Translations under genes and position numbers: made by a program
The notes under the pieces: generated by a model
The model's input: the letters and a program-made list of their open reading frames with translations, nothing else
Told to the model about the DNA's origin: nothing
Database searches by the model: none
Source: a virus
IMG/VR virus record: IMGVR_UViG_3300046507_000356
Coordinates: 1 to 55,212 of that record
Length of the DNA: 55,212 bases
Direction: 5' to 3' (one strand)
Part shown: positions 1 through 55,212 of the stretch, one piece after another
Position numbering within the stretch: the first letter of the stretch is position 1
How the letters are laid out: every line of letters begins with the position of its first letter

Positions 1-127
1 CAATCTCCCTTCACTTCATCCAGAACCGAGCACCGCGGTAGTACTACGACGCTCTGGATCCGATCTACTTCCACCTCGCCCAGGCCCGCGATCTCGGCCG
101 ATCGCACTATGGCTTCCATCGACCTGG
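1..127. repeat. Terminal overlap copy 1 (identical to 55086..55212)
   Basis: Direct comparison of the first and last 127 bases: identical. Confidence 0.95.
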
Positions 128-239
128 CCACCAGAATGACCTCTTCGCCGTCCCGATTCTTCAATCCGACCGCGTAGCCGTTGATGCCACCGTCGCCGCG
201 CTCGTACGTCTGCAGCAGGTTCTTACCCACGGCTTTCAT
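1..239 (-). CDS. Hypothetical protein, 79 aa; 3' end truncated by the window start and completed across the circular junction
   Basis: ATG 239-237 preceded by GGAGAGG; frame open to base 1; stop TGA found at 55087-55085 in the duplicate copy; absent from the ORF track because it is truncated. Confidence 0.55.
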   Translation of the reverse strand, partial: MKAVGKNLLQTYERGDGGINGYAVGLKNRDGEEVILVARSMEAIVRSAEIAGLGEVEVDRIQSVVVLPRCSVLDEVKGD

Positions 240-585
240 GTGCCTCTCCTTTCTCTGCCTGCGGTTCGCTGGACAGCGGAGGCGCGGCGCGCCATGCATC
301 GAATTGGGCCAGGACATCCCGCCAGTAGTCGGCCGCGCTCCAGTTCTTGCTGTTGCGCTCGTGGTTGATGCACTCGGTCACGGCATCGCGCAGCTCGACG
401 AAAAGCTCCGATGCGTTCATGCCCTGCGCAGCTTGTGGCGATGTCGTCGCTCCTACATCGGCAGGCTGGGCGGCGCGGGCCTCCCATGCTGCCCACATGG
501 ACTCCTTCATACCGCCGAAACGGCCAGCCGCAAACCACGCCTCAAACGCTGCGCGCTCTGCCTCGACGTTCATCTCAATTCCCAT
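223..585 (-). CDS. Hypothetical protein (120 aa)
   Basis: ORF track; GAGGA RBS upstream of ATG 585; lies in the leftward operon. Confidence 0.6.
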   Translation of the reverse strand: MGIEMNVEAERAAFEAWFAAGRFGGMKESMWAAWEARAAQPADVGATTSPQAAQGMNASELFVELRDAVTECINHERNSKNWSAADYWRDVLAQFDAWRAAPPLSSEPQAEKGEAHESRG

Positions 586-588
586 TGC

Positions 589-1024
589 TCAGTCCTCGGT
601 ATGGTTGTTGTCCAGCGGGCAGTGGCGGCTCGACTTCGCCGGCTCGCCGTCGCGCAGCTGCGGGCATTGCGCGTGGCCGCATTCGCCGTCGCGGCCGGCA
701 GCGCAGCGCGTGAGCGGCGCGGCACCGCCTTTCTGTTCGCCCGGCTCTTGGGCGGGTGCTCGATAAATCTCGTCACCATAGGCTTCCCAGCATTGGGTGG
801 CGGGGAACGCGCCGCGCGCGCCTTCCGCCGCTTCGACGTACCACGAAACGTAGCCCTCGGGCGGCGGCACGCAGCGAAGCCAGATGTGCTTCGGCGCCCC
901 CAGCGGCCAGTCGTAGCCATCGGCGCGCGCCTGACGCATGAACTCGTCAGGGTCGTGGTGGCCCTTAGACATCAGCGAGTACGTGTCACCGCCAACGTTT
1001 TCGATGTCGAGCGGGTGAGTGCGC

Positions 1025-1032
<8 letters not shown>
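589..1032 (-). CDS. Hypothetical protein (147 aa), Cys-rich C-terminus
   Basis: Internal ATG at 1032 with AGGAAGG RBS; overlaps the stop of the upstream gene (ATGGCTAA). Confidence 0.6.
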
Positions 1033-3019
<1,987 letters not shown>

Positions 3020-3031
3020 GTCTTCAATCCT

Positions 3032-3208
3032 TCATAGTCCGTAGTACGTCGGCACTGCTGCATCACCGTCGATGTCGTCTTCCTCGTCCTCATCGGGCTG
3101 GTCAACGACCTGGTTGTTAACCGCGCCACACCCGGCGCACTCGGTATGGGTCAGGTTATAAATCGGCCCGCGCCATGTGACGTGACCGCCGCAAGATGCA
3201 CAGATCAT
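3032..3208 (-). CDS. Small zinc-ribbon protein (58 aa), acidic tail
   Basis: MICASCGGH...CAGCGAV; ATGA overlap with the upstream stop at 3205-3208; below the ORF-track size cut-off. Confidence 0.5.
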   Translation of the reverse strand: MICASCGGHVTWRGPIYNLTHTECAGCGAVNNQVVDQPDEDEEDDIDGDAAVPTYYGL

Positions 3209-4671
3209 TCGTCACCTTCTTTCTCGCCAAGGGCGCCAGTGTCATTGCTGGTTGCGGTGCTCGGAGCTGCGAAACGGTTCGCCATCGAGCGCAGCGACAT
3301 CGCGTGCATGCGGTAGCTTTCGCGCTCCAAGATGCCCGCCGTGTCACGCAAAGTCTGCACATCGGCCGCTCGCACTGCTGCTGCCTGCTCTGCCTGGGCG
3401 GGGAGTGCAGGAGCGGCGGAGTCTTGCAGCAGCGAGAAAAGGTGCCATGCCTCATGTTCGGCAAGGAAGTCATGCAGCGGCTTGTAGAACGGCGCGCGCT
3501 CAACCATGCGGGTCATGCGCTCGGCTTCTTCCGACTTGCCGAGGTAGTCCCAATACTGCGCTTCGGCGCGGTCGTAGGCATCGTGCTTACGGTCGCCAAT
3601 GTGCAGCAGCTCGCGCAGCGCCTTTTCGTCCCAATCGGTGCCGTAATCGCCGGTATCCCCGACTTGGTAGTCGTGCGTATAGTCCGCGAATGGGTTCTCG
3701 GCATCTTCGGCCAGGATGATCGCAAGCGCCTCTTCGCGGCCCTGAGCGCGATAATCAAGCGGTGTCGGCTCTGCCTGTGCCTGCTCTGCTTGCACAGGAG
3801 CGGCCACATAGGAGTCGTCGAGCAATGCGCGAATCGCGTCGAAGGCTGGCGTGGTGGCATCCTCGTCCTCGTCCTCGCACGCATCCATGCCGTTCAGCTT
3901 GTCGCCCATGTAGTTCATGGCTTCGTAGATCATAAGCAACGTGGCGCGCGGAACAGACACGGCGGTCTGCACCGGGGCGGCTGGCGCAGCCTTGGCTACT
4001 TCGCGTTCAATGGCGCGGGCGAAGCTGATGACAGAGAACCTGCCGTCCTTGTTGAGCGTGAAAGCATACTCGTCCTCGTCGGCCTCGATGCGCGCGAGTT
4101 CAGTAATGCGCTCGTCGCTCAGTCCCTCGCTTTGCTGAGGTGCTGGCGCGGCCTCCATCGGGGTCACGTTGTCCCAGCCAGTTTCGCCCAACTTCGCAAG
4201 CTGGCGCCCGATGTTCCAGTATTCGTACAGCCAATGATCGGTTGACGGCGGCGGGTTGCGATTCTCGCGCCCGTACTGGATTGCGCCGTCGATGGCAAAG
4301 CGCGCTTGCTGCTCGCTCGTACCACCCTCGGTTAGCGGTGCTGGCGCGGTGAGTGGCGGGGCCAACTCGATCAGTTCGGCGTGTGCGTGTGCTGCTGGCG
4401 CGGCAAGCGGCGTCGTCATGGCCCGATAGAGGAGATCGCACGACTGCGCAGACAGCACGACTTGGCCGCTGGTGTTGGCGACGTCGGCGAACACTCGCGC
4501 GATGGCGTCAAGTCCGGTGTATTCCGGGACCTCGCGTTGCGCGGGCTGGGCGCTTGCTGCAGCGGCTGCTGGCACTGGATACGCGTTCGCAAAATCGCTC
4601 CAGCTCAGCGGCACTTCAGCTCGCTTGTCGTCGACGCGGCGCGCCGGCTGGTTCTCGCTCTCGTTGGACAT
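3205..4671 (-). CDS. Hypothetical early protein (488 aa), Ala/Pro-rich linkers between acidic domains
   Basis: Long ORF in operon context; no recognisable motif. Confidence 0.7.
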   Translation of the reverse strand: MSNESENQPARRVDDKRAEVPLSWSDFANAYPVPAAAAASAQPAQREVPEYTGLDAIARVFADVANTSGQVVLSAQSCDLLYRAMTTPLAAPAAHAHAELIELAPPLTAPAPLTEGGTSEQQARFAIDGAIQYGRENRNPPPSTDHWLYEYWNIGRQLAKLGETGWDNVTPMEAAPAPQQSEGLSDERITELARIEADEDEYAFTLNKDGRFSVISFARAIEREVAKAAPAAPVQTAVSVPRATLLMIYEAMNYMGDKLNGMDACEDEDEDATTPAFDAIRALLDDSYVAAPVQAEQAQAEPTPLDYRAQGREEALAIILAEDAENPFADYTHDYQVGDTGDYGTDWDEKALRELLHIGDRKHDAYDRAEAQYWDYLGKSEEAERMTRMVERAPFYKPLHDFLAEHEAWHLFSLLQDSAAPALPAQAEQAAAVRAADVQTLRDTAGILERESYRMHAMSLRSMANRFAAPSTATSNDTGALGEKEGDE

Positions 4672-4685
4672 GGTTCGCTCTCTCG

Positions 4686-4865
4686 TTATTTCGGTTCGTT
4701 GTTGGTCTTGGGCTTCAGCTTTTCGCCGCTGTCGATCGCGGCCAGGTCTTCGTAGTAGCGGCTGGAGCCTCGGTTCGTTCGGTAGGTCTGCATAGCCTTG
4801 CGATCCTCCGGCGTCATGCCGGAGGTGTCTGGAGCGAAGTTACGACGGATGCGGCGCTTTCTCAT
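4686..4865 (-). CDS. Small basic protein (59 aa)
   Basis: MRKRRIRRNF...; ATGA overlap with the upstream gene at 4862-4865. Confidence 0.45.
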   Translation of the reverse strand: MRKRRIRRNFAPDTSGMTPEDRKAMQTYRTNRGSSRYYEDLAAIDSGEKLKPKTNNEPK

Positions 4866-5194
4866 GGCTGGCCTCCTGCACCTGTAGTTGCTGGTCTAAG
4901 TGGCTTCAGTAGGTCTGCCGCATCGGTCGGACGGAAGCGCTCCAGGCTCACTTCCATTTCGACTCCCTTGCCTGGCCACTTCGCTGCATATTCCTGAACG
5001 GCGTTGCGTGCGAACTCAACAGCTGCCTCGCGGTCTTCTTCGGCGAACCATGCGACGTTGGCCCAGCCGATGCTTACCTGCCACAACTTGACCCAGCCGG
5101 ACTGGCGGATGTCCTCGCGTCTGGCCGTGGCTTGTTCGATCAGGTTCGTCAGTTGGCTCTCGTCCAGCTTGGCGACATATTCTGCGTGGCTCAT
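4862..5194 (-). CDS. Hypothetical protein (110 aa)
   Basis: Start MSHAEYV at 5194, ATGA overlap with the rdgC stop (5191-5194). Confidence 0.6.
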   Translation of the reverse strand: MSHAEYVAKLDESQLTNLIEQATARREDIRQSGWVKLWQVSIGWANVAWFAEEDREAAVEFARNAVQEYAAKWPGKGVEMEVSLERFRPTDAADLLKPLRPATTGAGGQP

Positions 5195-6081
5195 GCTTTT
5201 GCCTCGCCGCCCAGGGCCTCGACCAGATCGGCCAGCAGCTTCGCGTACTCGCCTGTCATCAGCGCGAAGTCGTTGTCGAAGCGCTCGACCTCGTTGCGGA
5301 TTGCGGTGTCGTTTTCCTTGATGACGTCCAGCGGCTTGACGCTCTTGATCGACAGCTGCTCGGTGAGCACGAACGAAATGCGGCTGTTCCATGTCATGGC
5401 CAGGCGCACGCACTGCTTGCCGCGGGCGATGTGGTCGCGCATCTCGCCGACTTCGAGGGTGTGGCGCTTGTAGCCGACTTGGGCCTTGCTCTCGCCGGCG
5501 GCGCGCAGCGTGGCGTCCTGGTCGATGGTGAAGTTGCGCGGCACTTCATCGGAGTCCAGCCATTCCGTCATTACGGCGACCGGCGAGCGCTGCACACGTA
5601 GCGACTCGAGCGGCAGCTTGTCGACGGCCTTCAGCAGGAACTTGATTACGTCATCGGCTTTCGTCGGACTGCCCGAGTCGACCACGAGCCAGCCATTGAC
5701 CGGGTCGATCCAGGCGTACGTCTCGGACTTGACCGGGAACGCGCGCGGTAGCAGTTCATCCGCGACACGCTCGCGCAACTCCTTCATTGCCTTCTTCCCG
5801 GGCGGGAAACCTTGCACTTCCTCCAGCTCTGCGGCTTTATCCTTCGCGACCTGGTTGATCACCTTCGCCGGCAGCACCTTCTTTTCCGTGACGAGCTTCA
5901 GCAGGAACTGGCCATTCACGGTGTACACGAGCTGGCCGTTCTGTACGTCCCAGCCCTGGCGCAGCATCTCGTTGCTCGATGCCGGCGTAAAAGCCTGAGA
6001 GGCGAGGGCGTCGGCCAGGCGATCGGCGGTCATGTCCCAGTTTTTCGGAAGACGGTACACCTGCAGGTTCTTAAACCACAT
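5191..6081 (-). CDS. rdgC: Recombination-associated protein RdgC
   Basis: Characteristic N-terminus MWFKNLQVYRL and full-length (296 aa) RdgC-like sequence. Confidence 0.9.
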   Translation of the reverse strand: MWFKNLQVYRLPKNWDMTADRLADALASQAFTPASSNEMLRQGWDVQNGQLVYTVNGQFLLKLVTEKKVLPAKVINQVAKDKAAELEEVQGFPPGKKAMKELRERVADELLPRAFPVKSETYAWIDPVNGWLVVDSGSPTKADDVIKFLLKAVDKLPLESLRVQRSPVAVMTEWLDSDEVPRNFTIDQDATLRAAGESKAQVGYKRHTLEVGEMRDHIARGKQCVRLAMTWNSRISFVLTEQLSIKSVKPLDVIKENDTAIRNEVERFDNDFALMTGEYAKLLADLVEALGGEAKA

Positions 6082-6104
6082 GTCTTGGGTTCCTTCTGTT
6101 GTCG

Positions 6105-6236
6105 TTATTGGTGCGCGTTGAAGTAGCGCTGGTTTTCGATTCGTGCTTCGACGTCTTCCTGCAGCCTCCCGATCTCGGCCAGCAAGATCAGGACAGCGAT
6201 GAGGCCGACGACTGCCAAGCCGAGAAATCGCGTCAT
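6105..6236 (-). CDS. Micro-ORF, 43 aa, single predicted TM helix
   Basis: MTRFLGLAVVGLIAVLILLAEIG...; ATGA-coupled to the preceding micro-ORF. Confidence 0.4.
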   Translation of the reverse strand: MTRFLGLAVVGLIAVLILLAEIGRLQEDVEARIENQRYFNAHQ

Positions 6237-6355
6237 TGCGTCGCCGCCTGGCTGAACAGGATCACGAGGACCAGTCCAACCGCCGCGATGCAGCGGATCG
6301 CATGCGAGACCACTCGGGCTGTAACCTGGTCGCGGCTCATGGTCGCGGCGCTCAT
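6233..6355 (-). CDS. Micro-ORF, 40 aa, single predicted TM helix
   Basis: ...AIRCIAAVGLVLVILFS...; ATGA overlaps at both ends (6352-6355, 6233-6236). Confidence 0.4.
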   Translation of the reverse strand: MSAATMSRDQVTARVVSHAIRCIAAVGLVLVILFSQAATQ

Positions 6356-6474
6356 TGCGGCACCGAAGGGTCGAGAGTCGAGGCCAGGCAGATCGCGACG
6401 ATCGCGAGAGCCAGCATCAGGCGCGGGTGGCGGTCGGTCTGTTCGATACGGTGCAGCAGCAGGTAGCGGATCAT
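6352..6474 (-). CDS. Micro-ORF, 40 aa, single predicted TM helix
   Basis: MIRYLLLHRIEQTDRHPRLMLALAIVAICLAS...; GGAG RBS upstream. Confidence 0.4.
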   Translation of the reverse strand: MIRYLLLHRIEQTDRHPRLMLALAIVAICLASTLDPSVPQ

Positions 6475-6512
6475 CGTGGGCTCCAGGTGGTTGTCGTGGT
6501 CCTGTTTCAGTG

Positions 6513-6539
6513 CCAATGCCCCGTCGTGCGGGGCATTGG
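6513..6539. promoter_or_regulatory. Strong 11-bp-stem hairpin (CCAATGCCCCG-tcgtg-CGGGGCATTGG) inside the leftward operon, no U-tract
   Basis: Perfect inverted repeat read directly from the sequence. Confidence 0.5.
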
Positions 6540-6558
6540 GTGAATGAATGAGATCAGA

Positions 6559-6870
6559 TCAGGCGGCGAGGGCGTGTGCGGCGCCAAGGGCAAGGACTGC
6601 CGCTGCTACGCGCTTTGCCTTGCGATCTGCCATGTGTTTGACGTGCGCAGCGTGCTTGGCCAGGCGATCCGGCGTCACGCGCTCCCGGGCGAACTTCGCG
6701 ATGATGTTCACGCCGTACGTACCTTTAGGGTTGCTCTCGGAGCGCAGCTGTTTGCGGGTGCTGGTGGCGCCGCCGGAACGCGCGCGACGGTTGATGTTCT
6801 TCGTGGCCAGGTTTGCGGCTGCGCGGCGGATCTTGTACTGCTCAAAGGATTCGTTGGGCTTACGCTCCAT
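6559..6870 (-). CDS. Hypothetical basic protein (103 aa)
   Basis: Start MERKPNESF at 6870 with GGAG RBS. Confidence 0.55.
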   Translation of the reverse strand: MERKPNESFEQYKIRRAAANLATKNINRRARSGGATSTRKQLRSESNPKGTYGVNIIAKFARERVTPDRLAKHAAHVKHMADRKAKRVAAAVLALGAAHALAA

Positions 6871-6932
6871 GTCTTGCTCCGTAATTTGTAGTGCACTGGC
6901 GCCGTGCCGGCGGCTCTTTTCGAGCAAATGAG

Positions 6933-7361
6933 TTAATAGAGCTCGCGGGCTTCGGTGCACACGCGGATCGCAGCTCGTACGATCGCTGCGCAGATCGCTG
7001 CATCTTTATTCGGGTGGTCCGCGTACGATTCCGTGACGTCACGGCGGCGACTGCCGTTCCCTACGGAGACGGTGCCTTCCTCATCGTCGGGGCGCACGCT
7101 CAGGCCCAGTTCCCCGATCAGAGGGCCAGCTGCGCTCCACGACCGACGCCAGCGGGGCAGGGGCTTCGCTTCCGGAGCGAACGCCAAACGTTCGTGTCCG
7201 GCGGTAAGCAGGTTGCTGCCGCGGCGCGGCGCGGGAAGCAGATCGCTGTTCGGATCGATCTGAATCGGGGCGACGTAGCGGCGACGCAGCTTTGCCCAGG
7301 CAAGTTCGATCTCGTCGGCGAACGCCTGGCGCAGATAGTCGTCGCTCCACGGTTTGTTCAT
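6933..7361 (-). CDS. Hypothetical protein (142 aa)
   Basis: Start MNKPWSDDYL at 7361; operon context. Confidence 0.55.
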   Translation of the reverse strand: MNKPWSDDYLRQAFADEIELAWAKLRRRYVAPIQIDPNSDLLPAPRRGSNLLTAGHERLAFAPEAKPLPRWRRSWSAAGPLIGELGLSVRPDDEEGTVSVGNGSRRRDVTESYADHPNKDAAICAAIVRAAIRVCTEARELY

Positions 7362-7371
7362 GGTCGTCACC

Positions 7372-7566
7372 TCACGCAGCAATCGGCGGAAACTTCGCGT
7401 ACAGATCGCGCATGAATAGGTCGAACTCGACGTCATCCATGTCCGTGCAGTCGTGCCAGCCGGGCGTGCGCTGCGCAATCTCAGCCGGGTGAATCCAATC
7501 GCCTTCTCGGCCAGTGGGGCTCACCATGAAGCGCGAGCCGTTGTCTTTCGGGCTGGTCATCGTCAT
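7372..7566 (-). CDS. Hypothetical protein (64 aa)
   Basis: MTMTSPKDNG...; ATGA overlap at 7563-7566. Confidence 0.5.
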   Translation of the reverse strand: MTMTSPKDNGSRFMVSPTGREGDWIHPAEIAQRTPGWHDCTDMDDVEFDLFMRDLYAKFPPIAA

Positions 7567-7874
7567 GCCCTCGCAAGCATCAGGGCCTCGTCGATACGGG
7601 CAATGATCTCGTCGGCCCGGCCATTGCCGTAATCGGCGGTGTCGGTGCTGTTGACGCCGTTCAGGGCCAGCAGCTCGCGCGCATCGTCCAGCGCTGCCAC
7701 CAGCAGTTCGTGCGAGTTCACCGATCGAACGATGAAGGCGGCGTTGGCCCGATCCGACTGATGCTCGCCCATGCCGTCGCAGATACTGATTGGATCGCCA
7801 TTGATCGCGTAGATCGCTGTTGGGACCTTGGTGCCGGTCTCCCAGGGCGTCGGCGTGTGCTTCGTGTTCCTCAT
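7563..7874 (-). CDS. Hypothetical protein (103 aa), Ead/Ea22-like motif
   Basis: HTPTPWE...NAAFIVRSVNSHELLVAAL pattern. Confidence 0.65.
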   Translation of the reverse strand: MRNTKHTPTPWETGTKVPTAIYAINGDPISICDGMGEHQSDRANAAFIVRSVNSHELLVAALDDARELLALNGVNSTDTADYGNGRADEIIARIDEALMLARA

Positions 7875-8029
7875 CGTTTGCTCCTATTCGTCTCTCGCTC
7901 TGCCTCAACCATCGCCCACCCCAGCTCTCTCCGGATCTGCTCCGGCGCCGGCGGAGGTGTTCTGTCCGCCTGGCGTTGCTGCATCCAACTGCGCACTTGC
8001 TGATTGCTCGGCTTCGTTGTGTGCGTCAT
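7871..8029 (-). CDS. First gene of the leftward operon, 52 aa basic protein
   Basis: ATG 8029 with AGGAG (8035-8039 complement); ATGA overlap with the next gene. Confidence 0.5.
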   Translation of the reverse strand: MTHTTKPSNQQVRSWMQQRQADRTPPPAPEQIRRELGWAMVEAERETNRSKR

Positions 8030-8063
8030 TGCGGCTCCTGGTTGAGTTCGCTGCGTTGAAACC

Positions 8064-8092
8064 AGTATCACATACGTGTTTAAAAAAATCAA
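8064..8092 (-). promoter_or_regulatory. PL-like leftward early promoter (TTGATT-17-GATACT)
   Basis: -35 at 8092-8087 and -10 at 8069-8064 on the minus strand, each overlapped by an operator copy. Confidence 0.55.
8067..8080. promoter_or_regulatory. Operator OL-a (ATCACATACGTGTT)
   Basis: 12/14 match to the motif ATCACGTTCGTGTT shared with 12284-12320. Confidence 0.6.
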
Positions 8093-8118
8093 CACGAACG
8101 TGATGAATGGGTTAAAAT
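8089..8118 (+). promoter_or_regulatory. Candidate rightward promoter (TCAACA-18-TAAAAT) divergent from PL
   Basis: Hexamers read from the sequence; overlapped by OL-b. Confidence 0.3.
8091..8104. promoter_or_regulatory. Operator OL-b (AACACGAACGTGAT)
   Basis: Identical 14-mer to 12307-12320. Confidence 0.65.
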
Positions 8119-8124
8119 TTGTCC

Positions 8125-8558
8125 ATCTGCCGAGTTTGGTGGATTGCAAGCCTGGGGCAGGGAGGGGAACTCCGACGCGTAGGGCCTAGAGGGGAACCGA
8201 GCTGACGGCATCAGCCGCCCTACATGCAGAAAACACACAGGTGTAGGGGGATAGGTGAGACTGCGACCTGGTGAAAAAAACGGGGGGGCAAGGGTGAGAC
8301 TCACACAGGGTGGCGAAGAGAGAGCCCTGTACCCGAAAGTCTGTCGGATGGTGCCTCGGGCGCGAAAGCGCTTGTCGAGCTAACGCCTGAAGGAAGCGAA
8401 ACGTACGCGCTCGCGCATGCACGCGTATTAGCTATATCTCTGGGGTTGGGGGCTAGAGAAAAAAGACGTAAATAACGAAAAGATACCGCCGAGCACGACA
8501 GTGCGAGAGCTTGCGAAGCAAGCGTGCAGCGAAGCGGCTGTAGTAGAAGCCAGCTTGA
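8125..8558 (+). ncRNA. Candidate structured non-coding RNA or long leader (purine/G-rich, several GAA/GAAA-capped hairpins)
   Basis: No plus-strand ORF of 60 aa or more; hairpins GCGC-GAAA-GCGC (8361-8372) and GCTTGC-GAA-GCAAGC (8509-8523); nested helices GTAGGGC/GCCCTAC and GCTAACGC/GCGT-AT-TAGC. Confidence 0.3.
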
Positions 8559-8604
8559 TTAGATAACAGTCGAGTTGTCTATATTCTGAGTTCGAGTTAT
8601 CTAA
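8559..8604. repeat. 9-bp inverted repeat TTAGATAAC/GTTATCTAA enclosing direct repeats AGTCGAGTTGTCTA / AGTTCGAGTTATCTA
   Basis: Read directly; lies immediately upstream of the DUF5710-like gene. Confidence 0.7.
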
Positions 8605-8633
8605 TGCGCGCGTGCGCAGGAAGGATAGAGGCC

Positions 8634-8825
8634 GTGACCAAACTGAACGTGCCCTACGCGGAAAAAGACGAAGCCAGACGGTTGGGCGCTCGGTGGAATG
8701 CTGAGCTGAAGACTTGGTATGTTCCGCCGGGGTCAACGCTGACGCCGTTCGAGCGCTGGCTACCCAAGTTCGAAATGAAAGCGCCGCGTGCCGGTCGCGG
8801 GCCAAAGAAGAGAAAACCGAGGTGA
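8634..8825 (+). CDS. Stand-alone DUF5710-like small protein (63 aa from GTG 8634; alternative ATG 8604)
   Basis: LNVPYAEKDEARRLGARWNAELKTWYVP motif; GGAAGGATAGAGG RBS before GTG 8634. Confidence 0.65.
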   Translation: MTKLNVPYAEKDEARRLGARWNAELKTWYVPPGSTLTPFERWLPKFEMKAPRAGRGPKKRKPR

Positions 8826-8887
8826 GACGTGGTCTCGCGGCGCGCCAGGCCCGGCGCTACCGCGCACGTAAGCCGGCGCCATGGGCG

Positions 8888-8916
8888 TAAAAAAGCCCGC
8901 TTAGGGCGGGCTTGGG
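8888..8916 (-). terminator. Intrinsic terminator for the minus-strand accessory operon
   Basis: AGCCCGC-ttagg-GCGGGCT with an A-run on + (U-tract on the minus strand). Confidence 0.65.
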
Positions 8917-8917
8917 T

Positions 8918-9412
8918 TCAGTTCTGCTTGGGAGCCTTGGGCTCTGATGGTGTTGGCGCGGTAGGGCCCGCCGCAGCCGGCTGCGCATAGATGACGATCG
9001 GTTGCGGTGTCTGTTCGACTGGGCGCGAAGGCGCGCTTGGCTTGAGGGCATTGCTCATGGCCATAAAAAGACCACCAAAGCCAACAAACAGACCAATCAC
9101 CGTCGCAATCATCCACTTGTGCGTTTCGCCGGACGACTTCGCAATTTCCGCGCGAACTGTCGCCATATCGGTTTTCACCTCACCCGACGATTTTGTCACC
9201 TCGCCCTTCAGGTCAGCGATATCGAGTTTCGTCGCCAAGGTCGGGATGACCGTTGCGAACTGTGTCTCGAGAGCTGTCAAGCGTTTTTCCATGGACCCAT
9301 CATAGCCCCCGCCATCGCCACCGTCAAACGAACGTGTGTCTGCCTGGTCAGATACTCTGAGACGACGCACCTCTTCGTTGAAGTACCGCAAATTTTCAGG
9401 ATCGCGCTGCAT
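8918..9412 (-). CDS. Coiled-coil protein with C-terminal TM anchor (164 aa)
   Basis: Repetitive K/E heptad region, then WMIATVIGLFVGFGGLFMAM. Confidence 0.65.
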   Translation of the reverse strand: MQRDPENLRYFNEEVRRLRVSDQADTRSFDGGDGGGYDGSMEKRLTALETQFATVIPTLATKLDIADLKGEVTKSSGEVKTDMATVRAEIAKSSGETHKWMIATVIGLFVGFGGLFMAMSNALKPSAPSRPVEQTPQPIVIYAQPAAAGPTAPTPSEPKAPKQN

Positions 9413-9632
9413 TTTGGGCCTCCTCGCGAAGTGCCTCAGAAAGCGGGGCCGTGATGGTGTCGACAGTCTGCATTCGGTTGATGAGCTCCTGCAGTTTTTC
9501 GATTGCGGGCTCTCTTGTTGGCCCTGCAGGGAACAATTTTACAATCTCAATAATTGCGGAGATGGTGCTCATATTCGCAGTTGTCTGCGCCTGGATGAGA
9601 GCGGCTAGGGCCTGCAAGGTTTCGGGACTCAT
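9396..9632 (-). CDS. Hypothetical helical protein (78 aa)
   Basis: ORF track; overlaps the downstream gene by 17 nt. Confidence 0.55.
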   Translation of the reverse strand: MSPETLQALAALIQAQTTANMSTISAIIEIVKLFPAGPTREPAIEKLQELINRMQTVDTITAPLSEALREEAQNAARS

Positions 9633-9757
9633 ACGATCTCAGGAAAATTACAATAGCTCATTGTCATTGAGCACGCAGGCTGGCATGTGCGCGCAATTTC
9701 GCTCAGGAATGATACGCTGTCAGTCTGGCAAAATACTCACCAATTATCACGCTGACG

Positions 9758-10108
9758 TTATCCGTTCGGCGCAGGTTCGAAGTCGGCGCAGTAGTCGGCC
9801 CATCGGGAGTCCATCTTCCAAGATTCTCCGCTATCCAGAAGCACGCTCTCCAATGACACAACATATCGCTCGAAACCGCTGTAGCCGCCGTAGCTGTTTT
9901 TCGCGTTCACGAAGCCGCATACAGCCCCGTCCTTCCCGACGAACTCAGTGCGGAATTTTGCAGAGTCCGGGTCTTTGAGAATTTCTTTGACTCGCTCACG
10001 CGCTTGAGCGATCAGATCCGGCTTCACCGCCGGCGGTGACTTTTGCTTTGGCGCGGCAAAGGCGCTTGGAATGACAAGCAGAGCGGCGAAAGCTATAGCG
10101 GTCTTCAT
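9758..10108 (-). CDS. Secreted/periplasmic protein with signal peptide (116 aa)
   Basis: MKTAIAFAALLVIPSAFAAP...; GAGG RBS; start moved to 10108. Confidence 0.65.
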   Translation of the reverse strand: MKTAIAFAALLVIPSAFAAPKQKSPPAVKPDLIAQARERVKEILKDPDSAKFRTEFVGKDGAVCGFVNAKNSYGGYSGFERYVVSLESVLLDSGESWKMDSRWADYCADFEPAPNG

Positions 10109-10185
10109 GTGGGCCTCGGTGATTAGTGGCGCATGTTGCGTTCTAGCATGATACGCCACCGTTTGTCGCGGAGCCTCTCCAATTC

Positions 10186-10941
10186 TCACAGCCGCCCGGT
10201 CACAACTCGGCCCGGCTGATAGACGACGCGTCCGACAATGTCGCACTGCCCGCTACGCATGTTAATGGGTCCGAAATCCGGATTGAGCGAGTGGAGATAC
10301 CATTGGCCGCCCTGGTGAAGCAGTTGCTTCACGCACGCCTCGCCATCAAAGTTGACCGCATAGACCTCTCTACTGATTGGCCGCTTGTCTGCAGTGTTGA
10401 TGACTACGACGTCATCCTCGAAGAGCATAGGCTCCATGCTGCAGCCTGCAACTCGCATCGCGAGCAGCTGGGCCGGCGACAGGTTGTGCTTCTCGATCAC
10501 GGCGCGTGGCATCGGAAGAACCCCGCCATCTTCACGTTCCGGCTCCGTCTCGAAGCCGGCCACGCCAGCGTGCAACTTGAGTTTTACGAACCGGATCGGG
10601 ACTGTATCCGGTTCGTCGCCAACGCGGATCGGCCGAGCATCAGGGAAGAGCGATAGCGCCTTTGCGACGGCAGTGTGGTCAGTGGTGCCAGGCTGTTGGC
10701 TCTGCATAGCGCCGACCATCGATGCCGGTAACCCGACGCCGGTTACCTTCGCGATGGCCATGAGTTGCTTGAGGTTAGGACTGTGCCGCATCGTCTCCCA
10801 TCCAGAGATGTTCGCCTTCGTATAGCCGCGGTCGTCGCCCAGCTCGCGCGCAAGCTCAGCCCCAAGGCCTTCTTGCGATAGGCCCGCAGTCTTCCGTGCC
10901 TGACGGATCCAGTCCGCTAAAAGTTGTTTAAGATCATCCAT
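10186..10941 (-). CDS. CI/LexA-like repressor: N-terminal HTH plus C-terminal S24 peptidase domain (251 aa)
   Basis: HTH LSQEGLGAELA...; S24 motifs AGCSMEP (Ser) and ACVKQL (Lys). Confidence 0.85.
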   Translation of the reverse strand: MDDLKQLLADWIRQARKTAGLSQEGLGAELARELGDDRGYTKANISGWETMRHSPNLKQLMAIAKVTGVGLPASMVGAMQSQQPGTTDHTAVAKALSLFPDARPIRVGDEPDTVPIRFVKLKLHAGVAGFETEPEREDGGVLPMPRAVIEKHNLSPAQLLAMRVAGCSMEPMLFEDDVVVINTADKRPISREVYAVNFDGEACVKQLLHQGGQWYLHSLNPDFGPINMRSGQCDIVGRVVYQPGRVVTGRL

Positions 10942-10983
10942 ACGAGCAGTATAGAAAGGTTGAGTGCAAAGGTACAGAATTAC

Positions 10984-11013
10984 TTGACCTTGCTCAACGA
11001 GCAAATCTATACT
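10984..11013 (+). promoter_or_regulatory. Rightward sigma70-like promoter TTGACC-18-TATACT
   Basis: -35 at 10984-10989, -10 at 11008-11013; the -10 is fused to the LexA box. Confidence 0.5.
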
Positions 11014-11029
11014 GTATGAACATACAGTG
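11010..11029. promoter_or_regulatory. LexA (SOS) box TACTGTATGAACATACAGTG
   Basis: CTGT-N8-ACAG (11012-11027), near-perfect palindrome. Confidence 0.75.
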
Positions 11030-11058
11030 TTTCAGGCGTACAATAGTAGATGAGGGGC

Positions 11059-11343
11059 CTAGCGTTTTCGGGTTGGGCCCAGGGCATCGATGATGGTTTG
11101 GACCATCTGCTGCGTTTTCTTCTGGTCGGCCCTGAGTTGCCGGTGTTCCTCGCGAAGACCTCGAATCTCGGCCAGGAGAGTTGCAAGAGAAGCGCCGCCA
11201 GACATGGCCGTACAGCGAAGGATGATTTCGTCATTCATCGAGTGATCCTCGCGATCGGCGGCTTCTTTGAGGTCGGCGTGCAGTTCGGCGGGGAGACGCA
11301 TCGCGGTCTTGATAGGGGGCTTCTTAGGCGGCTGTTCTTTCAT
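11059..11343 (-). CDS. Arc/MetJ-family ribbon-helix-helix DNA-binding protein with coiled-coil tail (94 aa)
   Basis: MRLPAELHADLKEAADREDHSMNDEIILR matches the Arc-domain pattern. Confidence 0.8.
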   Translation of the reverse strand: MKEQPPKKPPIKTAMRLPAELHADLKEAADREDHSMNDEIILRCTAMSGGASLATLLAEIRGLREEHRQLRADQKKTQQMVQTIIDALGPTRKR

Positions 11344-11530
11344 GCGCGCGATTCTTGCGCGTTTCGGAACAGAAATGTTGTGAGTGCCATACAAACGATG
11401 GCACTATTCTCGCACAAGCTGGACGAGAGACCGATTGTTACATTGATCCGCCCGCTATGTTTGTAGTGCTAGGCTAAGACTTTGTTACAGTATGCAGAAC
11501 AAATAGGCCGTGAAAGTCCCTCTGTTCTGT

Positions 11531-11554
11531 TGATGTAGGATGTATCCTACGTCA
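11531..11554. promoter_or_regulatory. 24-bp palindromic operator TGATGTAGGAT-GT-ATCCTACGTCA within candidate promoter TTGATG-17-CATAAA
   Basis: 11-bp arms with one mismatch; upstream of ORF 11582. Confidence 0.5.
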
Positions 11555-11581
11555 TAAAGTGGCCAGTAGACTTGCAAAGGA

Positions 11582-11785
11582 ATGAAGATGCCAGACGAGA
11601 CGATGCCGACATTGGTCATTGCGACCGAAAATGACAATGATGAGTTTCAGTTAACGAGCCAGGAGCGCCGGCTGTTGTCGAATTTCCGCTCGATGAAGCG
11701 CAGTGCGCAGTCCGTATTCATCGAAATGTCCGAGAACTTCAAGCGTACGATCCCGGCCGAGCCGGTCAAGCTCCGCTTACTCTGA
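11582..11785 (+). CDS. Hypothetical acidic small protein (67 aa); 3' end overlaps the convergent repressor gene by 9 nt
   Basis: ORF track; AAAGGAATGAAGATG context. Confidence 0.55.
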   Translation: MKMPDETMPTLVIATENDNDEFQLTSQERRLLSNFRSMKRSAQSVFIEMSENFKRTIPAEPVKLRLL

Positions 11786-12259
11786 ACGTCCGATAAGTGT
11801 GGCGTCGCTGTATTCCGCCGCAGCTTTGCAGGCGCCGTAGATCATCAACTGGCCCTCGTGGCTCGCTCGACGGTATAGTTCAAGGATTATCTTCTCTCGC
11901 GCATTGAGCCGTTCGAGAGTGGTTTCGGAGGGCAGGGACGCGTCCTCGAGATAGTCGGCATCGCGGCCAACCGCTTTGCTTCTCGGTGCATCAAGCGTTT
12001 TCCCATACGCCGCTATAGGCTCAGCAACTCCAACTGTGGTTGAGTCGACTTCCTTTGCTTCGCCTTGACCATTCGCCAGCCAGGCTGGATTGACATCAAG
12101 GGCCGCAGCAATGTCTACGATCCGGCGCGCGCTCGCCCGGATGCCTGATTCCAAATTCCCGATAGTGCTCTGCGTGACTCCGCTCAGCTTCGCAAGTGAA
12201 GCTTGGGTTAGCCCTTTCTGTTCTCGGGCCCAGATGAGTCGTTTTGCCAATGTATCCAT
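11777..12259 (-). CDS. XRE-family HTH repressor without a peptidase domain (160 aa from ATG 12259; alternative ATG 12277)
   Basis: LTQASLAKLSGVTQSTIGNLESG HTH; divergent from the cro-like gene across the operator pair. Confidence 0.8.
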   Translation of the reverse strand: MDTLAKRLIWAREQKGLTQASLAKLSGVTQSTIGNLESGIRASARRIVDIAAALDVNPAWLANGQGEAKEVDSTTVGVAEPIAAYGKTLDAPRSKAVGRDADYLEDASLPSETTLERLNAREKIILELYRRASHEGQLMIYGACKAAAEYSDATLIGRSE

Positions 12260-12283
12260 ATCACGAATGTAATACATAACACA

Positions 12284-12297
12284 ATCACGTTGGTGTT
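12284..12297. promoter_or_regulatory. Operator OR-a (ATCACGTTGGTGTT)
   Basis: 13/14 match to the shared motif. Confidence 0.6.
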
Positions 12298-12323
12298 GAC
12301 GGTCCAAACACGAACGTGATATT
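12296..12323 (+). promoter_or_regulatory. PR-like promoter TTGACG-16-GATATT
   Basis: Overlapped by both OR sites; the -10 ends 8 nt before the cro-like ATG. Confidence 0.5.
12307..12320. promoter_or_regulatory. Operator OR-b (AACACGAACGTGAT)
   Basis: Identical to 8091-8104. Confidence 0.65.
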
Positions 12324-12331
12324 GTTTGCCC

Positions 12332-12598
12332 ATGGATACGCAAAAAATCACGTCGGACCTGTTGAAGTCCGGACTTACTCAGCAAGAGCTGGCCGATCTG
12401 GTCCCGTGCGGGCAATCGACGATTGCTGCGTATTTGTCGGGAGCCCGCGGATCGAGACCATCCAAATTCATCGGCGACCGACTCGAGGAGTTGCATGCCG
12501 AACGCTGCGCTAACGCTGCTTGCGACTCGCCAAACCGCCGCGCTACAGACCCCAGGCCAGAAGAAGTGGGCTTGGCGCCGGAGTCTCCGAGCAGTTGA
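12332..12598 (+). CDS. Cro-like HTH protein (88 aa)
   Basis: LTQQELADLVPCGQSTIAAYLSG HTH; first gene of the rightward operon. Confidence 0.7.
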   Translation: MDTQKITSDLLKSGLTQQELADLVPCGQSTIAAYLSGARGSRPSKFIGDRLEELHAERCANAACDSPNRRATDPRPEEVGLAPESPSS

Positions 12599-12789
12599 TC
12601 CGCCCGCCGCGCCCCGCAGTAGACCGTAACAACGCCAGCACCGAGTTGCAGAGGCACAGCGACCAGATCGCAGTTCATCAGTACAAAGGCGGCGTTTGGC
12701 ATGTTGGGTTCCCGGGTTAGCGAAGTTTCGATGCAAGCATTTTCTCAATAACAAGTTTCAAAAACATCATTCTTTCTTGAGGTCAGAGC

Positions 12790-13242
12790 ATGAACGCCAA
12801 AGACGCCTTTCACCAATCCGTCCACTCCGCACCTGGCGGATGCGTCGCTCTGGCTGCTCGCTTGGGCATGTCGCCCACGATCCTGCGGAACAAGGCCAAC
12901 CCGAACAACGACGCCAACGTCGTGACGATCGACGACATCGAGCGAGTGATGTCGCTGACTGAAGACTACTCCGTCCTGCACGCCCTGGCGGAGGCACATG
13001 GCTTTGTCTTGACCAAGCTCGAAGACCAGCCGGCATCCGACATGGGTGTGCTGGAAAACGTCACGAGCATCTGGCAGCGCCTGGGCGACGTCGCCAACGA
13101 AGTGCACAAGACGCTCGAGGACGGTCGCGTCGAACTGCACGAAGTCGCGAAGGTGCGCGCAGCGGTCTTCAAGGCCTTCCGCCCAATGATGCAGCTGATC
13201 GAGCGCCTCAATGGCATGTCGGAGAAACGCGCTTCGCTGTAG
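12790..13242 (+). CDS. CII-like regulatory protein (phage 186 CII / CP76 type)
   Basis: LAARLGMSPTILRNKANPNN motif, ~150 aa, positioned after cro. Confidence 0.7.
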   Translation: MNAKDAFHQSVHSAPGGCVALAARLGMSPTILRNKANPNNDANVVTIDDIERVMSLTEDYSVLHALAEAHGFVLTKLEDQPASDMGVLENVTSIWQRLGDVANEVHKTLEDGRVELHEVAKVRAAVFKAFRPMMQLIERLNGMSEKRASL

Positions 13243-13302
13243 GGAAGACCCAGGCGGCGGGGAGCGCCGCCACCAATACGAATAGAACGGGGAGCCTAAG
13301 AG

Positions 13303-13506
13303 ATGACGAACGTAAAGAAGCTGCTGGACACGCTGCGCACGAGGCTTCAGGTCAAGAGCGACTCCGACCTGGCTGATGAGTTGCGCGTCGATGCGAGCGT
13401 GATTTGCAGGGCCCGCGCCGACGGACGCCTGGGCAACACGTTGATCGTTCGTATCAGCGAGCGCCTTGATCTGACGGCGGCGCAGATTCGTCAGCTCGGG
13501 TCGTAA
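13303..13506 (+). CDS. Hypothetical small protein (67 aa)
   Basis: ORF track; operon context. Confidence 0.55.
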   Translation: MTNVKKLLDTLRTRLQVKSDSDLADELRVDASVICRARADGRLGNTLIVRISERLDLTAAQIRQLGS

Positions 13507-13614
13507 TCCGCTCCCCACCGATACCACGATACCGCGGCAGAAATCTCAGGAATTGACCCGCATCACATAAGGAGAACGGATGGATCAAGAAACGAAATCG
13601 ACGAAAGGCGCCTC

Positions 13615-13791
13615 ATGAGCACCCCGGCGCTTATCTACCTAGCCCTGACCTTCCTGGCCCTCGGGGTAGTGGCAGAGAAGAGCGGCAAGCCTCGCACGGG
13701 CAATCACTCATTCATGACAACGCTCGTATCGAGACTGATCTTTTGCGGGTTGTTGTACTGGGGCGGATTTTTCAACCAGGTGAGTCCATGA
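13615..13791 (+). CDS. Small membrane protein (58 aa, two hydrophobic segments)
   Basis: MSTPALIYLALTFLALGVV...LIFCGLLYWGGFF; preceded by a 12-codon uORF (13580-13618) with AGGAGA RBS and ATGA overlap. Confidence 0.45.
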   Translation: MSTPALIYLALTFLALGVVAEKSGKPRTGNHSFMTTLVSRLIFCGLLYWGGFFNQVSP

Positions 13792-13895
13792 GCGAACGAC
13801 AGGAAGAGCAACAAGAGCCGGCGCCGATCGAGCCCGGCCACGTGATGAGCAAGAAGCGGTACGACGAACTGCTGGAGCAGCAGAAGCAGAAATGA
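13788..13895 (+). CDS. Micro-ORF (35 aa, charged)
   Basis: ATGA overlap with the previous ORF; followed by the hairpin at 13900-13917. Confidence 0.3.
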   Translation: MSERQEEQQEPAPIEPGHVMSKKRYDELLEQQKQK

Positions 13896-13948
13896 AAAAG
13901 CCCGGCGGCAACCGGGCTTCGTGAAGCGGTAAATCTCTAGGAGCCAGA

Positions 13949-14455
13949 ATGATAACAGCAAATCCAACGCCGGCGGCGCACGTCGGTGAAGATCAGTCCT
14001 CGCGCCAGATGGAAGCGCGCGCGGCCCACTGGTCGAATCTCGCAGTCCAGTTGCTGCTCGCAGCCAAGACCTACGCCGACGACTACCTGCAGGACGAGAA
14101 CGATGACGCGTCACTCTGCATCGACGCCGAGCATCACGCCCGGGTCTGTGCGCTCGTCAGCGCCGTTAAGGACGTCGACCTCGCCGGCCTGTCCGATGCG
14201 TGCGTCGTGCTCGCAGCAATGGACGTCGGCCGCGGCGTGTTCTGGTCCGTCACGGGGCAGGAGTACTCCGCGACGTCGCTGTCGGACCTGATCCGCGAGA
14301 ACGACTGGCTTCGCCCGGGCGACGTGGTCTATCAGGCCCAGGCTGTCGGCCGTCACGTCCTCACTGAAGCCGACTACGTTGGAGCGGCGGTCGCAAATGC
14401 GCCGCTGCGCGATCCCCGCGTGCCCGACATGTTCGCGAGTGGAGGTGCAGCATGA
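13949..14455 (+). CDS. Hypothetical protein (168 aa)
   Basis: ORF track. Confidence 0.65.
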   Translation: MITANPTPAAHVGEDQSSRQMEARAAHWSNLAVQLLLAAKTYADDYLQDENDDASLCIDAEHHARVCALVSAVKDVDLAGLSDACVVLAAMDVGRGVFWSVTGQEYSATSLSDLIRENDWLRPGDVVYQAQAVGRHVLTEADYVGAAVANAPLRDPRVPDMFASGGAA

Positions 14456-14763
14456 GGATCACGGTTGCAGGGGATATGGGCGATGAGGAAGTCATTGCCG
14501 ATGAGGTCGTCATCTCTAATGGCGGCGAACAGTTTGCGGTGCATCGCTCGATCGGCACGAGCCCGCGTGGAAAGTTTTCGGTCACGCACGTAGATACTGG
14601 ATTCGCGATTGCGCATGCCGACACCATTGATGGCGCTGTAACTGCAGCACGCGAAATCTGGGAATCCAAGACTCCGCAGGAGCGCACGTCGGCGCTCACC
14701 TATGCCGTCGCCGCACGCCAGGCCCGCGACTATGCTCTCGCTCAACAAGGAGCGATCCAATGA
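14452..14763 (+). CDS. Hypothetical protein (103 aa)
   Basis: ORF track; 4-nt overlaps on both sides. Confidence 0.65.
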   Translation: MRITVAGDMGDEEVIADEVVISNGGEQFAVHRSIGTSPRGKFSVTHVDTGFAIAHADTIDGAVTAAREIWESKTPQERTSALTYAVAARQARDYALAQQGAIQ

Positions 14764-15209
14764 GCCGCTCCCGCCACGTCACCCCATCCCGCACTGCGGA
14801 GCGCATCGAGCGCGTGCGCAAGCTGATCGCAGCGCTGCAGGTAAGCGAGCTGTCGCGCGACGAGATCGGCGGCCTGCTCGCGATCGGCCCGTCGGGCGTG
14901 CGCAAGTACATGGTCGACCTGGGCGGCATCATCGAATCGTCGGGTGAGCATGGCCATCTGATTTGCCGGCTCACGAGCGACGCCGCGAAGGTTGCAACCT
15001 ACCTTGCAACCTTGGATAGCCAGATGGAGGCCCGCCCGATCAAGCCGCGCGCCTGCGCATTGACGATTGCCGCCAGGGATCCGGCGCGCCACTTTCACAT
15101 CATGGAGGACGACGTCGAGTTCAAGGTGCGGCCGGTTCGCAAGATCCCCGCGCACGAGCCCCTGATGGCGCACTTCTACAAATTCACGCGCCAGGAGGTC
15201 CGGGCATGA
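14760..15209 (+). CDS. Hypothetical protein, possible wHTH (149 aa), translationally coupled to the methyltransferase
   Basis: ATGA overlap at 15206-15209. Confidence 0.65.
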   Translation: MSRSRHVTPSRTAERIERVRKLIAALQVSELSRDEIGGLLAIGPSGVRKYMVDLGGIIESSGEHGHLICRLTSDAAKVATYLATLDSQMEARPIKPRACALTIAARDPARHFHIMEDDVEFKVRPVRKIPAHEPLMAHFYKFTRQEVRA

Positions 15210-17269
15210 AGCGAGATCTCATGACCATGGGGCTCGACCTCGGCAGCGAACTCATTATCGACAACTTCGCAGGCGGCGGCGGTACCAGTACCGGCCTGGA
15301 GGCGGCATTCGGTCGCCCGGTAGACATCGCAATCAATCACGATCCCGAAGCGCTGGCCATGCACGCTATCAACCACCCGTACACGAAGCACCTGTGCGAG
15401 AGCGTATGGGATATCGATCCGATCGAAGTCACGAACAACCAGCCTGTCGGCTTGGTGTGGCTGTCGCCGGACTGCAAGCACTTCAGTAAGGCGAAGGGCG
15501 GCAAGCCGGTCGAGAAGAAGATTCGCGGCCTGGCCTGGGTGACGCTGCGCTGGGCGGCAAAGTGCAAGCCGCGTGTGATCATGCTCGAAAACGTCGAGGA
15601 GTTCAAGACGTGGGGCCCGCTGATGCAGGACGAGAACGGCGACTGGAAGCCGGATCCTGCCAAGCGCGGGAAGACGTTCGAGAGCTTCGTCCGCCAGCTG
15701 GAGGGCCACGGGTACAAAGTCGACCATCGCGAACTGCGCGCAAGCGACCACGCTACGCCGACGATCCGCAAGCGCTTCTTCCTGGTGGCCCGCCGGGATG
15801 GACTGCCGATCACCTGGCCAGAGGCTACTCACGGCGCGCCGGACTCGCCAGGCGTCCGCGCCGGCAAGCTGCAGCCACACCGTACCGCGGCGGAGTGCAT
15901 CGACTGGTCGCTCCCATGCCCGAGCATTTTCGACCGCAAGCGCCCGCTTGCAGACGCCACGCTCCGACGCATCGCCAAAGGGATCATGCGTTACGTGGTA
16001 GATGCGGAGCAGCCGTTCATCGTCGGCGCCGGCGGTCCGATCTACTCGGGCAAGCCCGTGCCCGCCAACCAGCCTTTCGGAACACTGACGACCGAGAACC
16101 ATCGCGCGGTAGTGGTGCCGAGCATCGTTCCGGTAACCCACCAAGGCGGCGATCGCAGCGAATCGGTTCATCAGCCGTTCCGGACGATCACCGGGGCGCA
16201 GCGCGGTGAGAAGGCGCTGGCCACCGCAACGATGGTCCAAGTCGGTTATGGGGAGCGCGAAGGGCAGGCGCCGCGCGCGCTCGACATCGGGAAGCCACTT
16301 GGCACGGTGGTTGCGGGTTCGGCCAAGGCTGCGCTGGTGACCGCATTCCTGAACGAGCACGCCAACGCCAGCAACCAGCGCGTCATGCCGGCAGATGAGC
16401 CGCTGCGCACGATCTGCGCGCAGGTAAAGGGTGGCCACTTCAGCATGGTCTCGGCCGCCTTGGTTGGTGTCGGCGGACGTGCTGGCGATAGTCGTCCGCG
16501 TGGAATCGACGAGCCGACGGCGACGATCACTGCCAAGGGCGACACCGCCGCGGCCGTTGCGTTCCTGGCGAAGCACTACACTGGCGTCGTGGGTTCGGAC
16601 CTGGACGAGCCGATCGGCACGGTCACCAGCACCGATCACCACAGTCTGGTTACCGCGCACGTGACGAAGTTTCGCACAGGATCGACCGGCAGTGACATGG
16701 CCGAACCGCTGCCGACGATCACTGCAGGGCCCAAGGAAAATCCGGCCGGCGCGCCGCATGCTCTCGGCGTCGTCACCAGCAACCTGATCAAGCTGCGCGG
16801 CACATCGACCGCAGCAGCGACTGATGAGCCGATTGGGACCATTAGCGCCCAAGGCCAGCACCATGCCGAGGTGCGAGCCTTTCTTCTGGCGTATTACGGG
16901 ACGGATCAAGATCAGAGCCCAGACTCGCCGCTGGCGACAGTTACCAGTCGCGACCGCTTCGGCTTGGTGACGATCCAGGGCCAGGACTACGAGATCGTCG
17001 ACATCGGTCTGCGCATGCTGGCGCCACACGAGCTGTATCGCGCCCAAGGCTTTCCGGCCGATTACATCATCGACGAAATTCCGGATCCAGCGAAGCTGTT
17101 CGTGGACGGACAACAGGTCAACGTCGATCCGCTCTCGCTGCCGCGCGTCCCCCTGACCAAGTCGGCCCAGGTCCGCATGTGCGGCAACAGCGTGTGTCCA
17201 CCGCTGTCCGAGGCACTCATCCGCGCGAACTTCGCGCACGAACGTCAAATTGCCGGGAGGGCAGCATGA
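15206..17269 (+). CDS. DNA (cytosine-5)-methyltransferase with expanded repeat region (687 aa)
   Basis: Motif I DNFAGGGG, motif IV SPDCKHFS, motif VI LENV, TIRKRFFLVA, C-terminal GNSVCPP; nine P-x-x-T-[ILV]-[TSVC] modules at residues ~288-592. Confidence 0.9.
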   Translation: MKRDLMTMGLDLGSELIIDNFAGGGGTSTGLEAAFGRPVDIAINHDPEALAMHAINHPYTKHLCESVWDIDPIEVTNNQPVGLVWLSPDCKHFSKAKGGKPVEKKIRGLAWVTLRWAAKCKPRVIMLENVEEFKTWGPLMQDENGDWKPDPAKRGKTFESFVRQLEGHGYKVDHRELRASDHATPTIRKRFFLVARRDGLPITWPEATHGAPDSPGVRAGKLQPHRTAAECIDWSLPCPSIFDRKRPLADATLRRIAKGIMRYVVDAEQPFIVGAGGPIYSGKPVPANQPFGTLTTENHRAVVVPSIVPVTHQGGDRSESVHQPFRTITGAQRGEKALATATMVQVGYGEREGQAPRALDIGKPLGTVVAGSAKAALVTAFLNEHANASNQRVMPADEPLRTICAQVKGGHFSMVSAALVGVGGRAGDSRPRGIDEPTATITAKGDTAAAVAFLAKHYTGVVGSDLDEPIGTVTSTDHHSLVTAHVTKFRTGSTGSDMAEPLPTITAGPKENPAGAPHALGVVTSNLIKLRGTSTAAATDEPIGTISAQGQHHAEVRAFLLAYYGTDQDQSPDSPLATVTSRDRFGLVTIQGQDYEIVDIGLRMLAPHELYRAQGFPADYIIDEIPDPAKLFVDGQQVNVDPLSLPRVPLTKSAQVRMCGNSVCPPLSEALIRANFAHERQIAGRAA

Positions 17270-17694
17270 CCCAACGTCAAAACATCCGCACGCCGAAACC
17301 GGGCGAGATCCCGTACCTCGCCGGCGAGTACCTGTACAAGAACGGTCCTTGCACCGACACCGAACTGTTCCTGGCTGTGAAGTTCGGTAAAAGCCAGAAC
17401 GAGCGCGCTGCAGCCCTGCAATCGGCTATCCGTGGCGGCTGGCTTATCGAAACCGAGCGCGGAAAGGTCGCCTGCAGCTGTGCGGCTACCGACTACTACG
17501 ACGGGTACAGCGAGAAACCGGAAGAGGAGTACGTAGGCCAGATCGCGCCGGCGCCGCAGCGCAACGTATTCGCAAGCTCGGGCCTGAGCAAGAAGTACCG
17601 GATCAACAGCCGCGGCTCGCGCCTGGATATCCCGGACTGGTCGCAGCGCGCGGATGGCTTCAGCGTCAAGAGCGTGGCGGGAGGTGACGCATGA
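17266..17694 (+). CDS. Hypothetical protein (142 aa)
   Basis: ATGA overlap with the methyltransferase stop. Confidence 0.65.
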   Translation: MTQRQNIRTPKPGEIPYLAGEYLYKNGPCTDTELFLAVKFGKSQNERAAALQSAIRGGWLIETERGKVACSCAATDYYDGYSEKPEEEYVGQIAPAPQRNVFASSGLSKKYRINSRGSRLDIPDWSQRADGFSVKSVAGGDA

Positions 17695-18374
17695 AAGAGC
17701 GTCCAATCCTTTTCAATGGCGCGATGGTGCGCGCGCTGCTCGACGGCAGCAAGACGCAGACGCGGCGGGTGATGAAGCCGCAGCCTGAGCCGACGCCAGC
17801 CGACTATCCAGGCCCGGCCGGGCACTGGTGGCCATCGAATGAAGTTCAGTCGATGGTGCACGTCGAGCAGGCGATGCAGAACAAGCACGGTGGCTGGGGC
17901 GGCTTCGTAGAGACTTTATGCCCCTACGGCCAGCCAGGCGACCGTCTGTGGGTGCGCGAGACCTGGGCCGACTTGGCCGAGTTAAGCGACGGGAACTACG
18001 AGCGCCAGGCGATCTACCGCGCGGACGACATCGAGATGTACGGTGACGAGGACGAGCCGGTCAATGTGACCGCGCCCGACATGCGCTGGCGCCCGAGCAT
18101 CCACATGCCGCGCTGGGCCAGCCGCATCTTACTGGAGATCGTGTCGGTGCGTGTCGAGCGGCTGCAGGACATCAGCGAGGACGACGCAAAAGCCGAGGGT
18201 GCTTGGCCCGATCCATCTATCGTTCGAAAGGTGGCCGAGCACTTCAAGTGCGACATTTTCTCGGTCCGCCCATCGCTCGCGTATCGCATGCTATGGGAGA
18301 GCATCAACGGCGCCGGCAGCTGGGACGCTAACCCGTGGGTGTGGGTGGTCGAGTTCAAGCGGGTGACGCCATGA
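17691..18374 (+). CDS. Hypothetical protein (227 aa) with ASCH-like N-terminal motif
   Basis: ILFNGAMVRALLDGSKTQTRRV motif common in prophage proteins. Confidence 0.65.
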   Translation: MKERPILFNGAMVRALLDGSKTQTRRVMKPQPEPTPADYPGPAGHWWPSNEVQSMVHVEQAMQNKHGGWGGFVETLCPYGQPGDRLWVRETWADLAELSDGNYERQAIYRADDIEMYGDEDEPVNVTAPDMRWRPSIHMPRWASRILLEIVSVRVERLQDISEDDAKAEGAWPDPSIVRKVAEHFKCDIFSVRPSLAYRMLWESINGAGSWDANPWVWVVEFKRVTP

Positions 18375-18382
18375 CGGGCAAA

Positions 18383-18631
18383 TTACCGCACTTGCGTCTG
18401 AAATCCACCTTGGGTAGCGGCTATCTCGAATTCGCTTTGGACCCGGTTGCTGGTTTCCATGTACGCGCGGTTCCAGCCGAACCCAGTGATTGCGATGCCT
18501 TTGATGTCCGCGCCTCTAGCCCACTCCGGGTACGGCATGAAGGCCATGCCAGGGCCGTAGTCAGGGTGCTGCTGCAAGACCTCGTTCAGCTTTGCGATGT
18601 ACTGCTCTTCGTTCAGAGGTGGTTTCTTCAT
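18383..18631 (-). CDS. Reverse-oriented small protein (82 aa) embedded in the rightward operon
   Basis: Protein-like last 82 codons of the 421-aa antisense ORF (MKKPPLNEEQYIAKLNEVLQ...); GGAG RBS 5 nt upstream. Confidence 0.5.
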   Translation of the reverse strand: MKKPPLNEEQYIAKLNEVLQQHPDYGPGMAFMPYPEWARGADIKGIAITGFGWNRAYMETSNRVQSEFEIAATQGGFQTQVR

Positions 18632-19214
18632 GGCTGCTCCAGTGTCAAAAGGACATCCTAGCATGATGAGCAGAACGTCCCTAAAACCGGGCAAGCCGCT
18701 GCAGCGCAGGACGCCGATGTCACGCGGCAGCGGCTTCAAGACGCCATCCGCCGGCGCCGGTCTGCTGCGCGTCGCTGCCGTACAGGCTAAAGCAGCGTTC
18801 CCGCGAAACCGGGAACCGAAGCCGACGAAGCTGCCCAAGCCGATGAAGTCCCGCGGCATGAAGGGCAGGGTACCGACTGCGGAGGAAGCGCGCTTCATGG
18901 ATCGCATGGGCGCACTGCCTTGCATCGCCTGCCTTAAGGACGGCTGGACGAACCACGACATCAGTTTGCACCACCTGGATGGGCGTACGAAGCCGGGGGC
19001 GCACTTCCTGACGATTCCCCTATGCGCGCCGCACCACCAGCAGGACGACAGCGACCCGCGCGGGCGCATCAGCATCCATGGCCGTAAGGCGACGTTCCAG
19101 ACGCGATACGGCGCCCAGATGGATCTGCTGGTGGAGTGCATTGCGATGCTCGGGATTACGGAGGCGTCCTTGCTTAACTGTGACGACCACGAAAAATTTA
19201 TGGAGGCGGTATGA
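18630..19214 (+). CDS. Ref-like (RecA-dependent) HNH nuclease (194 aa; alternative start 18663)
   Basis: LPCIACL...ISLHHL...IPLCAPHH motif set; AGAGGTGG RBS before 18630. Confidence 0.65.
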   Translation: MAAPVSKGHPSMMSRTSLKPGKPLQRRTPMSRGSGFKTPSAGAGLLRVAAVQAKAAFPRNREPKPTKLPKPMKSRGMKGRVPTAEEARFMDRMGALPCIACLKDGWTNHDISLHHLDGRTKPGAHFLTIPLCAPHHQQDDSDPRGRISIHGRKATFQTRYGAQMDLLVECIAMLGITEASLLNCDDHEKFMEAV

Positions 19215-19699
19215 AAAAGCCGCGCAACAAGAAATACCGCCCCAAGGGCGTCACGAACAACGTGCTTTCGATCTTCGGTGGCATGAGCGACACCCATCGC
19301 AAAAAGCTGCAGGAAATCCAGACCCTCAACCACTTCGCAATGGTTGACCTGGCGCAGGGCCGCGGCACCCGTGAGCAGTGGAACCGCATCGTCGGCCCCG
19401 TCAACGTTGCAAACGTCATGTGTGAGATGGGAATCGGCGACGAGTTCCGCCAGACGACCATCGCCGCTCGCGACGCGTTGCTTGCCATCGGTAAGCGCGC
19501 CGTGGTCACCAATGACCGTTTCGTATGCACTGGTCCCGAGCTTACCGCCATCAATCACGCACTGGACTGCCATGACGCGCAGCTGGTGAACTCGCGTTCG
19601 ATCGACGTCGACCACGCAGCGATTGAGGTCGCGCGGCGCGTTCGCCACCGCATCAATAGCACGAGCGTGATGCGGGAGATCCGTAAGGAGGCTGCGTGA
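19211..19699 (+). CDS. Hypothetical protein (162 aa)
   Basis: ORF track; ATGA overlap. Confidence 0.65.
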   Translation: MKKPRNKKYRPKGVTNNVLSIFGGMSDTHRKKLQEIQTLNHFAMVDLAQGRGTREQWNRIVGPVNVANVMCEMGIGDEFRQTTIAARDALLAIGKRAVVTNDRFVCTGPELTAINHALDCHDAQLVNSRSIDVDHAAIEVARRVRHRINSTSVMREIRKEAA

Positions 19700-20376
19700 T
19701 GGTTACCCAAAGTTACTACACGGGCCCGCTCGCCCAGAGTCAGGAGCGGCGAATCGTGGAAAGTCTTGAGGCGGGCGCCAAGACGATGCATCAGCTTTGC
19801 GCCGCCCTTGGCCTGAAGGGGGGTGCTATCTCTGGTTACCTGCGGCATCTCCGTCAGGCGCCCCGCCGCGTGTACGTTTGCGGGCACGAGCCGCGACATG
19901 GTCGGGCGGCGTCGATCTTCGCAGCCGGCGATAAGCCGGATGTCGAATTCGTCCCACTTGCGCGCCCGGCGCCGAAGGTCAGCGCTGCCCAGCGCCGCCA
20001 GCAGGTCCTGGAGCTTCTGGTCGAGAAGCCGCGCTCCCGGGCCGAGCTCGCCGAATGTATGCATCTGGTGACGGAGGCTGCGGGTCGCTATGTGACCGAG
20101 TTGCGCCGTCCGGAGTGTCGGCAGCTGTACATCGTCGACTGGCGGCACCCGTCCGAGCTCCACCAGAGCAACCTGGGTGGCGACTGGACTCCGGTGTATG
20201 CCGTGGGCACAAAGCCGGACAAGAAAAAGCCGGTTGAGGGCAGGAGGGCGCGACACGCGCGGCTGCAGAAGGATCCGGAGTATCGCCACGCGCGCAACGT
20301 GAAGCGCCGCGCCCGATACGCAGTCGAGAAGCACACCAAGAAAAAACAAGGAATCTTCGCAGCCCTTGGGCTGTGA
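19696..20376 (+). CDS. Hypothetical protein with two winged-helix-like repeats and a basic tail (226 aa)
   Basis: Two similar segments (...MHQLCAALGLKGGAISGYLRHL... / ...RAELAECMHLVTEAAGRYVTEL...). Confidence 0.65.
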   Translation: MMVTQSYYTGPLAQSQERRIVESLEAGAKTMHQLCAALGLKGGAISGYLRHLRQAPRRVYVCGHEPRHGRAASIFAAGDKPDVEFVPLARPAPKVSAAQRRQQVLELLVEKPRSRAELAECMHLVTEAAGRYVTELRRPECRQLYIVDWRHPSELHQSNLGGDWTPVYAVGTKPDKKKPVEGRRARHARLQKDPEYRHARNVKRRARYAVEKHTKKKQGIFAALGL

Positions 20377-20390
20377 ATTCGGAGGAAATC

Positions 20391-21110
20391 ATGGGAAGCA
20401 TGCTGAATTTGCAAACCATCGGCGCCGGCGAGGCAACGATGTCGAGCCGCGAGATCGCCGAGATGACGAATAAGCGTCACGACAACGTGATGCGTGCGTG
20501 TCGCGACCTGAAGGCTACTGGTGTGACTCCTCAGATTGAGGAATGCCGTGTAATCAATGACTTAGCTGGCGGACGTGAGTTTACGGAGTTCCTGCTGAAC
20601 AAGCGCGACTCGCTCATCCTGGTTGCGCGCCTGTCGCCAGAGTTCACAGGCCGTGTCGTCGATCGATGGATCGAACTCGAAAAGCGTGCGCAAACCCCTG
20701 CCGAACTGTCTAGGCTCCAGATTCTTGAGATGGCCATGGAGTCCGAGCGTGAGCGTCTCGCGCTTGCCGAGCAGGTTGAGGCGGCAAAGCCGGCAGTGGA
20801 GTTCGTCCAGCGATACGCCGATTCGACGGGCACGAAGGGCTTTCGCCAGGTCGCCAAGCTGTTGGGCGCAAACGAGAACCTGTTCCGTGAGTTCCTCATC
20901 GAGCAGAAGATCCTGTACCGGCTGAACGGCGAACTGACGCCGCACGCCCAACACATCGACGCCGGCCGCTTCTGCGTGAAGGCAGGGACGGCGCAGAACA
21001 GCGGCCATGCGTTCAACTCGGCGCGCTTTACACCTAAGGGCGTTACATGGGTCGCCGGTGAGTGGGCGAAGTGGCAGCTGAAGCAGCGCGAGGAGGGTAG
21101 CCATGTGTGA
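20391..21110 (+). CDS. Rha-family regulator / KilAC-domain antirepressor-like protein
   Basis: N-terminus MSSREIAEMTNKRHDNVMR (Rha), C-terminus ...FVQRYADSTGTKGFRQVAK... (KilAC); GGAGGA RBS before 20391. Confidence 0.75.
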   Translation: MGSMLNLQTIGAGEATMSSREIAEMTNKRHDNVMRACRDLKATGVTPQIEECRVINDLAGGREFTEFLLNKRDSLILVARLSPEFTGRVVDRWIELEKRAQTPAELSRLQILEMAMESERERLALAEQVEAAKPAVEFVQRYADSTGTKGFRQVAKLLGANENLFREFLIEQKILYRLNGELTPHAQHIDAGRFCVKAGTAQNSGHAFNSARFTPKGVTWVAGEWAKWQLKQREEGSHV

Positions 21111-21831
21111 CGCCTCGATCCTTAACGCACTGCTGGAGCAAGCGCGGTCGGCGCCAGAGGTCACGGTGAAGTCGGAAATCCTGCTTCAATTGCTTGATCC
21201 TGTGATGATCGTCACATTAAACGGAGTTAAGAAGCGAGCAAAGCGCGAAAAGGCACCGGTCAATCCGGATGACGAGAAGTGCGCGCGATGGCTGTTCAAG
21301 GTACTGCAGGTGACGGCGCCAAAAGCCAAAGAGCCGAACTTCACGACGTGGACCAACGAAGTGCGCCTGATGCGCGAGCGGGACGACCGCACGCACAAGG
21401 AGGTCTGCGAGCTATTCCTGTGGGCTCACAAGAGCGACTTCTGGCGCGGGAACATCCTCTCGCCGAAGAACCTGCGCGAGCACTGGGACCGGCTCACGAT
21501 CCAGAAGGACACGGCCGAGGATCCCAGGAAGGCGAATGCCGCGTGGTGGCTGTCCGACGAAGCGAAGCTTGCGAAGGCGATGGAGGTCGGCGTGGGCCCA
21601 GCGCATAGCGGCGAGTCGTCAGCAAACTGGGAGGCTCGCATTCGTGCGGCGATCGACAACGGCGGGAAGCCGCCGGCGCCCATCTCGATGATTCGACCGC
21701 AGGCCGGCCCAACGTCGCTCGCTGACCTGGCGCAGGCAGTCGAACCGGTGCGACGAGCAGGAAAGCCGGAGGGGCTCGTCCAGATGATGAAAGAAATCGG
21801 CCAGATCGCGCCGCGAGGAAGGGCCGCATGA
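21103..21831 (+). CDS. Hypothetical protein (242 aa)
   Basis: ORF track. Confidence 0.65.
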   Translation: MCDASILNALLEQARSAPEVTVKSEILLQLLDPVMIVTLNGVKKRAKREKAPVNPDDEKCARWLFKVLQVTAPKAKEPNFTTWTNEVRLMRERDDRTHKEVCELFLWAHKSDFWRGNILSPKNLREHWDRLTIQKDTAEDPRKANAAWWLSDEAKLAKAMEVGVGPAHSGESSANWEARIRAAIDNGGKPPAPISMIRPQAGPTSLADLAQAVEPVRRAGKPEGLVQMMKEIGQIAPRGRAA

Positions 21832-22106
21832 CTGTCATTGCCGCTGACTGCTGCGCCCGCTGCAAGCACTTCAAGATGAAGGAGTACCCGGACCATGCGC
21901 GAGTAGGGCTCGGGCGATGCATGGGGTACGACAACGCCCAGCCGCTAACAAATCCGTTCGTTCCATGGCAGACCAAGCCCTGCCGTCGATTCTTCAGGGC
22001 GCCGGATTTCGTGGTCCGGCAGGAGTGGATAGACAAGCAGTTGGCGAAGAAAGAGAAGACGCAAACCTCAACCGAAGCCGGAATTCCGGCATCGACAACA
22101 ACCTGA
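21828..22106 (+). CDS. Hypothetical Cys-rich protein (92 aa)
   Basis: CCARCKHF...GRCMG motif. Confidence 0.6.
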   Translation: MTVIAADCCARCKHFKMKEYPDHARVGLGRCMGYDNAQPLTNPFVPWQTKPCRRFFRAPDFVVRQEWIDKQLAKKEKTQTSTEAGIPASTTT

Positions 22107-22115
22107 AAGGCAGAC

Positions 22116-22736
22116 ATGAACGACCAAGAAATCGAGCGGGAAATCCAGGCCAAGGGCAAGACCGCGCCGCGCATCACGCCGGCGAACATCGAGGCGAACA
22201 TCGCCAGCGAGCACTACTTCACGGCTGAGCAAGGCGCGGCGATGGCAACGGCGGACCAGACCGGCGAGGTGGCGCACCCACAGCCGCCCGCGCTGCGCCT
22301 GCTGACGTTCTGCGTGTTGGTCCTGCGCAACGGCTTCACGGTCACCGGCGAGAGCGCGTGCGCCAGCCCTGAGAACTTCGACGCCGAGATCGGCCGCAAC
22401 ATCGCGCGCCAGAACGCCGTGCAGAAGATCTGGCCGCTGATGGGGTACGAGCTGAAGCAGCGCCTATGCATGGCCAAGGCGTACGAAGACGGCAAACAAG
22501 CGGCTATGGAAGCCTTCGGCACGCCTAGCGGTCTGCAGCCGCACCAGCAGCGCGTAGTCGATGAGAAGGCCGAACTTGATGGGCGCTGGAAGAAACTTGG
22601 TGCGTTTTTTGGGTCCACGACTTTCGTCGGCTTGGATGCGGAGGAGCAGTCGCGCCAGCGCCAACAATTCCACGCCATGACTTTGTACTCCGCCATTCTC
22701 GGGGAGCGAATTGAGGCGTTCGCAGTTCCCGCCTGA
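22116..22736 (+). CDS. Gp49/Gp66-family phage protein with C-terminal extension
   Basis: ITPANIEANIASEHYFT...LTFCVLVLRNGFTVTGESACASPENFDAEIGRNIA. Confidence 0.7.
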   Translation: MNDQEIEREIQAKGKTAPRITPANIEANIASEHYFTAEQGAAMATADQTGEVAHPQPPALRLLTFCVLVLRNGFTVTGESACASPENFDAEIGRNIARQNAVQKIWPLMGYELKQRLCMAKAYEDGKQAAMEAFGTPSGLQPHQQRVVDEKAELDGRWKKLGAFFGSTTFVGLDAEEQSRQRQQFHAMTLYSAILGERIEAFAVPA

Positions 22737-22797
22737 CCAAAGCATGCCGCCTGGCCAGCCCGGGCGGCAACAACAACAACGAAATGAAAGGGAAGTC

Positions 22798-23022
22798 ATG
22801 GAAAAGTTTGTCGCGTTTATCGGTGTTCTCGCGATTGCCATCGCGATCTGGTTCGGAGTCATGTGGGGCCTATGGTCGCTGTGGGCCTGGGTCTTGCCGC
22901 AGGTGTACGCGAGCGGCCCGCGCAACGTGGTGGCACCTAGCTTCTGGCTGTTCGCCGGCTGCTGGACCTTAATGGTGATGATTGGCCGGGCGCTCTTCGG
23001 CAATCGCTCGAAGGAGGATTGA
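22798..23022 (+). CDS. Small membrane protein (74 aa)
   Basis: MEKFVAFIGVLAIAIAIWFGVMWGLWSLWAW...; AAGGGAAG RBS. Confidence 0.55.
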   Translation: MEKFVAFIGVLAIAIAIWFGVMWGLWSLWAWVLPQVYASGPRNVVAPSFWLFAGCWTLMVMIGRALFGNRSKED

Positions 23023-23026
23023 TAAC

Positions 23027-23500
23027 ATGGAAGACGCGCACGAAATGCTTACGTACCACGCGCTCGAAGGTGCGAAGCCGAGCAACCCGAAAGACATGGT
23101 GGGCATGCGCAAGGCGCCGATGTCGACCGTCCCGGCAAACGTCCTGGCGGAACTTGGCGTGGCCATGCTGGAGGGCACGTGCAAGTATGGCCGCCATAAT
23201 TACAGGGCCGTCGGCGTGCGCGGTTCGGTGTACTACGATGGCACGATGCGCCACCTGATGGCGTGGTGGGAGGGCGAAGACATCGATCCCGATTCGGGAA
23301 TGTCGCACATCACGAAGGCGATCACGTCGCTGATTGTGCTGCGCGACGCAATGATCCAAGGGAAGTTCACCGACGACCGCCCGCCGCGCTCGAAGCCGTT
23401 CTACCCGAGCCTGAACGCGTGCGCCGCCGCCATCGTCGATCGCTACGCCGACCGCAACCCGACTCACTACACGATCACGTTCACGGGGCTTGACGAATGA
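23027..23500 (+). CDS. DUF5664-like protein (dATP/dGTP diphosphohydrolase N-domain family)
   Basis: ...GTCKYGRHNY...HLMAWWEGEDIDPDSGMSHITKA pattern; GGAGGA RBS. Confidence 0.6.
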   Translation: MEDAHEMLTYHALEGAKPSNPKDMVGMRKAPMSTVPANVLAELGVAMLEGTCKYGRHNYRAVGVRGSVYYDGTMRHLMAWWEGEDIDPDSGMSHITKAITSLIVLRDAMIQGKFTDDRPPRSKPFYPSLNACAAAIVDRYADRNPTHYTITFTGLDE

Positions 23501-23751
23501 CCCAAAGCCGACTCGAATCCCTGATCGAAGCCGTCATCAACACGTGCATCGGCTTCTCAATTAACTACCTGGCCAACCCTCTGATCTTCCCGCTGTTCGG
23601 GTTTCACATCAACCCAGGAGCGAACTTCCTAATGGGCCTGATCTACACGGTTATTAGTGTGGCGCGCTCGTACTGCATCCGGCGCTGGTTCAATGCCCGC
23701 CTGCACCGCCTGGCGGCCGCTGTGGCGACGTCAATTGAGGTTCGTCAGTGA
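23497..23751 (+). CDS. Small membrane protein (84 aa)
   Basis: Two hydrophobic segments; ATGA overlap. Confidence 0.6.
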   Translation: MTQSRLESLIEAVINTCIGFSINYLANPLIFPLFGFHINPGANFLMGLIYTVISVARSYCIRRWFNARLHRLAAAVATSIEVRQ

Positions 23752-24230
23752 ACAGCGGCATTCTAGCGATCGACCCGGGCCCGACTCAATCGGGCTGGGT
23801 TATTTACGACGCGGGCCGCGTGGCAGCATCCGGCGTATCCGAAAACGATGAAATGCTCACGACCGTCAAGCATTCGCCAGTTGAGCGCCTCGCCATTGAA
23901 ATGATTGCGTCTTACGGTATGGCCGTCGGGCGCGAGGTGTTCGAGACGTGTGTATGGATTGGTCGCTTCCAGCAGGCTTGGCGCGCCCCGGGCGAAGTAG
24001 AGCTTGTGTATCGAAAGGACGTCAAGCTTTATCTGTGCGGAACGCCGAAGGCAAAGGACGCCAATGTTCGGCAGGCGCTGCTAGATATGTTTCCTCGAGC
24101 CGGCGGCGGCAAGACGCCGCAGATCGGCACCAAGGCGCAGCCTGGCCCGCTGTTCGGCGTGTCGAGTCATGCCTGGCCGGCGTTGGGTGTAGCAATCACT
24201 GCGATAGCTGCGGCGGATCAGGTCGCGTAG
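23748..24230 (+). CDS. RuvC-like Holliday junction resolvase
   Basis: GILAIDPGPTQSGWV N-terminal catalytic-Asp motif; last gene of the early operon. Confidence 0.75.
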   Translation: MNSGILAIDPGPTQSGWVIYDAGRVAASGVSENDEMLTTVKHSPVERLAIEMIASYGMAVGREVFETCVWIGRFQQAWRAPGEVELVYRKDVKLYLCGTPKAKDANVRQALLDMFPRAGGGKTPQIGTKAQPGPLFGVSSHAWPALGVAITAIAAADQVA

Positions 24231-24235
24231 GCGAC

Positions 24236-24862
24236 CTAGCGAAAGTAGTCCGCTGAATCATATAGCGGGCTCAAAAGCTTTCTAAGCTGCTCGAGGCATC
24301 GATTGACGTCGTCGATTGATTTCGCAAGCTCACGGCGGAGAGTATCTTGTCGATGCGTGATGAACTTCACCCTTTTAGCGGTATAGAGTTCGCCTAACCA
24401 TTCGCCCATTCGGGCGTGGCGGGCGGCAATGCGCTGCAACCGCGGCGCGACGTGATCAGGCAACACCGCAAACGGTAGAATCTCGTCTCGTGTCCAGAGT
24501 GCAGTATTTTCGAACCAATGACGGCATTCAAGCAGTCGAAGTTCTGGTATTTCGCCGGCACTCCCAATTTTTTCCGAAGTTCCCTCAAGCATCCCATGAT
24601 ACGTCTTAAGCCGATCAAATAGCTCGGCGGCAGCCACTGTTGCTAGGTTGAGCTCTGTCCGACGTTCCTTCCGCCGCTCACTGGTGGCAATCCAAATGGT
24701 GCCGGCAAATGCTGCAATTGTTCCAAGGGCGCCTATCCATTCAGGCTTTTTGTCTTCCCAGGCCGGCAGCTGGGCAATGATCATGACTATGCAAAGTACA
24801 GCAATGGTCGTGAATGCAGTGACCGCAGCATAGGCCCATATTCTTCCGTCGCGTGATGACAT
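24236..24862 (-). CDS. Moron: two-TM N-terminus plus helical cytoplasmic domain (208 aa), function unknown
   Basis: AYAAVTAFTTIAVLCIVMIIA and IGALGTIAAFAGTIWIA; visibly lower GC than the flanks. Confidence 0.7.
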   Translation of the reverse strand: MSSRDGRIWAYAAVTAFTTIAVLCIVMIIAQLPAWEDKKPEWIGALGTIAAFAGTIWIATSERRKERRTELNLATVAAAELFDRLKTYHGMLEGTSEKIGSAGEIPELRLLECRHWFENTALWTRDEILPFAVLPDHVAPRLQRIAARHARMGEWLGELYTAKRVKFITHRQDTLRRELAKSIDDVNRCLEQLRKLLSPLYDSADYFR

Positions 24863-24942
24863 TGTGGAGTTGTTTGCGTTATGGAAAAAATATTGTATCC
24901 GAGCGAGCCCGCGGCTGGAGTAATAAAACGATTACAACACGC

Positions 24943-24971
24943 TTGACTATCTGTAATCAGTCGATTACAAT
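24943..24971 (+). promoter_or_regulatory. TA-operon promoter TTGACT-17-TACAAT with operator palindrome TGTAATC-N4-GATTACA (24952-24969)
   Basis: Near-consensus hexamers; a third GATTACA at 24930-24936. Confidence 0.65.
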
Positions 24972-24995
24972 AGCTTCACTGGTTCAGCAAAGCCA

Positions 24996-25010
24996 GGTTG
25001 AACAGAAAGG
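24996..25010. repeat. Left arm of the 15-bp perfect inverted repeat (GGTTGAACAGAAAGG) flanking the TA cassette
   Basis: Exact reverse complement of 25774-25788. Confidence 0.9.
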
Positions 25011-25016
25011 AGGCAG

Positions 25017-25310
25017 ATGGAAATAAGGCAGCATCCGAAGTTTCAGGAGTTCTTCGCTGAAGTAAAGGATGCAGTAACAAAAGCCAAGCTCCTCGCAAGC
25101 ATCAAGAGGCTGGCAGCTGGAAACCCCGGGAAAGCAAAATCAGTAGGCGAAGGGGTGATGGAGTTGAAGATAGATTACGGACCGGGTTGGAGAATCTACT
25201 ACACAAAGGTCGGTAACGAAATCGTGATGCTCCTGACCGGCGGATCGAAGAACGGGCAGCAACAAGACATCGAAGCTGCCAAGAAGTTGGCCCGGGAGAT
25301 CGGGCGGTAG
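25017..25310 (+). CDS. Type II toxin, RelE/HigB-like addiction module killer protein
   Basis: GEGVMELKIDYGPGWRIYYTKVGNEIVMLLTGGSKNGQQQDI pattern; AAGGAGG RBS. Confidence 0.85.
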   Translation: MEIRQHPKFQEFFAEVKDAVTKAKLLASIKRLAAGNPGKAKSVGEGVMELKIDYGPGWRIYYTKVGNEIVMLLTGGSKNGQQQDIEAAKKLAREIGR

Positions 25311-25372
25311 CAGAAGCCGGGGAGCGATCCCCGGCACTTTGAAGTAACGATAGAAAAATGCAAAGGGAAGCC

Positions 25373-25747
25373 ATGACAACCATTGATGATGATGCGGCTG
25401 CTGTCGATCTGAGTGGTTCGAAAATCGAACCATATCCAGTTTTTGACATCGCTGCGCACTTAGATTCGCCTGAGGTTGTAGCGGCGTACCTTAGCGAATT
25501 CTTTACGGAAGGCGATCCGGCCATGATCGCATCGGCGCTCAGTGATGCCGCGCGCGCGACGGGTATGCCCGTGGTTGCAGCTAAGTCTGGCCTGGCGCGC
25601 GAGGCGATCTACAAAGCGCTGCGGCCTGGCAGTCAGCCGCGGATGGAGACGATACTTCGGGTGCTTAAGGCGCTCGGGTATCAGTTGGTAGTGCAGCCAA
25701 TACCGGGCGCTGGCGAGGCATCCGAGGAGTCGGGCCCGGAAGTATAA
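25373..25747 (+). CDS. Type II antitoxin, HigA-family addiction module antidote protein (HTH)
   Basis: FDIAAHLDSPEVVAAYLSEFFTEGDPAMIASALSDAARATGM...REAIYKAL pattern. Confidence 0.85.
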   Translation: MTTIDDDAAAVDLSGSKIEPYPVFDIAAHLDSPEVVAAYLSEFFTEGDPAMIASALSDAARATGMPVVAAKSGLAREAIYKALRPGSQPRMETILRVLKALGYQLVVQPIPGAGEASEESGPEV

Positions 25748-25773
25748 TTCGCGCTATACAGATAACAAGCCAT

Positions 25774-25788
25774 CCTTTCTGTTCAACC
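25774..25788. repeat. Right arm of the 15-bp inverted repeat (CCTTTCTGTTCAACC)
   Basis: Exact reverse complement of 24996-25010. Confidence 0.9.
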
Positions 25789-25803
25789 AAATTTGCTACT
25801 TCG

Positions 25804-25829
25804 GCCCTCACTCGTTGAGGGCTTTTTTT
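25804..25829 (+). terminator. Intrinsic terminator of the TA operon
   Basis: GCCCTCA-ctcgt-TGAGGGC followed by T7. Confidence 0.75.
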
Positions 25830-25924
25830 CGTCTGCTGCGCCTTGCGATTTGGAAAATGTCGGAACAGACTGCAGGATTATGGCTGAGTGCTAAGCTGGC
25901 TCATCATTGCAGATGGGAAGTGCT

Positions 25925-26623
25925 ATGGCATTCGCAGACAAGTACATGGGCGCACTCGCCGCGTCAAACCTGCTCGACGACGAGCTCCACCACAAGACTG
26001 AGCCGCTCCAGGCGGCCGCCCTAGCGGATCGGTCCGCGCGTCACATCGGCGCGCTGCTCCACCGTGTAAAGTACGCGGGCACGGTGATTCAGAAGCTCGC
26101 TCACGCGATCGCCGCGCGCGCGAGGGTCGAGAAGGAGCTGGCCGAAGCAGTACGGAAAAAGGATGATCGCCGCCAAGCAGATTGCCGGCAGGCCTTGGAT
26201 GCCAACGCTGCGACGTGCGCGATGGCCGGAAGCGACGCTGCAGCCTTCCGGACACTGTGCCTAGCTTGGTGCGAGATCGTCGATAAGAAGGGGCGCGATC
26301 GTCATTGGATCAAGCCCGCCGACTGGCCGAAGATCGGGCACCTGGCGCCGGAAATGTTCAGGCGCATTGCCGAGCACTCGTTGGCGCATTATCTGGACGA
26401 CATATGCAAGACGTGCAACGGTATCGGCTCGACCGGCGCAAAGCCGATCCTGTGCGCGTGCAAAGCTTGCTCCGGAACACGCAAGGCTTCACTTGGCAGT
26501 GCGGCTGAACTCGGAATCAGCTCGTACGAGCTTAAGCTGGTCGGGGATATGGTTGCCGAGTTAGCTGCCCTGGAGCAGACACACGCGGGCGCCGCCGGAG
26601 CAAAGTTGCGCAGGGAGGAGTAG
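25925..26623 (+). CDS. Candidate late-gene antiterminator (lambda Q-like zinc finger); start uncertain (25907/25913/25925)
   Basis: CKTCNGIG...CKACSGT resembles the two CxxCxGxG motifs of lambda Q; sits directly upstream of the late promoter/terminator. Confidence 0.7.
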   Translation: MAFADKYMGALAASNLLDDELHHKTEPLQAAALADRSARHIGALLHRVKYAGTVIQKLAHAIAARARVEKELAEAVRKKDDRRQADCRQALDANAATCAMAGSDAAAFRTLCLAWCEIVDKKGRDRHWIKPADWPKIGHLAPEMFRRIAEHSLAHYLDDICKTCNGIGSTGAKPILCACKACSGTRKASLGSAAELGISSYELKLVGDMVAELAALEQTHAGAAGAKLRREE

Positions 26624-26649
26624 GCGCAACAAAAAAGTTCTGGCGCTAG

Positions 26650-26678
26650 TTGTAAACGCCCAGACTCGGCGGTATCAT
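26650..26678 (+). promoter_or_regulatory. PR'-like late promoter TTGTAA-17-TATCAT
   Basis: Hexamers at 26650-26655 and 26673-26678. Confidence 0.5.
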
Positions 26679-26684
26679 TAAGTC

Positions 26685-26866
26685 CCCAACACATTCTTTC
26701 TCGGTGCCGTACTAGTCAGTTTGTACTGACACCGTCCCGAGGAACAGATGCAGTGCAAGCCCTCAAGAGTGGCTTTCGCTCGTCCGTAAAGAGTGTAGAT
26801 AGTGTTTCTTCCATGGTTACGCTGAAGTTGTTCCTAAGGCCGGGCTCCACCCCGGCTTTTTCTTTT
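26685..26866 (+). ncRNA. Candidate short terminated late leader RNA (lambda 6S-RNA analogue), about 180 nt
   Basis: Non-coding interval between the promoter and a strong terminator; internal hairpin GTCAGT-ttgt-ACTGAC. Confidence 0.35.
26839..26866 (+). terminator. Intrinsic terminator (tR'-like)
   Basis: GCCGGG-ctccac-CCCGGC followed by TTTTTCTTTTT. Confidence 0.7.
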
Positions 26867-27022
26867 TCTCGCCCACTTGTCAGATAGATCTGGGGCAGAG
26901 CAATCCGACGCACAGCGGCCCGGCCCCGCTGATCCCAACTCGACTTGTTGAATACGGCAACGCTGCCTTATGCGAGCGTCGGCGCCTGACTGGGGCGTAC
27001 CCAGTCGTCATATTCCTTTTTC

Positions 27023-27098
27023 GCGGGCGTAGCTCAGTTGGCAGAGCGCGATCCTTCCAAGTTCGATGGCGTCGGTTCGAGCCCGACCGCCCGCTCCA
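27023..27098 (+). tRNA. tRNA-Gly (anticodon UCC), 76 nt with encoded CCA
   Basis: Manual cloverleaf: acceptor GCGGGCG/CGCCCGC, D arm GCTC/GAGC, loop CT-TCC-AA, T arm GTCGG-TTCGAGC-CCGAC; one T:T mismatch in the anticodon stem. Confidence 0.8.
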
Positions 27099-27142
27099 GT
27101 TGTCTCCTCTAGGTTCTCTCTCGTTCCTGGACTTCGCCGCCC

Positions 27143-27174
27143 GCCGCAGCAATGCGCTCGCGGCTTTTTTATTT
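27143..27174 (+). terminator. Intrinsic terminator after the tRNA
   Basis: GCCGC...GCGGC stem followed by T6. Confidence 0.5.
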
Positions 27175-27184
27175 GAGGTGCACC

Positions 27185-27382
27185 ATGCGTCAGCCCGAGC
27201 CTGTGATGATGAGGGTCCAGATCGGCGGCGATGTGGTGCGCCGAGTGGGCGAAGTTGAGATACTCGCCCGTGACCACACTGGCCGCCCGACGATCTCGCG
27301 CATGCGCCCCACGCTGCAGCCTGGCGAGATCCTGGTCGAGCGTCTCGGTACATTCCCGTCAATCGTACGAGGTGCGGCATGA
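27185..27382 (+). CDS. Hypothetical protein (65 aa)
   Basis: GAGGTG RBS; ATG 27185. Confidence 0.5.
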   Translation: MRQPEPVMMRVQIGGDVVRRVGEVEILARDHTGRPTISRMRPTLQPGEILVERLGTFPSIVRGAA

Positions 27383-27705
27383 AAGGCCCGGTCGACGTCT
27401 ACCGCGCCGAGATCCTGCGCGCAGTGCTGGGCGCTCACGCACACGAAGCAAAGGTTGCTGACCCTGCGCGCCTCAACCGCATCGCCGCACACCTCGTCGA
27501 CTGCGAGGACGCTAAGAGCATCTTGCGAGCGAAGGGCTATGGCGCCGCCGGCATGACGTTCGTCGAGTTGGCGCGCAGTCTGCCAGAGAACGTGCGCGGG
27601 ATGCTGCGCGAGTTCCTCTCGGCGACGCGCCGCCGCGCTTTCGAGTCGCCGGCTACTCGCTATCCGGACTTGGGCGAAGTGCATGACATCTGGAGTGCGC
27701 GATGA
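27379..27705 (+). CDS. Hypothetical protein (108 aa)
   Basis: ORF track; ATGA overlaps. Confidence 0.6.
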   Translation: MKGPVDVYRAEILRAVLGAHAHEAKVADPARLNRIAAHLVDCEDAKSILRAKGYGAAGMTFVELARSLPENVRGMLREFLSATRRRAFESPATRYPDLGEVHDIWSAR

Positions 27706-28067
27706 CGGACATTGAAATGCGCATCTCGGTACTGCAGGCGAAGGCAGGCGACACGCTCGTATTTCAGTTTCCGCGCCCCTTGACGCGTGAGCAGCGCACG
27801 CATATCGCGCGCACCGTTACGCCGCTGATCCCTGCTGGAGTAAAGGCATTGGTGCTTGATCATCAATGCACGGTGACGCACGTCGCCGCGTCTGAGGCGC
27901 ATCCCGCTGAGTCGATGGGCTTCGATGTCTGGCTGCGCGAACGTAAAGAGCAATCGCACCGCGAGTACATGCATCGCACCTCGCGCTTGCCGCCGTGCAT
28001 CCGGCGCACGTACAGCGCGGATGAGATCGCGGAGTTCTACGGTATCTCGCACGGCGGGATCGACTAA
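27702..28067 (+). CDS. Hypothetical protein (121 aa)
   Basis: ORF track. Confidence 0.6.
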   Translation: MTDIEMRISVLQAKAGDTLVFQFPRPLTREQRTHIARTVTPLIPAGVKALVLDHQCTVTHVAASEAHPAESMGFDVWLRERKEQSHREYMHRTSRLPPCIRRTYSADEIAEFYGISHGGID

Positions 28068-28276
28068 GGGCGGGATAGGTCTAAGGGCGCCACATCCCAA
28101 TCCGGGAAGCCCAGGATCCTCGGGGTAACTTCGCTGATCGCTTTGCTTCAATGATGACTGCGCATCGAGGAAGATCCATGATCCGCTTCCCGTGAAGCTT
28201 CGGCCTGGTGCTGTCGCCGGCTGGGATGGGCGCCGCAATATGTTACTGCGGCGCGTCATGTTGCACAACTGAAAAT

Positions 28277-28597
28277 ATGAAACTCACCACGCTAAAGCCG
28301 CGACTGCAGACCGCTGGCGGACGCATTGCTGTGCTCAGTCCTGTTCGGCCTGACACGGTTCAGCGCAAGCGCGGCTGGGCCGGCGTCCAGGATCGTGATC
28401 GCATCCGCAAGCGCGACAACGGACTGTGCCAAGAGTGCCTGCGCCATGACCGCGTGAGCGTCGGCGCTGCGGTCGACCACATCGAGCCGCTGTGGAAGGG
28501 CGGCACGGACGACGACGTGAACAAGGAGCTTCTCTGTCAGCCCTGCCACGATGCGAAATCCGCGCGCGAGGCCCGGGAGCGGGCGCGCGGCGGCTGA
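28277..28597 (+). CDS. HNH endonuclease (packaging-associated)
   Basis: CQEC...VDHIEPLWKGG...NKELLCQPCHDAK; directly upstream of the terminase genes. Confidence 0.85.
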   Translation: MKLTTLKPRLQTAGGRIAVLSPVRPDTVQRKRGWAGVQDRDRIRKRDNGLCQECLRHDRVSVGAAVDHIEPLWKGGTDDDVNKELLCQPCHDAKSAREARERARGG

Positions 28598-28700
28598 CCG
28601 CCTGAAGGGGAGGGGCGGGGTCAAAGTCTAGGGTCTTTTGGCCTCCGACACCGCATAGTCTCTCATTCGCAGAAAAAATTCCCCATGGAGGATTTTGTTA

Positions 28701-29177
28701 ATGGCTTTAACAGGCAAAAAGCGAGCCTTCGCCGATGCCGTTTTGGCCGGGTTCTCGAATAAGGAAGCGGCGATTCGCGCCGGTTTCAGTGAAAAAACCG
28801 CATCGGCTGCCGGGTCGAGAAATGTTAAAGACCCGGATGTTAAAGCCTACCTCGAAAAGCACCGCGCGGCCGCCTCCGAACGCGCGGCGGCGCCGGCGAG
28901 ATCCGCATCGACATCGCCCCGGTCTGATGATGACCCAATTGATATTCCGGCAACTGCTGATCCGATCGAGTTCCTCACTACGATCATGAACGAGCCGGCG
29001 GCGGACCTTCGGTATCGGATCGATGCAGCCAAGGCCATGCTGCCGTTTAAACATCAAAGGCTGGGCGAGGGCGGCAAAAAGGACCAGAAGCAGGATGCGG
29101 CCAAGAAAGTGGGGGCCGGAAAATTTGCCGCGGCCGCGCCTCCAAAGCTTGTCGCCGCAGGCGGGAAGAAGGTTTAA
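28701..29177 (+). CDS. terS: Terminase small subunit
   Basis: N-terminus KKRAFADAVLAGFSNKEAAIRAGFSEKTA (TerS HTH type); GGAGGA RBS. Confidence 0.8.
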   Translation: MALTGKKRAFADAVLAGFSNKEAAIRAGFSEKTASAAGSRNVKDPDVKAYLEKHRAAASERAAAPARSASTSPRSDDDPIDIPATADPIEFLTTIMNEPAADLRYRIDAAKAMLPFKHQRLGEGGKKDQKQDAAKKVGAGKFAAAAPPKLVAAGGKKV

Positions 29178-30851
29178 ATGCCGGACTGGACAACTGCCTG
29201 CCCTGACTGGGCGGCTCGCCTGCTAGCGGGCGAGACAATCATTCCGCCTCCGATCTTCCCCGAGCAGGCTGAGCAGGCGCTTGCAATCTTCAAGGAACTC
29301 AAGATCGTTGACGCGCCGGGCAGCCCGACCTTTGGCGAATCCTGCGCCGAATGGGTGTTTGACTTGGTGCGATGCATCTTCGGCGCCTACGATGCGGACA
29401 GCGGCCGGCGCCTGATCGTTGAATTTTTTGTGCTCCTACCAAAAAAGAACTCGAAGTCGACGGTTGCTGCTGGAATCATGCTGACGGCATTGATTCTGAA
29501 CTGGCGCCAGTCGGCTGAGTTCTCCGTGCTGGCCCCAACGGTCGAGGTGGCCAACAATGCATACACACCGGCGCGTGACATGGTGCAGAAGGACGACGAG
29601 CTCGATGCGCTAATGCACGTGCAGTCCCACGAAAAAAAGATTACGCACCGCGAAAGCAACTCAATCCTCAAGGTGTTGGCTGCCGACCAAAACACGGTGG
29701 GCGGCAAGAAGTCAGTCGGCACCCTGGTAGACGAGTTGCACCTGTTCGGCAAGATGTCGAGCGCCGAGAACATGTTTCGCGAGGCGCTTGGCGGCTTGGC
29801 ATCGCGGCCCGAAGGTTTCGTTATTTGGCTGACAACTCAGTCTGACGAGCCGCCGGCAGGGGTTTTCAAGCAGAAGCTCGAATACGCCCGTAAGGTGCGT
29901 GACGGTGAGATTGTTGACCCGTCGTTTGTGCCGATCATCTTTGAGCATCCGCCGGAAATGGTGGCGTCGGGGGAGTGCCTACTGCTCGAAAACATGGCGA
30001 TGGTCAACCCGAATATCGGGTTTTCGGTCGACCGCGCGTTCCTTGAGCGCGAATTCACGAAGGCGGAGCAGGCTGGTCCCGAATCGTTCCGCGGCTTCAT
30101 GGCGAAGCACGCGAACGTCGAGATCGGCATGAACCTTCGCTCCGATCGCTGGGCTGGCGCCGATTTCTGGAGCAAGCAGGGCGTTCTCGAGCGTACATTT
30201 TCGTTGGCCGACCTGATCGAGCGATCCGAAGTGGTCACGATGGGCGGCGACGGGGGTGGCCTCGATGACTTGCTGGGGCAGTACGCAATTGGCCGCTGCA
30301 AGGAAACGCGGCGCTGGCTGGGCTGGGGGCATGCCTGGGCACACCCCTCCGTGCTGGAGCGCCGGAAGGAAATCGCACCGCGGTTGCAGGACTTCGCGCG
30401 CGACGGTCACTTGACGCTGGTCGAGCACATCGGCCAGGACATCGACCAGTTCGCGGCCAACGTCGCCATGGTCTACGAGGCCGGCGTGCTGGACAAGCTT
30501 GGCCTGGATCCTCAGGGAATCGGCGCCATTCTCGATGCGCTCGAGATGGGGGGCGTACCGCCGGACAAGATCATCGGTATCACGCAGGGCTGGAAACTGA
30601 CTAGCCCGATCAAGACTGCCGAACGCAAGCTAGCCGAGGGCGTGTTGGTGCATGGGGGGCAGCCGCTAATGGCTTGGTGCGTCAGCAATGCCAAGATCGT
30701 GCCGAGCGCGAATGCTGTGCTGATCACGAAACAAGCCTCGGGCACCGGGAAGATCGATCCGCTGATGGCGATGCTGAACGCGGTCTATCTCATGTCCCTT
30801 AATCCCGTCGCGTCGTCCGGCGAAATTACCCAGGGCTTCGTCGTCCTGTAA
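29178..30851 (+). CDS. terL: Terminase large subunit
   Basis: 557 aa, position and overall similarity to HK97-type TerL. Confidence 0.85.
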   Translation: MPDWTTACPDWAARLLAGETIIPPPIFPEQAEQALAIFKELKIVDAPGSPTFGESCAEWVFDLVRCIFGAYDADSGRRLIVEFFVLLPKKNSKSTVAAGIMLTALILNWRQSAEFSVLAPTVEVANNAYTPARDMVQKDDELDALMHVQSHEKKITHRESNSILKVLAADQNTVGGKKSVGTLVDELHLFGKMSSAENMFREALGGLASRPEGFVIWLTTQSDEPPAGVFKQKLEYARKVRDGEIVDPSFVPIIFEHPPEMVASGECLLLENMAMVNPNIGFSVDRAFLEREFTKAEQAGPESFRGFMAKHANVEIGMNLRSDRWAGADFWSKQGVLERTFSLADLIERSEVVTMGGDGGGLDDLLGQYAIGRCKETRRWLGWGHAWAHPSVLERRKEIAPRLQDFARDGHLTLVEHIGQDIDQFAANVAMVYEAGVLDKLGLDPQGIGAILDALEMGGVPPDKIIGITQGWKLTSPIKTAERKLAEGVLVHGGQPLMAWCVSNAKIVPSANAVLITKQASGTGKIDPLMAMLNAVYLMSLNPVASSGEITQGFVVL

Positions 30852-30859
30852 GGAGTCAC

Positions 30860-32152
30860 ATGGAACTATTCGATGCGCTGGCCGCCACCCAGCACTGGCG
30901 GCAGGAGCCCGCGCGTCGCGAGGGGGCGGAAGTCTTCAATCAGACGCAATACTCTCCCGAAGTGATGGAGGCGTTCGGGGTGTCGTCGTCCGGTACGACT
31001 GTTTCGGCGACCTCGGCCATGCGCGTGTCGGCAGCTGCGGCGTGCGTCGCAAAAATCGCCGGCGCGATGGTCAGCATGCCGGTCAACGAATTCTCGCTCG
31101 ATGGCGGCGCCATTCCGGCCATGCTGCCGCGCAGCGAAACTTGGTATCTGTTGAATGAGCAGCCCAGTCCGCAGTACACCGCAGCGTCGATGTGGGAGGG
31201 CGTCAGCATGGCGCAGCTGCTGCGCGGCGATGCGTTCGGCCTGCTGCGCTGGCGCGTGAATGGCTCGCTGCGCGAGATCCTGCCACTGCCGTGGGGGTGC
31301 GTATCACCGATTCGCACACCTGGTGAGGGTGTTCGCTACTACGTGAACTCTCCTGCCCACGGTATTTGCACCTGGGTTGAGCCCTCCGACATTCTGCACT
31401 TCCCGGGCTTGGGCTTCGACGATTCGACTATGCGGTCGATGTCAGTCATCCAGTTTGGTGCTCGCGCCGCAATCGGCAACGCGCTGGCGATGGATGAGTA
31501 CAGTGGTAAGTTCTTCGAGGGCGGCGCGCACCCGTCGATCATCCTTACCTCCGATAAGAAGATGGACGAGGGGCAGGTGAGGGCCATGCAGGCAGTGTTC
31601 GCGAGTCGCTATGCTGGACTGGCCAATGCTCACCGTCTGCCGTTGGTGCTGACTGAGGGTGTCTCAGCCAAAGAGCTGAGCCTATCGGCGGAAGACGCGC
31701 AATTGCTCGAGGCCCGCAAGTTCCAGGTTATGGACATTGCCCGCGCATTCGGCGTGCCCGGCTTCATGATCAACGAATCGACCGGCTCCACCAGTTGGGG
31801 CACTGGTCTGGAATCGATCGGCCGCGCTTTCGTCCAGTACACGCTCAACCCCTGGCTTCGCAAGATCGAGCAAGAGCTGAATCGCAAGCTTTACCCGCGC
31901 AACAACGGCCGCTTTCTGGAGTTCCAGCGCGAGGCGCTTTACGAGGGCGACATTGACGCGCAGTCGAAGGCTGATCGTGCTGCATTAGGTGGACCCGGCA
32001 CCGGCGATGGCTGGAAGACGCTGAACGAAGTACGTCGAGCGCGCCGCCTGCCGCCGGTCCCTGGCGGCGACGAAATATATCGCGCGCCGCGCGACCAATC
32101 CCAACCCGGAAGCAAATCACCCAATGAAAAAGATCCTCCAGCTGTACCGTGA
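30860..32152 (+). CDS. Portal protein, HK97 family
   Basis: 430 aa following terL; portal-like sequence. Confidence 0.85.
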   Translation: MELFDALAATQHWRQEPARREGAEVFNQTQYSPEVMEAFGVSSSGTTVSATSAMRVSAAAACVAKIAGAMVSMPVNEFSLDGGAIPAMLPRSETWYLLNEQPSPQYTAASMWEGVSMAQLLRGDAFGLLRWRVNGSLREILPLPWGCVSPIRTPGEGVRYYVNSPAHGICTWVEPSDILHFPGLGFDDSTMRSMSVIQFGARAAIGNALAMDEYSGKFFEGGAHPSIILTSDKKMDEGQVRAMQAVFASRYAGLANAHRLPLVLTEGVSAKELSLSAEDAQLLEARKFQVMDIARAFGVPGFMINESTGSTSWGTGLESIGRAFVQYTLNPWLRKIEQELNRKLYPRNNGRFLEFQREALYEGDIDAQSKADRAALGGPGTGDGWKTLNEVRRARRLPPVPGGDEIYRAPRDQSQPGSKSPNEKDPPAVP

Positions 32153-32897
32153 CAACGCCGGCCGCGAGAAGCGTCCGGTCAACGTCGTGCGCAACGCGGC
32201 CGAGGCGTCGCTCTACATCTACGATGTGATCGATCCATACTGGGGCGTGAGTGCGGTTCAGGTGATCGATGCGGTCACGCAGGCCGGCGACGCCGAGGTT
32301 CTGCATGTCTACATCAACAGTCCTGGCGGGGATGTGTTTGAAGGCCGCGCCATCATGGCCGCGCTGTCGCGGTTCCAGGGCAAGACGATCGCGCACATCG
32401 ACAGTCTTTGCGCGAGCGCCGCAACGGGCATCGCGCTGGCTTGCAATGAGGTCGAGATGTCGGACGGGGCCTTTTTCATGATCCACAACGCCAGCTGCGT
32501 CGCCTGGGGCGACAAGAGCGACTTGCGCGAGACGGCCGACCTCCTGCAGAAGGTTGAGGGTTCGATCATCGCCGATTACGTCGCAAAGACCGGCAAGCCG
32601 GAGGCCGACATCGTCGCCTGGATGGATGCCGAGACGTGGTTCACCGCGGCTGAAGCTCTTGAAAACGGCTTCGTCGACCGTCTCGCGCAGGCGCCGGCCG
32701 ACAAAGCCAAGGCCAGTAACGTCTGGAACTTGTCCGCGTTCTCGAAGGCGCCGGCGAATATCGCCGCTCCTAGCGTGCCGGCCGCGAAGTCGACGCCCCA
32801 GCTGCCCGAGCCAGAAGAGCCTGACGTGCAGGAGCCGATCGGCCCGTGCATGACCCAGGCAAACGCAAATCGTCTGTCGCTGCTTTTAGCTTCGTAG
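32124..32897 (+). CDS. Head maturation protease (ClpP/S14-like)
   Basis: LYIYDVID...VYINSPGGDVFEGRAI...ASAAT motif set. Confidence 0.85.
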   Translation: MKKILQLYRDNAGREKRPVNVVRNAAEASLYIYDVIDPYWGVSAVQVIDAVTQAGDAEVLHVYINSPGGDVFEGRAIMAALSRFQGKTIAHIDSLCASAATGIALACNEVEMSDGAFFMIHNASCVAWGDKSDLRETADLLQKVEGSIIADYVAKTGKPEADIVAWMDAETWFTAAEALENGFVDRLAQAPADKAKASNVWNLSAFSKAPANIAAPSVPAAKSTPQLPEPEEPDVQEPIGPCMTQANANRLSLLLAS

Positions 32898-32941
32898 CGC
32901 TTCTCGCGCGCGCCGCCCGGGGTCGGATCACCTCGTCATCA

Positions 32942-32970
32942 GGGAGCCCAAGTGGCTCCCTTTTCTTTTT
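32942..32970 (+). terminator. Intrinsic terminator between the protease and capsid genes
   Basis: GGGAGCC-caagt-GGCTCCC followed by TTTTCTTTTT. Confidence 0.6.
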
Positions 32971-32981
32971 GAAGGAATCAC

Positions 32982-34178
32982 ATGGCCGTTACCATCCAAG
33001 CCTTGCGCGAGAAGATTGCCAACTTCGCGCAACAAGCAAATCACCTGCTCGCCGAAAAGGGCGACCAGATCTGGACCCCCGAAGACCAAGCCAAGTTCGA
33101 CGGCTTCACCAACGAGATCAACGCTGCACGCCAGCAGATCACCAATCTCGAGCGCATGCGTGAGCTCGAGGCGGACAAGTTCTTCCAAAACACACAGTCG
33201 AAGAAGCCGGAAGACGGCGTCGAAGTCACCACGCTGGTCGCATGCGCGCTGTACCTGCGCAATGGCATGAACCTGACGGCAGAGCAGGCCGCGCAGGTGC
33301 GCAATGCGATGTCGACTACCACCGGCAGCGAAGGCGGATTCACCGTGCCCGCTGAGGTGGCTTCGATGGTGATCGATCGGCTCAAGGCATACGGCGGCAT
33401 GCGCGAAGTCGCGACCATTATGCCGACGAATACCGGCGACCAGATGAACTGGCCGACCTCCGATGGCACCGGCGAAGAAGGCGAGATCGTCGCCGAGAAT
33501 ACCCAGACGAACGTGCTGGACGTGACGTTCGGTACGGTGGGCCTGCCGGTGTTCAACTACTCGTCCAAGGCCGTGGCCCTGCCGCTGCAGCTGATCATGG
33601 ACAGCGCGGTGGACGTCGTCGCATTTGTCGTGAACCGCCTAGCCGTCCGCATCGCCCGCATCCAGAACCGCCACTTCACCACCGGCACTGGCACGGGCCA
33701 GCCGCTGGGCCTGCTGACGGTTGCCGGCGTAGGCAAGGCAGGCGCAACCGGTCAAACCCTGACCATCACGTACGACGATCTGGTCGACCTGAAGCACTCG
33801 GTGAACCGGGCCTATCGCAAGGGCGCCAAGTACATGATGAACGACACCTCGGTCGCCGCGGTTTCGAAGATCAAGGATACGGTTGGCCGCCCGATCTGGA
33901 TCCCGGCGATCACCGAAGGCGCGCCGGACATGCTGAATGGCCACTCGGTGGCAATCAACGACGACGTGCCGGCGATGGCCGCCAACGCGAAGTCGATCGC
34001 ATTCGGCGACTTGTCGCAATACACGATCCGGGACGTCAAGAACAGCACGATCATGCGCCGCTTCGATGACTCGCCGTTCGCTCTGAAAGGCCAAGCCGGG
34101 TTCTGCGGCTGGACCCGCTCGGGCGGCAACCTGCTGGAGCCGGCAGCCGTCAAGACCTACCAGAACAGCGCAACCTGA
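32982..34178 (+). CDS. Major capsid protein, HK97 family (with N-terminal delta/scaffold-like coiled coil)
   Basis: 398 aa; position after the protease; HK97-like sequence. Confidence 0.9.
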   Translation: MAVTIQALREKIANFAQQANHLLAEKGDQIWTPEDQAKFDGFTNEINAARQQITNLERMRELEADKFFQNTQSKKPEDGVEVTTLVACALYLRNGMNLTAEQAAQVRNAMSTTTGSEGGFTVPAEVASMVIDRLKAYGGMREVATIMPTNTGDQMNWPTSDGTGEEGEIVAENTQTNVLDVTFGTVGLPVFNYSSKAVALPLQLIMDSAVDVVAFVVNRLAVRIARIQNRHFTTGTGTGQPLGLLTVAGVGKAGATGQTLTITYDDLVDLKHSVNRAYRKGAKYMMNDTSVAAVSKIKDTVGRPIWIPAITEGAPDMLNGHSVAINDDVPAMAANAKSIAFGDLSQYTIRDVKNSTIMRRFDDSPFALKGQAGFCGWTRSGGNLLEPAAVKTYQNSAT

Positions 34179-34227
34179 TCGTAACGGCGGCCGGCACGGC
34201 GCCGGCTGCCATCCCAGGAGATAGAAC

Positions 34228-34389
34228 ATGGCAGAACCCAAGAAAGTCAAAGCGCGCGTCCTCGTGGAGAGCGCTTACGGCAAACCGAACGACGTCGTCG
34301 AAGTCGACGCAGCCGAGGTCAAGGTCCAGCCGGGCGCCCTCGATGCTGATCCGGCAGCGGTCGCTTACGCCGAGTCGCTGGCCAAGTAA
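34228..34389 (+). CDS. Small protein (53 aa)
   Basis: AGGAGA RBS; MAEPKKVKARVLVESAYGKPNDVVEV... Confidence 0.5.
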   Translation: MAEPKKVKARVLVESAYGKPNDVVEVDAAEVKVQPGALDADPAAVAYAESLAK

Positions 34390-34392
34390 TCC

Positions 34393-34578
34393 ATGAGCCC
34401 CGAGTCCGCAGCCTTGCTCGCCGACGTGCGGGCCCAGGCTGCGGATCCGCGCGTGTTCCTTGTCGTCATCCGCCGCAAGACGCGAGGCGGATCACTGGCG
34501 ATCTTCCCTGAAGACATAGTCGGCAAGTCCGACGACGAGCTGCTGACGTTTATCGCCAGCCGGCTCGCTGAACAATGA
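34393..34578 (+). CDS. Hypothetical protein (61 aa)
   Basis: ORF track. Confidence 0.5.
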   Translation: MSPESAALLADVRAQAADPRVFLVVIRRKTRGGSLAIFPEDIVGKSDDELLTFIASRLAEQ

Positions 34579-34587
34579 AAGAACAGA

Positions 34588-35082
34588 ATGGCCATTGCCT
34601 CGACCGACATTCAATACCGGCTGTCCGGCGGTGCCGGTAACACGTCGCCTGCAGCATCGCTGGGCGGTGCGAAATCGACGACCGCCGTGGGCGCATCGAT
34701 CTTCGACGACGTCTCGTCGGCCGAGGCAGTGGCCGGCGACACCGAGTATCGCTGCGTCTACGTACACAACGCGCACGGCAGCCTGACGCTCGTCGGCCCT
34801 GTCTTCTGGATCCAGGCAAACACGCCAAGCGCCTCGACGACCTTTGACGTTGGCGTTGGCACGTCCGCCCTGAACGGTACGGAGCCGGCAGTCGCAGACG
34901 AAAACACGGCGCCGAGTGGCGTCACCTTCGCCGCTGCTGCCACCCAAGGCGCTGGCGTGGCCCTTGGCGACATCCCGGCAGGCCAAAGCCGCGCTGTTTG
35001 GCTGCGCCGCACCATCCAGGCCGGCACGGGCGCTACCAACGACACCGCAAACTTCCGCGTTACGGGTGATACCGCACCATGA
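34588..35082 (+). CDS. Virion-associated hypothetical protein (164 aa)
   Basis: STDIQYRLSGGAGNTSPAASLGG N-terminal motif; structural-module context. Confidence 0.65.
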   Translation: MAIASTDIQYRLSGGAGNTSPAASLGGAKSTTAVGASIFDDVSSAEAVAGDTEYRCVYVHNAHGSLTLVGPVFWIQANTPSASTTFDVGVGTSALNGTEPAVADENTAPSGVTFAAAATQGAGVALGDIPAGQSRAVWLRRTIQAGTGATNDTANFRVTGDTAP

Positions 35083-37142
35083 AGAAAGCAGACCGACTGA
35101 AAGTCGTTTCGACCGGCACAAGTGCTGTGTCGCTCGTGCTCGGTGCCGCTGTCACCGGTGGCCGCACGCTCGCGCAGGCGATTTCGGAGGATGCTGGCCA
35201 GCCCAACGCAATCAAGGTCGGCGACACGAACATCGCATTCGTTGTCACCGACAACGCGGGCAACTGGGAGGCAGCCTACTACACCATCACCAGCTCCACG
35301 CAGATCGATCAAACGCAGCGAAAGGGCAGTTCGAACGCCGGCGCCGCAGTGACCTTCAACGGGCAAGGCCTGATCGTGACGAACGACGTTCTTGCAGCCG
35401 ATTTGGCTCGGATGGCGTTTGATCGCGATGTGCCGTTCTCGCAGTCCGTTCCGCTCGATCAGGTAGGTATCACCTGGATGGCGCAGCAGACCGTCGCCGC
35501 TAAGTACACGTTCACGCCCGCAGCTGGCGCAGTGAAAGGCGCGATCGCCACGGTGCGTCTCAAGGCCGATGGCGTGACGGCGAATGCCCCTGACACGTCG
35601 GCATTCAAGACCATCAGCGGCACCGCGCCGTATAACAACGTCACGAATGCGATCAACACGTTCGAGTTCTCGTACGACGGTTACGACTATTGGGTCGCGT
35701 GCAGCCAGGAGGGATCGACGTCGGCCGGTGCCGATACGACGGCCCCGGTACTGAGCAGCCCATCCGCATCATCTACGGGCACCACAACAGGTAGTGGCTC
35801 GGTAACGACGAACGAAGGAAACGGCACGCTGTACGCCCTGGCAACGACCAACAGCACTGAGACGGCTGCCACAATCAAGGCGTCCAGCTTGACGCAAGCG
35901 ATCAGCAGCGCCGGTGCCAAGGCCGTGAATTTTACGGGCCTGTCCGCCTCGACGACATATTACGCGCACTACGTGCATGTCGACGCCGCAGGCAACACCT
36001 CGAACGTCGTCGACTCGACCGGCTTTACGACGGCTGCTGCCGGCGATATGACCCCGCCGACCCTGTCGAGCCCTGTTGGAACGCAGACCGGCCAGAGCAC
36101 AGCAACTGCGACCGTCAGCACGAACGAGGCCAACGGCACGCTGTACTACATGGTTAGTACGAACACGACCGAAACCGCCACGACCGTCAAGGCAGGCTCC
36201 AGCCAGGCCGTTACGGCGACCGGAACCCAAAACGTCAGCTTCTCGGGCCTGACCGCTGGCACGACGTACTACTCACACTTCCTGCATCGCGACGCGGCCG
36301 GCAACGACTCGACCGTGGCAAACGGCCCTGGCTTCACCACGGCGGCGGCCACCGCACCGGGTGCACCGACCATCGGCACCGCTACGGCCGGCGACAGTTC
36401 GGCAACGGTCACGTGGGCCGCACCGGCATCGAACGGCGGCAGCGCGATCACCGGCTACACAATCACCGCATCGCCCGGCGGCGCGACCGGTTCGGCCGCG
36501 GCTGGCGCAACGTCCGGCGCCGTCACTGGCCTGACGAACGGCACTGCCTACACGTTCACCGTGCACACGAATAACGCCGTGGGCGCATCGGCGGAATCCG
36601 CGGCGTCGAACAGCGTCACGCCGGCCTCCATCAGCTACCCGCGCCTGACCAGCTTATCGGCCACGACGACGGAAAGCGGCACTGGCCCTTACACCTACAC
36701 GGGCGGCGGCGCGGCGCTGGCCAGCGAAACGGGCGGCATCAGCTCGAAGTCGCTGCCAGCCAATCAGGACGGATGGGTCGAATTCATCGTGACAGTGCCG
36801 AACGAGGTCATCGTCGGCTTCCGCCTCTTGAACACCGCCGGGACGTACAGCAACATGACGTATTCCTTCTATGCGTCGGGCGTGAACGGGGCGGTTCCGG
36901 CTGGGTATCGATACACCGGCAGCGGAGTCCTGAGCGCCACGCCACAGGCTGGCGACCGTATCCGCGTCATCCGCACCGGGAATATTTGGAAGTTCGCCGT
37001 TGCTCGTGCGGCCACCCCGACAACGTTCGTCGATGTGGCCGGAAGCTCGCTCGACAGAGGCAGCGCGCCGCAGGTATGGCTTGATGCTGTGTGCTCTGGG
37101 TCCGCAGCCGTACAGCTCACGGCTTGGAGCGGCTTCGTATGA
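35079..37142 (+). CDS. Large surface/adhesin-like structural protein: two ~100-aa tandem Ig-like repeats, one FN3 domain, C-terminal jelly-roll/lectin-like domain
   Basis: Repeats ...GTLYALATTN...TTYYAHYVHVDAAGN... and ...GTLYYMVSTN...TTYYSHFLHRDAAGN...; FN3 ...TVTWAAPASNGGSAITGYTIT... Confidence 0.75.
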   Translation: MKKADRLKVVSTGTSAVSLVLGAAVTGGRTLAQAISEDAGQPNAIKVGDTNIAFVVTDNAGNWEAAYYTITSSTQIDQTQRKGSSNAGAAVTFNGQGLIVTNDVLAADLARMAFDRDVPFSQSVPLDQVGITWMAQQTVAAKYTFTPAAGAVKGAIATVRLKADGVTANAPDTSAFKTISGTAPYNNVTNAINTFEFSYDGYDYWVACSQEGSTSAGADTTAPVLSSPSASSTGTTTGSGSVTTNEGNGTLYALATTNSTETAATIKASSLTQAISSAGAKAVNFTGLSASTTYYAHYVHVDAAGNTSNVVDSTGFTTAAAGDMTPPTLSSPVGTQTGQSTATATVSTNEANGTLYYMVSTNTTETATTVKAGSSQAVTATGTQNVSFSGLTAGTTYYSHFLHRDAAGNDSTVANGPGFTTAAATAPGAPTIGTATAGDSSATVTWAAPASNGGSAITGYTITASPGGATGSAAAGATSGAVTGLTNGTAYTFTVHTNNAVGASAESAASNSVTPASISYPRLTSLSATTTESGTGPYTYTGGGAALASETGGISSKSLPANQDGWVEFIVTVPNEVIVGFRLLNTAGTYSNMTYSFYASGVNGAVPAGYRYTGSGVLSATPQAGDRIRVIRTGNIWKFAVARAATPTTFVDVAGSSLDRGSAPQVWLDAVCSGSAAVQLTAWSGFV

Positions 37143-37951
37143 TGCGCCGTCGCGCCATCATTGGGCGCCGCGTAGGTGCGGGCGTCCCGGCGTCCCCCAG
37201 CGGTATCGTATTCGACAGCTCGCTCAACATCGTATGGGACGGAAACTCGCTGGTTGCCAGCACGGGGCCGTCGCAGAACGTCGCGCGCTGCACGGCGAAA
37301 GTCGCCCCGGTGTCGGTCGCAACGGCGGGCGCCAACTTCCTCCCGGACGCGACGTCCGTCGGAACGTCGCCGCTGCGGTACCAAAGCGATAAAGGGATCT
37401 TGGTCACGAACCTTGGGATCGGCGGGCAGTCCTGGCGCAAGATGAATGCTCTAGACGGAGGCAGCGCGACGGATGTAGACGGCGCGTTTAACCCGGCCAA
37501 GACGAATCTGCTGATCACCTGGGAAGGAACGAATTCGCTGACCGGCGGGCGCACTGTGGCGCAAACCGTGCAGGATGCCACCGACTACGTCACCGCCCGC
37601 CGCGCGGCCAATCCATGGGCGAAAATATTCACGGGGACCTGCTTGCCGCGCCTGAACCAGAGTACCGATCAGGCCGCCGTGGACGCCGACAACCTGAAGC
37701 TTGACCAGTACAACGCGTATGTGCTGGCCAACTACAAGGCGATGGGCTTCGACGGAGTGTTCGATGTGCGCAAGGCCGGATCCGCGTTCAATCTGCCGGA
37801 CTACAACATCCAAACGTTCAACGATGCGGCGGCAGCCGCGGGCACGTACTGGGTATCGAGCGATCCGGCTGGGCAGCACATTCACCTGAACTCAGACGGG
37901 TATTGGTACGTCGTGACCACGTTTGTCGCCCCCATGCTGCAGTCAGCATAA
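37139..37951 (+). CDS. SGNH/GDSL-like hydrolase (candidate esterase/deacetylase), 270 aa
   Basis: Blocks WDGNSL, NLGIGGQS, WEGTNS, DPAGQHIHLN; ATGA overlap with the upstream gene. Confidence 0.6.
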   Translation: MMRRRAIIGRRVGAGVPASPSGIVFDSSLNIVWDGNSLVASTGPSQNVARCTAKVAPVSVATAGANFLPDATSVGTSPLRYQSDKGILVTNLGIGGQSWRKMNALDGGSATDVDGAFNPAKTNLLITWEGTNSLTGGRTVAQTVQDATDYVTARRAANPWAKIFTGTCLPRLNQSTDQAAVDADNLKLDQYNAYVLANYKAMGFDGVFDVRKAGSAFNLPDYNIQTFNDAAAAAGTYWVSSDPAGQHIHLNSDGYWYVVTTFVAPMLQSA

Positions 37952-37960
37952 GGAACTCGC

Positions 37961-38893
37961 ATGCTTGGATTTAACGCTATCGGGATGGATGGCATTGGGA
38001 TGAGTGGCGCAAGCTCATCCACTAGCGTTTCGTCCGATCTCACCGTCTTGTATGTCGTGCGATCTGCGGTGTCAGCAGACCTGGCGGCTCAATACGCGGT
38101 CCGCGCGCAGGTTTCGTCTGACCTCAGCACCTCTTACTCGGTGTGCGCTCAGGTATATGCCGATCTGGTTGCGTCGTATTCAGTGCAGGCGCTGGTCATG
38201 TCATCTGTTTCGGCTTCGCTTTCCGCGGCGTACACAGTCTATTCCTCGGTGTCGAGTGATCTCTCGATCACGTTTGCAGTGGAGCCTCCTGTCGAATACG
38301 TGCGCGCGCCGCTCGGTACCGCATGTCGTCATGGTCCGGCCGTTTATCCCGATTCTCTCAAGCGCGTTGGCCTCGTGCAGTCGGCTGTGTCAGTTGACGC
38401 GGCGCGACGTGCTGCCAGGGCAGACGGTGATGAGCTGGATGAAGAGATCGTGACTGCAGCCGAGGCTTACACCGAAGCCGCGGAGCACACCACCGGCCGG
38501 GCCTTCGTGATGCAAGCGTGGCGCGCCGGCTTCCGGGCCTTTGCTGGCGAAATGATCCTGCCGAAGCCGCCGCTGATGAGCATCACGCACGTGTCGTACT
38601 ACGACGAGACCGGTGCACAGCGGACGATCGACCCGCGCGATTACTTCGTCGACGTCGATGCTGAGCCCGCGGTGCTGACGCCGGCGCCGGGGCGAGCCTG
38701 GCCGATGGTGCTTGATCGGGCGAATGCGGTGGAGGTGCAGTACACGGCCGGCTACGGGCCGACTGAGGCGAGCGTGCCGAAGCCGGTCAAGCAGTACGTG
38801 CTCGCCCGTATTCAGCAGCAGTTCTCTCCGGTGGCCACGGCCAAGGATGCGAACTTCGATCGCCTTCTCGACCCTTATCTGGTGTTCCTGTGA
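37961..38893 (+). CDS. Head-tail connector (gp6-like / phiE125 gp8-like) with a repetitive N-terminal extension
   Basis: C-terminal part ...ELDEEIVTAAEAYTEAAEHTTGRAFVMQAWR...VQYTAGYG; N-terminal six ~14-aa repeats. Confidence 0.75.
   Translation: MLGFNAIGMDGIGMSGASSSTSVSSDLTVLYVVRSAVSADLAAQYAVRAQVSSDLSTSYSVCAQVYADLVASYSVQALVMSSVSASLSAAYTVYSSVSSDLSITFAVEPPVEYVRAPLGTACRHGPAVYPDSLKRVGLVQSAVSVDAARRAARADGDELDEEIVTAAEAYTEAAEHTTGRAFVMQAWRAGFRAFAGEMILPKPPLMSITHVSYYDETGAQRTIDPRDYFVDVDAEPAVLTPAPGRAWPMVLDRANAVEVQYTAGYGPTEASVPKPVKQYVLARIQQQFSPVATAKDANFDRLLDPYLVFL
38027..38284 (+). repeat. About six tandem ~42-bp coding repeats (V-S-x-D-L-x3-Y-x-V-x-A-x)
   Basis: Periodicity read in both the DNA and the translated sequence. 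Confidence 0.8.
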
Positions 38894-39198
38894 CCATGAA
38901 CCATCGAATCACATTGATGCGGCGCGAGGCCGGCAAGGACTCTGTCGGCCAGCCCGTCACGGACTGGGTCGACGTTGCCACGATCTGGGCGCACGTGCTT
39001 TTCCAGAGCGGTGCCGAGGTGTTGCGTGCTAACGCTGATGTTTCGGTAAAGCGCGCGTCGATCCGTATTCGGTCCCGCAGGGACATCGATGCGAGTTGGC
39101 GCGTGCGTTACGCGGGCGAGGAGTACGAAGTCAAGGGCTCGCCGCTTCCCGACCGCGATCCAATGTTCATGTTCCTGGTCTGCGAGTGCGCGAAATGA
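38890..39198 (+). CDS. Head closure / head-tail adaptor protein
   Basis: ITLMRREAGKDSVGQPVTDWVDVATIWAHV...IRIRSRRDI pattern. Confidence 0.75.
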   Translation: MTMNHRITLMRREAGKDSVGQPVTDWVDVATIWAHVLFQSGAEVLRANADVSVKRASIRIRSRRDIDASWRVRYAGEEYEVKGSPLPDRDPMFMFLVCECAK

Positions 39199-39716
39199 CC
39201 ATGCTTTCCGTCGATATGGCCAGCGTCACCGCGATGCTTGCCGAAATGGGTGATGCCGCAGAGACCGCGGCTCGACCGGCAGCCCAGGCTGCGGCGCAAG
39301 TTCTCTACGATGAGGTGAAGCGCAACGTCGCCGCCATCCCGGCTAAGACGGGGAAACTGGGTCAGAGTATCTACCAAGTCTATTCGCAGGCGAACAGCGC
39401 GGAGGGGCGTGCAACGTACCACGTCAGCTGGAACGTGAGGAAGGCGCCGCACGGTCACCTTGTCGAATTCGGGCATATCCAGCGGTACGCGACCTACGTC
39501 GGCAGTGACGGACAGTTCTACACCGCCGTACGTCGAGAGTCGCGCGGCAAGCGCAAGCCTGGGCGCCGCGCGTCGCAAGCGGTAAAGGATGCGTACTACG
39601 TTGCGTTGGCCGCCCCTCGTCAGGTGCCAGCGAAATCCTTTGTACGCAAGGCTGAAGTGAAGTTTCCGCAGGCGGCACAAGCCGCAGCGGATGCGCTGCA
39701 TAGGGCGGTCCAATGA
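39195..39716 (+). CDS. HK97 gp10-family tail/neck component
   Basis: ...APHGHLVEFGH... motif; ATGA overlap. Confidence 0.7.
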   Translation: MTMLSVDMASVTAMLAEMGDAAETAARPAAQAAAQVLYDEVKRNVAAIPAKTGKLGQSIYQVYSQANSAEGRATYHVSWNVRKAPHGHLVEFGHIQRYATYVGSDGQFYTAVRRESRGKRKPGRRASQAVKDAYYVALAAPRQVPAKSFVRKAEVKFPQAAQAAADALHRAVQ

Positions 39717-40069
39717 CGCTGGAAGAAAAATTAGTCGCGCTTCTGCAGGCGATCTGCCCGCGAACGTTCCCGGACTTCGCTCCGACGGATACCGCGCGCC
39801 CATACGTGACCTGGCAGCAGATCGGCGGCGATGCGATTGATTTCTTCGACAACGCCTTGCCGTCGAAAGAGAATGCGCTCGTTCAGGTCAACGTCTGGAG
39901 CGACCGGCGCGCCGAGGCCAAAGGCCTTATCAAGCAGATCGAGAATGCGCTGATCACTTCCGCCGCTTTCGACGCGCGCCCGACTGCCGCCGCCGCTTCG
40001 GATGCCGATGCGGACATGCAGCGGTATTGCTCGCGCCAGGACTTCTCTGTGTGGGCTGACCGCCAGTAA
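39713..40069 (+). CDS. Tail completion/terminator protein (DUF3168-like)
   Basis: ...PYVTWQQIGG...VQVNVWSDRRAEAKGL pattern. Confidence 0.7.
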   Translation: MTLEEKLVALLQAICPRTFPDFAPTDTARPYVTWQQIGGDAIDFFDNALPSKENALVQVNVWSDRRAEAKGLIKQIENALITSAAFDARPTAAAASDADADMQRYCSRQDFSVWADRQ

Positions 40070-40090
40070 CCACGATTGACCAATCATCAA

Positions 40091-40123
40091 GCCGCCCCGA
40101 GAGATCCGGGCGGCTTTTTCTTT
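40091..40123 (+). terminator. Intrinsic terminator 1 upstream of the major tail gene
   Basis: GCCGCCC...GGGCGGC followed by TTTTTCTTT. Confidence 0.6.
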
Positions 40124-40142
40124 GCCCGGAAACGGGCGCAAC

Positions 40143-40166
40143 AGCCCGGTCCCGGGCTTTTTTCAT
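40143..40166 (+). terminator. Intrinsic terminator 2 upstream of the major tail gene
   Basis: AGCCCG-gtcc-CGGGCT followed by T6. Confidence 0.6.
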
Positions 40167-40181
40167 TTGAAAGGCCCATAA

Positions 40182-40829
40182 GTGAGCTTCCAACTGCCAA
40201 ACAACATCTCGTTCGCGGTCGCTTCCGCGTACGCCGCCTCGATCAACGTCAGCGCCGCTACGAACGCAGCCGAGTGCGTCCTGACCACGGCGACCAACAC
40301 CTATGCCGTGGGCGACTTCGTCGAGTTCACCAGTGGCTGGAGCAAGGCCACGGGCCGCGTCTTCCGTGTCAAAACCGCGGCGGCGACGTCGGTGACCCTG
40401 GAAGGCTTCGACACGACCGATACCGTGCAGTTCCCGGCAGGCGCCGGCACCGGGTCCGTTCGCAAGATCACGACCTGGCAGTCGATCGTCCAGGTTGTGG
40501 GCTGTGACCCTTCGGGCGGTGACGCGAAGTACGCGAACGTCAACCTCATGGACAGCGATACCGAGATCAACCTGCCGGACGGTTTCTCGGCCACCACCTA
40601 CAGCCTGAGTATCGCCGATGACCCGACGCAGCCGCACAATGCCGTGCTGCGTACCGCATCCAATTCGGCCAAGGTCGCCGCGCTGAAGATGGTCCTGCCG
40701 AGCGGCGCCATCTTGCTGTACAGCGGATACGTGAGTTTCAACGAAAATCCGAGCCTGTCGAAGGGTCAGGTCATGGCCGTGAAGGCAGGCTTCGCCGTGA
40801 CCGGCAAGGTCGTCCGCTACGCCTCGTAA
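40182..40829 (+). CDS. Major tail (tube) protein
   Basis: 215 aa, GTG start, positioned before the chaperone pair and tape measure. Confidence 0.75.
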   Translation: MSFQLPNNISFAVASAYAASINVSAATNAAECVLTTATNTYAVGDFVEFTSGWSKATGRVFRVKTAAATSVTLEGFDTTDTVQFPAGAGTGSVRKITTWQSIVQVVGCDPSGGDAKYANVNLMDSDTEINLPDGFSATTYSLSIADDPTQPHNAVLRTASNSAKVAALKMVLPSGAILLYSGYVSFNENPSLSKGQVMAVKAGFAVTGKVVRYAS

Positions 40830-40876
40830 TCCCGCGTTGCCAGTCGGCGCTCCAACGGGCGGCGCCGGCCTTTACG

Positions 40877-40905
40877 CCGCGGGGTAGCTCCTCGCGGTCT
40901 TTTTC
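40877..40905 (+). terminator. Intrinsic terminator after the major tail gene
   Basis: CCGCGGGG-tagct-CCTCGCGG followed by TCTTTTT. Confidence 0.5.
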
Positions 40906-40926
40906 CATACCTGAAAGACAATAACC

Positions 40927-41352
40927 ATGGCAAAGAAAATCATCTTGGGCAAGCGCCCGACTTCGTTCAAACGCGTCGTCTCCTTCCCAATGCCCGGCGA
41001 AGAAGCCGGCAGTATCGAAGTGGACTTCAAGTATCGCACTCGTTCGGAGCACGCTGAATTTACCGACAAGCTGCAGGCAGACGTGAAGGCGGAGGCCGAT
41101 GCCGAGGTTGCGCGCGTGCGAGCCGCCATCGACGCAGGCGAGAGGGTCACCGATCCGACCCAGGCGGAGATCACCGCGCGCCAGAACGCCTTCAACGTCC
41201 GCTACCTGCTGGGCGTGGTCAACAGCTGGAACCTCGATGTGCCATTCGATAAGGAGTCGGCCATGCAGCTCGTCGACGAACTGCCGGCCGCAGTCGGCGC
41301 GATCATCACCGACTACCGTTCGGCCATCGTTGAGGGCCGCTTGGGAAACTGA
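40927..41352 (+). CDS. Tail assembly chaperone (G-like)
   Basis: Position before the tape measure; ends at the slippery heptamer. Confidence 0.8.
   Translation: MAKKIILGKRPTSFKRVVSFPMPGEEAGSIEVDFKYRTRSEHAEFTDKLQADVKAEADAEVARVRAAIDAGERVTDPTQAEITARQNAFNVRYLLGVVNSWNLDVPFDKESAMQLVDELPAAVGAIITDYRSAIVEGRLGN
41343..41349 (+). promoter_or_regulatory. -1 programmed ribosomal frameshift heptamer G GGA AAC
   Basis: X XXY YYZ in the zero frame, 1 nt before stop TGA; the -1 frame is open into ORF 41370..41672. Confidence 0.75.
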
Positions 41353-41369
41353 GGGAAATCGCCCGCGAG

Positions 41370-41672
41370 ATGTTCACCCCGCCGCCGAGCAAGGAGGACA
41401 TCGCAAAGATGAAGGAATTCGGCTTCACGCCGGAAGACTACGCGGGCGACGACGTCGAGGTATGGCCGGAGAACGAGCGGGCCTACTTCCTGTTCGGTGA
41501 GATCCGGACGCAGTGGCGAATGGGCTCGATGGGCCCGACAGGGCTGGACTACGGCGTGCTGTTCCAGAAGATGGATCGTATGCGCCTGGAGCCCGACGAA
41601 TACGATGAGCTCGAGGCGGATATCCGGACGATGGAATTCGCCGCCCTGGAGGCGATGAGTGCGAGGGATTGA
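41370..41672 (+). CDS. Tail assembly chaperone T-part (DUF1799-like), probably made as a G-T fusion
   Basis: ...FGFTPEDY...VWPENERAYFLFGEIRTQW...GLDYGVL pattern; in the -1 frame relative to G. Confidence 0.75.
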   Translation: MFTPPPSKEDIAKMKEFGFTPEDYAGDDVEVWPENERAYFLFGEIRTQWRMGSMGPTGLDYGVLFQKMDRMRLEPDEYDELEADIRTMEFAALEAMSARD

Positions 41673-41720
41673 CGCACGTCCCCGCCCGGCCACCATAGGT
41701 ATCACAATAGATAAGCAAAA

Positions 41721-41753
41721 GGCCCTGACGCGGGAAACGTTCAGGGCCTTTTT
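41721..41753 (+). terminator. Intrinsic terminator after the chaperone genes
   Basis: GGCCCTGACG...CGTTCAGGGCC followed by T5. Confidence 0.65.
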
Positions 41754-41787
41754 ATTTCCTCCGTACTGATCTACGAAAGAACATGGA

Positions 41788-41964
41788 ATGAATGATAGCA
41801 CCAACCGGCCGCGAATGAAGCTGGCCATCGAATGGTTGAAAGGTCTCAAGATGGATATACCACACAGCAAGTGGGTCATGTTTTCGGTCGGCGTTTATGT
41901 GCTAGCCGCAGCATTCGACAAGATCGCTTCCGCGGTCGGTTCATTGGTGCCGCTGCTCCACTAG
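41788..41964 (+). CDS. Small membrane protein (58 aa) inserted between the chaperones and tape measure
   Basis: MNDSTNRPRMKLAIEWLKGLKMDIPHSKWVMFSVGVYVLAAAF...; lower-GC island flanked by terminators. Confidence 0.45.
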   Translation: MNDSTNRPRMKLAIEWLKGLKMDIPHSKWVMFSVGVYVLAAAFDKIASAVGSLVPLLH

Positions 41965-41988
41965 CCAAGACGCAAGAATAACGATACG

Positions 41989-42010
41989 GCCGCTCAACGC
42001 GGCTTTTTTT
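41989..42010 (+). terminator. Intrinsic terminator before the tape measure gene
   Basis: GCCGC-tcaac-GCGGC followed by T7. Confidence 0.6.
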
Positions 42011-42022
42011 ATGGGTGCATGA

Positions 42023-45000
42023 ATGACCGAAGAACGCCGCGTACAGCTTGTCGCCGAGGTGGACACGACCCGCACGCGCGCCGGGTTCACCGAGATTGGC
42101 CAGCAGGCCAACACGATGGCGCAGCAGGTGGCCCAGGCCGGCGACCGCGCCGAGCGAGCTGTCAACAACGTCGGCACGGGGGCATCGACGACGTCGCGCA
42201 ATGTCGACGCAGCGCAGCGCAACATCATCGCGGCTATTCAGCGCACGACCACCGCCATGGAAGCCGGCGGGCGCCAGACGGCGGCCTATTACGAACTGCT
42301 GGCGCGCCAGCGCGGCGTAGACCCGAGCGTGCTGTCGCCGTACATCGCGCAACTGCGTGCGGTGGAGCAAGCGCAGTCGCGCACCGCCGCCTCGGCCGGC
42401 GCGTCGGCAGGCCAGATCGCGGCGGCAATGCGCACTGTGCCGGCGCAGTTCACCGACATCGTGACGGCGCTGCAGGGCGGTCAGCAGCCGCTGACGGTGC
42501 TCCTGCAGCAGGGCGGCCAGCTGCGCGACCAGTTCGGCAGCGCAGGCACGGCCGCGCGCGCACTGGGCGGTTACGTACTTGGTCTGGTGAACCCATACAC
42601 TATTGCAGCCGGCGCGGTCGGCGTGCTGGCTCTCGCCTACAAGTCTGGGGCTGACGAGTCCGAGGCGTTCAGGCGCGCACTCATCTTGAGCGGCAACGCT
42701 GCTGGCGCCACGTCCGGCCAGCTTGAGGACATGCGGCGCAACGTGGCCGCGATCTCAGGCTCCCGGGATGCAGCAGCGGCGCTGGCGCAGCTCGTACAGA
42801 CCGCCCAGGTGCCGGCCGAGAGTCTTCAGCAATTCGCGATGCTGGCTGTTGATGTACAGCGTGTCCTCGGGCGCAGCGTCGAGGAGACGGTCGCTGAGTT
42901 TGAAAAGCTGGGCAAATCACCGCTTCAGGCGCTGAGTGCGATCGATGATAAGTACCACTTCATCAACGCATCGACGTACGCGCAGGTAAAGGCGCTGCAA
43001 GATCAGGGTAAGGCGACCGAGGCGGCGAACGTGGCCCAGCAGGCATATGCCGCTGGCGTGCAAGAGCAGAAGGACAAGGTCCTTGCCACGCTGAACAGCT
43101 GGGAGAAGGCTTGGCTCGGCTTGAAGATGTATGCGGCGGACGCGGCGAACGCGGTGGTCGACTTTGCGGGCGGCCGCGACACCAGCAACATGGAAAAGAT
43201 CAACGCGCTGCTGAAGGAGCGCGATGGTATCGAGGCTGACCGGGCGCGAGCGCAGGCGCGTGGGTTAGCCGCCGACGTTGCGGCATACGATGCGCAGCTC
43301 GACGCAAACAAGCGTGCGATTAATGCTATCCGGGACCGTGGCGACGCAGAGAAGGCTCGCGCAAAGGCCGAGGCCGATGCTCAGAAGGTCGACGACGCGC
43401 GAAAGCAGTGGCTGAAGGACGGAGAGCAGTACCTGACTCGCCAGGCGCAGCTGGAGCGTGATGTCACGAAGGCGCGCAACGAGGGGGCGACCGCCGGTCT
43501 GTCTTCGACCGAGATCGAAAAGCGCGTCGCTGATATCCGTAAGTCGTATGCGGACATCTTCAACGCCGGCATCGACTCAAATATCGAGGCATTGAAGCGG
43601 CGCGACCAAGTTGCCGACGTGCTCGAGCAGCGTGAGATTGCCCGTATCGCCGCTGCGCGCGCCGCGGGCAGCATGATGGAAGACGATGCAATCAATGCCA
43701 CGGCTTCGACGGAGCTTGCAGCGTTCGGACGGAAGCGAGCCCTACTGGAGGCTGAGCTCGACCTTACCAAGAAAAAGGCGAACAGCGTCAAGGAACAGGC
43801 CGACTTGGAAGGCCAAATCGCGGTGTTGGATGAGCAGCGCAAGAGCCGATCCTTTCAGCTGACAAACGACCTATTCGCGGCCGAGCAGAAGCGTTATCGC
43901 CAAGCCGTGAATAATTCGGCCGATGCCATCGAGAGGGAAATGGCGGAACTGGCCGGCCTGCGGCAGCAAACGCAGGCGCAGTACGATTACAACGACGCGA
44001 TCGGTCTCAGCCAGAAGCAGGTCGCCGCGTTGACCGCGGCTCACCTGGAAGAGGCGGCGGCCAGGAAAGACGCCGAGGCGAATATTGCCGAGGGACTCGA
44101 TCTTACCGGTGAGCGCGCGGCGCGGATTCGCGACGAGGCTGCGGCGATTCGTGAGCGTGCCGCCGCCCTGCTCGATGGAGCGGAGAAGCAGCAACGGTAC
44201 GACAACTGGAAGCAGGCCGTCGACCAGTACGGCCAGGTGTTCCAGCAGGGCTTCGCCGACATGCTGAACAACGGCAATGCTGGCTGGCAGTCGTTCACGA
44301 AGTCGCTCGTCAGCACTTTCAAGACGTCGGTCGCCGACCAGATCTATAAGATGTTCGCACGGCCGATCATCGTGCAGTTGGTCGGTAGCTACCTCGGCGT
44401 CAGCCAAACGGCGATCGCCGGCGAGATCGCGAGCCAGCCTAACGGTTATGGGATCACAGCCGGCAGCGGCCCAATCGGCGCAGCGCAGGCAGCATCTAGC
44501 CTGTACAGCACCGTTACAGGCGGAATGACGCTAGCCGGCGGCCTCGGAACTGGCTTCATGGGTAGCCTGGCGGGTGGCCTCACTGGCGCCGGCGCTGGCT
44601 CTGGCCTGACGTCCTCGCTCGGTCTGTCCATCGGCAACGGCATTCTTGACGTGGTGGGCCCGGGCATTTCGAGCGCGCTGGCATCGGGCATGGGTGCAAT
44701 CGCTACTGCGTTGCCGTGGGTTGGTGGCGCCGTGGCGGTGGCATCGCTATGGAAATCGGCGTTTGGCCACGGTGATACGGAAGTGCAGGGCCAGGGCATC
44801 CGCGGGACGTTGTCGGCGTCCGGGGTGAGCGGGCAGAGCTACCAGAACCTGCATCAGGATGGAGGGTGGTTTAGCAGCGACCGGGACTGGGAGAAGGCGA
44901 CGGACTTCACCGGCGCCATGTCTAAGCAGTTCACCAACGGTCTGCAGTCCATGGAGACCGCTGCTGCCGGCTTTGCTTCGTCGCTGGGTGTGTCGGCCGA

Positions 45001-46948
45001 CTGGGTCACAACGTACAGCAAGACGTTTGACCTCGCGCTCACCGGCGACGCCACGAAGGACCAGCAGATCATCACCGACTTCTTTACCGGAGTCGGTGAC
45101 GAGATCGCCAACAAGCTCGTGCCGAACCTGACCGACTTCGCGAAGTCTGGCGAGGCCGCATCCGCGACGCTCGAGCGCCTGGCCGGCGACTTCAAAGGGA
45201 CGGATCAGATCGCGCAGCTGCTCGGGCGATCGGCCTCTACGCTGTTCGGTGCCACCGGTATCGAGTCTGCCAAGGCACGTGAGAGCCTGATTGATTTCGC
45301 CGGCGGACTCTCGACGTTGAGCTCGGAAGCTTCGTTCTTCAACCAGAACTTCTTGACCGACGCCGAGCGAATCAAGCCCGTTGCCGAAGCGCTCGACAAG
45401 GCGCTGGGCAGCCTGGGCTTGGACACAATCCCGACGACCCGGGACCAGTTCAAGTCCCTGATCAACAGCCTAATTGACTCAGGCGCGGCCGCAACCGATG
45501 CCGGTGCCAAGCAACTGAGTTCGCTGCTTGCCTTGGGGGAGGCGTTCGCCCAGGTGCACCCAGATGAAACTGCCGCGGCGGCTGAGAGGGCGGCCAAGGT
45601 GCTGCAGGAGCGACAGGGGCTGCAGGAGGAGTATGACCAACTCACGAAGACCTCGGCGCAACTTCTGGGCAAGCAGCGTGATGCCCTGGAAGACAGCAAT
45701 AAGGAACTGTTCGATCAGATTCAGGCGCTGAAAGATCAGGCGTCGGCGATTCAGTCCATGAAGGATGCGGCATCGACGTTGCTGGGCGGGGTGGACAACG
45801 CGTTTTCTGCTCTGCAAAAGGTTGTCGCGCGCGAGAAGGCAGCGGTTCAGGCGAGCGTCACCACGCAGACCGCAGTCGTGACCAAGCTGCAAACCCTGTC
45901 CCAAGCACTGCGCAGCACGCTGGACAGCCTGAAGTCTCCGGACCAGAAGGCGGCCGAGCGGGCGAGTGCCCAGGCGCAGATCCGCGCGGCGCTGGCGATC
46001 GCGAAAGCTGGCGGCGCTCTGCCGTCGGCCGACAGTCTCAAGAATGCCTTGAGCGCTGTTGCCGATAACTCTTCGGACCAGTTCGCGACGTATCAGGACT
46101 ACCTTCGCGACCTGTACCAGACGCAGAACGATATCTCTGCCCTCGCAGGCATCACGGACGATCAGCTGTCAGTCGCGGAGAAGTCGCTCGACGTCCTTCA
46201 AGACCAGCTTTCGAGTCTGGACGACCAACTCGCGGCAGCACAGGATCAGGTCGACATCCTCAAGGGGATCGATACCAATGGCCTGAGCCTGCTCGATGCG
46301 ATGCGTGGGCTGACCACGGCGATCCTCCAGGCGCAGAGCAATCCGATCGTCGGTGCAACGGGTGCGATCAACGGGGCCTACCAGCAGTACCTGGGTCGTA
46401 CGCCAGATGCACCCGGCCTGGAGTGGTGGCAGAACGCTGCGGCCAATGGCGCGCCCGTCTCGCAGATCGTCGACGGCATCAAGGGCTCGACCGAAGCAAC
46501 ACTCAACACGCTCTATCGGCAGTACTTGGGGCGGGTGCCGGATGCTGACGGCCTGGCGTTCTGGATGAGGAACTACGGTTCGACTATGGATGAGACCGAA
46601 AAGGCCGACTGGTTGAAGGCGGCCCAGAAAGACCCGGGCTACAAGATTCCGGGCTTCGCCACTGGCGGTGATTTTGCCGGCGGGTTGCGTTGGGTCGGTG
46701 AAGTTGGTCCTGAGGTCGAGGCGACCGGCGCCGCGCGGATTCATAGCACAAGGGCGTTGGTCGACGCGTTGCGCAGCCCGTCCGGTAATGCGGACGCGCT
46801 GGCGGCTGCGGTCGACAGACTTCAGGCTACGGTGGCTCAACAAAGGCAGGTCATTGAGCGCATGGCGAGCGATATGGAAAAAATGGCGGGCACGCTCAAC
46901 GGAGCCAGTGTCAATGGTGGTGTTCTTCGCGTAAAGGTGATCAATTGA
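42023..46948 (+). CDS. Tail tape measure protein (1641 aa) with two DUF4214-like motifs near the C-terminus
   Basis: Size, coiled-coil/Gly-rich composition, position; YQQYLGRTPDAPGLEWW and YRQYLGRVPDADGLAFW. Confidence 0.9.
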   Translation: MTEERRVQLVAEVDTTRTRAGFTEIGQQANTMAQQVAQAGDRAERAVNNVGTGASTTSRNVDAAQRNIIAAIQRTTTAMEAGGRQTAAYYELLARQRGVDPSVLSPYIAQLRAVEQAQSRTAASAGASAGQIAAAMRTVPAQFTDIVTALQGGQQPLTVLLQQGGQLRDQFGSAGTAARALGGYVLGLVNPYTIAAGAVGVLALAYKSGADESEAFRRALILSGNAAGATSGQLEDMRRNVAAISGSRDAAAALAQLVQTAQVPAESLQQFAMLAVDVQRVLGRSVEETVAEFEKLGKSPLQALSAIDDKYHFINASTYAQVKALQDQGKATEAANVAQQAYAAGVQEQKDKVLATLNSWEKAWLGLKMYAADAANAVVDFAGGRDTSNMEKINALLKERDGIEADRARAQARGLAADVAAYDAQLDANKRAINAIRDRGDAEKARAKAEADAQKVDDARKQWLKDGEQYLTRQAQLERDVTKARNEGATAGLSSTEIEKRVADIRKSYADIFNAGIDSNIEALKRRDQVADVLEQREIARIAAARAAGSMMEDDAINATASTELAAFGRKRALLEAELDLTKKKANSVKEQADLEGQIAVLDEQRKSRSFQLTNDLFAAEQKRYRQAVNNSADAIEREMAELAGLRQQTQAQYDYNDAIGLSQKQVAALTAAHLEEAAARKDAEANIAEGLDLTGERAARIRDEAAAIRERAAALLDGAEKQQRYDNWKQAVDQYGQVFQQGFADMLNNGNAGWQSFTKSLVSTFKTSVADQIYKMFARPIIVQLVGSYLGVSQTAIAGEIASQPNGYGITAGSGPIGAAQAASSLYSTVTGGMTLAGGLGTGFMGSLAGGLTGAGAGSGLTSSLGLSIGNGILDVVGPGISSALASGMGAIATALPWVGGAVAVASLWKSAFGHGDTEVQGQGIRGTLSASGVSGQSYQNLHQDGGWFSSDRDWEKATDFTGAMSKQFTNGLQSMETAAAGFASSLGVSADWVTTYSKTFDLALTGDATKDQQIITDFFTGVGDEIANKLVPNLTDFAKSGEAASATLERLAGDFKGTDQIAQLLGRSASTLFGATGIESAKARESLIDFAGGLSTLSSEASFFNQNFLTDAERIKPVAEALDKALGSLGLDTIPTTRDQFKSLINSLIDSGAAATDAGAKQLSSLLALGEAFAQVHPDETAAAAERAAKVLQERQGLQEEYDQLTKTSAQLLGKQRDALEDSNKELFDQIQALKDQASAIQSMKDAASTLLGGVDNAFSALQKVVAREKAAVQASVTTQTAVVTKLQTLSQALRSTLDSLKSPDQKAAERASAQAQIRAALAIAKAGGALPSADSLKNALSAVADNSSDQFATYQDYLRDLYQTQNDISALAGITDDQLSVAEKSLDVLQDQLSSLDDQLAAAQDQVDILKGIDTNGLSLLDAMRGLTTAILQAQSNPIVGATGAINGAYQQYLGRTPDAPGLEWWQNAAANGAPVSQIVDGIKGSTEATLNTLYRQYLGRVPDADGLAFWMRNYGSTMDETEKADWLKAAQKDPGYKIPGFATGGDFAGGLRWVGEVGPEVEATGAARIHSTRALVDALRSPSGNADALAAAVDRLQATVAQQRQVIERMASDMEKMAGTLNGASVNGGVLRVKVIN

Positions 46949-47868
46949 GCGACATGCTATGTGTTCTCGCGCCGAGGACGATCACGCCGGACATGCTGGT
47001 CAGCAGTACGGCCGTCGAAACGGAGTATCCCGCCTGGACGTCTGGCGCGACATTTGCCAACGGCGCGTTCTGCGTCAGCACGACCACGCATCGGGTCTAC
47101 CAAAGCCAGATCGACGGCAACATTGGGAAAGACCCAACTGATCCACTGAACCGGGCGGGCTCCACGGTGTACTGGCTGGACTACGGCCCGACCAACAGGT
47201 GGGCTATGTTCGACAACAAGGTGAGCACGCAAACGGCATTGCCATCCCCGCTGACCGTCGTGCTGCGCCCAGGCGCGTTCTCGGCGTCATATCTGGTCGG
47301 TCTTGATGCTGAGACCGTGTCACTTACCATTCGTGACGCCCCGGGAGGCAACGTCATTTATACCTACAGCGGCAGTCTCGAGGCCAGCGCGCCGGCGGAC
47401 TACGACGAGTACTTCTTCGATCCGTTTTCGCCTGTGACCGACCTGCTGCTAACGGGGATCGGTCAGTACACCGCCGGCGAAGTCACGATGACGCTGGCGA
47501 AGGCAAGCGGAACCGTGAAATGCGGCTCGTTTGCTCTGGGCGATATTCGGGAGCTAGGCCATGCCCTTGCGGATGCCGAGGCGGAGCCGGTCTCGTTCAG
47601 CTACGTCGATATCGATCGCTGGGGAAACTCCACGATCGTGCCCGGGCCGAAGTGCACGAACCTTGCTGTCTCGGCCGTCACGGAAAGCCGCGAGCAGGGC
47701 CGCGTGGCACAAGCTGTCGTCGCATCGCTCCTGGACGTCGCCGCATTCTGGTTCTGTTCGGATCGCCAGGACACCGCAGGTCTACGGGCATTCGGCCTGG
47801 GTAGCGGGAAATTTTCATACCGCGCGGATCGCTGCAATATTTCGATTACAGTAAAGGGACTCATCTGA
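46945..47868 (+). CDS. Tail tip protein candidate (307 aa; alternative ATG 46954)
   Basis: Immediately downstream of the tape measure, overlapping its stop. Confidence 0.7.
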   Translation: MSDMLCVLAPRTITPDMLVSSTAVETEYPAWTSGATFANGAFCVSTTTHRVYQSQIDGNIGKDPTDPLNRAGSTVYWLDYGPTNRWAMFDNKVSTQTALPSPLTVVLRPGAFSASYLVGLDAETVSLTIRDAPGGNVIYTYSGSLEASAPADYDEYFFDPFSPVTDLLLTGIGQYTAGEVTMTLAKASGTVKCGSFALGDIRELGHALADAEAEPVSFSYVDIDRWGNSTIVPGPKCTNLAVSAVTESREQGRVAQAVVASLLDVAAFWFCSDRQDTAGLRAFGLGSGKFSYRADRCNISITVKGLI

Positions 47869-48884
47869 TGGCACTTTCATATCCCCCGAGTGCACCGCAG
47901 CGCGGCGACCGGACCACGTTTGCGGCGCGCGTCGACGCGTTTATCACTTGGCTGATCGGCTTCGTCAGTGAGTTGATTGCCGTCGTCGCCAACCTGAACT
48001 CCATCGCCGCCGGCGGAGCGTACTCCATCCAGTACACCTACCGCAGCAGTTCGAGCTTTGTCGGCAGCGCTACCGGCGGCATCCTGGCGATTAAGGCTGC
48101 GTCCATCCAGCTCGATACTAAGAGCCTGGGCGGCGCCTCCGTGGCGGCTCTGCTCAGTGCAACAGGTGATTCCACGAGCACGTTGAAGGGATTCATTCGA
48201 CTACAAAAGGTCAATGACACATCAAAATGGGCGGTTTACAGCGTGACATCGTATGCGCAGGGTGGGTCAGGCCTGTACGGTGACATCTTCGGGACACTGG
48301 TCAACAGTAGTACCGGCAGCAATCCCTTTTCTGATGGTGAATCGGTAATGCTGTTCTTCGACCGCACAGGCGACAAGGGCGACACGAACTCCGGGGTCCC
48401 CACGCTGCATTTGCGCGAGGAGCGGGCGAGCGGTACAGGAAGCACGACCCCCACGAACCTAAGCGCAGGTGTCTACCGGCGCCCCCTCAACGCGACCAAG
48501 GTGAACACGGTAACAGGGGCGTCGCTTGCAAGCGATCAATTCGTCCTCCCGATCGGCACGTACGACATCACTGCCGAGAGCCTGAGTCTCGTCAGCACGG
48601 GCACGACCAACTTAAAGTACTGGCATAAGATGGCTCTCTACAATGTCACGGATGGCGTGTACGTCGTCATCGGACAGAACGGCCTTAGCCACGACGCGGC
48701 GAACGCGGGGAATTACGTGCAGATGACGCCGCCGACCCTGCTCGGCACGTTCTCCGTAAGCGGGGGGGCGAAAACGTTTGAGCTGCGCCACCTGACGCCC
48801 AACGCCGTCATGAGCAGCGCACCGGCCGCCACCGCTGGTCAAGTGGAAGTCTATACCGACCTCATCATCAGAAAGACATCGTAA
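47868..48884 (+). CDS. Tail fibre / receptor-binding protein candidate (338 aa)
   Basis: Ser/Thr/Gly-rich, position; TGATG overlap. Confidence 0.7.
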   Translation: MALSYPPSAPQRGDRTTFAARVDAFITWLIGFVSELIAVVANLNSIAAGGAYSIQYTYRSSSSFVGSATGGILAIKAASIQLDTKSLGGASVAALLSATGDSTSTLKGFIRLQKVNDTSKWAVYSVTSYAQGGSGLYGDIFGTLVNSSTGSNPFSDGESVMLFFDRTGDKGDTNSGVPTLHLREERASGTGSTTPTNLSAGVYRRPLNATKVNTVTGASLASDQFVLPIGTYDITAESLSLVSTGTTNLKYWHKMALYNVTDGVYVVIGQNGLSHDAANAGNYVQMTPPTLLGTFSVSGGAKTFELRHLTPNAVMSSAPAATAGQVEVYTDLIIRKTS

Positions 48885-49372
48885 TGGATGACATGAATGC
48901 CCCACAGCCCGCGCGCTACGTAACATACCTCGCCGACGGTGTGCTCGACGGCTGTTATCTGCAGGTCCCGCCCGAGGAGCACGCCGCGCGCATGATCGCT
49001 GTCGATGAGGCCACGGGCGCCGAATGGGTCCACTACCGAGCCAACACCGCGCGGGACGGCGTTGAGTTGCTGCCGGCAGTGCCTCCGCCAGCGCCGACAC
49101 TGCCCCAAGTCCCTGATTATGTCACTGCGGTGCAGGCGATGCTTGACGCCAAAGCGCGTGAGCGGCTCTATGACAGCATCCTCTCGGCGTGTACCTACGT
49201 GACGTCGACTCAAGCCAAGTTTCAGGCCGAAGGACAGGCATGCGTTGCCTGGCGCGATGCCGTCTGGTCCAAGTGCTATGAGCTGATGACCGACGTCGAT
49301 TCGGGGGGGCTCGAACAGCCGACGATCGAAGAGTTGCTCGCCATGCTCCCGACAATGGAGTGGCCGGAATGA
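48884..49372 (+). CDS. Hypothetical protein (162 aa), possibly fibre-associated
   Basis: TAATG overlap with the fibre gene. Confidence 0.65.
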   Translation: MDDMNAPQPARYVTYLADGVLDGCYLQVPPEEHAARMIAVDEATGAEWVHYRANTARDGVELLPAVPPPAPTLPQVPDYVTAVQAMLDAKARERLYDSILSACTYVTSTQAKFQAEGQACVAWRDAVWSKCYELMTDVDSGGLEQPTIEELLAMLPTMEWPE

Positions 49373-49599
49373 GCCACGTGTTCGAGGTTCTCGTCGCGCT
49401 CGACCAGTTGGCGAATGCGATCCTCGGCGGATGGGCGGATGAAACAATTTCGGCGCGATGTCATCGGCTTCGCGATCACCAGCCCTACAAAGTGCTCAGG
49501 CCCGTCATTGACGGGCTTTTCTTTTTCCAGCCCAACCATTGCCAGCGCGCCTATGAGTCGGAACGGAAGCGCTCGCAGCTTCCGGCGGAGTACCGCTGA
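49369..49599 (+). CDS. Hypothetical protein (76 aa)
   Basis: ATGA overlap; MSHVFEVLVALDQLANAILGG... Confidence 0.55.
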   Translation: MSHVFEVLVALDQLANAILGGWADETISARCHRLRDHQPYKVLRPVIDGLFFFQPNHCQRAYESERKRSQLPAEYR

Positions 49600-49667
49600 T
49601 GCCTCAGCCAGATCATCCCAATCTGCCCGCCAGCGCGGGTTTTTTTACGCCTAACGGAAAGGCACAC

Positions 49668-49871
49668 ATGACTCAAGTAACCGCGCCCGAGGCAGGCAGC
49701 TACGCTGGCGCCGTCGTGGCAATCGTCGCATCGCTGACCCTGACGCAGTGGGGCATCATCGTCGGCATTTTTACCGCGCTCGCCACGTTCTTCCTGAACG
49801 CGTTCTACATGCGCAGACGCGATCAGCGCGAACAGCGCGAGAGCGATGCGCGCCTGGGAGAGATGAAATGA
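49668..49871 (+). CDS. Holin candidate (67 aa, two TM segments)
   Basis: GAVVAIVASLTLTQWGIIVGIFTALATFFLNAF followed by a charged tail; GGAAAGG RBS. Confidence 0.65.
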   Translation: MTQVTAPEAGSYAGAVVAIVASLTLTQWGIIVGIFTALATFFLNAFYMRRRDQREQRESDARLGEMK

Positions 49872-50122
49872 TCGCCCGGGCTAAGGCAAGCCTGCAGATG
49901 GCCGGGAAATACGTCTGGGCAGTGCTGCTGGTCCTGTACCCATTCGCTGACCAGATCATCGCCACGATCGAAACCTGGCTGCCTGCGTTGGCGCCGCATC
50001 TAGGCGCGAACACTTTCCGCTACATGGGCCTGATCATCGTAGGAGCCAAGGTCGGCCTGCAGGTGTATCGCGGATGGATGCAGGTCGAAGCACTGCTCAC
50101 GAAGAAAGACGGGGGTGTGTGA
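49868..50122 (+). CDS. Second holin/antiholin-like membrane protein (84 aa)
   Basis: Hydrophobic segments; ATGA overlap with the holin. Confidence 0.6.
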   Translation: MIARAKASLQMAGKYVWAVLLVLYPFADQIIATIETWLPALAPHLGANTFRYMGLIIVGAKVGLQVYRGWMQVEALLTKKDGGV

Positions 50123-50123
50123 T

Positions 50124-50615
50124 ATGGCGGCCGAACAGACCAAGACGCCGCGCCGCGGCCTACTGGCCGTTGTCGGCGCCGTCGCCGCGACAGTGCTGCT
50201 GGCGTTCACGCCGGTGCAAGAGGGAAGGGTACTCAAGACCTACCGCGACATCGGCGGCGTACTCACGTACTGCGACGGCGCGACTGAGAACGCCCAGGCC
50301 GGCAAAACATACACACCGGCCGAGTGCGACGCCCAACTGGATCGCGACCTGGAGCGGCACGCCGCCGGCATCGCGAAGTGCGTACCGATGGCCCGCCTCA
50401 CCGACGGACAGAAGGTGGCCTTCGTCGATGCGGCTTTCAACATCGGTGTGCCAGCGTTCTGCGGCTCAAGCATGGCGCGCCGGATCAACGCGGGCGACGT
50501 AGCCGGGGCATGTGAGGCGCTGCTGATGTGGAATAGAGCCGGCGGCCGGGAAGTTGCCGGCCTAACGAAGCGCCGTCAGCGGGAGCGAGAGCTCTGCCTG
50601 AAAGGACTGACATGA
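50124..50615 (+). CDS. SAR endolysin, GH24 lysozyme type
   Basis: N-terminal weakly hydrophobic GLLAVVGAVAATVLLAF; catalytic E-x8-D-x5-T (EGRVLKTYRDIGGVLT). Confidence 0.85.
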   Translation: MAAEQTKTPRRGLLAVVGAVAATVLLAFTPVQEGRVLKTYRDIGGVLTYCDGATENAQAGKTYTPAECDAQLDRDLERHAAGIAKCVPMARLTDGQKVAFVDAAFNIGVPAFCGSSMARRINAGDVAGACEALLMWNRAGGREVAGLTKRRQRERELCLKGLT

Positions 50616-51172
50616 TTTCCGCCTTACTTCTTCGCCTCGGCGTTCCGCGCTGGGTCGCGATCACGGCCCTGTGCATTCTTTCGGCCTGTGCCGCGCTGTG
50701 GTACCGCAGCCACCTTATCGACACTGGCATCGCCATGGAGTCGACCCGACGCGACGCGATCGACGTCGAGCGCGATCGGCAGGCGAGGGCAGAGCTCGAT
50801 GATGCCAACGCTCGTGTGCGCAATGCCCAAGCAAACCTCGACGGCGCCATTAACAGCATCGCCAAACTTCAATCGGAGCTCAACCATGAACAAGCCACTT
50901 CGGCTGCTCTGCAGTCTGACCTTGCTGCTGGCCGTCGTCGGCTGTCAGTCGCCATCTCCGGCACCTGCCGTCCTGCTCAAGCCGAACAAGCTCCAAGTCC
51001 CGGCGCTGCCGGCGTGGATCCGGGAGCCGCGGCTACAGCCGAACTTGACCCAGCGGCTGCCGCAGGTCTTGCTCGGCTCGTCGGAGAGGGAGACGCCGCG
51101 ATCGTCCGCCTCAACGCCTGCATCGCCGCCTACGCCGCCGTAGTCAAGGCGGTCGATATGGACTCACTGTAG
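50612..51172 (+). CDS. i-spanin (Rz-like)
   Basis: N-terminal TM, coiled-coil periplasmic domain; follows the endolysin. Confidence 0.75.
   Translation: MISALLLRLGVPRWVAITALCILSACAALWYRSHLIDTGIAMESTRRDAIDVERDRQARAELDDANARVRNAQANLDGAINSIAKLQSELNHEQATSAALQSDLAAGRRRLSVAISGTCRPAQAEQAPSPGAAGVDPGAAATAELDPAAAAGLARLVGEGDAAIVRLNACIAAYAAVVKAVDMDSL
50886..51143 (+). CDS. o-spanin (Rz1-like lipoprotein) embedded in the +1 frame of the i-spanin
   Basis: MNKPLRLLCSLTLLLAVVGC lipobox, Pro-rich mature part. Confidence 0.7.
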   Translation: MNKPLRLLCSLTLLLAVVGCQSPSPAPAVLLKPNKLQVPALPAWIREPRLQPNLTQRLPQVLLGSSERETPRSSASTPASPPTPP

Positions 51173-51333
51173 TGACGGCGCTGAATCGGGCTGTCGAGGA
51201 TCCGAAGCACAGTTTCCACCGGCAAGCCGTGGTCGAGTAAGACCACGGCGGCGCATTCCCGATAGCCAGGTTGGCAAAAGTTTAGTACCGCGTCGACATA
51301 CAGGGCGGTTAGTCGATCAGTTCTTCTTTCCAT
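51130..51333 (-). CDS. Hypothetical small protein (67 aa), divergent from the metallophosphoesterase gene
   Basis: ORF track; palindrome TTGACGAGCGTCAA (51367-51380) in the shared intergenic region. Confidence 0.4.
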   Translation of the reverse strand: MERRTDRLTALYVDAVLNFCQPGYRECAAVVLLDHGLPVETVLRILDSPIQRRHYSESISTALTTAA

Positions 51334-51427
51334 TCAGCAAATCTATCGCTACCGATACCCCATGTATTGACGAGCGTCAAGTTTAGTGACGGAAAGTAGT
51401 TGCACGAAGTTAAGTAGAAAGGCCAGT

Positions 51428-52624
51428 ATGACTAAGCAGAACATCATCGACCCGAAGCTGCTCGAGTTCGATCCAACGCCGCGCCAGATCGAATACGTCA
51501 ACGCAACGAATCGCTTGGGTAGCATGCGGGCGGCAGCGCGTGACCTGGGCGTAGCGAAAAGCTCGGTGCAAGAGGTGATCGCGCGCCTCAAGAATTCCGC
51601 CGCCGCGCGTGGGTACGCGCCTGGGCACTTCGAAAGCGGCGTGGCCCCGGGCTTCAGCATGGGCAAGGTCACCGTGCAGCGCGGGCCCGCCGGCGAGGTC
51701 GAGCGCACCTGGGAGCGCCAAAGTCCCGATCAGGATCGGCAGCAGGAGTTCATGCGCGCCGCGGCGGCGGCGATGTCCGAGGTGCTCCCCCGCGCCAAGC
51801 CAGTGAAGGGTCCGGCGGTCACCGACGCCAAGTTGGCCAGCGTGTACACCCTGACGGACGCACACGTAGGTGCAATGTGCTGGCACCGCGAGAATCTTGA
51901 CCCGAATGGGGATTGGGATCTGGCGATCGCTGAGCGCACGCTATCCGGATGCTTCGAGCACATGGTGAGAGCGAGCCCGCCGGCGCGTGTCGGCATCGTG
52001 GCGCAAATCGGTGATTTCTTGCACAGTGATGGCATGGGCATGATCGAGGGCAGAACGCCCACCTCGGGTCACGTTTTGGACCAGGACGGGCGATTCTCGA
52101 AAGTGGTCCAGACCGCAATCCGGATCCTGCGCCGCGTGGTGGGCTTTGCGCTGCAGAAGCACGAGCACGTTGTCGTCCTGATGGGCGAGGGCAACCACGA
52201 CCTCGCAAGCTCGGTCTGGCTGCGCGCGATGTTCAAGGCGCTGTACGAGAATGAGCCGCGCGTCGAAGTAATTGATTCGGAGTTGCCGTACTACGTCTAC
52301 CAGCACGGCCAGACTATGCTCGCGTGGCACCATGGGCACCTGAAGAAGAACGACCAGCTGCCGCTGCTGTTTGCAGCGCAGTTCCCGAAGGTCTGGGGCG
52401 CGACGACCAGGCGCTATGCGCATACCGGTCATCGGCATCACTTTGAAGAGAAAGAGCACTCTGGCATGTCGGTAGTGCAGCACTCGACCCTGGCGGCCCG
52501 GGATGCGTACGCGGCCCGCGGTGGATGGATGAGCGAGCGACAGTGCACGGCGATCACCTATCATGCCGACTTTGGTCAGGTCTGCCGCAATACGGTCACG
52601 CCGGAGATGTTGCAGGCCGCATAG
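51428..52624 (+). CDS. HTH domain fused to a calcineurin-like metallophosphoesterase (398 aa)
   Basis: N-terminus MRAAARDLGVAKSSVQEVIARL; motifs TDAHVG, IGDFLHSDG, GEGNHD, HHGH, GHRHH; GAAAGG RBS. Confidence 0.75.
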   Translation: MTKQNIIDPKLLEFDPTPRQIEYVNATNRLGSMRAAARDLGVAKSSVQEVIARLKNSAAARGYAPGHFESGVAPGFSMGKVTVQRGPAGEVERTWERQSPDQDRQQEFMRAAAAAMSEVLPRAKPVKGPAVTDAKLASVYTLTDAHVGAMCWHRENLDPNGDWDLAIAERTLSGCFEHMVRASPPARVGIVAQIGDFLHSDGMGMIEGRTPTSGHVLDQDGRFSKVVQTAIRILRRVVGFALQKHEHVVVLMGEGNHDLASSVWLRAMFKALYENEPRVEVIDSELPYYVYQHGQTMLAWHHGHLKKNDQLPLLFAAQFPKVWGATTRRYAHTGHRHHFEEKEHSGMSVVQHSTLAARDAYAARGGWMSERQCTAITYHADFGQVCRNTVTPEMLQAA

Positions 52625-52627
52625 CCG

Positions 52628-52864
52628 GTGATCTACGAACTACCGCGGAGCGCGCCTTGTGCGTGCGAAAAAATAAGCCGGCTTACGCGCGCCATCAATG
52701 AGGCCGGTATCGCCACGAGTGACGCCAGGTGGCTGAAATTCTGGCTTGCCGATGCGCTTATCGAAATGGGCCAAGGGATACCCCTTCCAGATCGGATGCC
52801 ATGCGGCCAGATTGACGCCATCATCAACGTCCAACTCTTCACGACGACCGCAAACCCTGCATGA
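52628..52864 (+). CDS. Doubtful small ORF (78 aa, GTG start); the competing minus-strand ORF 52640..52981 cannot be excluded
   Basis: Only the ORF track and a rough third-position GC impression. Confidence 0.25.
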   Translation: MIYELPRSAPCACEKISRLTRAINEAGIATSDARWLKFWLADALIEMGQGIPLPDRMPCGQIDAIINVQLFTTTANPA

Positions 52865-53012
52865 CCTGATATTCGAATCAAGCGGCCGATTCCATTCGTG
52901 CACAACGAAGAGCGAGCGTAAGAAATTGAGCACAGGATAGCCCTGATGAGGTTTCGCAAACGAATAGTAGAAAGATATCAATTCTTTTGCAAAAAAGAAA
53001 GCTTTCTTGCGC

Positions 53013-53207
53013 TCAGTTTTCCGTCGTGCGAATCTCCAGTGCGATCTGCCGCCTAAACATTGGCAATGCCATCACCCGCGCGGCGACCTCTACCGGCACT
53101 TGGCTTGCGGCGAGAGTGCAGGACGCCTCAAGCCACCCGATGAGCGGCAAGAGGATTAGGGTAGCGTCGACCTTGGCGGCCGTGATGGGGTCCGTGCGTT
53201 CGATCAT
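53013..53207 (-). CDS. Doubtful small ORF (64 aa) divergent from the SOS-box gene
   Basis: TATTAT hexamer 6 nt upstream of the ATG, no SD. Confidence 0.3.
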   Translation of the reverse strand: MIERTDPITAAKVDATLILLPLIGWLEASCTLAASQVPVEVAARVMALPMFRRQIALEIRTTEN

Positions 53208-53235
53208 GGGCGCATAATACGGATCGCGCCGCGAG

Positions 53236-53265
53236 TTGCTGTTGAGCCCACGCAGGCTCTATACT
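53236..53265 (+). promoter_or_regulatory. Promoter TTGCTG-18-TATACT
   Basis: Same -10/LexA-box fusion as at 11008-11029. Confidence 0.5.
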
Positions 53266-53281
53266 GTACAAATGTACAGTA
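53262..53281. promoter_or_regulatory. LexA (SOS) box TACTGTACAAATGTACAGTA
   Basis: CTGT-N8-ACAG (53264-53279), near-perfect 20-bp palindrome that contains the ATG at 53272. Confidence 0.8.
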
Positions 53282-53562
53282 TCGTTAAAAGGCTGCGCGA
53301 GCGCGGCCGTCGCCTTCATAACCGCGAGATATCCGCGTTGCCCGGAGTGCGCGGAGAGATGGTTGTGGCGATATGCGGATTCGCACCGGAGGCGAAGATT
53401 TACGAGCCCAACGACCAGCAGCGGAGGCCGCTCATCCCCGAACTGCAAAACGTCCAGCTGCTCACGATGACGGCGACAGGTATGCTGCTGTATGGAACAG
53501 AGTGCGCGCAGGACGGCGCCGAATATGTTCAGGAATGGTCAGTTCGGATACTCCAGGAGTAG
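53272..53562 (+). CDS. LexA-box-controlled small protein (96 aa), candidate SOS-induced antirepressor
   Basis: ATG 6 nt after the -10 hexamer (possibly leaderless); alternative internal start at 53359. Confidence 0.5.
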   Translation: MYSIVKRLRERGRRLHNREISALPGVRGEMVVAICGFAPEAKIYEPNDQQRRPLIPELQNVQLLTMTATGMLLYGTECAQDGAEYVQEWSVRILQE

Positions 53563-53697
53563 CCAAATCCGTACTATTGGGAAAACCTATCGACCATGCA
53601 ATCAATGACTTACGAGCGCGATCCGTAAATTCAATAGTACAGTTCGCATTGCGTAAGCCATTGATGAAAAAGCAAAAAAGAGAGGTGGAGCACCTGC

Positions 53698-53742
53698 CTT
53701 CTAAGCTGAGGGTCGCTGGTTCGAACCCAGCTGGGCAGGCCA
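53698..53742 (+). other. attP core: 3' half of a tRNA-Arg(UCU)-like gene (anticodon loop to CCA)
   Basis: CTTCTAA loop, GCTGA, GGGTC, T arm GCTGG-TTCGAAC-CCAGC, acceptor TGGGCAG-G-CCA; no matching 5' half upstream; adjacent to int. Confidence 0.7.
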
Positions 53743-53813
53743 CCTGGCCTAGGTTTCGGCGATAGCAACCACTTCAAATTTTGCTACTCACGGGGCGTTT
53801 TGCTACGCGCTAT

Positions 53814-54866
53814 TTACCGAAGAGGCTTTACTTTCTCAGGCTTACGTCGGTAGACCCGATCCGTGATCTTGGAATCGGCGTGAGCGAGCAGCCTCTGTGC
53901 ATGTTCCAAAGTCTCCGCATCGCTAGCCGACTTGGCGCGGATATCATGCTCGGTGAACCGCTCCTTGACTGCCGTTTCCTTTAGCACGCGATCCATGAAC
54001 CGCTGCCACATGGAATTCCAGCCGCTGGCGGTATCTTTCGCATCGTCGAAGTAGCACTCTCCACGCCGATTGCAGAACAGGTACTTGCCGATGTCGATCG
54101 GACGAGCCTCCTTTGCCATCTTGACCGCAGCCTCCAGGGCAGGGGACCACTCGATGATGATCCTCTTGCCGGTCGTGTGCGCCGTCTTGCGCGGTAGGAC
54201 GTGTATGCCGTCCTCTCGTAATGCGTCCATCGTCAAGCGCAGCAAGTCGCCGCGGCGCAGGCCGGTCAACAGCTTCATGCGGATATACGCCTGAATCATC
54301 AGAACGCTGCCGGCCTTGCGCTTTGATTCGAGTTTCAGACATTCCTCCAGCTCCCAATCTTCGATGTACCGGGTGCGCGGCGGCTCGCCCTGCAGCCTGA
54401 CCTCTCCCTTGAACGGGTGGCGATCGATCAATCCCCACTCAACCGCCTTTGTGTAGACATGGGAGAAAACGCGGATCTCACGTCGGCCTTGCGTTCTCGA
54501 CACGGACTTTGCCGCGTACTGGTAAATTAGCTGCGGGCGAATGGCCGATATCGACAGGCCTCCGAAAACCGCGCGAAGACGCAAGATGGCTCGTCGATGC
54601 TCGACTTGCGTAAGCGGCGCCTTGCCCGGGATTACCTCGCGCCCGTAACGGTCCAGGAGATCGCCTATCGTCCTGGCGTCGCCGAACGATCCGATGCGAT
54701 CGGCCCAGACCTTGTAGGCCTCATCTAGCGTATCCCCGAGACGGAATGTAGTCTTGCCGTCCCAGCTTGCCTTTTGGTCCTGCGGCACTTGGTAGTAGTA
54801 CACGCCACGGACAATCCGCCACCGAGGCGGAAGGCCGGCCAACTCATCGCTTCTTGCCTTGCCCAT
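53814..54866 (-). CDS. int: Tyrosine integrase
   Basis: LTGLRRGDLL (Arg), HDIRAK (H-x-x-R), LLAHADSKITDRVY (His/Tyr). Confidence 0.9.
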   Translation of the reverse strand: MGKARSDELAGLPPRWRIVRGVYYYQVPQDQKASWDGKTTFRLGDTLDEAYKVWADRIGSFGDARTIGDLLDRYGREVIPGKAPLTQVEHRRAILRLRAVFGGLSISAIRPQLIYQYAAKSVSRTQGRREIRVFSHVYTKAVEWGLIDRHPFKGEVRLQGEPPRTRYIEDWELEECLKLESKRKAGSVLMIQAYIRMKLLTGLRRGDLLRLTMDALREDGIHVLPRKTAHTTGKRIIIEWSPALEAAVKMAKEARPIDIGKYLFCNRRGECYFDDAKDTASGWNSMWQRFMDRVLKETAVKERFTEHDIRAKSASDAETLEHAQRLLAHADSKITDRVYRRKPEKVKPLR

Positions 54867-55083
54867 TCAATGCACCCCAGTTTGGTTCAGGTTCTTTCTT
54901 CGCCGGCGCGGCGACATGGCCGCCCAGCAGCTTCTCGACGTGGGACCGCAGTACGACCAGCGTGCCGTTCGGCCGGACCTTGTGTGCGACTCCCAGCGCA
55001 TTAAGGATCTTGCGCTGCGTCGAGTGACGCTTTTTCTCAGTCAGCTGTGCGATTTCTTCATCGCTCAAGAATACGGCTGCCAT
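54844..55083 (-). CDS. DUF4224-type excisionase-like small DNA-binding protein
   Basis: FLSDEEIAQLTEKKRHSTQRKILNALGV... pattern; overlaps the int start. Confidence 0.7.
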   Translation of the reverse strand: MAAVFLSDEEIAQLTEKKRHSTQRKILNALGVAHKVRPNGTLVVLRSHVEKLLGGHVAAPAKKEPEPNWGALNGQGKKR

Positions 55084-55084
55084 C

Positions 55085-55212
55085 TCAATCTCCCTTCACT
55101 TCATCCAGAACCGAGCACCGCGGTAGTACTACGACGCTCTGGATCCGATCTACTTCCACCTCGCCCAGGCCCGCGATCTCGGCCGATCGCACTATGGCTT
55201 CCATCGACCTGG
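55085..55212 (-). CDS. 3' end (duplicate copy) of the junction-spanning gene listed at 1..239
   Basis: Stop TGA at 55087-55085, 1 nt before the ATG of the DUF4224-like gene. Confidence 0.55.
   Translation of the reverse strand, partial: RSMEAIVRSAEIAGLGEVEVDRIQSVVVLPRCSVLDEVKGD
55086..55212. repeat. Terminal overlap copy 2 (identical to 1..127)
   Basis: Direct comparison; the length fits a k-mer-sized circular-assembly overlap (inference). Confidence 0.95.

Follow-up and report, generated by a model that had tools for sequence, protein, structure and literature searches.

The locus between positions 10,186 and 12,598 of the window (the whole 55,212-nt stretch of viral DNA that was analyzed) raises the question of what a LexA (SOS) box controls when it overlaps a rightward promoter that leads away from a repressor gene with a peptidase domain and runs antisense into an Arc-like gene. 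The phage is temperate, and its host is probably a Massilia-like soil bacterium, a betaproteobacterium; no DNA similarity to cultured phages was found. The features of the locus are listed in Table 1. As described below, the arrangement most likely represents, in a new layout, the known route to prophage induction by a LexA-controlled antirepressor.

Table 1. Features of the locus and of a second LexA-gated unit in the window (positions in nt).
Feature	Position	Strand	Remarks
HTH-S24 (lambda CI/LexA-like) gene	10186-10941	-	Pfam HTH_3 + Peptidase_S24, E=1.8e-21
Predicted promoter P1	10984-11013	+	TTGACC (-35, 10984-10989), 18-nt spacer, TATACT (-10, 11008-11013)
LexA (SOS) box TACTGTATGAACATACAGTG	11010-11029		CTGT-N8-ACAG core at 11012-11027, perfect
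Arc-like ribbon-helix-helix (RHH) gene (arc), 94 aa	11059-11343	-	wholly antisense within the predicted P1 transcript
Palindrome/hairpin AGTGCCAT-N7-ATGGCACT	11383-11405	.	within invariant stretch upstream of arc
Palindrome GTAGGA-N4-TCCTAC	11535-11550	+	abuts -10-like TAAAGT (11555-11560); TATAGT in most relatives
orf67, small protein, candidate antirepressor	11582-11785	+	67 aa; overlaps 3' end of XRE repressor gene by 9 nt
XRE-type CI repressor gene (cI), 160 aa	11777-12259	-	Pfam HTH only, no Peptidase_S24; converges on orf67
Cro	12332-12598		divergent from CI gene
CII, 186-type	12790-13242		PF06892, E=2e-36
Second LexA-gated unit	53260-53562	+	TATACT 53260-53265 overlaps box CTGTACAAATGTACAG (53264-53279)

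The box and the promoter TTGACC-18-TATACT were checked on the sequence and found at the coordinates and in the rightward direction given for them in an earlier note on this DNA; the antisense geometry of P1 over the Arc-like gene, which that note had described, is likewise real. The P1 hexamers match 10 of 12 consensus positions and form the top promoter-like site in 10100-12700, and the same promoter call was obtained in the related loci L012, L013 and L017. By consensus matches only, the left half of the box overlaps the -10 element of P1, and transcription would start near 11020, within the box itself. CTGT-N8-ACAG, a motif confirmed for E. coli, is also the LexA motif of most Betaproteobacteria, among which the probable Massilia-like host would fall. 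Six of the eight central bases of the core (CTGTATGAACATACAG) are A/T, and 16 of the 20 box positions agree with TACTGTATATATATACAGTA. The box is separated by 69 nt from the HTH-S24 ATG and by 32 nt from the stop of the Arc-like gene. A tandem promoter candidate (TGAACA-16-TACAAT, 11017-11044) is probably due to chance, since its -10 is not conserved, and an 8-mer at ~11044 (ATAGTAGA) that looks like a half-site of the P22 Arc operator was dismissed as not conserved. Known RNA families were absent from 10800-11900 at E<=1.

The bare box pattern is by itself unremarkable: CTGT-N8-ACAG has two matches in the 55 kb compared to 0.5 expected, and at least two were obtained in 11 of 100 shuffles. 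Its significance comes from conservation. A perfect box is expected ~0.009 times per kb, and box sequence and offset (-86 from the S24 ATG) were found to be identical in nine related loci whose S24 proteins are 78-99% identical. Over seven non-identical sequences, the -35, -10 and box have 99-100% column identity, compared to 56% (S24) and 59% (Arc) at the third-codon positions of the same sequences. The P1 hexamers are invariant, and within P1 only the spacer varies. Thus, the site is under selection.

More distant lineages differ in what surrounds the box. In L100, a perfect box (CTGTATGGATATACAG) lies 98 nt upstream of an orf67 homologue with nothing between, no arc and no S24 gene. In L101 and L102, a perfect box is found 22 nt beyond the arc stop and is followed by arc (minus strand), orf67 (plus strand) and CI (minus strand), again with no S24 gene. 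Consensus rightward hexamers were not legible around the boxes of L100 and L101. Judged from gene order, the conserved unit is a LexA box followed by orf67, with arc antisense between them in some lineages, and by a convergent CI that lacks an S24 domain. Since this unit occurs without S24 in L100 to L102, the S24 gene is, by the same comparison, an add-on to it, and the earlier view that an S24 gene back-to-back with the box belongs to the wiring is not supported. The combination to which the earlier note also drew attention, a predicted self-cleavable repressor together with a CI lacking S24 and a promoter gated by LexA, is true for the clade of the window. The HTH-S24 protein is predicted to be self-cleavable, with the Ser/Lys dyad kept (CSM aligns with DSM, and VKQ with VKT, of M. 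tuberculosis LexA).

A perfect box is also present in L041 and L043, where an RHH-S24* operon and a small ORF that faces the CI gene diverge from each other and the box lies in the region that separates them. The small ORF overlaps the CI 3' end by ~60 nt in L041; in L043, a 106-aa ORF lies between the small ORF and CI, and the box is ~29 nt upstream of the small ORF and just downstream of a minus-strand TTGCCA-18-TATTCT directed at it. Homology between orf67 and these small ORFs was not detected, so they are considered positional analogues only. That several lineages have the box ahead of a small ORF suggests that the small ORF is the output of P1. The SOS-triggered interference or antisense control of immunity genes that had been proposed for this locus would in that case be accessory and not the sole function of P1. 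A scan of metagenomes revealed no additional lineage.

The ORF at 11582 had been singled out as the only convincing coding sequence downstream of P1, in agreement with our finding of no conserved plus-strand ORF between P1 and orf67. A 138-aa plus-strand ORF antisense to Arc (11050-11466) was considered as a P1 product and rejected as not a gene, since substitutions peak at the third position of the Arc frame and since L011, although 99% identical, has ATC in place of its ATG; it also had no family matches. The codon-phase pattern of substitutions in this region fits the Arc frame (0.59 / 0.90 / 0.84). For orf67, coding periodicity is 0.75 / 0.79 / 0.62, and the true start is likely the ATG at 11588 (65 aa), for which an AAGGA at 11577-11581 is correctly spaced. 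The family comprises 38 clusters of 56-117-aa proteins (E<=1e-3) and is therefore a real small-protein family; an AF2 model has a disordered N-terminus followed by two confident helices (residues 26-37 and 40-56). All matches in the profile search were small proteins except a borderline, repetitive 1218-aa match (E=9e-4), and none lay within a repressor-sized HTH protein. No Pfam or PHROG match was found, tblastn against 50,697 phage records returned nothing, and homology to Tum, AntC, GfoA/GftA, Ant or Coi was not detected. Distant relatives of orf67 occur in other contexts without a LexA box. We infer an antirepressor activity for orf67.

The N-terminal domain of CI is swapped together with Cro (three types), while orf67 and the C-terminal module of CI stay together. 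The C-terminal motif TLERL-x-x-x-EK-x-h-L-x-LYRRA is kept whatever the N-terminal DNA-binding domain, and all three domain types carry it, each time adjoining orf67. Both orf67 and the C-terminal module are ~80% identical in L012 and L015 and ~35-58% identical in L001, L013, L017 and L018; S24 stays at 78-82% identity while the two co-vary in divergence. When orf67 was compared to the CI C-terminal motif by hhalign, the similarity was statistically weak (P=0.011 and P=0.006, probability 4-6%). The small ORF of L043 matched its own CI by BLASTP with E=0.009, and the same helix was picked in three comparisons. That orf67 is a paralogue of the CI C-terminus was not adopted and is kept as a lead only, as BLASTP found nothing and hhalign was weakly positive. 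A search of cultured phages with the CI protein yielded only distant matches, either S24-bearing or HTH-only; the best full-length match was from Pseudomonas phage VB_EV13, where the neighborhood differs. Repressors of the S24-less class were argued by Lemire et al. to need an antirepressor (PMC3121763), and AimX is a precedent for a small antirepressor that blocks repressor oligomerization (bioRxiv 10.1101/2025.11.23.689978).

Taken together, these findings lead us to an explanation to which we give an even chance: P1 is a phage promoter repressed by host LexA, as predicted from its box, and its relevant output is orf67, a small antirepressor of the non-cleavable CI. In the lysogen, LexA would occupy the -10 and start site of P1. 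Upon DNA damage, LexA would be cleaved and P1 would fire rightward, and its transcript, antisense through the whole of arc, would damp Arc, plus read-through into S24, by collision or RNA pairing. The transcript would then pass the hairpin at 11383-11405, a presumed weak terminator in this phage, and by read-through reach orf67, which lies 568 nt downstream of the box with arc between. The orf67 protein would probably engage the conserved C-terminal module of CI, and transcription beyond orf67 would run into cI antisense. No consensus intrinsic terminator was found between P1 and cI within the window, which is compatible with the unterminated transcription past orf67 into the XRE repressor gene that had been suggested earlier.

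The wiring had not been recognized from lambda, P22 or 186. Its probable logic, however, is that of 186 p95-tum, N15 antC and Gifsy gfoA/gftA, phages in which the repressor is non-cleavable and ~150 aa long and its LexA-controlled antirepressor is encoded outside the immunity region (PMC3121763). As in these phages, an S24-less CI of ~150-160 aa is found with a LexA box near a small candidate gene, and as in 186, the window has a CII of the 186 type (PF06892) and, at the end of the prophage, a gene gated by LexA. By contrast, orf67 is not homologous in sequence to Tum, AntC or GfoA; it lies tail-to-tail with cI, the LexA promoter is 568 nt away, and an opposing RHH gene occupies its leader. 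With no homology to the characterized antirepressors, orf67 would share their logic at most and not their protein family.

Three other systems bear likeness to parts of the arrangement. In lambda, the transcript from PRE runs antisense through cro and then serves as mRNA for cI; PRE is activated by CII and favors lysogeny. Similarly, the P1 transcript would be antisense via arc and then the proposed mRNA for orf67, so that one regulator goes down and an antagonist goes up. P1 is unrelated to PRE in sequence and, unlike it, would favor induction upon derepression by LexA cleavage. In the immI region of P22 (mnt, arc, ant, sar), RHH repressors guard an antirepressor gene and a convergent antisense promoter is present; immI is not LexA-controlled, and its antisense sar covers the ant ribosome-binding site. 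The locus in the window likewise has a candidate RHH gene and a predicted antisense promoter in a second immunity region, with the Arc assignment at the Pfam threshold (E=4.7e-4, 20.4 bits, exactly the gathering cut-off; PHROG Arc-like, E=3.7e-4). By contrast to immI, its antisense transcript would cover arc itself, and no Ant, KilAC or BRO domain was detected in the module by Pfam or PHROG. In SinI/SinR of Bacillus, a small helical protein neutralizes an XRE-type repressor through its oligomerization module. The proposed action of the small helical orf67 on an XRE-type CI, and its faint resemblance to the CI C-terminal helix, are reminiscent of SinI/SinR and of AimX/AimC (arbitrium), although the input signal here would be LexA/SOS and the similarity is not statistically secure.

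If the reading with orf67 as the P1 output is true, the LexA-controlled antirepressor strategy would extend from enterobacterial phages (186, N15, Gifsy) to phages of soil betaproteobacteria, with the antirepressor role falling to an unrelated and very small protein family. The orf67 protein would be a candidate for inactivating S24-less CI repressors with the LERL..EK..L.LYRRA tail. The induction circuits would be modular, with the core found bare (L100), with an antisense RHH gene (L101) or with a self-cleaving repressor (window). A damage-gated promoter would both silence a repressor gene by antisense and express that repressor's antagonist.

The hairpin at 11383-11405 bears on an alternative, in which the sole product of P1 is a cis-antisense RNA under LexA control, ~390 nt long (~11020-11410), which terminates at the hairpin and silences arc, with orf67 reached indirectly (if Arc represses orf67) or not at all. 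The hairpin stands exactly where the transcript would leave arc and is conserved wherever arc is present; arc itself was found in the clade of the window and in L101/L102. The RNA folding of the hairpin exceeds that of shuffled sequences (z -2.4 to -3.6), and in two diverged lineages the box lies right beside the arc stop (32 and 22 nt). In L017, and only there, the hairpin was called terminator-like, with 10 pairs followed by a good T-run. However, the T-run is partial in L013, L015 and L018 and poor in the window, and with a tail of ATTCTCGC or ATTCGC.. a terminator was not called in the window or in L001, L011 and L012. The arms are conserved in sequence without compensatory changes, and a protein site fits as well as an RNA stem. 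The palindrome, found once in the window and elsewhere only in loci having this Arc, is a candidate Arc operator that on the plus strand may act as a weak or variable terminator. Furthermore, L100 keeps the box and orf67 and is missing arc, which means that not all lineages can have arc as the primary target. We consider an antisense RNA as the only product of P1 to be unlikely. With orf67 as the preferred output, the good T-run of L017 and the partial ones of L013, L015 and L018 imply that P1 transcripts could stop before orf67 in some relatives.

A second palindrome lies closer to orf67, at 11535-11550. Its arms are conserved and its centre is variable in 8/8 aligned sequences, and it occurs once in the window. 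It was found in every locus with an HTH-S24 gene and was absent from L100-L102 and L041/L043. We infer that 11535-11560 is a repressible promoter of orf67 with its operator, and with a plausible promoter of its own orf67 may not need P1. Because the palindrome that would guard this promoter is found together with the HTH-S24 protein, which is RecA-cleavable by prediction, two locks sensitive to SOS may control orf67 in this clade. Carried to its full extent, this would be a layered, hitherto undescribed SOS gate, in which a LexA-repressed antisense RNA silences the Arc-like repressor and reads into a mimic antirepressor of a new family, the RecA-cleavable S24 protein guards the orf67 promoter via GTAGGA-N4-TCCTAC, and both sensors converge on a 65-aa protein that disables the non-cleavable CI by imitating its C-terminal oligomerization helix. 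We regard this complete version as distinctly doubtful.

A second LexA-gated promoter, absent from the earlier note, was detected at 53260-53281. It belongs to a 96-aa gene (53272-53562) of leaderless design, whose ATG at 53272 falls within the box. The homologues, which are 96-101 aa long, share the N-terminal sequence MYSIVKRLR as a conserved feature, and in 23 of 29 homologous loci a perfect box is positioned at -8 relative to the ATG; the TATACTGT overlap with the promoter is common to the P1 box, the second box and these 23 loci. The real SOS-controlled antirepressor could be this 96-aa protein, with P1 and orf67 as an accessory or superinfection-related module. In addition to its perfect, widely kept box, the gene adjoins the att/int end, like tum in 186. 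The protein, however, has no Pfam match and an all-beta model of moderate confidence without a meaningful PDB match, its gene is not linked to CI, and in the phage of L101, a locus on one contig with L095, the box of this gene is degenerate whereas the one on the orf67 side is perfect. We view this assignment of the main role to the 96-aa protein as rather improbable. The explanations based on the 96-aa protein and on orf67 are not mutually exclusive.

Least probable, and in our view very doubtful, is that the box serves the leftward genes, with LexA preventing transcripts of the arc promoter from running on into S24 and downstream genes or tuning the S24 promoter and with P1 incidental: the box does sit in the arc-S24 intergenic space, the entire 90-nt S24-proximal region is conserved and a consensus promoter for S24 was not found on the minus strand, but the box centre and the S24 ATG downstream of it are ~78 bp apart, a distance at which a promoter at TATACT-N6-ATG would not be occluded, invariant hexamers with a variable spacer are the pattern of a plus-strand promoter, and L100-L102 have the box without S24, with L100 also lacking an upstream leftward gene able to read through the box. 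Since a consensus S24 promoter was not found, S24, which comes after arc on the minus strand, may be co-transcribed with arc. A minus-strand TATACT (10953 to 10948) lies 6 nt before the S24 ATG with no Shine-Dalgarno sequence, which suggests that the S24 mRNA is leaderless, and the 42 nt upstream of the S24 gene are 96% conserved. Distant S24 homologues are classical CIs divergent from Cro. A divergent cro-type gene was not found for the S24 gene of the window, where the divergent promoter P1 has orf67 as its first plus-strand gene, and the Cro/CII pair belongs to the S24-less CI rather than to the HTH-S24 protein.

The 55,212-nt window is an entire JGI contig and represents a temperate phage, with int/xis genes and a tRNA fragment at 53.7-55.1 kb, and relatives of its proteins are contained in Massilia genomes (Oxalobacteraceae, Betaproteobacteria). 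An earlier note had described a LexA box overlapping the -10 of a rightward promoter (P1) and proposed SOS-triggered transcriptional interference or antisense control of immunity genes; all of its coordinates were found to be correct when the sequence was re-checked. The box and P1 are situated immediately left of genes for an XRE repressor (CI), Cro and CII, and based on this gene map the true immunity switch consists of the S24-less CI, Cro and CII. Three ATCACG-type half-site repeats between CI and Cro, including an inverted pair (AACACAATCACGTTGGTGTT / AACACGAACGTGATATTGTT), are likely the CI/Cro operators; by eye, no such half-sites were seen near P1, arc or orf67.

Features of the immunity region and prophage end
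Feature	Position	Strand
HTH-S24 gene	10186-10941	-
P1 promoter, TTGACC-18-TATACT	10984-11013	+
LexA box	11010-11029	
arc, Arc-like ribbon-helix-helix (RHH) gene	11059-11343	-
Intergenic region, two palindromes (11383-11405, 11535-11550), each unique	11344-11581	
orf67 (67-aa ORF)	11582-11785	+
XRE CI without S24	11777-12259	-
ATCACG-type repeats	12262-12330	
Cro	12332-12598	+
186-type CII	12790-13242	+
Second LexA box	53264-53279	
96-aa gene	53272-53562	
tRNA 3'-half-like fragment	53680-53745	

P1 matches 10/12 consensus positions and is the top promoter-like site within 2.6 kb. CTGT-N8-ACAG occurs twice in the window compared to 0.5 expected, a count that is not significant alone; the significance of the box was settled instead by comparative data. 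An identical box was detected at an identical offset in 9 loci (S24 protein 78-99% identical). When seven non-identical sequences were aligned, the -35, -10 and box were 99-100% identical and the S24-proximal 42 nt 96%, compared to third-codon identity of only 56% (S24) and 59% (arc), and variable columns within P1 were confined to the spacer, the signature of a working promoter. Judged by this alignment, the feature is genuine and maintained by selection; transcription should start near 11020. The earlier observation thus stood, while its interpretation held in part and was redirected to expression of a small ORF, orf67.

Nothing conserved was found to be encoded on the plus strand between P1 and orf67, in agreement with the earlier claim that no convincing plus-strand coding sequence precedes orf67. 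Identity by phase across arc was 0.59/0.90/0.84, lowest at the Arc third position, a pattern by which the coding frame of this region is the minus-strand Arc frame. A 138-aa ORF antisense to arc was rejected, as its ATG is lost in a 99%-identical locus (L011) and the phase pattern fits Arc. Coding periodicity was seen in orf67 (0.75/0.79/0.62), and an AAGGA stands at the right distance from its second ATG (11588), the start also used by several homologues. The HTH-S24 ATG is preceded, at exactly 6 nt, by a minus-strand TATACT and lacks a Shine-Dalgarno (10939-10953); all relatives share this arrangement, which points to a leaderless mRNA of the kind that lambda cI has from PRM. For arc (ATG 11343), too, no Shine-Dalgarno is present, and an AAGAAT lies 7 nt ahead of it.

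Distant loci were fetched with the orf67 family and with the S24 protein, and four architectures were found. In L100, a moron (-), a perfect LexA box, 98 nt and an orf67 homologue (+) converging on an S24-less CI are followed by Cro, with neither arc nor S24. L101 and L102 carry a lipoprotein gene (-), a perfect LexA box located 22 nt past the stop of arc, arc (-), orf67 (+), CI (-) and Cro, with no S24, and the window clade has the L101 arrangement with the HTH-S24 gene inserted left of the box. L041 and L043 present CI (+), a 59-68-aa ORF (-) facing CI, a perfect LexA box, an RHH gene and an S24-domain-only gene. In L041, ~60 nt of the small ORF overlap with the 3' end of CI; in L043 a 106-aa ORF intervenes, and the box lies just downstream of a minus-strand TTGCCA-18-TATTCT directed at the small ORF. 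Since only ~0.009 perfect boxes are expected per kb, a LexA box within this short interval across five lineages is not chance. By this comparison, the invariant unit is a LexA box and a small ORF convergent with an S24-less CI; arc and S24 are optional inserts, the S24 gene being a clade-specific extra. These distant relatives provide the decisive evidence for orf67 as the probable output of P1. P1 would serve SOS-gated expression of orf67, a candidate antirepressor of small size, and its firing would silence arc by antisense as a built-in accessory; we give this model an even chance of being right.

The S24-domain-only proteins (L041 3956-4414; L043 3932-4417) are encoded just downstream of the RHH gene, have no DNA-binding domain and, where the catalytic Ser would stand, carry Gly (GMEPML vs CSMEPML in the window); each looks like a pseudo-peptidase partnered with the RHH protein. 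In L103, L105, L106, L109 and L110, more distant members of the orf67 family are arranged as tandem pairs and follow genes that resemble BRO-N/KilA/Rha-type genes by eye; L104 differs, its copy standing beside a 151-aa protein with two related motif copies and a neighbour that resembles an HTH-S24 repressor gene. No LexA box was found near the orf67-family genes of these loci.

The orf67 family is real, with 38 clusters at E<=1e-3, nearly all of 56-117-aa proteins, and a common motif (LT..ER.LI.NFRAM...AQ); the profile search matched no repressor-sized HTH protein, all matches being small except one borderline, repetitive 1218-aa protein. CI is 160 aa and HTH only, a class for which dependence on LexA-controlled antirepressors has been shown or argued in Gifsy phages, 186 and N15 (Lemire et al., PMC3121763). 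The CI C-terminal motif TLERL...EK..L.LYRRA...G occurs behind N-terminal DNA-binding domains of three unrelated kinds, each accompanied by a Cro type of its own, and always adjoins orf67; in the L001 CI (2153-3175), E-K-R-h-L-x-L-Y-R-R-A occurs twice in tandem. orf67 and the CI tail have diverged in step: identity is ~80% for both in L012/L015 and ~35-58% for both in L001/L013/L017/L018, while S24 stays at 78-82%. The predicted orf67 structure has a disordered N-terminus and then two helices modelled with confidence, the first of which aligned weakly with the tail motif (hhalign P=0.011 and P=0.006, probabilities 4-6%), as did the small ORF of L043 with its own CI (BLASTP E=0.009, weak). This possible similarity is to be taken as a lead rather than as proof.

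To get past arc, P1 transcripts must run antisense through its full 285 nt, and the hairpin at 11383-11405 is placed where they leave arc. Its T-run is good only in L017, partial in L013/L015/L018 and poor (ATTCTCGC) in the window, the sequence of its arms is conserved, and loci without this Arc do not have it; for these reasons it is taken first of all for a putative Arc operator, and as a terminator it would be leaky at best. That P1 makes antisense RNA only is unlikely; in L100, box and orf67 homologue persist with no arc between them. The other palindrome, GTAGGA-N4-TCCTAC, directly adjoins a -10-like TAAAGT/TATAGT situated 20-odd nt ahead of orf67; its arms are conserved and its centre varies, and it was found only in loci with the HTH-S24 gene, which, across few independent lineages, suggests that the self-cleaving S24 protein guards a proximal promoter of orf67. 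The tail-to-tail overlap of orf67 and cI (9 nt) means that any transcription of orf67 also runs into cI in antisense orientation; thus, transcriptional interference is still plausible as a secondary effect.

The proposed P1-orf67 arrangement has the functional logic of 186 p95-tum, N15 antC and Gifsy gfoA/gftA; unlike in these phages, the protein is unrelated and its gene is inside the immunity region. No homology of orf67 to the antirepressors of 186, N15 or Gifsy was found, and the arrangement is not a member of the family of any of the compared systems. Lambda PRE-cro-cI makes an antisense pass through a small repressor gene toward that repressor's antagonist, and may parallel the pass of P1 through arc toward orf67. 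P22 immI/sar has an RHH-guarded antirepressor with a convergent antisense promoter, to which the RHH gene, candidate antirepressor and antisense promoter of the window may correspond. SinI/SinR and AimX/AimC (bioRxiv 10.1101/2025.11.23.689978) parallel the proposed mimicry of the CI tail by orf67.

A second perfect LexA box (CTGTACAAATGTACAG) was detected at the prophage end, with the same TATACTGT overlap with a -10 as the P1 box. The ATG of the 96-aa gene lies inside this box (TATACT-N6-ATG), implying an mRNA that would be leaderless and LexA-gated, and a perfect box at -8 of the ATG was found in 23/29 homologous loci. The 96-aa protein is all-beta by predicted model and falls in phrog_5560 (unknown function), with no Pfam or PDB match. 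Phage 186 keeps tum at the prophage end beside att/int, the equivalent position; that the 96-aa gene encodes the true antirepressor, which would be compatible with SOS-gated expression of orf67, is rather improbable. Control of the leftward genes by the P1 box is the least probable reading.

Between the 96-aa gene and the integrase is a tRNA 3'-half-like fragment, with T-arm GCTGGTTCGAACCCAGC and acceptor end, that ARAGORN did not call; it probably represents the attP core. Inside the phage, at 27023-27098, there is also a complete tRNA-Gly(TCC).

Follow-up and report, generated by a model that had tools for sequence, protein, structure and literature searches.

A small gene beside attP carries a LexA-type box across its start codon

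The window analyzed here is the whole 55,212-nucleotide stretch of viral DNA held in IMG/VR record IMGVR_UViG_3300046507_000356. The following features were found toward its att-proximal end:

53013 to 53207, minus strand: 64-aa ORF, predicted to be helical, divergent from the 96-aa gene, its start 65 nt from the ATG of that gene; GC3 0.77
53236 to 53241, plus strand: -35-like hexamer TTGCTG, weak, with an 18-nt spacer before the -10 (direct reading)
53260 to 53265, plus strand: -10 hexamer TATACT, whose final four bases are the first four of the LexA box (direct reading)
53262 to 53281, no strand assigned: putative LexA (SOS) box TACTGTACAAATGTACAGTA, a perfect palindrome
53272 to 53562, plus strand: 96-aa gene, a member of PHROG 5560, with a TAG stop ending at 53562
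about 53683 to 53742, plus strand: segment resembling the 3' part of a tRNA, the probable attP core, 120 nt downstream of the 96-aa gene (direct reading)
53814 to 54866, minus strand: tyrosine integrase, 350 aa (Phage_integrase, E 5e-8), convergent with the 96-aa gene across attP
54844 to 55083, minus strand: DUF4224 protein, 79 aa (E 1.8e-16), overlapping the start of int

Judging from its codon-position GC (0.65/0.40/0.71, similar to the integrase gene) and from 40 homologues of 96 to 99 aa that share its start, the 96-aa ORF is a real gene. Its location next to attP, claimed in the original prediction for this locus, was borne out by direct reading, with the tRNA 3' part (T-arm GCTGG/TTCGAAC/CCAGC, acceptor strand, and GCCA) downstream of the gene and int beyond it. 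ARAGORN called no tRNA at 53683 to 53742; where relatives are integrated, a tRNA gene of the host is located 0.3 to 2.6 kb downstream of the family gene. A gene that adjoins the attP-like segment, converges with int, and encodes a very basic N-terminus could specify a recombination directionality or excision factor under SOS control that acts at this attP. However, the usual excisionase position is already taken by the DUF4224 gene, whose product is likely an excision or accessory factor, and the all-beta fold predicted for the 96-aa protein is unlike that of winged-helix excisionases. The family is also found alongside unrelated integrases, with different tRNA targets, and at sites without a nearby integrase. 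We regard an excision function as very improbable.

All coordinates originally given for the promoter, the box, the ATG, and the stop proved correct on direct reading, and the palindrome at 53262 to 53281, which had been described as near-perfect, is in fact a perfect LexA box, agreeing with TACTGT-N8-ACAGTA at 12 of 12 positions. Within the box lie the last bases of the -10, the predicted start of transcription, and codons 1 to 3 (ATG TAC AGT, encoding Met-Tyr-Ser). Between the end of TATACT (53265) and the ATG (53272) there are 6 nt, GTACAA, in which no Shine-Dalgarno sequence is present. Because the -10 ends this close to the ATG and a Shine-Dalgarno sequence is absent, a leaderless mRNA would be the natural reading of the start of this gene. 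The promoter has the hexamers and the spacer that had been predicted (TTGCTG-18-TATACT), but its -35 is weak, matching the consensus TTGACA at only 3 of 6 positions, and was not conserved among the homologous loci compared; a consensus promoter scanner run on the window did not list this promoter.

Within the window, the 16-nt core CTGT-N8-ACAG occurs at 2 sites against 0.5 expected, and because 11 of 100 shuffles also gave 2, the core alone is weak evidence. The 20-mer pattern TACTGT-N8-ACAGTA, with at most one mismatch, picks out the same 2 sites against 0.02 expected, about 100-fold above chance, and none of 100 shuffles reached 2.

The fusion of operator and start codon is conserved across homologous loci

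Conservation of the box was counted in 70 homologous loci from IMG/VR, 939 kb in all. A perfect box at -8, with the ATG inside it, was present in 23 of the 70 loci and a box with one mismatch at this position in 5, while 8 loci had a perfect box at -31 to -34. As background, only 16 further perfect boxes occur within the 939 kb. When 25 non-identical upstream regions were compared, the TATACTGT-N4-ATGTACAG block was the only invariant part and all sequence 5' of it varied; the block persists down to 31% protein identity. The box is fused to the ATG in the same way in Massilia and Telluria genomes, and a Janthinobacterium prophage, at 31% protein identity, has a box at the equivalent position. 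LexA-type boxes at -17, -21, -23, -24, -27, -44, and -77 were found in about 10 further lineages.

Family-wide, the -10 is placed 6 nt before the ATG, as TATACT in boxed loci, TACACT in box-less ones, and TAGCAT in distant members with 70% GC. The N-terminus reads MYS (MHS in one case) wherever the box overlaps the ATG. Most loci without an ATG-overlapping box start with MYG, MLA, MQV, and similar, and MYS is kept in 3 of about 30 box-less loci.

We consider this conservation, as seen in the sequences compared, to be decisive evidence that the box is real. A chance or relic palindrome, with an ORF that is not SOS-regulated in vivo, would be in line with the poor -35, with the decayed CTGG half-site seen in some relatives, and with the core alone not being significant in the window. 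Set against this are the excess of the 20-mer, the invariance of operator and -10 in 25 distinct loci whose flanks are variable, and the independent recurrence of boxes at other offsets in the 10 or so additional lineages, and we hold the chance or relic reading to be extremely improbable. The overlap of the box with the -10 and the ATG is thus not confined to the window but recurs across homologous loci, and this comparative evidence lends strong support to the LexA-repressed, leaderless layout that had been proposed. The alignments show the operator, where it lies, and how deeply it is conserved, and the 96-aa gene is very probably a genuine LexA-controlled gene.

In about 30 of the 70 prophage copies (about 40%) there is no LexA box but an extended -10 of constitutive appearance, and the family thus does not depend on SOS control. 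The promoter motif of these box-less copies, GTGCTACACT, did not recur elsewhere in the loci examined and showed no tie to phage operators.

The 96-aa protein belongs to an uncharacterized family that extends beyond phages

The 96-aa protein matched the PHROG 5560 profile with an E value of 1.5e-6, residues 9 to 92 aligning with profile positions 2 to 88 of 90. This uncharacterized family comprises 262 clusters at 50% identity. The N-terminus of the protein is basic (VKRLRERGRRL), there is a YVQEWS motif in its C-terminal part, and its structure was predicted as a small all-beta fold (pLDDT 93.6). Pfam, NCBIfam, and PADLOC scans gave no match, and a profile search against PDB sequences returned only noise (E 0.5 to 1). 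When the model was compared with PDB and BFVD using Foldseek, nothing matched under E 0.04; the top PDB structural matches were RanBD (PH/Ran-binding-like) chains, which were weak (TM 0.47 to 0.53, E 0.04 to 0.05). As modeled, the fold offers no clue to function. The protein had no tblastn match among GenBank phages (50,697 records, E<=0.01) or PLSDB plasmids, and neither did P0058 among GenBank phages or P0200 among PLSDB plasmids. Literature searches found no description of a PHROG 5560-type family, and a metagenome scan with a narrower family alignment returned mostly short contigs.

Family members with LexA-type boxes were also found in non-phage contexts. Some apparently lie amid ordinary chromosomal genes (partly judged by eye from ORF translations), and one entire subfamily had no representative among 2.9 million viral contigs. 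A SRAP gene was in an operon with, or divergent from, the family gene in at least three sequence-distinct lineages. In Pseudomonas phage vB_PstS-pAN, SRAP (PF02586) is directly upstream in one operon with a 2-nt gap; at L199, L200/201, and L220 it diverges from the family gene across a LexA-like box; and at L193 it lies 3 to 4 kb away. RadC and SNase adjoin family members at other loci. In text passages of PMC3765255, SRAP itself is described as SOS-associated and linked to SOS operons, and those passages do not mention the family of the 96-aa protein as a SRAP partner. The SRAP-linked, RadC-linked, and chromosomal members are only 25 to 35% identical to the window protein, and searches of the window and of close prophage relatives turned up no SRAP gene; members of the prophage clade might serve another role, specific to phages.

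Upstream, the neighbor of the 96-aa gene is the divergent 64-aa ORF, a paralogue of an ORF at 51130 to 51333 (minus strand) that itself diverges from a 412-aa gene. By tblastn, relatives of the 64-aa ORF were detected in about 35 related loci, boxed and box-less alike, and in most of these the relative starts about 65 nt upstream on the opposite strand. The 64-aa protein family consists of 92 clusters, all hypothetical; for the ORF, Pfam, PDB sequences, and structure comparison all gave no match, and a DNA-binding role could not be shown. Such a pair might represent a toxin-like moron, i.e., an SOS-triggered effector of growth, cell division, or abortive infection, with the 64-aa protein as local regulator or antidote. 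This would fit the common 65-nt control region shared by the divergent pair in the roughly 35 loci, the similar pairing of the paralogous small ORF with the 412-aa gene (which is phosphoesterase-like), and the classical moron site between lysis genes and att; tight repression and a leaderless mRNA would suit a harmful product. Yet no PADLOC defense model or toxin family was matched, the 64-aa partner is missing from Janthinobacterium, SRAP-linked, and chromosomal members, the box-less copies appear to be constitutively expressed, and the helical model of the 64-aa protein has no recognizable DNA-binding fold. We consider a toxin-like role unlikely.

The family gene does not follow the phage immunity allele

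The immunity region of the window contains the other LexA box, together with two repressor-like genes:

10186 to 10941, minus strand: 251-aa protein with HTH and Peptidase_S24 domains (S24 E 1.8e-21), of the LexA/CI self-cleaving type
11010 to 11029, no strand assigned: putative LexA box TACTGTATGAACATACAGTG, fused in the same way to TATACT at 11008 to 11013
11582 to 11785, plus strand: 67-aa ORF downstream of the 11008 to 11029 promoter and convergent with cI; GC3 0.77
11777 to 12277, minus strand: operator-linked CI, 160/166 aa, HTH only and no S24 (domain search)

This box belongs to a plus-strand promoter with a -35 of TTGACC (10984 to 10989) and a -10 of TATACT (11008 to 11013), and it is conserved in 7 related phages. 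As had been noted before, the -10/box block TATACTGTA of the 96-aa gene is found again here, at 11008 to 11016. A Cro-like gene and a CII gene of the 186 type (PF06892) diverge from the operator-linked CI. The premise of a repressor without an S24 cleavage domain, made for the operator-associated repressor, is only half true: it holds for this CI, but the 251-aa protein has such a domain and shares homology with the canonical CI at L164. Since the operator-linked CI has no S24 domain, some relay from the SOS response to CI is still needed in this genome.

The original prediction assigned this relay to the 96-aa protein, as an SOS-induced antirepressor that inactivates the non-cleavable CI and so induces the prophage in the manner of Tum, GfoA, or GfhA. 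Besides the HTH-only CI and the 186-type CII of this phage, this reading is favored by the small size, LexA box, and position beyond the immunity region that the gene has in common with its counterparts in the Gifsy phages and 186 (PMC3121763); promoter p95 of 186 likewise has its -10 within a LexA site. However, in phage IMGVR 3300031134_000652 a LexA-boxed family gene (L045) coexists with a canonical S24-type CI divergent from cro-cII (L164), and an antirepressor is therefore not needed there. The family gene also co-occurs with S24 proteins at L046/L159 and L035/L177, and the window itself encodes the HTH and S24 protein. The occurrence of family members outside phages and beside SRAP, as well as the box-less copies with an extended -10 promoter, argues in the same direction.

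A replacement of the cI allele provided a further comparison. In L025/L147, where cI has been swapped, the 96-aa protein is still 77% identical, like the rest of the phage, whereas the cI-adjacent 67-aa ORF falls to 42% and co-varies with the cI allele. The family gene thus tracks the phage backbone and not the immunity allele. The 67-aa ORF, downstream of the other LexA box, would be a better-placed antirepressor candidate than the 96-aa gene, and a relay in which the 11008 to 11029 promoter reads toward this cI-linked ORF is more plausible in this genome. On balance, the evidence disfavors the 96-aa protein as an SOS-induced antirepressor, a role that we judge to be quite unlikely. A LexA box on a small gene, combined with a CI without a cleavage domain, is insufficient to call an antirepressor.

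A resemblance of the 67-aa ORF to a C-terminal segment of CI (L..EKR.L..YR) was suspected but not supported by BLASTP, which gave an E value of 0.074 for one pair and nothing for the other. A 138-aa plus-strand ORF at 11050 to 11466 was also rejected as coding, because third-position substitutions favor a minus-strand Arc-like gene.

Comparison with known SOS-linked phage and host systems

A similar layout is that of tum and p95 of coliphage 186, also a small gene outside the immunity region of a phage with a CI lacking S24 and the same type of CII. The LexA operator overlaps the -10 in both, the 186 -10 (29044 to 29049) lying within a LexA site at 29044 to 29063. The tum mRNA, in contrast, has a leader, while here the start codon is within the operator. 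Tum is a protein of 146 aa whose second half is DinI-like (PMC3121763), unlike the 96-aa protein with its predicted all-beta structure. Comparison of the family profile with Tum using hhalign gave a probability of 0.14%, indicating that the two are unrelated, and the Pfam DinI model was not matched; together with the lack of matches in the collection of 50,697 phage records, this agrees with the earlier remark that the sequence resembles no recognized antirepressor. Antirepressor activity has been demonstrated for Tum, whereas the genomic comparisons speak against it for the 96-aa protein.

The Gifsy antirepressors GfoA, GfhA, and GftA are small, encoded outside the immunity region, and controlled directly by LexA, and their prophages have non-cleavable repressors; FsoA of Fels-1 is a homologue that is not controlled by LexA, in a phage whose CI is cleavable (PMC3121763). 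FsoA thereby parallels the box-less copies of the 96-aa family and its co-occurrence with S24-type CI. The Gifsy genes differ in following a dinI homologue in one operon, while the 96-aa gene appears to be monocistronic and leaderless, and the 96-aa family occurs outside phages and with S24-type CI, not just with non-cleavable repressors. No similarity to the Gifsy antirepressors emerged at the level of a tblastn search of GenBank phages (E<=0.01).

DinI and PsiB resemble the 96-aa protein in niche only, being of about 80 to 140 aa, linked to DNA damage, and spread over chromosomes, prophages, and conjugative elements; DinI is under LexA control. DinI homologues have been reported in LexA operons of prophages (PMC3121763). 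The fold predicted here differs in being all-beta rather than alpha/beta. SRAP/YedK neighborhoods share with the family the pairing of genes and the LexA-like boxes between divergent pairs; they differ in that the linkage is confined to distant members, the window phage having no SRAP.

A proposed role in the SOS response

Our best reading of the locus is that of a genuine SOS-regulon cargo gene at the att-proximal end of a temperate phage with a Burkholderiales-type host. In undamaged cells, a host LexA dimer would occupy the 20-bp operator at 53262 to 53281, and because this operator reaches from within the -10 across the transcription start and over codons 1 to 3, RNA polymerase would be excluded. 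Upon DNA damage, active RecA would promote self-cleavage of LexA, and transcription would then begin from the A of the ATG or a neighboring position, giving a transcript with no leader or Shine-Dalgarno sequence that would be translated directly into the basic, all-beta 96-aa protein. For this operator, binding by LexA, the site of transcription start, and translation without a leader are steps that we infer.

Gene neighborhood and distribution suggest that the 96-aa protein most likely affects the DNA-damage physiology of its host, and probably not a phage repressor. Whether it serves as a general accessory of the SOS response rather than as a trigger of induction is, from these comparisons, an about evenly balanced proposition. 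RecA/LexA signaling, damaged single-stranded DNA, or SRAP/YedK-type lesion processing are possible targets, a niche occupied by DinI or PsiB in other mobile elements. More tentatively, the family could represent a new SOS effector of mobile elements that works with SRAP/YedK abasic-site sensors or modulates RecA/LexA, a structurally new analogue of DinI/PsiB in which the LexA half-site in the start codon dictates Met-Tyr-Ser.

If the regulation is real, a sizeable uncharacterized family, carried mostly by prophages and without a Pfam, NCBIfam, or PADLOC model, joins the SOS regulon of Burkholderiales and related bacteria. The repeated pairing with SRAP/YedK is a testable lead to a bacterial partner of the DNA-protein-crosslink pathway. 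Other LexA-boxed cargo, an HNH nuclease, was seen in the same variable region at L030 and L042.

The lambda cI mRNA made from PRM is leaderless, with transcription starting from the A of the ATG and no Shine-Dalgarno sequence. The 96-aa gene, whose leaderless status is suggested by spacing, differs from it in that the operator itself encodes codons 1 to 3. The fusion of operator and start codon is a clean natural case in which one sequence is promoter element, repressor site, and coding sequence.

A LexA box is fused to the -10 element and start codon of the 96-aa gene

The following elements were read directly in the sequence at the 96-aa gene:

53236-53241 (+), -35-like TTGCTG, with an 18-nt spacer to the -10
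53260-53265 (+), -10 element TATACT
53262-53281, palindrome TACTGTACAAATGTACAGTA, the LexA box
53272-53562 (+), 96-aa ORF, from ATG at 53272 to TAG at 53560-53562

The coordinates originally given were exact. Between the -10 and the ATG lie six nucleotides, GTACAA, with no Shine-Dalgarno sequence, and at the usual start distance the 5' end of the transcript would therefore fall at or beside the A of the ATG. The -35 is poor (three of six consensus positions), and a consensus promoter scanner did not report this promoter. The CTGT-N8-ACAG core occurs twice in the window compared to 0.5 expected, which is not significant alone, since 11 of 100 shuffles reach two. With the full 20-mer pattern and at most one mismatch, the same two sites were found compared to 0.02 expected, and no shuffle reached two.

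Codon-position GC of the ORF (0.65/0.40/0.71) was on par with known window genes, and 40 database proteins of 96 to 99 aa aligned with it end to end and share its initial Met; judged by composition and alignment, the ORF is a real and conserved gene. Among 1.84 billion cluster representatives, a profile search returned 262 clusters (E ≤ 0.001), almost all being stand-alone proteins of 95 to 120 aa. The sole library match was PHROG 5560 (E 1.5e-6), an entry without assigned function, and no match was found in Pfam, NCBIfam or PADLOC. An AlphaFold2 model built from a 38-sequence alignment (pLDDT 93.6, pTM 0.83) predicted seven β-strands and one short helix. Foldseek gave no significant match for this model in PDB or BFVD, the top matches being Ran-binding/PH-like domains below significance (TM ~0.5, E 0.04).

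The first and last 127 bases of the window (1-127 and 55086-55212) are identical, indicating a complete, circularly assembled phage genome of ~55,085 bp. Downstream of the 96-aa gene, at a distance of 120 nt, is a segment (~53683-53742) that reads like the 3' part of a tRNA, with T-arm, acceptor strand and CCA, and that ARAGORN did not call in the window; integrase and DUF4224 genes follow on the opposite strand. Placing the gene next to attP, as had been proposed, thus appears reasonable. A complete tRNA-Gly (TCC) gene is found elsewhere in the phage genome, at 27023-27098 (+).

The box and the leaderless spacing are conserved in the family

The main evidence for LexA control is comparative, namely the conservation of the box across homologous loci (L-numbers). 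Massilia sp. Leaf139 (L005), L004 and two Telluria MAGs (L008, L011) share a perfect box in this place, while in L014, from a Massilia MAG, and L003, from a metagenome, the perfect box lies 33 nt upstream. Among 70 IMG/VR loci, 23 had a perfect box at -8, containing the ATG, five had a one-mismatch (CTGG) box at the -8 position, and eight had a perfect box at -31 to -34, while only 16 other perfect boxes occurred in their 939 kb. Across 25 non-identical upstream regions, TATACTGT-N4-ATGTACAG was the only invariant block, everything 5' of the -10 being variable. The same box/ATG fusion was seen in a Janthinobacterium prophage member with 31% identity to the window protein and in a metagenomic relative. 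Other family lineages carry LexA-type palindromes at -17, -21, -23, -24, -27, -44 and -77, several with CTGG/CCAG half-sites and the CTG-N10-CAG core kept; E. coli dinB has a half-site of this type.

The protein N terminus tracks the position of the box. Proteins whose ATG lies within the box begin Met-Tyr-Ser (ATG TAC AGy), or Met-His-Ser at a single locus, and the others mostly MYG, MLA, MQV or similar, with MYS retained in three of ~30 box-less loci. The operator half-site thus appears to dictate the first codons of these proteins. The distance from -10 to ATG is six nucleotides in boxed (TATACT), box-less (gTGcTACACT, an extended -10) and distant 70%-GC (TAGCAT) copies alike. From the conserved box and spacing we conclude that LexA control and the leaderless layout would be ancient, selected properties of the family. 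The observation of a LexA box was thereby confirmed and strengthened, the proposed LexA-repressed, leaderless promoter is well supported by comparison, and LexA very probably regulates the 96-aa gene.

In about 30 of the 70 prophage copies the LexA box is absent and the promoter is an extended -10 only. Some 28 box-less loci (e.g., L054 9963-9994, L076, L083) share GCTCAAC(A/G)GTGCTACACT-N6-ATG, a motif almost exclusive to the start of the family gene among the loci examined. Distant 64-70%-GC members (L209-L211, L216-L219, L221, L222; upstream 60 nt) show TTATCCCCAATC, ~30 variable nt and TAGCAT-N6-ATG; this upstream element differs from the LexA box, while the leaderless spacing is retained. 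The closest NCBI genome match, L004 (JANINJ010000013.1), is from a MAG labelled Xanthobacteraceae (Alphaproteobacteria), yet its box is of the Beta/Gamma type, and the contig may be mis-binned; all other genome matches were Oxalobacteraceae or Burkholderiaceae.

An antirepressor function is disfavored

The original prediction proposed the 96-aa protein as a candidate SOS-induced antirepressor, on the premise that the operator-associated repressor lacks a self-cleaving S24 domain. The relevant region contains:

9758-10108 (-), lipoprotein-like gene
10186-10941 (-), 251-aa protein with HTH_3 and Peptidase_S24 (S24 E 1.8e-21)
10984-11029 (+), strong promoter TTGACC-18-TATACT, its TATACT fused to the other LexA box (11010-11029)
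11059-11343 (-), Arc-like gene
11582-11785 (+), 67-aa ORF
11777-12277 (-), cI, the operator-linked repressor gene

The premise holds for CI, which has an HTH and no S24 and is divergent from Cro-like and 186-type CII genes, but not for the 251-aa protein. The lipoprotein-like and 251-aa genes have homologues in the canonical CI module of another phage (L164). The genome thus holds both a cleavable and a non-cleavable module of repressor type.

Gifsy and 186 encode small antirepressors under LexA control at sites away from the immunity region (PMC3121763), and in coliphage 186 the -10 of p95 lies inside the LexA site; these precedents are valid as analogies. Kinship of the family to Tum was rejected (hhalign probability 0.14% with the family profile), and tblastn of the window protein against 50,697 phage records gave no match. 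Phage IMGVR 3300031134_000652 carries both a LexA-boxed copy of the family gene (L045) and a canonical immunity region (L164), where the genes for a YdaS-type Cro and for CII diverge from that for a Phage_CI_repr + S24 repressor. S24-type proteins accompany both boxed (L017/L146, L020/L149, L025/L147) and box-less (L046/L159, L035/L177) family genes. The phage L025/L147 has a different cI allele, and its 96-aa protein is still 77% identical, comparable to its integrase (76%) and S24 protein (81%), which is not the behavior expected of a CI-specific partner. Given the co-occurring S24-type repressors, the swapped cI, the box-less copies and the lack of relationship to Tum, an antirepressor role for the 96-aa protein is possible but improbable.

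The promoter with the box at 11010-11029 is conserved across seven related phages and is flanked by the S24 and Arc-like genes. An excess of third-codon-position substitutions places the Arc-like gene on the minus strand, so the promoter reads across it in the antisense direction. Some 570 nt further on, convergent with cI, is the 67-aa ORF at 11582-11785 (GC3 0.77), which is 76 to 78% identical where cI is ~80% identical and 42 to 52% where the cI allele differs, while the Arc-like protein stays at 69 to 84% there. This co-variation places the ORF in the immunity cassette. We regard it, from these alignments, as a better, if unproven, antirepressor candidate than the 96-aa protein; it could be an antirepressor or an immI-like module, and the boxed promoter reading toward it is the better candidate relay to CI. 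Two conserved palindromes between the Arc-like gene and this ORF, AGTGCCAT-N7-ATGGCACT (11383-11405) and GTAGGATGTATCCTAC (11535-11550), look like operators.

Family neighborhoods point to DNA-damage physiology

Outside this phage clade, the family includes pAN_24 of Pseudomonas phage vB_PstS-pAN (L190; hhalign 96.6%, E 5e-10). This gene begins 2 nt past the stop of a SRAP/YedK gene (PF02586, E 1.6e-48) in one operon (L190 4297-5315), placed between attP/int and the lysis genes and retained in ten related viral contigs. SRAP is an SOS-associated family (PMC3765255). SRAP is divergent from the family gene in L199 (424-1479) and L200 (5177-6231)/L201, with the LexA-like palindrome TACTGGATATTATTCCAGT between the two and AP2 and SNase genes downstream; these contigs carry TraG_N, or KfrA_N and a resolvase. 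The more distant L220 has a third divergent pair across a LexA-like palindrome, with SNase-like sequence downstream, and L193 has SRAP fragments 3 to 4 kb from the family gene. One further member is preceded by RadC and followed by DUF736/DUF932 genes. Others seem to be surrounded by ordinary genes of a chromosome, some of these neighbors being judged by eye from ORF translations without family assignments; in one such locus (L205) a perfect box directly adjoins the ATG. The QEWRCE-motif subfamily had no relative in 2.9 million viral contigs, no family member was found among PLSDB plasmids, and the window holds no SRAP gene.

These neighborhoods, which belong to members sharing only 25 to 35% identity with the window protein, suggest a function in DNA-damage physiology. 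On our best reading, the 96-aa gene would be leaderless cargo under SOS induction, from an uncharacterised family, and we give an even chance to its product acting on host DNA-damage physiology. It would join the LexA-controlled accessory genes of mobile elements, a known kind, its interest lying mainly in how large the unannotated family is, in the link to SRAP and in the operator/start-codon fusion.

In phages, the usual site of the family gene is after the lysis cassette at the att-proximal prophage end, often 0.3 to 4 kb from the predicted provirus end and, in several genomes, 0.3 to 2.6 kb from a host tRNA gene. Its neighbors in the window are:

51130-51333 (-), 67-aa helical paralogue of the 64-aa ORF, divergent from the 412-aa gene in the same pairing
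51386-52624 (+), 412-aa gene, N-terminal HTH-like region and phosphoesterase-like body (PHROG 704, 'DNA repair exonuclease')
53013-53207 (-), 64-aa helical ORF, starting 65 nt from the ATG of the 96-aa gene and divergent from it

Relatives of the 64-aa ORF were detected in ~35 related loci, mostly offset by the same ~65 nt, whether or not a LexA box is present. Its family comprises 92 clusters, all hypothetical, from Massilia, Telluria and metagenomes, and sequence and structural searches with it gave no match. Locus L075 has three copies of the small helical ORF. The 412-aa gene is kept beside the family gene in 24 loci, and in two related phages, L030 (8768-9984) and L042 (7951-9073), a perfect LexA box lies directly 3' of its homologue, upstream of a gene for a 344- to 375-aa HNH endonuclease. 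This is a second kind of boxed cargo, so this variable region gathers several LexA-boxed genes.
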